From NCBI GenBank assembly GCA_964016885.1, contig OZ024740.1:203236001-203300000 (forward strand): DNA of 64,000 nt, in the 5' to 3' direction. This DNA comes from Eledone cirrhosa (taxonomy: Eukaryota). Below are positions 1-64,000 of this stretch, in pieces (the stretch's first letter is position 1; each line of letters starts with the position of its first letter). The notes under the pieces were generated by a model. It was not told the DNA's origin and ran no database searches. It worked only from the letters and a program-made list of their open reading frames with translations. Position numbers and translations under genes: made by a program.

Positions 1-250
1 AGGTCAACTTTGCTTTTTATCCATTCGAGGTTGATAAAAAAAAGTATCAATTTAGTACTGGTGTCGATTCTTCTTCTATATCTCTTTCTCATTTTCATTC
101 TCTCACTCTCTATCCTTCTCCGGAAGAAATCTGCTGTATTCAGACCTGGAGATGAGATTGACTCCACCAGCTTTTAAAATGCCCTAGAATCGTCGTATGA
201 CAATACGGTGCCCTTTACAACTCCTTCAAGAGTTACAGGACCATGCATGA
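1..250 (+). mobile_element. tRNA-derived SINE core (Meta/MESC-like) with long ~180-bp 3' tail, cut by window edge
   Basis: AGGTCAACTTTGC..ATCC..GATAAAA core shared with many copies in the window; the tail aligns by eye with 41087-41270 (+) and 38940-39110 (-). Confidence 0.75.
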
Positions 251-254
251 ATGT

Positions 255-960
255 CCACACAGCTATAAAATGTCTGTAGTAAAATCCTTACTAAGGAGAG
301 CATTTAAATTCTCCTCTACAAACGTAGCAGCAGATGAAGAATCCATAGAATTAAGAAAACATTAATCATTAACGGATATTTGAATAAACAGTTAGAGCAA
401 GCCATATATGAATATTGGCACAAATGTAATACTGCGCATACTTCAGATAAGATAGTTATTAAAAATATACAAACAACACATAATGTATATTATATGAGTC
501 AAATCAAGCTACATATTGGACGAACAAATAATCAAAAGCCTCAATCACAAAATGCATCATGCTAAATCATAAAATAATACTAACATATTACAAAAACTCT
601 AAAAATAAATGATCTTTATTAACAACAAAACACAAGTATACAAACTGGAGAATAACCTACGAATGACTAATGTGATTTACAAATTCGATTGCAAAAATGA
701 AAATTGTAAATTTCATGAAACCAATTGCTTTGCTACATTAGCCTCTCTCGTAACCTGACTATGCATTTACAAGGAACAATTGCTACACACTATAGCATAC
801 ACCACAAAACAAAGCTAGATAAGAGAACATTTACAAACAATACATATGTATTATACAAAATTCCGAACAAAAATAAACGCTTAAACTTGGAAGCGATACG
901 TATTTGCAATTTGGCACCTAGATCAATATCCCAAACAGTTCCAACACGAACAGCATACAT
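255..960 (+). pseudogene. Decayed Penelope-like element, RT thumb to GIY-YIG endonuclease
   Basis: Fragments translate to HSYKMSVVKSLLRRAFKFSS..EE, TNVIYKFDCKNENC, YISL..SRNLTMH and RLNLEAIRI; multiple stops and frameshifts. Confidence 0.75.
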
Positions 961-1163
961 ATATCATAAACACGTTATTTACGACATAAATTTAATGGCC
1001 GAGCTTTAAGGTTCAAATTTTCGATAAGAAAGCCATAGAATACTGGTGAAGAAATACGACATCATAAAATACATACGTCTACGCAGGTGCTAAATCTGGC
1101 GTGTAGAAGCGATGCAATGTTGTTTTTGGCGAGTGATGAGACCTCGTGAAGAATCCAATTCTC

Positions 1164-1195
<32 letters not shown>

Positions 1196-1368
1196 ATAAA
1201 GAGAGAGAGAGGGGTAATATTAGTAACATTTATCTATTATTTCTTAAAACTTACATTTTAAACTTAGTTCCGTTTAAATGATTATTTATCTAGTTAATCT
1301 AGTTAATTTCTACCGACTAAGAAGAAAAATTAGATAAATTTTATTTGACAGTTCTTCAAACTTATAAT

Positions 1369-1436
<68 letters not shown>

Positions 1437-1703
1437 AAAAGATATTGAAAATGCAACTGGAGCCTTTTAAGAATATTTATTTACTTTACTGGTTTCGTAG
1501 TTATAATTTTCCAAAATAAAATTGAAATGTAGGCTTTTTGTTTCAACGTTAAAATAATTGAAAGTATTTCAGTACTTCAGTTGGTCAAAGGGTTTGGTGA
1601 GCCTTCTTATAATCTTATATCATATCAATATCAAGTGACTTGCTGAAATCTAGATGAGATTCTGTATCTAAAGAGCAGATGTTTTCAAAATATTTATTAT
1701 ATA

Positions 1704-2706
1704 CTAGCCGAATTACCCGCGCCTTGCTGCGTTTCACACATTTTTTTTTGTAAGAAAATGATGATTGATTTTAAATCAGTGATATATGGAGAAAAACTCT
1801 GCATTTCAATATTACTCAATGTAAAATGTAATGCATGAAAAATTGGAAAACATTATTTTTTGTAATATATCAAATCAAAATTACATTATTAAATCTTATT
1901 CGTAATTTGTTTCTTGTAAATAATTTTTTTTTAAATATCAATTCAAAACATTTCATTTTTGTGTAAAGCATTATTTTCAAATTAGAAATTCAAAGTTTAA
2001 TTATTTATTTTTCAACATAATAAATACATGAAAATATATTTCATACTTTGTCCTAATGAAGAACTTCAGGCTAAACAACATTTCTTGTCTTTCTTTGATT
2101 GGTTAAAATGTAGAGATTTTTTGAAGTTCCAGTCCTTGAAACAGCCACATAAAACATGCCATGACTGAAAGATGGGTTTGTCAGATCTATACCAATAGTT
2201 TTGAAAGTTTGACCTTGACTCTTATTGGTGCACTGGGAACCTCTTAAATGTAAAAGGCAACTCGCTATCACTTGGTATAATTGGAATCCTCGGAATGAGA
2301 AGAGTTTGACCTTTGTAAGCCCCGAATATAATGGTTGCTTCAATTAAGTTCTCATGCAATCTTGTTACAACACATCTTGTTCCATTTATTCGCCAAAATG
2401 TTCACTATAGGGGGTTTAACCCCCATTGGGGTGTCTTAATATTATTGAAATTTGCTGTTATTTAATATTATTGTCATTTACCTATGGTTTAAATTTCATA
2501 TAAATCGAAGGGAAAAAATTTACAGCGGGAGTTTGTGCCCCCAGAGAACCCTTTGATTAAAATGAAATATACTTATGCAAGTACCCTGGGCAATGTATTT
2601 TCAGAATATATATGGTTATGGGGGTCTATCTCCAAAACCACAGGAGGAGTTCGTGAACAAACAAACAAACAAACAGACAGGAACTACAACTTTATATCTA
2701 TATATT
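1704..2706 (-). mobile_element. Internally deleted Helitron with PIF1-helicase C-terminal remnant
   Basis: Minus-strand 3' end is GC-rich and ends ..GCGCGGGTAATTCGGCTAG|T (CTAG at 1704-1707); ORF 2071-2343 has NKSQGQT..GIDL..FSHGMFYVAVSR (PIF1 motifs V/VI); 5' end ATATAGATATAAAG followed by (GTTT)n as in non-autonomous Helitrons. Confidence 0.8.
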
Positions 2707-3310
2707 GTTTTCTAAATATATGTTTATATGTATAATACAAAACAAAGAAGAGTGTTTATCATTGAAGGCACATTTGTCTTCAAATTGAATTTCAAAACAA
2801 AATAATATGTGTTGGAGACAATTAATGTTTGGTATAAAGACAACAAGCTCATTGCCATATGTAATATCAGGAAGGTGATGTAAAATGTAAGAAGGACATT
2901 TTTTGTTTGGCTAACAATGATGCATATGCTGCAACGACAAACGGATATACATAGGTTTTCTCAGAAGCAATACACACACACACACGCGCGCGCGCGCTCA
3001 TATGCGCATATACAAACATGTCATGTACGTATTTGAATATATACATTTGTTCTTGAAACTACGTAATGCGACAGCTGTAGCCTGGTGATGTCCGTCACCC
3101 CCATATATGTCATTTGTGTAGATTTGGGTGCTCTTATGTTCTGGGTATGGTTTAGAAGGGCGTGATTGGTTTTATTTTATACCGAGTGTAATATGTATCT
3201 GATGGGTAAGGTTTAATACAGGGCTATAGCTTATGTTTTCTTGAATTCGTGGATGGCATTAGTTTCATGTTGATTTGATGTTAGCGCTTAAGTTAAAACA
3301 ATTAACAGTC

Positions 3311-3367
<57 letters not shown>

Positions 3368-3406
3368 ATATATAAATATATATATATATAAATGATATAT
3401 ATATAT

Positions 3407-3437
<31 letters not shown>

Positions 3438-3492
3438 TTTTAAATTTCCGGTTGACTGGTTCAATAACCGGATGGTTTTTAAAAAATATATT

Positions 3493-3535
3493 GTCAAAGC
3501 TCTTTCGTCGCACATTCTCTGACCTCATTAGTGGC
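3493..3535 (-). ncRNA. Degenerate minimal hammerhead ribozyme (PLE type)
   Basis: Minus strand gcca CTAATGA g gtc..gac GAAA GAGC TT tgac; one core mismatch; resembles the motif at 12341. Confidence 0.45.
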
Positions 3536-3590
3536 TGATTTCTTATTTGTCTCTTCTTTGTTCTGTCCTACACCATCTTCTTTCTATATA

Positions 3591-3916
<326 letters not shown>

Positions 3917-3951
3917 AGATAGATAGATTTATAAAGATATATATATACTGT

Positions 3952-3998
<47 letters not shown>

Positions 3999-4002
<4 letters not shown>

Positions 4003-4551
4003 GATAAATCTACCAAGAGTTTACGGTAGTGTCCAATCCGTATGAAGAACTCAATGTAATCCGGATATCATGGAAAGAAGAGATGCAATGAAAAATCACT
4101 TTCGGTGAAAGATAAACGGAATACAGAGTCAAGATAAAATATTAAAAAAATAATGAATAAAACAATGAAACAGTTCCTTATATTAAACAAAAAAAGTTCA
4201 TTATTTAACGATCGTTTCTAGGATATATATGTGTTAGAATTGGCATGCATATTCAACAGATCTATGTACAAAATTATACAAAATTATACAAACTATCAAA
4301 ATTAAATATACATACCAACACATATATATGCCGTCTTCAGAATTCTGAAGACGGCATATATATGTGTTGGTATGTATATTTAATTTTGATAGTTTGTATA
4401 ATTTTGTATAATTTTGTACATAGATCTGTTGAATATGCATGCCAATTCTAACACATATATATCCTAGAAACGATCGTTAAATAATGAACTTTTTTTGTTT
4501 AATATAAGGAACTGTTTCATTGTTTTATTCATTATTTTTTTAATATTTTAT
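3999..4551. mobile_element. Fold-back PLE end 2: spacerless 418-bp palindrome (4134-4551) plus tail, flanked by (TA)n
   Basis: Centre ..GTCTTCAGAA|TTCTGAAGAC..; the ORF track gives identical peptides on both strands; each arm has CTGAAGA-long stem-GAAAC GATC GTT. Confidence 0.9.
4343..4484 (+). ncRNA. Hammerhead-like motif with extended stem II (mirror copy on minus strand, about 4201-4342)
   Basis: CTGAAGA cggc atatatatgtgtt..aacacatatatat ccta GAAAC GATC GT T; palindromic stem III ACGATCGT; stem I truncated by the inversion. Confidence 0.55.
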
Positions 4552-4565
4552 ATATATATATATAT

Positions 4566-5957
4566 GCAAAAGTTCTATTTAAATTGTTGGGATACAACAA
4601 GCAAATATTATTATAACTGATATAAAGCACTCGACAAATATTTGGAGTAGATATACAATATTAATAAATGGAAACTATATTTATAAAACCATATTTATTT
4701 CATTATATATATTTCAAGGATACCAGGTAAAATCATGGTATGCCTTCATCAGACAAAATACAATATATAACAGTTTTACAAATAGATATTGACGTACCCT
4801 TTCAAAAAGGTGACCGGTGCTTTTGGAGGCCATCCGGATAGTGGTTTGTTTACTTTAGTAAGTCATAGTGTTAAGAGTAAGTAAAAAGAGTAAGTACGGC
4901 TTATGTATCTATATGTGTGTGTTGACATACATATACATGTGTTATATGTTTTTTTTTGTGATTATATGTCTGTCTGTATATATGCATGAGTGACGCGTGT
5001 ATACCAATTGAAGATGCACACACATATCTATTCATGTATAGCTAAGAATTATGGGTGTGAATGTACAGGCTTACACATGCAGCTTTTGATTGCAGATATG
5101 CATAATTTAACAGCCATAAATGCAGAAAAGTTAATCCTATATATTTATATATATATACTAAAATGTGTTAATTAATAACACAGGGAATGTATAGCAATAG
5201 ATAAAAAATCACTTATGCTTTGTATGTATACATTATGTGCGGGAGTAGATATAATGTGTATTTTCTGAGTGAGTGAGTATATATATATATTTATGTATCT
5301 TTGCCTATGTATATGTGATATACGATAGATAATCTCTCTAGCAATATATATATTTTATAATGTTAAATTCCAATTTTTAATATATTGATCTCAATTTTTA
5401 AACTAAATATATAATCATAATTAAACAATGTGTAATTTCTCATATTATATATCTATATTCCATTCACGAATATTAATATTTCTAATTTTATTTATTCATT
5501 TCATCTCAATTGTTAACTCAACTTTATATGACATAACTTAAGGTTTTCGTTCTCTCCCCCCCTCTATCTATCTCTACATATCTCTCTCTTGAGTTCTTTC
5601 TCTGTCTGATGTTTTGATATCTCCCCGTTATTTTTCCTCTGTTCTCTTTTCTTTTTGCTTTCTTCTTTTTCTTTATCTATCTTTCCCTTTCTTTTCTCCA
5701 CGTTTCTCTCTCTCTCCATCTTTTTACTTACTCTTAACACTATGACTTACTAAAGTAAACAAACCACTATCCGGATGGCCTCCAAAAGCACTGGTCACCT
5801 TTTTGAAAGGGTACGTCAATATGTATTTGTAAAACTGTTATATATTGTATTTTGTCTGATGAAGGCATACCATGATTTTACCTGGTATCCTTGAAATATA
5901 TATAATGAAATAAATATGGTTTTATAAATATAGTTTCCATTTATTAATATTGTATAT
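4566..5957 (-). mobile_element. Fold-back PLE derivative 3: 239-bp inverted arms (4651-4889 and 5719-5957), ~830-bp spacer, tail 4566-4650
   Basis: Two mismatches found between arms by eye; both outer ends abut (TA)n; each arm carries a hammerhead motif. Confidence 0.85.
5848..5912 (+). ncRNA. Type I hammerhead ribozyme candidate (mirror copy 4696-4760, minus strand)
   Basis: tattttgt CTGATGA aggcatacca..tggtatcctt GAA ATATATAT A atgaaata: intact core, stem II, palindromic stem III, 8-bp stem I with G-U pairs. Confidence 0.65.
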
Positions 5958-5973
5958 ATATATATATATATAG

Positions 5974-6044
<71 letters not shown>

Positions 6045-6049
<5 letters not shown>

Positions 6050-6330
6050 TAAAAAAAACGAAAAATCAGTGATGCATCTGGACTCAGTGAGAAAATTTGG
6101 TCCAAAAGAATTGCATGTGTCCGAAGGAACCTGCAGCCGTAGAATCAGCCAGGTCCATACAGTGATCATGTCTCGAGCTACCTGCCGGCGAAACAATTGT
6201 AACACGCAATAAACTGAGTTCAGATGCATCATTGATTTTTCGTTTTTTTATACTATTCACACTCTGCTCTGGAAGAATATTGAGTGCTAATTTTGGCATA
6301 CCGCCTGTGGAAGCACCATAGCTACCATTA
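6045..6330 (+). mobile_element. Fold-back PLE end 4: ~43-bp inverted arms (6045-6088 and 6213-6255) plus tail
   Basis: Arms differ by 2 substitutions and 1 indel; spacer has degenerate GTGATCA tgtc..ggc GAAAC AATT GTA followed by AATAAA; abuts (TA)n. Confidence 0.7.
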
Positions 6331-6337
6331 TACACAC

Positions 6338-6493
<156 letters not shown>

Positions 6494-7453
6494 CGAATAT
6501 GGTTATACGGAATTTGCAGCTGCAACTTGGACATATAGCACATCGCGGTCTGGAATTTTAAGCGTGTGAGGATTTTTGATGTGTAACATCAGCCTGTAAC
6601 ACATGTTACTATATGTGCTGATATGTTTTGGTGAGCATATGAATGCGACTGGATTACATTTTACGGACGATCTACATACGTTGTATATTCTAAGACTGGA
6701 TTACCATCTACGGACGATCTACTTATATTATAACTCCTCGCCAATCGGGGCATATGAAACCGATTGGATTAACTTCTACGGTGGATATACATATGTTGTG
6801 ACTCCTCGCCAGATGTGCCTTATACAGGGACTAAACCATATTTGTTGTGTATTACTTGCTTCTGCTTGATCTTGCATTAACCCCGCTTTGTCTGTGTTTG
6901 GTTTGTATTGATGTGGTGCCTGTCTATGTGCAGGTTTAGCACCCCGGCTCAACGTAATTCCGTAACCTACTAGTATACCCTGATTATGTATACTATGGGG
7001 AGGAATAAAATCCCCTTTGGACTTTCTGAAGGTACCTTAGGGGTCTCTTAGTATTTTTATAACTCTAAGTTATGGGAAACTAAATCACCTGTTATATATA
7101 GTGACTAATGCATAACTTCCTCTGGCTTTTGTGTGCTTTAATTTTCTAATTATTTTTTTTAATTATTTATTTATCTTTTTATATTATTATTTTTCTTTTA
7201 CTTTATTATTATTATATTTTTTAACTATCGTTAAATGCTTTATTTGTTTCTGTGTGACCTCACGTGCCTCCGTCTCTTGTGAGAATATCTGTCTATATCC
7301 TCATATGTAGCTGTAATGTTGAATAACAACCCCATTACGCATTCTCTCCATCCTTTCCATTTCCGATCTCCCTCTTATTATCCTGTACTGTATATCTAAT
7401 GTTCGTGTGACTAAGCTTGGTAGAATACTCAGCACTGTATTTTTGTTTATAAA

Positions 7454-7498
7454 GCTCTGATGATTCCTGCCCCATGGTATGGATGAAACACTGTCAGC
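7454..7498 (+). ncRNA. Minimal type I hammerhead ribozyme candidate at the 3' end of a non-coding PLE-like insert (~6494-7545)
   Basis: gct CTGATGA ttcctgcc..ggtatggat GAAAC ACT GTC agc, then AATAAA, with (TA)n ~45 bp later; canonical GUC cleavage triplet. Confidence 0.7.
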
Positions 7499-7689
7499 AA
7501 ATAAAAATTGTATGAGTATGTAGGCGTTCTTTGATTTCTTTTACATATATATATTTATAGGCATATATACGACGGGCTTGTCCACAATTTCCGTCTACCA
7601 AATTCCACTCACAGGACTATAATGCCCTGTAATGGGCCATGACCAGTGCCCTTCCCTTCATTACTAAACAACAACAAATATAATTATAG

Positions 7690-7870
7690 ACATTTAGATC
7701 GGAGAGGAAGAGGGAATATATGATTAAATCAATTCTGGCACTTGACTAGTACTTATTGTCTTATAGACGGATTAAAGTTTTTATTGATATCGGCAGGATT
7801 CGAACTCACAATGTAAGAGGACGCAAACCAAATACCAAAGAGCATTTGTACCGCCGTTCTATCAATTTTA
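7690..7870 (-). mobile_element. Old tRNA-derived SINE copy
   Basis: Reverse B-box GGATTCGAACTC and diverged core. Confidence 0.55.
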
Positions 7871-8082
7871 CCAGAGGTATGGATTTTTAACACATTGACA
7901 TAAAACTGGGGGGGGGGGGTGTCAATTGTATCATATATATGATACTGGGATAAGCTGCGGCCTGATGACACACTAAGCTTGAGAAAGAGTTTAATGTATC
8001 GCTCAGACAATGGTGTAGTGTTTGCCCCCTCTCCATGCTCTTTTTTTTCATTAATTATTTTCTTTCCAGCTTTGTCTCTCTC

Positions 8083-8141
<59 letters not shown>

Positions 8142-8644
8142 CACTCTCTCTCGCTCTCGCTTTCTCACTCTCTCTTTTCTTAATTAGAAATAATATATCC
8201 AATTAAATATGAAATTGCGAAACAATAAATCTGTTCCTGGTTTAAAATGTCAAGTAAAATCTCGTGCTGATATCTTTAATAACTGAAATTAAACTATTAA
8301 CTTAATTAAAAGTGGTTATAATGGGACATAACATATTTGTATTTAACAGAAGAGATAAAGCATGTAATGGCAAAATCTATTGTTTGTTAATTAAATTAAA
8401 AGTTTACTGGAATCCATCTTTGTATCAATCAGTAGCTTCTAAATAATAGTAATTAATTAGAGCTAATTACTACGATAGGTTCCTAATTTTCTTATGTCAA
8501 AGATGTTATTGCATTTTACTGTTGTTGTTGTCCTTTAAACAGTAGTGGTCGTGCAGACCTATGATGTAAGCTTCATGGGTTCTTTTATCAAAGACAATAT
8601 GAACATTTAGCAGCTATTTCTAGTAGGTCTCATGTGTTTAAGAT

Positions 8645-8910
8645 TAAAGTCAACTGGTGTCTCGAATCAATTGGTGGTTCATGTTAATTGGCGTCTCAAG
8701 TCAACTGATATCTTAAGTCAACTGGTAGTTGAAACCAGTTGGTGTTTCAAGTCAATTGGTGGTTCAAATCATTAGGTGGCTCACGTCAATTGGTGTCAAA
8801 ATCAACTGGTGTTTCATGTCAACTGGTGTCTCAAATCAATTGGTGCCTCGAATTAACTGGTGTCTCAGTAAACTGCTGGTTCATTTCAACTGGCGTCTCA
8901 AATTAATTGT
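8645..8910. repeat. Degenerate ~17-19-bp tandem repeat (TCAACTGGTGTCTCAAG-like)
   Basis: About 14 diverged units of TCAAYTGGTG. Confidence 0.75.
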
Positions 8911-8969
8911 ACACAAACATATATATATATATGTATGTATATATATATATGTGTGCGCGCACGTGCGTG

Positions 8970-9044
<75 letters not shown>

Positions 9045-9543
9045 GATGTCCCGTAAACAAGCGTTTTTTTTTTTTAAAGTTAAGTACTGAGGTTGCTATG
9101 AGCGACTAAAATCCCTTCAAGGATCAAAACCCCAGCATAATCACAATCTAATGGTTGAAGTCTGTATAAGAATAAAAGAATACAAGAATGTGTCTGGCAG
9201 CTAAGTTTATATCGACTGAAACTGCACTGAACTCATTGACATCCCCGTGTACATTTATACGATATTTCGAACTGAAATTACTTAAATTTCCCAGGGGCAC
9301 AAACTCACACACATACAAAACACACACACATACCCAAACACACACATAATGCACACACTCACACACACAATAACTAATACTTTTTAAAAATGACTGACTT
9401 GGCGTCTACTTTATTACTTCATACTTAATAAACCAGAAATAGTTATCTTACATCAATGTACATGATTTCATTTCGGTCATTTTGAGATCTTCTCTGCGGG
9501 GCTTTCTTATATTTTTGCATTGATACCATTGTACGCGCACACG

Positions 9544-9645
<102 letters not shown>

Positions 9646-9946
9646 GCATATGCATATGTATATGTATGTGCATATATATACGATATATATGCATATATAT
9701 ATATACGTATGTATAAATATATAAATATATATATAAATATTAATAATATAAATAATAATACATATGTTCATACATATACATATATCATATATGTATAAAT
9801 AATAATACATACATACTTGTATACATATATATATATATGTATAAATATATACGTACAAATAGACATATACATATACATCTATATATAAGGGAATATATAT
9901 ATATACATATATATGGGTGTGTATATATATATATACGTATGCATAC

Positions 9947-10008
<62 letters not shown>

Positions 10009-10238
10009 ACACACGCTTACATATATATTATGGTTTATTCTTACGTTTTACATAAAATGCATCCTCGATATAATTAAGTATGCTATAAATATCTTTGTTT
10101 TTCATTTTCCTTTTTTTTTAAATTGCCGACCTTTTTCGTTAGTGCAATAACAAACTAGGTCTAAACGACATTTTCTGAAGAAATCTTTAGTTATATCATC
10201 ATTTCCGGTCTTTTGGACAGGTTTAGATAAATAGGAAT

Positions 10239-10284
<46 letters not shown>

Positions 10285-10311
10285 CATGTACATATATATA
10301 TGTATGTATGC

Positions 10312-10393
<82 letters not shown>

Positions 10394-10398
<5 letters not shown>

Positions 10399-10491
10399 CT
10401 GTTATTTTAATAAATATTTGCTCTACGGTTCTTATATATTTTATATATATTTATCCTTATCGAGCCCTCTTTGGATTTTAGTCTTCTAATT

Positions 10492-10497
<6 letters not shown>
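10394..10497 (+). mobile_element. Short 3'-end copy of the element at 13431-14400, in inverted orientation, flanked by (TA)n
   Basis: ~100 bp near-identical reverse complement of 13437-13539. Confidence 0.8.
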
Positions 10498-10538
<41 letters not shown>

Positions 10539-10645
10539 GTATCAATTATGTAATTCATAATATCCCGTCATAAAGCCATTATGTAATAATTTTCTATGTT
10601 GTCAGCTCAAGCACAGTAAACATATGAACCTTGTTAATATAGAAT

Positions 10646-10806
10646 AGGCATGCGCAACCTTTTTCGAACAGTGGGCCTCGTAGGATGTGGCTCATCATAA
10701 GGCTGGCCGCACTAAACATTTCATGGCAATTTTGAAATTAGGCATGCTGTTCAGAAAGCAAAACGCACTGCATGCGGCTCGCGGGTCACAGTTTGCTCAT
10801 GATTCA
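10646..10806. mobile_element. hAT-type MITE remnant
   Basis: Ends AGGCATGCGCAACCT.. and ..TGCGGCTCGCGGGTCACAGTTTGCTCATG resemble hAT TIR and subterminal motifs. Confidence 0.55.
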
Positions 10807-11001
10807 TATAGATTTGGGGCGTGTCCGTATCAACTATTCGTTCCTTATCATTTTTTAATGGGTCAAATCCCCCTCATGATTTCACCCATTAAGAGAATAT
10901 CATAAAAGTAAGTTTAATATTATATCGTAGACGATATCAATATAGTTATAAGAACACCCCCACAAGAGAGCACTAACAAATATGATTTAGAACGTAGCAC
11001 A

Positions 11002-12030
11002 ATGGAAAGCATCCAGCAGATAGCTAATTCCATACACCAGAGTATAACTGTAACTATCGACTACTCTTCCAAACACCCTAACAATAGACTACCTGTATTA
11101 GACACGGAACTCTGGATTAACACTATAGACGAAAGAGCCCAAATTCTCCACTCACACTTTGCTAAACCCATGGCCTCCAAATACCTGATACTCAAAAACT
11201 CAGCAATGTCCAGTAGTGCTAAGTTTAATATTCTGATCGCAGACTTAGTACGAGTGATGAAGAACGTGTCCCGCATGTGCGATCCAACAGAAATGGAAAG
11301 ACACATCCAACACTTCATCAACCGCATGCAGTTCTCTCGCTACAACCAAAGAGACAGAATCAGAGTATACGAAGGAGCCACGGAAAAGTATAAGACCCTC
11401 ATAGAACTGGACATGAAAGGAATTTGCCCATTATACAGGAGCAAATCATGGAATAGCTTAGATAGGACTATACATAAGATAGGGAAAACCACCTCATGGT
11501 ACGACAACCAGAGATACCAGAGTGTCATGTTTGTGGACGCTACCCCTGGAGGGAAATTAGCTAACCAGTGTAGAAAGGCCCTGAGAAAGACCCACTTAAA
11601 GATTAAGGTGGTAGAAAAGCCAGGAACCACCATAAAATCCCTGATCAGCAAAACCTACCCTTTTAAGAAAACCCACTGTACTAATAGGAAATGTATTATA
11701 TGTAAGGTAAACCCCCGGATAAACTGTAAAACTAGAAATGTAGTCTATAGCATAAGATGTACAGAGGTTACTTGCAGAAACATGACAACAACATACATAG
11801 GCGAGACAGCTCGTAGCATAGGTGAAAGGATAGACCAACACTGGGGGGAACTAAAAGGCCGAAAAAACGGTTCAGTACTATACGAACACGCCAGACAACA
11901 ACACGACGGTAACATAGACAACATAGAAATTAGAATAATATCTAAACATAGAAATGACCCAGCAGATAGGCAAATCAGAGAGGCCAGTGAATTAGAACTT
12001 AGAAGGCCAAGGCTAAACAGAAAAAAATGA
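11002..12030 (+). CDS. PLE polyprotein fragment (RT C-terminus/thumb, Zn-finger linker, GIY-YIG endonuclease); open frame extends upstream to 10918
   Basis: 342-aa uninterrupted ORF; the stop falls after an A7 run where loss of one A would restore LNRKNEW. Confidence 0.85.
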   Translation: MESIQQIANSIHQSITVTIDYSSKHPNNRLPVLDTELWINTIDERAQILHSHFAKPMASKYLILKNSAMSSSAKFNILIADLVRVMKNVSRMCDPTEMERHIQHFINRMQFSRYNQRDRIRVYEGATEKYKTLIELDMKGICPLYRSKSWNSLDRTIHKIGKTTSWYDNQRYQSVMFVDATPGGKLANQCRKALRKTHLKIKVVEKPGTTIKSLISKTYPFKKTHCTNRKCIICKVNPRINCKTRNVVYSIRCTEVTCRNMTTTYIGETARSIGERIDQHWGELKGRKNGSVLYEHARQQHDGNIDNIEIRIISKHRNDPADRQIREASELELRRPRLNRKK

Positions 12031-12340
12031 ATGGAATAACAACACCCAAACAAACAACACTGACCTAAGAGAAGTATAAATAAATAAATAAATAGATAAA
12101 TAAATAAATACATACACAAGCACAATATAAACAAACACATATAAACACACACTAGTAAAGATAGAATACATTAACCAATACACAGTCACCTAATCACGAA
12201 CACACATCAAACAAAACACTATACACACACGCAAACGCATGCGCAAAGAAGACAAAAAAAATAAACAAATAAATAAATATATAAATAGACTAAATAAAGA
12301 TGGCGTAGAAAATACAATGCAACGGGAGGAAACAATAGCA

Positions 12341-12381
12341 CCACTGACGATGTTGCAGATGTGCAACGAAAGAACTTTGAT
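12341..12381 (+). ncRNA. Minimal hammerhead ribozyme motif in the Naiad-like 3' pLTR
   Basis: cca CTGACGA t gttgca gatg tgcaac GAAA GAAC TT tga: intact core and 6-bp stem II, weak stems I and III. Confidence 0.6.
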
Positions 12382-12585
12382 AAACTATATATATGTGTTT
12401 GTGTCTATATTATATCTGTATTTTTTACCGTTGGTCAGTCAATGGCAACATTGAGGACCGAATAAATTAAATTACCGATATAAAAGACACAGAGGCGAAA
12501 AGCGAAAACCAACCAAACAGTGAGTGTGTTCTGTTATTAATTCTGGCAATATTACACAAATATGACCCTCCCCTATATATATATA

Positions 12586-42362: not shown

Positions 42363-42821
42363 TTTATATAAACATTCATTTATTATGGTTATTGTGAGTT
42401 TTGTTACTCTAAAGTTTCAACTGCACACTCACAGGATCACCAGTCTTGTCTGGTGAGTACACAGGTGAGATTCTAGAGTAATAAGGCTTAGTCATAATAA
42501 ATGAATAATCGTCCTCATCCCCCGCTAATTAATTTGTCAGATTTTTTCAACCCCACTCCCCGATTTTTATTCCACATCCACCGCTTATTAAATTTTGCTA
42601 ATTATTGTAAGTAATATTGATACAACAGCTGGAGAATCTAATAATTATTTTATTTTACATTAAAAAACACTATATATGACAAAAGAAGAACATTACAAGA
42701 AATCCCATATTTACGAACGTACACTATACAATTACTGATTTCCCAAGCCTTCCTCCTCCCCCCATTTCCCAAGCCACCTCCTATTATTTCCACCCATTCC
42801 TATTATTTGGGATCCGACAAT

Positions 42822-43250
42822 GCCACCAAACTCTCCTCCTCTCTATGTCAATCACACAAAACTCTCTTTTAATCCCACTCTCTGTATCTACTAAAACCAA
42901 ACTCTACCCCTCCCTATATCTACTACGACACCGCCTCTCTTATGCCACTCTCTATATCTAAGACTAATACACTCTCACTCTCTATAAATATCTACACTTA
43001 TCTCTCCCAATCGCCCTCTCTATATCAATCACCCCTAAAATCTCCCTCTCTATATATCTACTACACGGAACTCTCTTTCAATCCCCCCCCCCCTCTATAT
43101 CAATTAATACCAAATTCTTCCCCTCACTATATCTACTACACTGAACTCTCTTCCAATACCCCTCTCTATATCAATAAACATCAATCTCTCCCTCTCTCTA
43201 TATCTAATACACAACACACTCCCCCCCCCCCTCTCTATATCAATTACCAC
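42822..43250. repeat. Degenerate CT-rich minisatellite (..AAACTCTCCCCTCTCTATATC..), interrupted by the LINE and resuming at 48862-48930
   Basis: Recurrent CTCTATATC units on both sides of the LINE. Confidence 0.7.
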
Positions 43251-43451
43251 TTGATATAGACGTGAATTACTTCGCCCCGGATTTTTACGGATTATTGTCA
43301 AAAAAACTGTCAGTTCATTGCTCAATTTAATAGCATTGTTTAGTTTAACCCCTTGCCTGGGCCTTCAGACGTTGAGTCAACTAATTTTCGCCCCTTTCTG
43401 GGGCTAAATTTTCATTTTCATCTCAAAACTGTGTACACTTGGTAGTCAGCA

Positions 43452-45180
43452 ATGGATGCCATTTCAACCTCGCACACTGTCGTGAGTGCCACGTTCACTG
43501 AGAAAAGTGGTGGAGGGAAGGTAGGAGTACAAAGCTTGCAGCCTTCCCCCCTCGCATTATCGAAAAACGTTGAAAATATTGAAACCACGAAACCAAACCC
43601 GGTAAATAATACCAGCACCAACAACAAGAACAATGACAATAACACCACAACCAACAACTGCAACAATAGCAACACCAAGGAAAACATGAACAATATTACC
43701 AACAGTGACAACAACAGCAGCAACAAAAAAGACAACACCAAAACAACGTTCGCACAGACTGTAAAAAAAACGAACTATACACGCCAATTGACATAACAAA
43801 TGCTAAACAAATACTACAAGACGCAAAACAATTCGTACCTTTTGGCGAAAACGGTGCTTTTAGCATCAATTCTCCACAGGAATTACGTAGAGAGGCTGTC
43901 CTGAAAACTGTGGTTTTCAGGACAATATCGAACGAAACAAGAAAACCAGCTCAATTATCACAAAATGAAATTGTACTGGTTCTAAAAGATGCAATGAAGG
44001 ACATAACCTTCATACAAAAAGGTAAACTGTTTGGTAGCATTTCGGTGCTAATGAACAACCAGTCAACAGCACAAAAATACTCGGTATCACCCATTGTGTC
44101 CCCCCGCTTCACCTTTTTCCCCACATACAGGGGGAAAAAGGACACAAAGAATAAAAATAATGAGTATCACACCAAATGTAAATATTTGGTGGATACTATG
44201 TGGAATCATTGACTTTGATGAAGACAAGATAATTTCAATAGGAAAGTCCTCCGGAGGTGTATTTGGTGGGACCACCGTAGAAGTTCTGGTGCAAATGAGC
44301 CCAGAACGAATAGCGAATATCCCACAACGCGTGCCTCTGGACGGGCTAACTTATATAAACATTTCAGTGGAGGGAAGGCGGCCGTCATGTTACCACTGTT
44401 TAAGCAGGGGTCACCTGAGGGCTGCCTGTCCTCAATTAACGAGTAAAAAAAAAAGGCTCTTCTGCCAACCCCGAACACAACAACACAACCACCACCACCA
44501 CCACCACCACCACCACCACCACAGCAACAACAACAACAACAACAAAAACCACAACAAAACCTCAAAATATACCCCTCCCCAACAACACGGAAGAGGACTC
44601 CGTATCAACGTCACCCAGTGACGACGAGGGAGAACCCTTTCAACAGGTGAAAAGGAAAAAAAAAAGGCACCACATTAACAAAAATGCTACAAACACACAA
44701 CCACCAGCACAAACAGAACAAACATCACAAACAAAAAAACCCACCCCTCCCCAAAACATAACACATACTACAAAACGCAAACACGCACAAGAACAACAAA
44801 CAAAAACAAACACAACACAACAAAAACTCTATACATACATTAACAAGAACAATAAAACTTTGATGAAAGCAATAGAAAATAACCCTTCGGTGGAAACCGA
44901 AGGGATCACTTTCACCTACGCAGCGAACAAACCGCACCTAATGATGATTAGGGTCCCAACGGAAACCTATGTAACTTTGAAAAAGAACCATCCAATGCAT
45001 GTGGGGACCAACTGCACCAAACCACTTAACCACGTCCTATTGAGATGTTTCCCCACCCCCACACCAGACACCCACACCCCACCAAACACCCTAATCCCAC
45101 CACACACTGATGTCCTCACCCCACCACAAACCACCACCCCACCAAACAACCCTTCCAACACCCCCATGGAAATTGTGTAG
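43452..45180 (+). pseudogene. LINE ORF1 (gag-like, CCHC knuckle), frameshifted
   Basis: Pieces 43452-43796, 43910-44212, 44094-44621 (VEGRRPSCYHCLSRGHLRAACP) and 44647-45180. Confidence 0.8.
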
Positions 45181-45248
45181 CCTAGTCCCCAGGAGACGAA
45201 GAGGTAAGTAATTTCCTTTCCTCTTCCTTTTAACTCTTCAGCACCAAC

Positions 45249-48200
45249 ATGGCCAATATAAGAGTTGGATGTCCTGGAAACAGGGCAAACTCTTAAATGA
45301 CCTCAGGTCGCACAGAGTGGATGTAATGGTTATTTGCTAGTCCAGGATCAGCAGCGAGCGCCAACTGGCCCCCATCTTCGACGACTTTGAGATCTACGCA
45401 ATTTCTCTGTCAGCCGAGGGGTGGGGTGGGGTTGTCGTTCTGCTGCGAAAATACCTGGGTCTTGCCACACAGAAGGTACACCTGGACCCGGAGGGTCGAC
45501 TGGTGGTTTTAGACGTCGGCAGTCGTGAAGGTGGAGCTTTCAAACTGGTGGCAGCGTATGCCCCATCTGGGACACCGCGACCGGACTTCTTCCGACGCCT
45601 GGAGAATTTCCTGGGAACGTCTCGCTCCTTGCTTTTAGTGGGGGACTGGAATGGTATCCTGGATGCACGTTGGGACTATGTAGGGGCATGTTCCGATAGA
45701 GGGGTGTAACAGCCTCAAACGATTAATCGGCCGATTTGATCTGGCCGATAGATATCGACTAGATTTTCCGACTGTGCTACTGTGGACGTGGACTAATGTT
45801 AGCGGAACATCTAGGTCGTACCTAGATAGGTTCCTAGTTAGAAATAAGGATAGGGACATATTAAGCTGTCCACGAATGTTCATGGTTGACTATTCGGATC
45901 ACAAGTTGGTGACCGGAGTGGTCAACCTTGATAGAACTCATAGACAGGGACCCGGTTACTGGAATCTAAACTTGTCTTTACCGACAAACAAAGCTTACAG
46001 TAAGCGGATTAGCACACTAGTTAAGCAGCGTTTGACGGGGGCAATTGTCAACAGCAGGTGGTGGGGCTCTCTCAAGAGAGAAATTAGAATATAATCGATA
46101 GGTTTTAGTCGGGAATTAGCATCAGATAGGAATAGAACTGAAAGGGAATTAATAAATAGAGTAGAAGGGGCGATTAGGAGTGGCAACGTGGCCGGCGTGC
46201 TGGCGTCAAGAACGGCCCTAGACCAGTTATTTGATGCGAAGCACGGGGGCTGCGTTGTCAGGAGTAAAATACGTGCTCTGAGTAACGAGGGAGCCAAAGC
46301 TGTTAGCTGGGCCCGAGTGACAGAGGCAAAAAGTGGAAACAAATCCACGATTCGGTCTTTGAAGGACCAGGATGGACGCGTGATCCTTGAACCTGAGCGG
46401 ATGAGCGCGGCCTTTCAACGGCGCTTTGCACGACTGTTCGGGGGGGGGGGGCATGGATTTCGGTCCATACCTCGACGGTCTGGCGCGGCTCTCGGACGGG
46501 GAAGCGAAGTCCTGCGAGAGGCCGATTTCAGCCGCTGAAATAGGGGAAGCGCTGAGCCAATGCGGCAAACGCAAATCTCCGGGTCTCAATGGTCTACCAT
46601 ACGAACTTTATGTAGCGATGCTGGGCTTGTTCTCCGGTCTCCTCGAGGCGTTCTACTGCAACTGGCAACAGAACTGGAGAATTTCCAGTTCTGTGACCAA
46701 GGGCGTAGTCACGCTGGTGAGGAAGGACGAGAACAATGGGGATGACATAGATAACTTCAGGCCCATAACTCTGCTAAACACAGAGTTAAAGGTTTTGGCC
46801 AAGGTGTTAGCGAAGAGGTTGGCGCTTGTCGTCGGGAACCTGGTGGGAGAGGCGCAGACATGCGCAATCCCGTCCAGGTCCATACACGACAACCTCCACC
46901 TCATGCGATACATCGTAGAGAGGGTAGGGAACGAACCCGGCTTTGGTGGAGCCTTGATCAACTTGGAACAATCTAAGGCGTTCGATAGGGTTGACCATCG
47001 GTACCTGGATGCGGTGCTCGCGGCGGCAGGCTTCGGACCCGTTTTCAGGGGCTGGATTGCTGCAATGCACAGCAGCAATACCTGCTCGAGGGTCAAGGTG
47101 AATGGCTACCTCTCGGAGCCGTTCCAAATCACGCGATCCATCCGACATGGATGCCCTCTCTCCTCCCACCTGTATGTGCTGGCTCTCGAACCACTACTGC
47201 GGAAGCTGGAACTGTTGCAGGGCATCCCCTTGGAACCGGGATTGCGGAAAGCGGTGTCGGCCTACGCCGATTACGTGACAGTAATGGTGTCGTGCGCCTC
47301 GGAAATCGGGCAGATCGGCACCTTACTGGAGGAATATGAAAGGTTCACAGGAGCCAAGCTGAACCGGGACAAGTCCGTCGGTTTGCAACTCGGGACGTGG
47401 AGGAGCAAAACGATGGACGGAGGGACCGGTGAAGCTGCTCGGGGTCTGGTTCGGACCGGACCTCCAGGTGGAGAAAAACTGAGACGAGGTAACGGGCAAG
47501 GTGTTTGCACTGGCCCAGAAGTGGGCCGAGTGCAAACTATCCCTGAAAGGTCGAGCGGAGGTGGCGAACGCTTATATAGCGTCCGTCATCTACTACCGCT
47601 TGACCGTCGTGCCTTGCCCAGAGAAAACACTCGCCAAAATGGAGCGCGCACTCTTCCGATTTCTTTGGAAGAAGCGGGCTCCTTTGGTGAGAAGATCCAT
47701 CTGCTCTCAACACCCTTCGAACGGAGGGCTGGGGATGCCGTGGCTGACGATGCGTAGACACGCATTAAGGCTACGGCACCTCCAGGTATTCCTCACCGGT
47801 CAGCCGGTGTGGGCCCTGTTTGTGAGGCGAGCCTTTCCGAGACTCGTCTCACTCACCGAGCTGCAATCCTGGGTCAAGCAAAGACCGAGAAAAGTGGGCG
47901 ACTGGCACATTGAATGTGCCCAGGCGCTCACGGCCCTCTGGCAAGCGGATCCGGCAATCAGTGGAGACTCAACCTCAACATTCTATAGAGGGTTGGTGTG
48001 CGCAGTAAGTGCGACGACGCTCTCGGAGAGGCTCTGGGCATGGAGGGAGATGAGCTGGCCAGTCTGTTCGGTAGGACATTTGGCTCGGGATCGATGGACA
48101 ACTTCCAAAAGTCCCTGGCTTGGCAATGTTACCGAGGAGCTCTACCCGTTCGGGACAAGCTCTACAGACACGGGCGCCCGGGTAGGGACCCCTCGAAGAA

Positions 48201-48620
48201 GATCTGTCCGAGATGCGTGCGTGACGAGGAAACCGTCGCACACGCATTCGTACACTGCCCGGGCGTTGCTGACCTGTGAGGCTATGTGGAACGACTACTG
48301 TCGCGGGTGGGACCAATCCGGTTGACCACCGAGAACATTGTCACCATCAAACCGCCTCCCCCTTTCAAAAATGAAGGAGAGGCGGTTTTCCTCTGTGTGA
48401 TAGCTATGGCGAAAGAAGTTGTATGGTGGACAAGGTTGAAAGGGCTGAGGTCAGACACCTATCTCTCCGGCCAACAACTGGTCTTTTTTTTCAAGTACCA
48501 CTTTAGAAGAAGGATCAGAATGGAGAGAGAGGTGCTCTACCCCAGCAAGTTTTATGAAAGGGGGTGAAAGTAGCTAGAATGGCCCGAGTGAATGGGCCTT
48601 CTCTCTATATCAGCCTGTAG
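45249..48620 (+). pseudogene. LINE ORF2 (APE endonuclease, RT, C-terminal Zn finger), disrupted
   Basis: LVGDWNGILD, SYLDRFLV, SDHKLV, KSPGLNGLPYE, NFRPITLLN, KAFDRVDH, RHGCPLS, AYADYV, GGLGMP, CPRC..ETVAHAFVHCP; in-frame stops, frameshifts and YADD>YADY. Confidence 0.93.
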
Positions 48621-49065
48621 GTGAGAGAGGAGAAGAATGAGAAGAGGAAGGAAGCACCCGCTCTTTGTGCTCCTGAAGAGGAGGGTTGCACATTTTTTCG
48701 GGGGTGTGTGCGACCCATGTCAACGCCCCTCCCTATTGAGGACATCAATTGTTAAATTTAATTTGTTATATGTTTTTTGCACGTCTTTTTAAATGTATGT
48801 AAACTCCCCCCTTTGTATTTGTCCCAATCTTTGATGCCCTGGTGGCAAATAAATAGAAATTTATATCAATTACCACCAAACTCTCCCCCTCTCTATATTT
48901 ATATCTATCTCTCCCATCTGTCTCTACATAACATACATAAATTGTAGGGCATATACAAATAGATGTGCGTTTTGGGTATTTTGGGGAGAAAATGTAATTA
49001 TTGGGGGGACCATAGGGTCCCCTAACCACCACCCACCCCCTCTTTCCGCCGCCCCTGTACATATC

Positions 49066-49100
<35 letters not shown>

Positions 49101-49101
49101 T

Positions 49102-49181
<80 letters not shown>

Positions 49182-49384
49182 TCTCAGTTTTTAGTGAGAG
49201 AGAGACGTTGAAAGGGACATATATGTACAAAAAAACAGAAAAGTTTTAGTTAGTTAGTGAGAGAGGGAGGAGTATTGAGTGAAAGGTGTAGCGTTTCCCT
49301 TTCTGTGTATAGATAGAATGACGAACGGTCAGTACCCGGGTGCTAGAAATAGCAGTAAATTCACCCCCAATTCCTACCTCATCC

Positions 49385-49850
49385 ATAGTTTCCAGTTCTT
49401 CGAAACTCTGAGCTCCTTGAAGGCAACCTGAATTGGTATGATTCTGAGCTCTTATTTCTGTTGCTTGGGCGTAGTCTACAATATAAAGCCGAACATATTG
49501 TCTCTATTCGCCTTCATTTGGATGAAGTTCTGTGGTAAATTTGTCCATGTACACGAAAACAAAATGGCCCTCTTCCTGTTGGATTCTGCACTTGAACACC
49601 AATCGAAGCGATCGATATTGATGACTTGTATGACCGAATGTTTTCTTTGAAATTCCTGTAATGTGGACGATTTTGATCACGTAGCAATGAAACTAAATAT
49701 GGTGAAAAAAACTGATAGGACATAAAATTTTGCCTTTGTGAACAATTATTAAAACGTCCATGTGAGGGTATCTCTGCAGAAAACTGTTTTCCTGGGTAAA
49801 ATTAGCAAATGGAGTCCATATTTCTACAGTCGTAAATGTCAACTCTGTTT
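49385..49850 (-). pseudogene. Helitron RepHel fragment (N-terminal region joined to a downstream segment)
   Basis: NFKENIRSYKSSISIASIG..GRGPFCFRVHGQIYH, then LYIVD..A and GAQSFEELET. Confidence 0.8.
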
Positions 49851-49882
49851 TCTAAATATGTTTCATTATTGGCTATGAAAAA

Positions 49883-50072
49883 GGCGGTGAATTGGCAGTA
49901 TCGGTAGAGGGTTGGACGCCATGCTTTCTAGCATAGTTACGTCCCTTTACGGTTTGAGTTCAAATCCCGCTGAGGTTAACTTTGCCTTTCATCCTTACGG
50001 GGTCGATAAAATAAAGTACCAGTAATGTACTGGGTAATTGCTGGCCTTGTGCCTAAAGTAGAAACAATTATT
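49883..50072 (+). mobile_element. Young short-tailed SINE with 12-bp TSD
   Basis: ATTATTGGCTAT at 49865-49876 and 50067-50078; A/B boxes. Confidence 0.9.
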
Positions 50073-50189
50073 GGCTATAAAACCTGCATCATTTACACGT
50101 ACAGCTCTCATTGCATTGGCATTCCTTTGCGGTCTTTAAATCGTCTCTTCTGTCTCGTTTTGATATTGCTGTTCATCTCTCTCTCTCTA

Positions 50190-50241
<52 letters not shown>

Positions 50242-50739
50242 ATATTCTGTCTACGGACTATTGTTTCTTCTGTTTCGTGTGCAATCCTTTGTGAAACTCT
50301 TTCTCTCATATCTTCTCTCCTTGCTGACGTTTGTCCTTCTGTTTCATTTATGAGCCTCTGTGTTTGTGTTTATGTCTGTATGTATGAATATATACGTATG
50401 TGTGTATTTTTGTATGTATATGTGTGTATGTATGTATGTGTGTGTGTGCCCGTGTGTGTGTATGTATAAATATACAAATACATGTGTGCGTGTAAACGTG
50501 CGTGTTGAAACACAAATAATGCTAAACTTCCCAGACACCCGACCGTCGTAATTCGTAAAAATCAGCTTCAGCTGGACGACGGTAAAAAAGCTAAGTTTAG
50601 ACAGTTTCCTCCGTCTACAATACAGTGACAGTTGTACATGGTCATCGATACCTCAGTTGCCCTCCGATCCCGGACTGCCATTTTCCTCCGCCAAATTGGG
50701 AGATGGACATCACATCTGAGGAAGGAATCTAGTGGGGTA

Positions 50740-50945
50740 GAATAGCTGTGCTCTTATCATCTGGACCGGTTTCGGTAATGAGTGCTCCAGTTGTTCGATC
50801 AATGGAACAGCCATCTCGTTAAATAAACGTGCTGATAGCTGAGTATTCCACAACCATATCTACGTTTAACGTGATTCTCGTGGAGATACAGCGTGAGACA
50901 GCATTTGACAATGTTGGCCCTTTGAATTGCAACTGCAGTCCATTT
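50740..50945 (+). mobile_element. Ceph-domain-like SINE body (diverged relative ~54690-54830)
   Basis: GGAACAGCC..AACGTG..GCTGAGTATTCCACA..CAGCGTGA..GGCCCTTTGAA motif string, recalled from cephalopod SINEs. Confidence 0.55.
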
Positions 50946-51029
50946 TGTATTATATTGTAGGGTGGATTGATAGTATCGGTAGAGCGACGTAGAGTTACGC
51001 CCCTTTACGTTCTGAGTTCAAATCCCGTC

Positions 51030-51795
51030 ACTTGAGTCCATCGAACGACTTTCGTTCCTTCCTAGAGCATACGCTCTAGCTCTGACAACGTTGCCTTCCT
51101 GCTTAGCATTCAAGAATTGGTCGAGAGCCAATCTTGCTGCAAGTAAGCCGGTCACGATGCCTTTTCTAAGTTCCTCTTCTAGCTATCTAACTAGCTCGCT
51201 TTCTAATCTGTTTCTTTATCGCGACAATTTACTAAACTTTATCGATTCTACTCTAATCGCCCTTTTCAGAGCGAACCACTATTTGTTGTTGATGATTGCC
51301 CCCGTCAATGCCCGCTTAGTTAATAAACTAATCCGGGTATCTATAATCTTTACGCGCCGGTAAGGACGCATTCAGCTTCCAGTAACCGGGGCCCTGTCTA
51401 TAAAGCCTATCTATATCAACTGTACAAATTACAGATTTATGGTTTGTGTAGTCGACTACTTTGAATTGTAGAAAACCTATACTAGCCTTATATACTTCCC
51501 GACAGAATATTCTGTTTATATACGATCTGAATCGCCCGATGTGGTTTTATCAAGTCCGCATTGGCACATTCGGAAAATCCAGTCGGTACCTGTCAGACAG
51601 TTGGAAACGTCTGAGCAGGTTTGTGAGGCTTTGACACCCTCTTCCTCTATTTGCTGGTCCCACACAGTCCTAGCATGCATCTAAGATACCGTTCCAGTCG
51701 CCCACTAATACTTAAGAGCGATACTAATACTTGATAGAAAGGTATCCAGGCTCCTGAAGAAATCAGGTCATCCTACTCCTGTCGGGGCATAGACA
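51030..51795 (-). pseudogene. Second L1/Tx1 ORF2 fragment (APE/tower region)
   Basis: Reverse complement parallels 45545-46330 (YAP, GDWNGILD, QGPGYWKLN). Confidence 0.8.
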
Positions 51796-52090
51796 AATAG
51801 GAATGATAAAAAAGGAGAAAATATTTTGGAATAGCATACCTGGAAAGCCATCTCTACAAGAGATACAGAAAATAGTGCTAACTGGTACTGCCCATGTCCT
51901 GAGAAGAGCATTATCAATTTAAAAACCTTGCAAAGACATTTACTGTTGTTTGTTCCCTTATTGTATCATTTGTATGACAATTGATTGTAAAATGTGCGTA
52001 TTATCAAATTTTGTCTCAGGTGTCAAGTTGACACTCAGCATGATTTGAAAAAGAAGCAGAATTCAAAGGAAGTTTCAAATAATAATAATG
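51796..52090 (+). mobile_element. R4/Dong 3'-terminal fragment ending in (TAA)n
   Basis: IPGKPSLQEIQKIVLTGTAHVLRRALSI*, then UTR and AATAATAATAAT. Confidence 0.75.
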
Positions 52091-52298
52091 ATTTCTACTT
52101 TAGGCACAAGGCCAGCAATTTGAGGGGAGGGTAAAGTCGATTAAATTGACCCCAGTGCATTACGGATTCTTTATTTCATTGACTCCGTAAGGATGAAAGG
52201 CAAAGCTAACCTCGGCGGGATTTGAACTCAGAACGTAAAGGGCCGTATCTCTATGCCGCAAAGCATATTGTCCGTCGCTCTACCGATATTGCCAATCG
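52090..52298 (-). mobile_element. Short-tailed SINE copy
   Basis: Head, core and CCTTGTGCCTAAAGTAGAAA tail. Confidence 0.85.
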
Positions 52299-52393
52299 AT
52301 AATAATAATTTAAACTATAATAAAGTAAGGAGTGCGTACGGTTTATTTCTTTTAAGCCAGTTAGTAAAATAAGTTGGATTACTTTGAATAAAT

Positions 52394-52583
52394 AATTGTT
52401 TCTACTTTAGGCACAAGGCCAGCAATTATCCCAGTGTATTACTGGTACTTTATTTTATCGACCCCGTAAGGATGAAAGGCAAAGTTAACCTCGGCGGGAT
52501 TTGAACTCAGAATGGCAAGGGCCGTAACTCTATACGTCAAAGCATGGCGTCCAACCCTCTACCGATACTGCCAATCCACCGCC
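52394..52583 (-). mobile_element. Young short-tailed SINE with 12-bp TSD
   Basis: CTTTGAATAAAT at 52382-52393 and 52584-52595. Confidence 0.9.
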
Positions 52584-53009
52584 CTTTGAATAAATTAAAT
52601 TTAATATAAATATTAATATAAATAATTTTATTGCTTATTTAAAATTGACTTCTATTCAAAGTTTCAAATTTTTACACTTCCGGTATATCGCCGCCGCCAC
52701 CACCACTTCAATTACCATATACATAGAAAGAGAGAGTGTGTGATGAGAGTGATACAGATAGAGTGATTATGATTTTCTACACGCTGACGCGTATCTATGT
52801 GTATGTGCACATACATACAACGGTATGTATGAATATATAACTATTATGAGTATATAACTATAATCGCGCAAACACAAACTTAGAAAAATACACGCTCACG
52901 GACACACAAACACATACATACATTCACACATATACATTTACACAAACACACATACAGTCATCATAGCAGTGTTCGGTGAATTGGAAATGGGAGGGTAAAA
53001 CAAGTATAA

Positions 53010-53410
53010 CGTTTTATTTATTTATTAACTCTTTTTTTTAAAGTCATTTAATATAATGGTTACAGAACGAAAATACTAACAAATAGAATATATACAAACG
53101 AAAGGGAAAGGAGGAAAAAAGAAAGAGAAAAAATACACAAGCACGTAACACACACATCTAAGACCACATAGGCTGGATAATGTAGTTAGCTGACAGAACA
53201 CGGTATTTTAGGATTTTGTTCCGTTCAGCTGCGGATGCTGTAGCTCTCGCCCTTACCGCTGCATCCAGGATATGGGAAGAAGCAAAAGAGTCACTAACTG
53301 TTATGTCCCAGGTAAGGCACCTGCCTCTTGACCAGCAATTCTGGATAACCCAGATGGTTCCAAAATTGAGGGGATGTTTGCCCGGGCCAAAGCTCTTGAG
53401 TGGTAATAGG
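53010..53410 (-). mobile_element. Probable 3' end of another L1/Tx1-like LINE
   Basis: GC-richer ORF end (..IWVIQN..), T-rich UTR and AATAAA repeats on the minus strand. Confidence 0.4.
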
Positions 53411-53559
53411 ATAGTGTGTGTATGTGCACGCGCGTGAGTTTGTCGGCGTTCTTAAATTAGAGACACGTGTGTGTGTCACTGTTTTTAAGTTAGACATATA
53501 TATGTGTGTATCCCTTTCCTTCCTTTTACACACACATATATTCACACAAACACACACAC

Positions 53560-54240
53560 ATTGCGTGATGGACAGGTGGACAGAAGTCTCTCAAATTTAT
53601 ATACATGTGAATGGAGTTCTACTGAAGCAGAGAAGTTCAAGTATCTTGGAGCCGTGTTCATGAATTATGGAATGCAGGAGGCTGAATTAAGTGCAAGAAT
53701 TGCAAAAGCTGATGCAGTAATGTGCCAGCCTCAGCATTCAGCAATCAGATGAAAGAGGTAGGTGTAAAAGCCAAACTCGCTGTCTTCCTGGTATTCCTGC
53801 CAACTCTTACCGAGGATCATGAATCTTGAGTAATGACCAAAAGAATACAATTGCAAATAAAAGTGGCAGAAATGGGATTCCTCCGAAGGATCTTTGGAGT
53901 AACGTTACCCGATAAAGTGCATAACTCAGAGACCAGAGAGTCACTCCTGGTACAGCCGCTACTTCTCCGAATTGAGAGATCACAACTCCGATATTATGAG
54001 CATGTGGCTAGAATGTCTCAGTAAAGAATCGCTGGACACATTTTACAGGCAAAACCAACCGGCAAGAGACCCAGAGGTAGACCCTGAGCAAGATAGTTGG
54101 ATAACATCCATGAGCTTGGCTGGTCACGCTATGGGATCCAGCTGTGTCAGTTAGAGATGTTTGCTACTGACAGACGCACTGGAAGGTGTGTTTGAGAAGG
54201 ACTCTGCCCCCACGACCCCACGAGTGGGTGAAGAAGAAGA
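53560..54240 (+). mobile_element. RTE-clade LINE 3' fragment, same family as 39935
   Basis: EKFKYLG..ARIAKA..AEMGFLRRIFGVT..IERSQLRYY; (GAA)n tail. Confidence 0.9.
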
Positions 54241-54997
54241 TATTGTCAATAAACTTTTCAATTTACATATATATATATGCATATATATTTGCGTATAATA
54301 CCAATCCGCACACTACAGAAAACTAGCAGAAAACCGCCCGAATGGCGGTTTCTGCTAGTAATAATAACAATGATAATGATAATAATGGTTTCTGCTTTAG
54401 GCACAAGGCCAACAATTTGGTGGAAAAGGGAAAGTCGATTAAATCGACCCTAGTACATTACTGGTTCTTTATAATAATTATTGTTATTATTTGTTTTTGT
54501 CGTCGTGATCTACACATTCGAAAATGTATCTCTGAAAAATGTCATTAAAAAATATGCATTATTAAGAAAGTTGTGAAGAGACAGAGTCATTAGGTAGGTA
54601 CTAAATTCTAATTGTGTCATATATATTACTGATATTTAATTATAAAAGTGTCACATTATATTAGACATCGCTTTATGTGTATTGGACCTCAGTCGGTTCC
54701 GACGATTAGTATTCCACTTATTTGATAAACGGAGTAGCTTGCTTGTGGCATTGATGTGCAAATGATTTACAGTCCACAGGAATGTGAACCGTTAATGCAA
54801 TTTTCAGGGAGATTCAGCATGTGGCCCTTGCTACGACATGGACTCGAGAAACATGAAATAAAGTATAAAGATAGCTTATAAAATAGGGTGAACACCCTTA
54901 GAGGACGGAAAAAGAAGTTACCATCGGCCGCGTCTTGTTCAAGGACAGAATGCGCCGCCGAGAATAGAACTTATGACTACTAAACCATGCGCACTCG

Positions 54998-55175
54998 TGG
55001 CATAGAGTTATGGCCCTTTACGTTTTGAGTTCAAATCCCGCTGAGGTTAACTTTGCCTTTCATCCTTACGGGGTCGATAAAATAAAGTACCAGTCACGCA
55101 CTGTGGTCGATTTAATCGACACCTCCCCCCCCCCACACACACACACACACCAAAAATTGCTGGCCTTATGCATAA
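54998..55175 (+). mobile_element. Short-tailed SINE copy (others at 50958-51030, 54388-54467, 55255-55400, 56808-56948)
   Basis: B-box and core. Confidence 0.8.
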
Positions 55176-55804
55176 ATCATACACCATTAGACAGGAATCT
55201 GTTTCTAATCAAATCATAAGGGAGATAACTCAGAACAAATTATTTTTCAACTTTTACGATTTTTGACTGTAGTCAATAATAGCCGAGAGAGATAAGCACC
55301 ATCTTACCGTTGATATATTGAACTCAGCGAGCAGAGAGTCAGAATGAATACCATAAAGCATTCTATCTGAAGTTCTAACGGCTCTGCCAATTCACCGCCT
55401 TGCTTGTTTATTACCAATCAATAAAATACTGGAGAAGGGGGTCAATGTAACCGATCATCCCATAATAAGCAGTGCTCCAGCATGGCAACAGTTCATTAAC
55501 TTAAGTCAGTAAAATTACAGAAAAAGTAATATGTGAAAGATAAGTTAGTGTGGTGGTACTTATTCTTCTCCAGCGAGAAATAAGTTATTGAGAGTTATCT
55601 CCCTTACAACATATATAATTTGAATAGAAATAGATTGACTCCACCCCACCTTACCCTACCCTGCGAGTTTGTCTCCTCATAACTTTCTTAATTATGCATA
55701 TTTTCTTTTTCTTTTTTTTTTTTCAGAGATACGTTTTCAAATGTGTAGATAGCAATTATGTTGATCATTTTTTATTATTATTATTATTATTATTATTGTT
55801 GTTA

Positions 55805-56760
55805 TTCCTTGAATCTCAGTCATTGATGTTGGTCAACTGGAAAGTCCGTTGGAATGAATATCAAGCCACTACCTGCAGCCTCAGATATTCAGGACGTATC
55901 GGAGGGTTCTTGCTGTTCCAAGCAAGCATGCCTTTTGAAGCGTTCCAAAAAGCGTGAAGGGGCCGATTTTCTTTAACCATCCCTGGAAACTTTTGGAGAT
56001 AGTCCCCAGTGCGCCTATGACAATCGGGATCACTTTGACTTCATGGCAGTTCCAAATCCTTTTCACCTCCCACTTTAGGTCCTGGTATCGGTTAATTTTC
56101 TCCCTCTCCTTCTCTTGCACTCTCGTGTCGAACGGGCAGGCCACATCCACAATCAGACACGATCTTTTTTCCTTGTCCACAACCACCAGGTCAGGTCTAT
56201 TGTGTTCCAGTTTTTTGTCCGTCTGTATCCTAAAATCCCACAGCACCTTCACCTGATTGTTCTCCACCACCGCCTCCGGCCTATGCTCATACCATTTCTC
56301 AGAATGTGGTAAATTGTTTACTTTGCACAGGTGCCAGTGGATCACCCTGCCCATCACATCGTGTCTCCAGCCCTTATAGTGGGTCTGGGCTAGGTGTTTA
56401 CACTCGGACACAATGTGAGCCACAGTCTCCTCTCTCTCTCCACAGATCCTGCACAGTGGGCTAGCCTCCTCCTTGTAAATATGGTGCTTCAACCACTTCG
56501 TTTTGAGGGCCTGCTCCTGCGCAGCCATTATCATTCCTTCTGTAGCCTTTTTGAGGTCTCCTCTTCTCAACCAGTTCCATGTCTGTGGATCTCTAAATTC
56601 AGTTTTCTCAAAGAAGGTACTATGAAGGGATTTTCCCTTAAGGCTGCTCTTCCTCCTTGATGTTATTTCCTCCTTGGACATCCCCTGGCCTACTGTCCCC
56701 TCCTTCAGTACAGTTTTGAGCATTGGCTCCTTACTATAGGTCACGTATTTGTATAGGTTG

Positions 56761-56762
<2 letters not shown>
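55805..56762 (-). mobile_element. 5'-truncated R4/Dong element inserted in (TAA)n; intact C-terminal frame 55881-56744
   Basis: LKKATEGMIMAAQEQ, CRIC..ETVAHIVSEC, RHD, LWDFRIQTD..HNRPDLVVVD..IVDVACP..EKINRY; (TTA)n on both flanks. Confidence 0.93.
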
Positions 56763-56807
<45 letters not shown>

Positions 56808-57368
56808 TGATTGGCAGTATCGGTAGAGAGTCGGACACCATATTTTGCAGCATAGAGTTACGGCCCTTTATGATCTGAGTTCAAATCCCGCCGAGGTTAA
56901 CTTTGCCTTTCATCCTTACGGGGTCGATAAAATAAAGCACCAGTAACGTACGGCGGCGGCGATGGTGGTAATGGTGGTGGTGGTGGTGGTGGTGGCGGCG
57001 GCGACAGTGGTGATGATGGTAATAACAACGATGATGACAATGGTGATGATGGTGATGATGACTGACAATGGTGATGCTAGTGATGATGGTGATGATGGTG
57101 ATGACAACAAAGGTGATGATTTAAAATCAAAACCAAAAAGATATTCACCAGAATAACATCATATTTATTTATAAATAAGGAATATATTACATCAAATATT
57201 GGCACACTTGATTAAATGTGTGATTTGGCTCAGTATATTACTGGTACTTCTTGATTTTATTGATTTTTTTAATCATAAAAGGCAAAATAACCTAAAACAT
57301 TTAGTTCAAACAAGAGACATTTTATTTGGTTTCTGTTGGAGTGTTTAGGTTATGGAGACTACTAAAAT

Positions 57369-57421
<53 letters not shown>

Positions 57422-57430
57422 ATGCATACA

Positions 57431-57645
57431 CTAAACTTTAGCATAACAATGATGTTTCAGACATCTTACTTTGGAGCAGGTTCCAACACAAGTTGTATAG
57501 AGGACACACAAATGAGAATATATGCAGTAAACCTGACACTTTTTATTGATGTTGCAATAGAATGCGCATTGCATGTAGTTTGTTGTTTTAATGGTGTGCA
57601 ATGTGGCTGCACAGGTTGCACCATCTTCTATCTGGTGGTAATAAC
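57431..57645 (-). CDS. Terminal coding exon of host gene: Cys-rich PAN/Apple-like domain
   Basis: Acceptor tctttctactttcag; (G)YYHQIEDGATCAATLHTIKTTNYMQCAFYCNINKKCQVYCIYSHLCVLYTTCVGTCSKVRCLKHHCYAKV*; AATAAA at 57321-57326; alternative donor possible at 57469. Confidence 0.75.
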
Positions 57646-57743
57646 CTGAAAGTAGAAAGACATTGATTCAAGATGAAAGAACAAATAATTTTTTTGTATT
57701 TTTAATTATTGATATCTTCCAAAAGAAAACAGGAAGACATAAT

Positions 57744-57924
57744 TGTTTCTACTTTAGGCACAAGGCCAGCAATTATCCAGTACATTACTGGTACTTTATT
57801 TTATCGACCCCGTAAGGATGAAAGGCAAAGTTAACCTCGGCGGGATTTGAACTCAGACCATAAAGGGACGTAACTATGCTGGAAAGCATGGCGTCCGACC
57901 CTCTACCGATACTGCCAATCCACC
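57744..57924 (-). mobile_element. Young intronic SINE with 16-bp TSD
   Basis: AACAGGAAGACATAAT at 57728-57743 and 57925-57940. Confidence 0.9.
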
Positions 57925-58022
57925 AACAGGAAGACATAATGTTGGCCCATTTGGATTGCTTGCATTGTTCATTAAATAGTTAATGTAGTGTAGTAAATAA
58001 ATATATATATATATATATATAT

Positions 58023-58590
58023 ACCAGATCCAAACACAAAGGAACCAAACGGCCATCGTCACTGCCTCCATCTCTCCCACTCTCCCCATCTCTCACTATT
58101 ATATGGGGACCCACATGCTGGCCGCTCCACAGCCCCAGTGGACAGAATAGAAAGAGTGTTTCCTCAGAGGATGATGAGCGAAACGCACTGGATGAGCCAT
58201 TCCAGCTCACGAGGTTCAAACCTGCAGCTAGCCAACTCTGTACCGATAGTGGTGAGTAGGGAGTTGGTCCTAGAGCCAAGGACACCAGAAGTTTCCACTG
58301 CTATGGGCTCAACCACAAACCTTTTGGAGAGCGACCGATATTTGGAGAGTTTACCCTTCTCGATCCGAAGTGCAGCAGAGCCTGGGTTAGTCACACACTG
58401 CACCAGGTTGCCACTGAAAAATGTGTCAGTGCATGTGGCATTCAAGATGAGGGATTTACAACCACAGAATAAGGAGATGGTCATGCCATCTGGGTTTTTG
58501 CCATCCCCTCGATCCATCCCCGTCAGCTTGAGCTGGGAGGGGAAGCCTGCAAAAGGGGAAGCCATGCTTTATCACCACGTTGAAAGCAGA
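58023..58590 (-). mobile_element. CRE-like non-LTR 3' fragment (restriction-like endonuclease); second UTR-only copy at 63841-63910
   Basis: RGDGKNPDGMTI..ATCTDTF..K..KY..EPIAVETSGVLG. Confidence 0.75.
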
Positions 58591-58924
58591 TAATTATTGT
58601 TGTGATTGTGGTAGTAATGGGGTGGGGGTTCTTTTACAAGTATTCTGGGATATCCTATCATAACATTCATTTATTGACTTCAGTCAGTAGATGACCCAAC
58701 AACCAATTGATTCACCCCTACTGTAAGGTAACTAACTTCCGATCTGCCTCTCTCAATGTTGGTACACTGAAAGGTAGATTAGGTAAAAGTGTGGGGATAC
58801 TTGTACAGAAGCAAGCTACTGTGAGACTGAATCCGAAACTATGTGGTTATGAAGCAAACTCGTTAAACATAGTCATGCCTGTAAGTGAAAGCCATAAAAT
58901 GAATTTACATTATATACCACTTAC

Positions 58925-58990
58925 CATTTCCATATATCCAATGTTTCTCGCAGACAAATGCCACCAACATTATATGTCCCTTACTTCCAT
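58925..58990 (-). CDS. 66-nt phase 1-1 exon of host gene (C-type-lectin-like C-terminal strand)
   Basis: ctttctag|..|gtaagt; (D)GSKGHIMLVAFVCEKHWIYGN(G); phases match both neighbouring exons. Confidence 0.75.
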
Positions 58991-59049
58991 CTAGAAAGTT
59001 CACAAATTTTTCTGTAGAAATTATTGGTAAAACAAAAGATATATATTTA

Positions 59050-59520
59050 TTATCATCATTATCATCATTTAACATTTACTTTCTCTACTGACATGGGTTG
59101 AATGGATCATCATAGTCTGTAACTAGAGGAAACAGAGAGACCACACTGTGCTCAGACGTTCCATATTAGCATGGTTTCTATGGTTGGATGTCCTTCCTAA
59201 TGCCAACCACTTTACAGTGTGTACAGGGTGTATTTTATCATGGCATCAACACTATTACTTTTCATTGTGTACTGAGTGCATATTATTGTAGCCTGTGCAC
59301 TACTACATCACTGCATGAACTGTGTGCATTTTATCATGGCCCCAGTGCTACTACTTGACAGTGTGTACTAGGTACATTTTATCATTACATCTTTACTACA
59401 ATTTTACAGCATGTACTAGTGAAATTTATTGTGACTCCAACTCTACCACTTTTCAGAGTGTACTGGGTGCATGTTATCATAGCACCAGCACTAGAGAGGT
59501 TGTCATATAGTTGGCAAGAC
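59050..59520 (-). mobile_element. RTE 3'-UTR-derived repeat with internal tandem units; related to 62612-62830
   Basis: Shared CATGGGTT..TTTCTA(T/C)GG..GATG.CCTTCCTAA..CCAACCAC..TACAGTGTG. Confidence 0.6.
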
Positions 59521-60489
59521 TGAAGAGTCCTCTCTACCCTTTCCTGTCTACATTCATAGAAACTATTGTTACTGTATATATATAACAAAATACATTGCCT
59601 CTGATTTTCAAATAATTTTGAAAATAATAAAAAATTTGGAGATATTTTGCAATATATCTAACTTTCTTACTCTGTTACTCTATTACAAGTTCCAGTCAAA
59701 GAGCTTAGGCCATGCTGGGGCACCGCCATTATCTAATGTTTTGGAACACAGTTCCACAGATTTTTCCATAAAATTATCATGGTTAGACTTTGAGCAACCA
59801 TAAAAACCCAGCCAAGACACAGTCCTGATATGTGCAAGGTATGGCGCGGCCATCTAGCCAGACTTGACTCAGCTCAGTTTAATTTACACAATGTTGGCTG
59901 TTGGAAACACAGATTTATTATAAATATGTAGAATGAATTACAAATCACATCAAGAAAATTTGGGAGAGTTGATTTCCCTACCATTAAAAATAACAAGAGG
60001 TTGCATATACTGGAGCAACCTACAATATCCATCAACAGTAAAATTGACTTAAGTTTTGCTACCACTGGAGAAGTACCCTGTTAGACAATTTCTAACAACT
60101 GATCCCAGACATCCCACAAAGACCACCATAGCTCTACTTAAACCACATGTATGTGTGGGACAGACAGCTTCCACCCTCAAGTCGGCACACATACCATGAC
60201 AACTCCTACACCAATCTGACACCAACATCCACCCTCAAGTCAGCACACACACCATGACAATACCTATACCACTCTGACACCAACATCAGACCCACCAAAG
60301 GGTCACCCTATACATCAACTAAACATTCAGCCCTTCAGCAACATTACACATAATAGATGACTTGACAGACTAATGCCACCAGGACATCCATGAATATACA
60401 TTAAAGCTCCGACATCTGGCAACTGACTTGGTAGACACCCACAAGATTATTAACCATCTTTCCAACAACAACTCTGAGCACCTTTTTGA

Positions 60490-60855
60490 ATTCCATGTCT
60501 AATACACATGGATATGCTTACAAAATCAGAAAAAAGTACAGCTCCCATGACTTTCGGAAACATTTTTTCACACTCGGAGTTGCTGAAGCATAGAACAAAC
60601 TACTTACATCGGTTGTTAGCTGTCGGGACACTGCATCCTTCAAAACCTCCATGCTTCCCGAAATTTGCCAACACTACACCTGATATCCCCCCTTTATACA
60701 CACACTCATGTGTGTGTGTGTCTGTGTGTATATCATGACTCATACACTGTTCACTTTCCTGACATTTCTACATTATTCTATGTACTATGCATGCACTTTT
60801 GGTGAATTGTAGTGCACCTGAGCACTGTACACAGTACTTTTCATTATTATATTAT
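60490..60855 (+). mobile_element. CR1/L2-like LINE 3' end
   Basis: HGYAYKIRK..DFRKHFF..VAEA*NKL..SVV..SFK; (ATT)n tail. Confidence 0.65.
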
Positions 60856-61085
60856 ATCTGGCCTTGTGCCTATATAAGAAACCATTATTATATTATATCT
60901 AGTGTTTCTGAATTGCTTCAAACTTAAGATGCCAGAAAGATTCATAGTTTCCCATGCAGGCTCATTCAACTGATGTTGCTGACTTAACAACACCACCATG
61001 TGATCTGAACCAACCAATGGGTGCCCTTAACAACACATACCCCGAAACTACATTTTCCATATTGTTTGTTTTTCTTATTGTTCAA

Positions 61086-61135
61086 TGCATCTGATGAGAT
61101 AGGGGTGTTTACATCTTGAAACTGCTGGTAATGCA
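61086..61135 (+). ncRNA. Type I hammerhead ribozyme candidate, antisense within the host-gene intron
   Basis: tgcat CTGATGA gat..atctt GAAAC TGCTG GTA atgca: 5-bp stem I, intact core, GUA triplet, imperfect stem II. Confidence 0.7.
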
Positions 61136-61284
61136 GAGTTAAGTTAAACTGTTGATATAAATACTTACAACTTTTACATTATGTGGTGATTTTCTCTTTT
61201 CTTTCATTTGTACTTATTTGTGTGTGTCAGTACAGACCAACAACTAACACATACACACACATATAAACACACCCTCTTATACAC

Positions 61285-62075
61285 TCACATGTCCTCACAG
61301 CTTTGTACTTACAACAAAACACACACACACAAACACACACACACTCTTAAACTTATATACACAGATGTCTTCACAGCTTTGTACTTACAACAAAACACAC
61401 ACATATCCTCACAGCTTTGTAGTTACAACAAAACACACACATGTCTTCACAGCTTTGTAGTTACAACAAAACACACATGTCTTCACAGCTTTGTAGTTAC
61501 AACAAAACGCACACATGTCTTCACAGCTTTGTAGTTACAACAAAACACACATGTCTTCACAGCTTTGTAGTTACAACAAAACACACACATGTCTTCACAG
61601 CTTTGTAGTTACAACAAAACACACACATGTCTTCACAGCTTTGTAGTTACAACAAAACACACATGTCTTCACAGCTTTGTACTTACAACAAAACACACAT
61701 GTCTTCACAGCTTTGTACTTACAACAAAACACACACATGTCTTCACAGCTTTGTAGTTACAACAAAACACACACATGTCTTCACAGCTTTGTACTTACAA
61801 TAAAACACACACGTCTTCACAGATTTGTACTTACAACAAAACACACACACACACAAACACACATGCACACTCTCTTAAACTTATATATACAAAAATATCC
61901 TCATAGCTTTGTACAGACACACAGAACACACATAAACACACACACATAAACACACCCTCTTAAACTTATACACACACATATCCTCACAGCTTTGTACTTA
62001 CAACAAAACACACGCACACACACAAACACACACACTCTTAAACTTATATATACACACACATCCTCATAGCTTCAT
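61285..62075. repeat. 38-40-bp minisatellite (ACACACATGTCTTCACAGCTTTGTASTTACAACAAAAC)
   Basis: About 12 near-identical core units. Confidence 0.95.
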
Positions 62076-62317
62076 ACAGACACACATACATGCTCTATAT
62101 ACAAAACGATTTTTTCCTTTTCAGCTAGACCCCTTCGATTACTACCTTTTAAAACAAGACCGACTGATTTTCTTATACACTAAAAACCAGATTCAACAGT
62201 TTTCTAAGAGATGGTAACTTGAGTAGACCTGTTTTTTCTCAAAGAATTTTTTTTTTTTGTTTCTGCCACTGTCTACCCTCCTCTATCTTTCTATTTCTTC
62301 TTTAATTTCTCATTCTA

Positions 62318-62353
62318 TTTTCTGGTGAAAGACAAGCGTCCGAAACGTTAAAA
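62318..62353 (+). ncRNA. Degenerate minimal hammerhead, same family as 41623
   Basis: tttt CTGGTGA a agac aagc gtcc GAAACGTT aaaa; shared downstream CAAGCGT.AA..TAATA; later (TA)n. Confidence 0.5.
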
Positions 62354-62494
62354 TTATTTTCCTACTATATCAAGCGTAAAAATAATAATATATTTCTTGA
62401 TTTTCTTTGTTATTTCTGTTTGCCTTTTGCATTCATCTCGAATTTTGTTTATCGTGAACTCGTGCGCCGATTTTTCGATACTCGATTATTCTAC

Positions 62495-63285
<791 letters not shown>

Positions 63286-63657
63286 TGCGTGTATGTATAT
63301 ATATATACATACACACAAAGAAAATGATTGATAGATTGGTGGATAGATAGATATACACATGTGTGTACAAATAAAAGAAAAGAGCAATATATATAGATGT
63401 GTACCATTAACAAGACAATTTACAAAACTACTAATCCCATGACATTCAACAAAAGCCATGGATTAAAGTTGTTTCTGAGTGTGTATATGCGTGTGTGTGT
63501 GAGAGAGAGAGAGAGAGGGGGGGGATCCTGGTTACCTAAATGTACTGTGACTAGGAATAAGCTGAGTTGGTCATGGCTGAACTAGCTTTGATCACATATC
63601 AGCTGAATCAGAGCTGATCTAGAACAAAATAGTATATCACAGATTGTTGTTACTTAC

Positions 63658-63730
63658 CATATATACTCTGGATTAAATTGTTCTTCTGGCGTTTGATACT
63701 GAAAAGGTTCATTCCATATTCCTTGCAGAT
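63658..63730 (-). CDS. 73-nt exon of host gene (C-type-lectin-like N-terminal part); gene probably continues beyond the window
   Basis: acttttacag|..|gtaagt; ICKEYGMNLFSIKRQKNNLIQSIY fits the C-x3-G-x2-L-x-SI pattern; phase 1 end joins the next exon. Confidence 0.7.
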
Positions 63731-64000
63731 CTGTAAAAGTAGTAGATCATGTCAAACATGAAAATTTTATAACTTAAACCATTTATACTTTTATATGACT
63801 CTCTTATGTGTGAGTGTGTGTCCATGAAGCCTATACATATACACCAGGTCCAAACACAAAGGAGCCAAACTCCCACTGTCACTACCTCTGTCTCTCCTGC
63901 TCTCCCCATGTTGTGTTGTTATTTTAATAATACTTTTGATACCAAACTACCTTGGGTTCTATGATACCAAATTGTTTCTTTTAAAGTGTTTATAATTTAT

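Follow-up and report, generated by a model that had tools for sequence, protein, structure and literature searches.

In the window, by which we mean the whole 64,000-nt stretch of Eledone cirrhosa DNA analyzed here (assembly GCA_964016885.1, contig OZ024740.1, positions 203,236,001-203,300,000, forward strand), positions 4000-4551 hold a 552-bp insertion with (TA)n at both sides. It contains a palindrome with its axis between 4342 and 4343: the arms 4134-4342 and 4343-4551 are reverse complements at 209 of 209 pairs, with no spacer between them. Exact comparison thus bears out the spacerless 418-bp palindrome (209 + 209 bp) that an earlier note on this DNA had called apparently perfect. Pairing ends at the first position past the 209-bp arms, and the runner-up palindromes of the window are 43-bp simple repeats. 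The left arm extends 134 nt further (4133 to 4000) as element sequence on the minus strand, giving a 343-nt tailed arm beside a 209-nt short arm. Judged by its sequence, the insertion is a head-to-head stub of a high-copy, Hydra-like Penelope-like element (PLE); this copy has no ORF. Its parts are listed below, with element positions counted from +1, the 5' wall described in a later section.

4000..4551, no strand: whole insertion, a head-to-head PLE stub with a 343-nt tailed arm and a 209-nt short arm; same layout at 57 of 57 complete palindromic loci
4000..4133, minus strand: 134-nt tail (element +215 to +348), on one arm only, ending at putative RT start site A; in the family, tails are 133-135 nt and are followed by (TA)n, and in ORF-bearing copies the sequence continues into the 5' UTR
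4134..4342, minus strand: left arm, pseudo-LTR (pLTR) +6 to +214, from the exact palindrome comparison
4343..4551, plus strand: right arm, pLTR +6 to +214, ending at putative RT start site B, from the palindrome and the comparison of family arms
4341..4344, no strand: junction AATT, compared with family centres
4345..4488, plus strand: predicted type I hammerhead motif, from core boxes and constrained folding
Parts of the plus-strand motif: CUGAAGA 4345-4351; long stem II rod; GAAAC-GAUC-GUU 4467-4478; stem I 3' strand 4479-4488; predicted cut after 4478
4197..4340, minus strand: mirror hammerhead motif, predicted cut between 4206 and 4207
3955..3999, no strand: (TA)n target, left flank, read from the sequence
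4552..4565, no strand: (TA)n target, right flank; a second hammerhead-bearing family starts at 4566

The hammerhead was assigned from its core sequence and constrained folding; Rfam returned no hammerhead at the gathering score. CTGAAGA begins at 4345, 2 nt past the axis, and GAAACGATCGTT occupies 4467-4478; the predicted cut lies 136 nt from the axis. The native motif of the family has a 10-bp stem I (TTCATTATTT/AAATAATGAA), a stem II rod of ~110 nt, a stem III of 2 bp whose loop is palindromic, and GUU as the cleavage triplet, together with an extra C after A9 and two extra bases (UA) ahead of GAAA, the latter unusual. The constrained hammerhead fold of this native motif comes to -43.3 kcal/mol against an MFE of -46.5 kcal/mol, a cost of ~3 kcal/mol. 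In the window copy, 5 nt are missing from each arm; stem I is therefore down to 2 bp, the forced hammerhead fold reaches -34.0 kcal/mol against an MFE of -43.0 kcal/mol, and the ribozyme is predicted to be inactive. The minimal type I hammerheads of metazoan PLEs, as described in the part of PMC4209133 consulted, have in common with ours the CUGAnGA and GAAA boxes, a base after A9 and a short palindromic stem III, whereas the long rod, the UA before GAAA and the GUU triplet set the predicted motif apart; the same source reports opposite-strand hammerhead pairs 100-700 bp apart in Schistosoma.

By eye, the long ORFs of the window are repeats and transposon fragments. The (TA)n that bounds the stub on the right is shared with a second hammerhead-bearing element (4566-5960). 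Its inverted arms measure 242 nt and are separated by 829 nt, a tail of ~80 nt is found on one side only, and CTGATGA..GAAA occurs at 4752 on the minus strand and at 5856 on the plus strand. A 111-bp imperfect hairpin element (3624-3734, 94% self-complementary) adjoins (TA)n and has a shorter relative at 19592-19659. Further along lie a 370-aa ORF fragment with a GIY-YIG-like end (YIGETARS; 10918-12030, plus strand), probably of another PLE family, ~16 kb of satellite arrays with tri- and hexanucleotide units, in which several frames are open (19660-36100), and fragments that by eye resemble non-LTR retrotransposon ORFs (46405-48325 and 55881-56867).

The element family and its stubs

The family is abundant. 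Counted as exact-pattern matches across the 3.0-Gb assembly, a 29-mer from the ribozyme 3' half has 4,915 copies and a 27-mer at the end of the short arm has 6,553. Three long copies (L053, L046 and L055) have an ORF that, counted from its first Met, encodes 813 aa, and their proteins are 97-99% alike. We recognized in it RWR (37), DKT (115), MGS, YRDD and the CxCX5C linker CNCRNKANC (673), followed in the C-terminal part by a GIY-YIG-like core (IVY..SYIG), CRLC (CxxC, 771) and CNH (CxH, 799). The CX2-5CxxC motif is absent from this ORF. As to the CCHH motif, which Hydra-clade endonucleases lack, two cysteines lie inside the GIY-YIG core but are not arranged as CxxC, as read directly from the sequence. 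Pfam gave no significant match for four ORFs, and the RT and GIY-YIG assignments are by motif only. The layout of L053 is pLTR-ORF-pLTR, with pLTRs ~7.1 kb apart and the tail continuing into the 5' UTR, and inverted pLTR pairs are found in L046-L064. The 3' region of the element (L053:3490-7630) is ~4 kb long and microsatellite-rich, far longer than described for Hydra elements. We rejected a non-LTR retrozyme, since the arms are head-to-head and part of an ORF-bearing element rather than tandem head-to-tail units of a noncoding repeat.

The assignment to the Hydra clade is a motif-level call. Set beside the description of that clade in section 11 of PMC8557442, which includes Hydra-1_Obim, the family shares the GIY-YIG-like C-terminal domain, DKT, the CxCX5C linker, CxxC and CxH near the end, the hammerhead and (TA)n insertion. 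It differs in having RWR where the clade has RWK, and a unit of ~7 kb where the clade is generally below 3 kb, in a comparison with the published description. Published insertions of endonuclease-bearing PLEs, as covered in the parts of PMC8557442 and PMC3846280 used here, have the same head-to-head pLTRs, junction palindrome, one-sided tail, microsatellite target and pLTR hammerhead as ours; their tails are 30-40 nt long, against 134 nt in this family. Inverted pLTRs that are truncated at the 5' end, meet in a palindrome and have a tail on one side are already published; the present analysis adds to them the position of the wall across the genome, the excess of G and the non-overlap test.

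Genome-wide, 852 loci have two cores head to head with a spacer of at most 30 nt, and the insertion target across family loci is (TA)n. We compared the arms at 68 such junctions, a nonrandom sample in which both arms were complete in 57. All 57 combine one tailed arm with one short arm (56 by script and one with a one-letter variant), and in 31 the arms are identical; such a palindrome is thus neither rare nor a chimera. Differences between arms average 1.7 within a locus and 11.7 between loci. Some pairs differ at 5-11 positions, and one at 24, maybe an alignment effect. Palindromes therefore persist and age in place, and strong homogenization of the arms was rejected as a general rule. The earlier note had called long perfect palindromes usually unstable; hundreds persist in this genome, some with drifted arms. 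The same note suggested that a transcript through the palindrome would be dsRNA and a likely ADAR/Dicer substrate; if transcribed, the palindrome in the window would fold into a very stable hairpin, predicted at -315.5 kcal/mol, and may be such a substrate.

The arm of the window locus is identical to that of 3 of the 56 other complete palindromes compared, which together with the identity of its own two arms supports a recent retroelement insertion, in line with the earlier note. Its AATT centre (4341-4344) is unique genome-wide, at 1 of the 19 loci with a spacer of at most 6 nt; the junction is blunt, with no microhomology and no extra G, and both arms stop 5 nt short of the family's 5' wall. 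Hence an axis 2 nt from the hammerhead core is true of the window locus and does not hold as the family norm, this being the sole AATT centre among the 852 junctions. The commoner centre is AAATTT (9 of the 19 loci); AATT equals AAATTT minus its central AT, and loss of that AT would also give the blunt centre seen in the window. Most likely, the window copy is ordinary debris of an active family, an inert by-product. Elsewhere, four separate loci (G000:C1:13231957, 99311358, 236608027 and 250991983) share the non-native centre AAATAAAGATTATTT, a recurrence that, on sequence grounds, suggests a reproducible joining path after an added G. Another palindrome (L062:1100-1924) consists of four arm segments, with the same junction present twice at a distance of 268 bp; it has apparently duplicated its own centre.

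The 5' wall and the extra G

Comparing the axis across family copies, we found that its position is nonrandom. The arms tend to end at a wall, the A of ATTATTT (+1). This A lies 3 nt inside the 10-bp stem I, with CUGAAGA following 7 nt downstream and the predicted cut ~140 nt away. The distribution of ends was obtained by exact-match counts on the first 100 short-arm anchor matches on contig C1, 83 of which keep the core. Upstream of CTGA, 17 of these 83 arms end at 7 nt, 5 at 6 nt, 8 at 5 nt, 6 at 0-4 nt and 5 at 11-21 nt; none ends at 8-10 nt, and 42 read through at least 30 nt upstream of the core. The clustering at 5-7 nt (30 of 83) has a binomial p of 2e-40, the arms being not fully independent. 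Snap-back through stem I predicts ends 10 nt upstream of the core, and was rejected with 0 of 83 arms there.

The wall is particular to this family and does not coincide with the cleavage site, given that the second hammerhead family (from 4566) has none and that few junctions lie near the cut. In that second family, the 25 close junctions (an absolute count) are diffuse, fall mostly on TATA microhomology and show no such G; hence we reject the general rule of an axis at the ribozyme core. Near the predicted cut of the first family, we counted 21 junctions genome-wide against the 852 at the 5' edge; in 4 of the 21 both arms start no more than 1 nt from the cut, and 6 lie on the stem III palindrome. 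These, L275 among them, give a faint hint that cleaved RNA is sometimes used as template.

The base ahead of +1 in native copies is C. Genome-wide, 1,730 arms end at +1 with a non-native preceding base and 340 end one base downstream (+2); at -1 there are 134 matches with the native C followed by a non-native base, where a chance T as next base goes uncounted. G precedes 428 of the 1,730 ends at +1 (25%); at +2 it does so in only 29 of 340 (8.5%), a difference with a Fisher p of 1e-12, and at -1 in 6 of the first 100 among the 134 matches. A subfamily SNP was rejected as the source of the G: in the first 30 G contexts, the letters upstream are never the native ones. The partner arm can explain 13 of these 30 G contexts and does not explain the other 17, against 6 of 30 unexplained for A/T contexts. 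At two junctions, G stands on both arms.

Taken together, position and base composition suggest that +1 is probably a capped transcription start inside stem I. The TCATT context at +1 resembles an Inr consensus, and no DPE was seen by eye at +28 to +33. In a sample enriched for stubs, the five arms that extend into the ORF all read through +1, and of the 191 arms that start at or after +1 none reaches the ORF; we counted this against +1 as the start of the protein-coding mRNA. In native copies, AATAAA lies 8 nt upstream of the wall. The Drosophila Penelope transcript begins within the upstream pLTR, from an Inr/DPE promoter, according to the part of PMC2377424 consulted. An untemplated G at full-length L1 and SVA 5' ends has been attributed to cap copying (PMC3287187, in the part consulted). 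In both cases a minority of insertions have a single G ahead of a first base whose position is fixed, whereas the G described here lies at PLE cDNA-cDNA junctions, as judged from counts only.

Origin of the two arms

The best explanation, to which we assign a probability of about 0.65, is that two reverse transcripts, begun at two fixed internal sites at the two ends of one break, reached the fixed, probably capped 5' end of the RNA and were joined. The endonuclease would cut (TA)n, and two target-primed cDNAs would start at +348 (site A) and +214 (site B), by analogy with the anole element discussed below. Both would run off the capped RNA 5' end at +1, where copying of the cap would add the extra G; their ends would then join through AT/TA microhomology, as blunt ends or with short inserts, and the window copy would have lost 5 nt per arm at or after joining.

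We examined 30 head-to-head pairs on contig C1 up to 74.18 Mb, including loci from junction-biased searches. All 30 have one tailed and one short arm. The short arm reaches at least 15 nt further 5' in 11 pairs and the tailed arm in 3, and in 8 pairs the arms share no sequence at all, the tailed arm beginning downstream of the short arm's end. If one cDNA copied itself, the short arm could not extend further 5' than the tailed arm. The 11 pairs break this rule, and fold-back cannot yield the eight whose arms share nothing. Of the first 50 junctions, 44 could be typed as microhomology (27), small inserts (14) or blunt (3), and among the 44 all 12 spacerless perfect centres fall on AT or TA. Junction types and centres fit two cDNAs, one started at +348 and one at +214, whose ends were joined.

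That a single cDNA folds back at or near the ribozyme and primes itself was the suggestion of the earlier note ("cDNA folded back at the ribozyme"), and self-priming on an antisense template is also how the part of PMC3846280 consulted interprets PLE palindromes. The far greater likeness of arms within a locus than between loci speaks for it, but one source RNA predicts this equally well; zero-loop centres on 2-nt self-complementary words fit the annealing of two ends and not a priming loop. The counts here favor two independent cDNAs ending at a fixed 5' point over that published interpretation. As a general rule, fold-back is refuted by the non-overlapping arms, and the placing of the fold at the ribozyme is not supported either: the predicted cut is 136 nt away from the axis, only 21 junctions surround that cut while the 5' edge has 852, and the second family has no wall; overall we consider this reading improbable. 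It is possible at any single symmetric locus, the window's included, and an opened hairpin could yield the blunt symmetric centre found there. Least probable of all, in our judgment, is that the axis marks hammerhead self-cleavage: the four junctions with both arms at the cut might reflect rare cleaved templates, but position refutes it for the window locus, the genome-wide counts lie elsewhere, and in vitro the insertion of an anole PLE did not need hammerhead cleavage (PMC11167929, as far as covered).

Two joined cDNAs are also compatible with a wall that is not a capped start but an RT stop or a processed end, made by the structure of stem I or by 3'-end processing after AATAAA. The wall does sit within the 5' strand of stem I, with AATAAA just upstream in native copies, and ORF-bearing copies do pass through +1. 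On the other hand, it lies 3 nt inside the stem rather than at its edge, the 8-10 nt positions at that edge hold none of the 83 ends, the G excess is particular to +1, and the second type I hammerhead family has diffuse junctions and no such G among its 25; we regard this reading as unlikely, though the least so of the alternatives. Very improbable, finally, is a library fold-back chimera or assembly error. The exact centre is unique in the genome and coincides with an EcoRI site, and no contig or RAD read matched at least 31 letters on both sides of the axis. Yet the point at which the symmetry ends is precisely the family's site B, and the two flanks are different. In a chimera the flank would be mirrored too, and a tail on one side only could not arise. 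Weak evidence against an artefact also comes from two X3 contig words, of depths 21 and 65, that extend past the axis by 3 and 2 letters respectively; these may come from the source sample. A small error in the central letters of the window locus is possible.

The reading as two joined cDNAs has its closest experimental likeness in the Poseidon element of Anolis (PAc), for which in vitro work (PMC11167929) describes two internal RT starts bounding the tail, cleavage and extension of both target strands, AT-rich targets and a dispensable hammerhead cleavage. PAc belongs to another clade, and cDNA-cDNA joining, a fixed 5' end and an added G are not described in the parts of that paper covered. 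A wider proposal, to which we give slightly less than even odds, is that twin target-primed synthesis makes the inverted ends of PLEs. The palindromes would then be strong-stop-like cDNA pairs off a capped transcript from stem I, and the extra G would map the PLE promoter to the base. As arms from +1 never reach the ORF in our sample, the template may be a short capped pLTR RNA, with stubs breeding stubs in a SINE-like manner. A literature search that extended to papers outside subscription, and thus not to subscription papers such as older PLE reviews, found no paper on a cap G, a non-overlap test, twin priming or strong-stop for PLEs.

The statistics of this family bear on how PLEs make inverted pLTRs and on what the hammerhead does. 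The in vitro study established two start sites and two-strand extension, and left later steps open in the parts covered (PMC11167929); the non-overlapping arms, the AT/TA-centred junctions and the cap-like G lead to sharp predictions, namely that the RNA 5' end is capped at a single base and that the two cDNAs are independent. Moreover, at least several hundred near-perfect 400-bp palindromes in one genome offer a test set for palindrome stability and, if the palindromes are transcribed, one for dsRNA editing as well.
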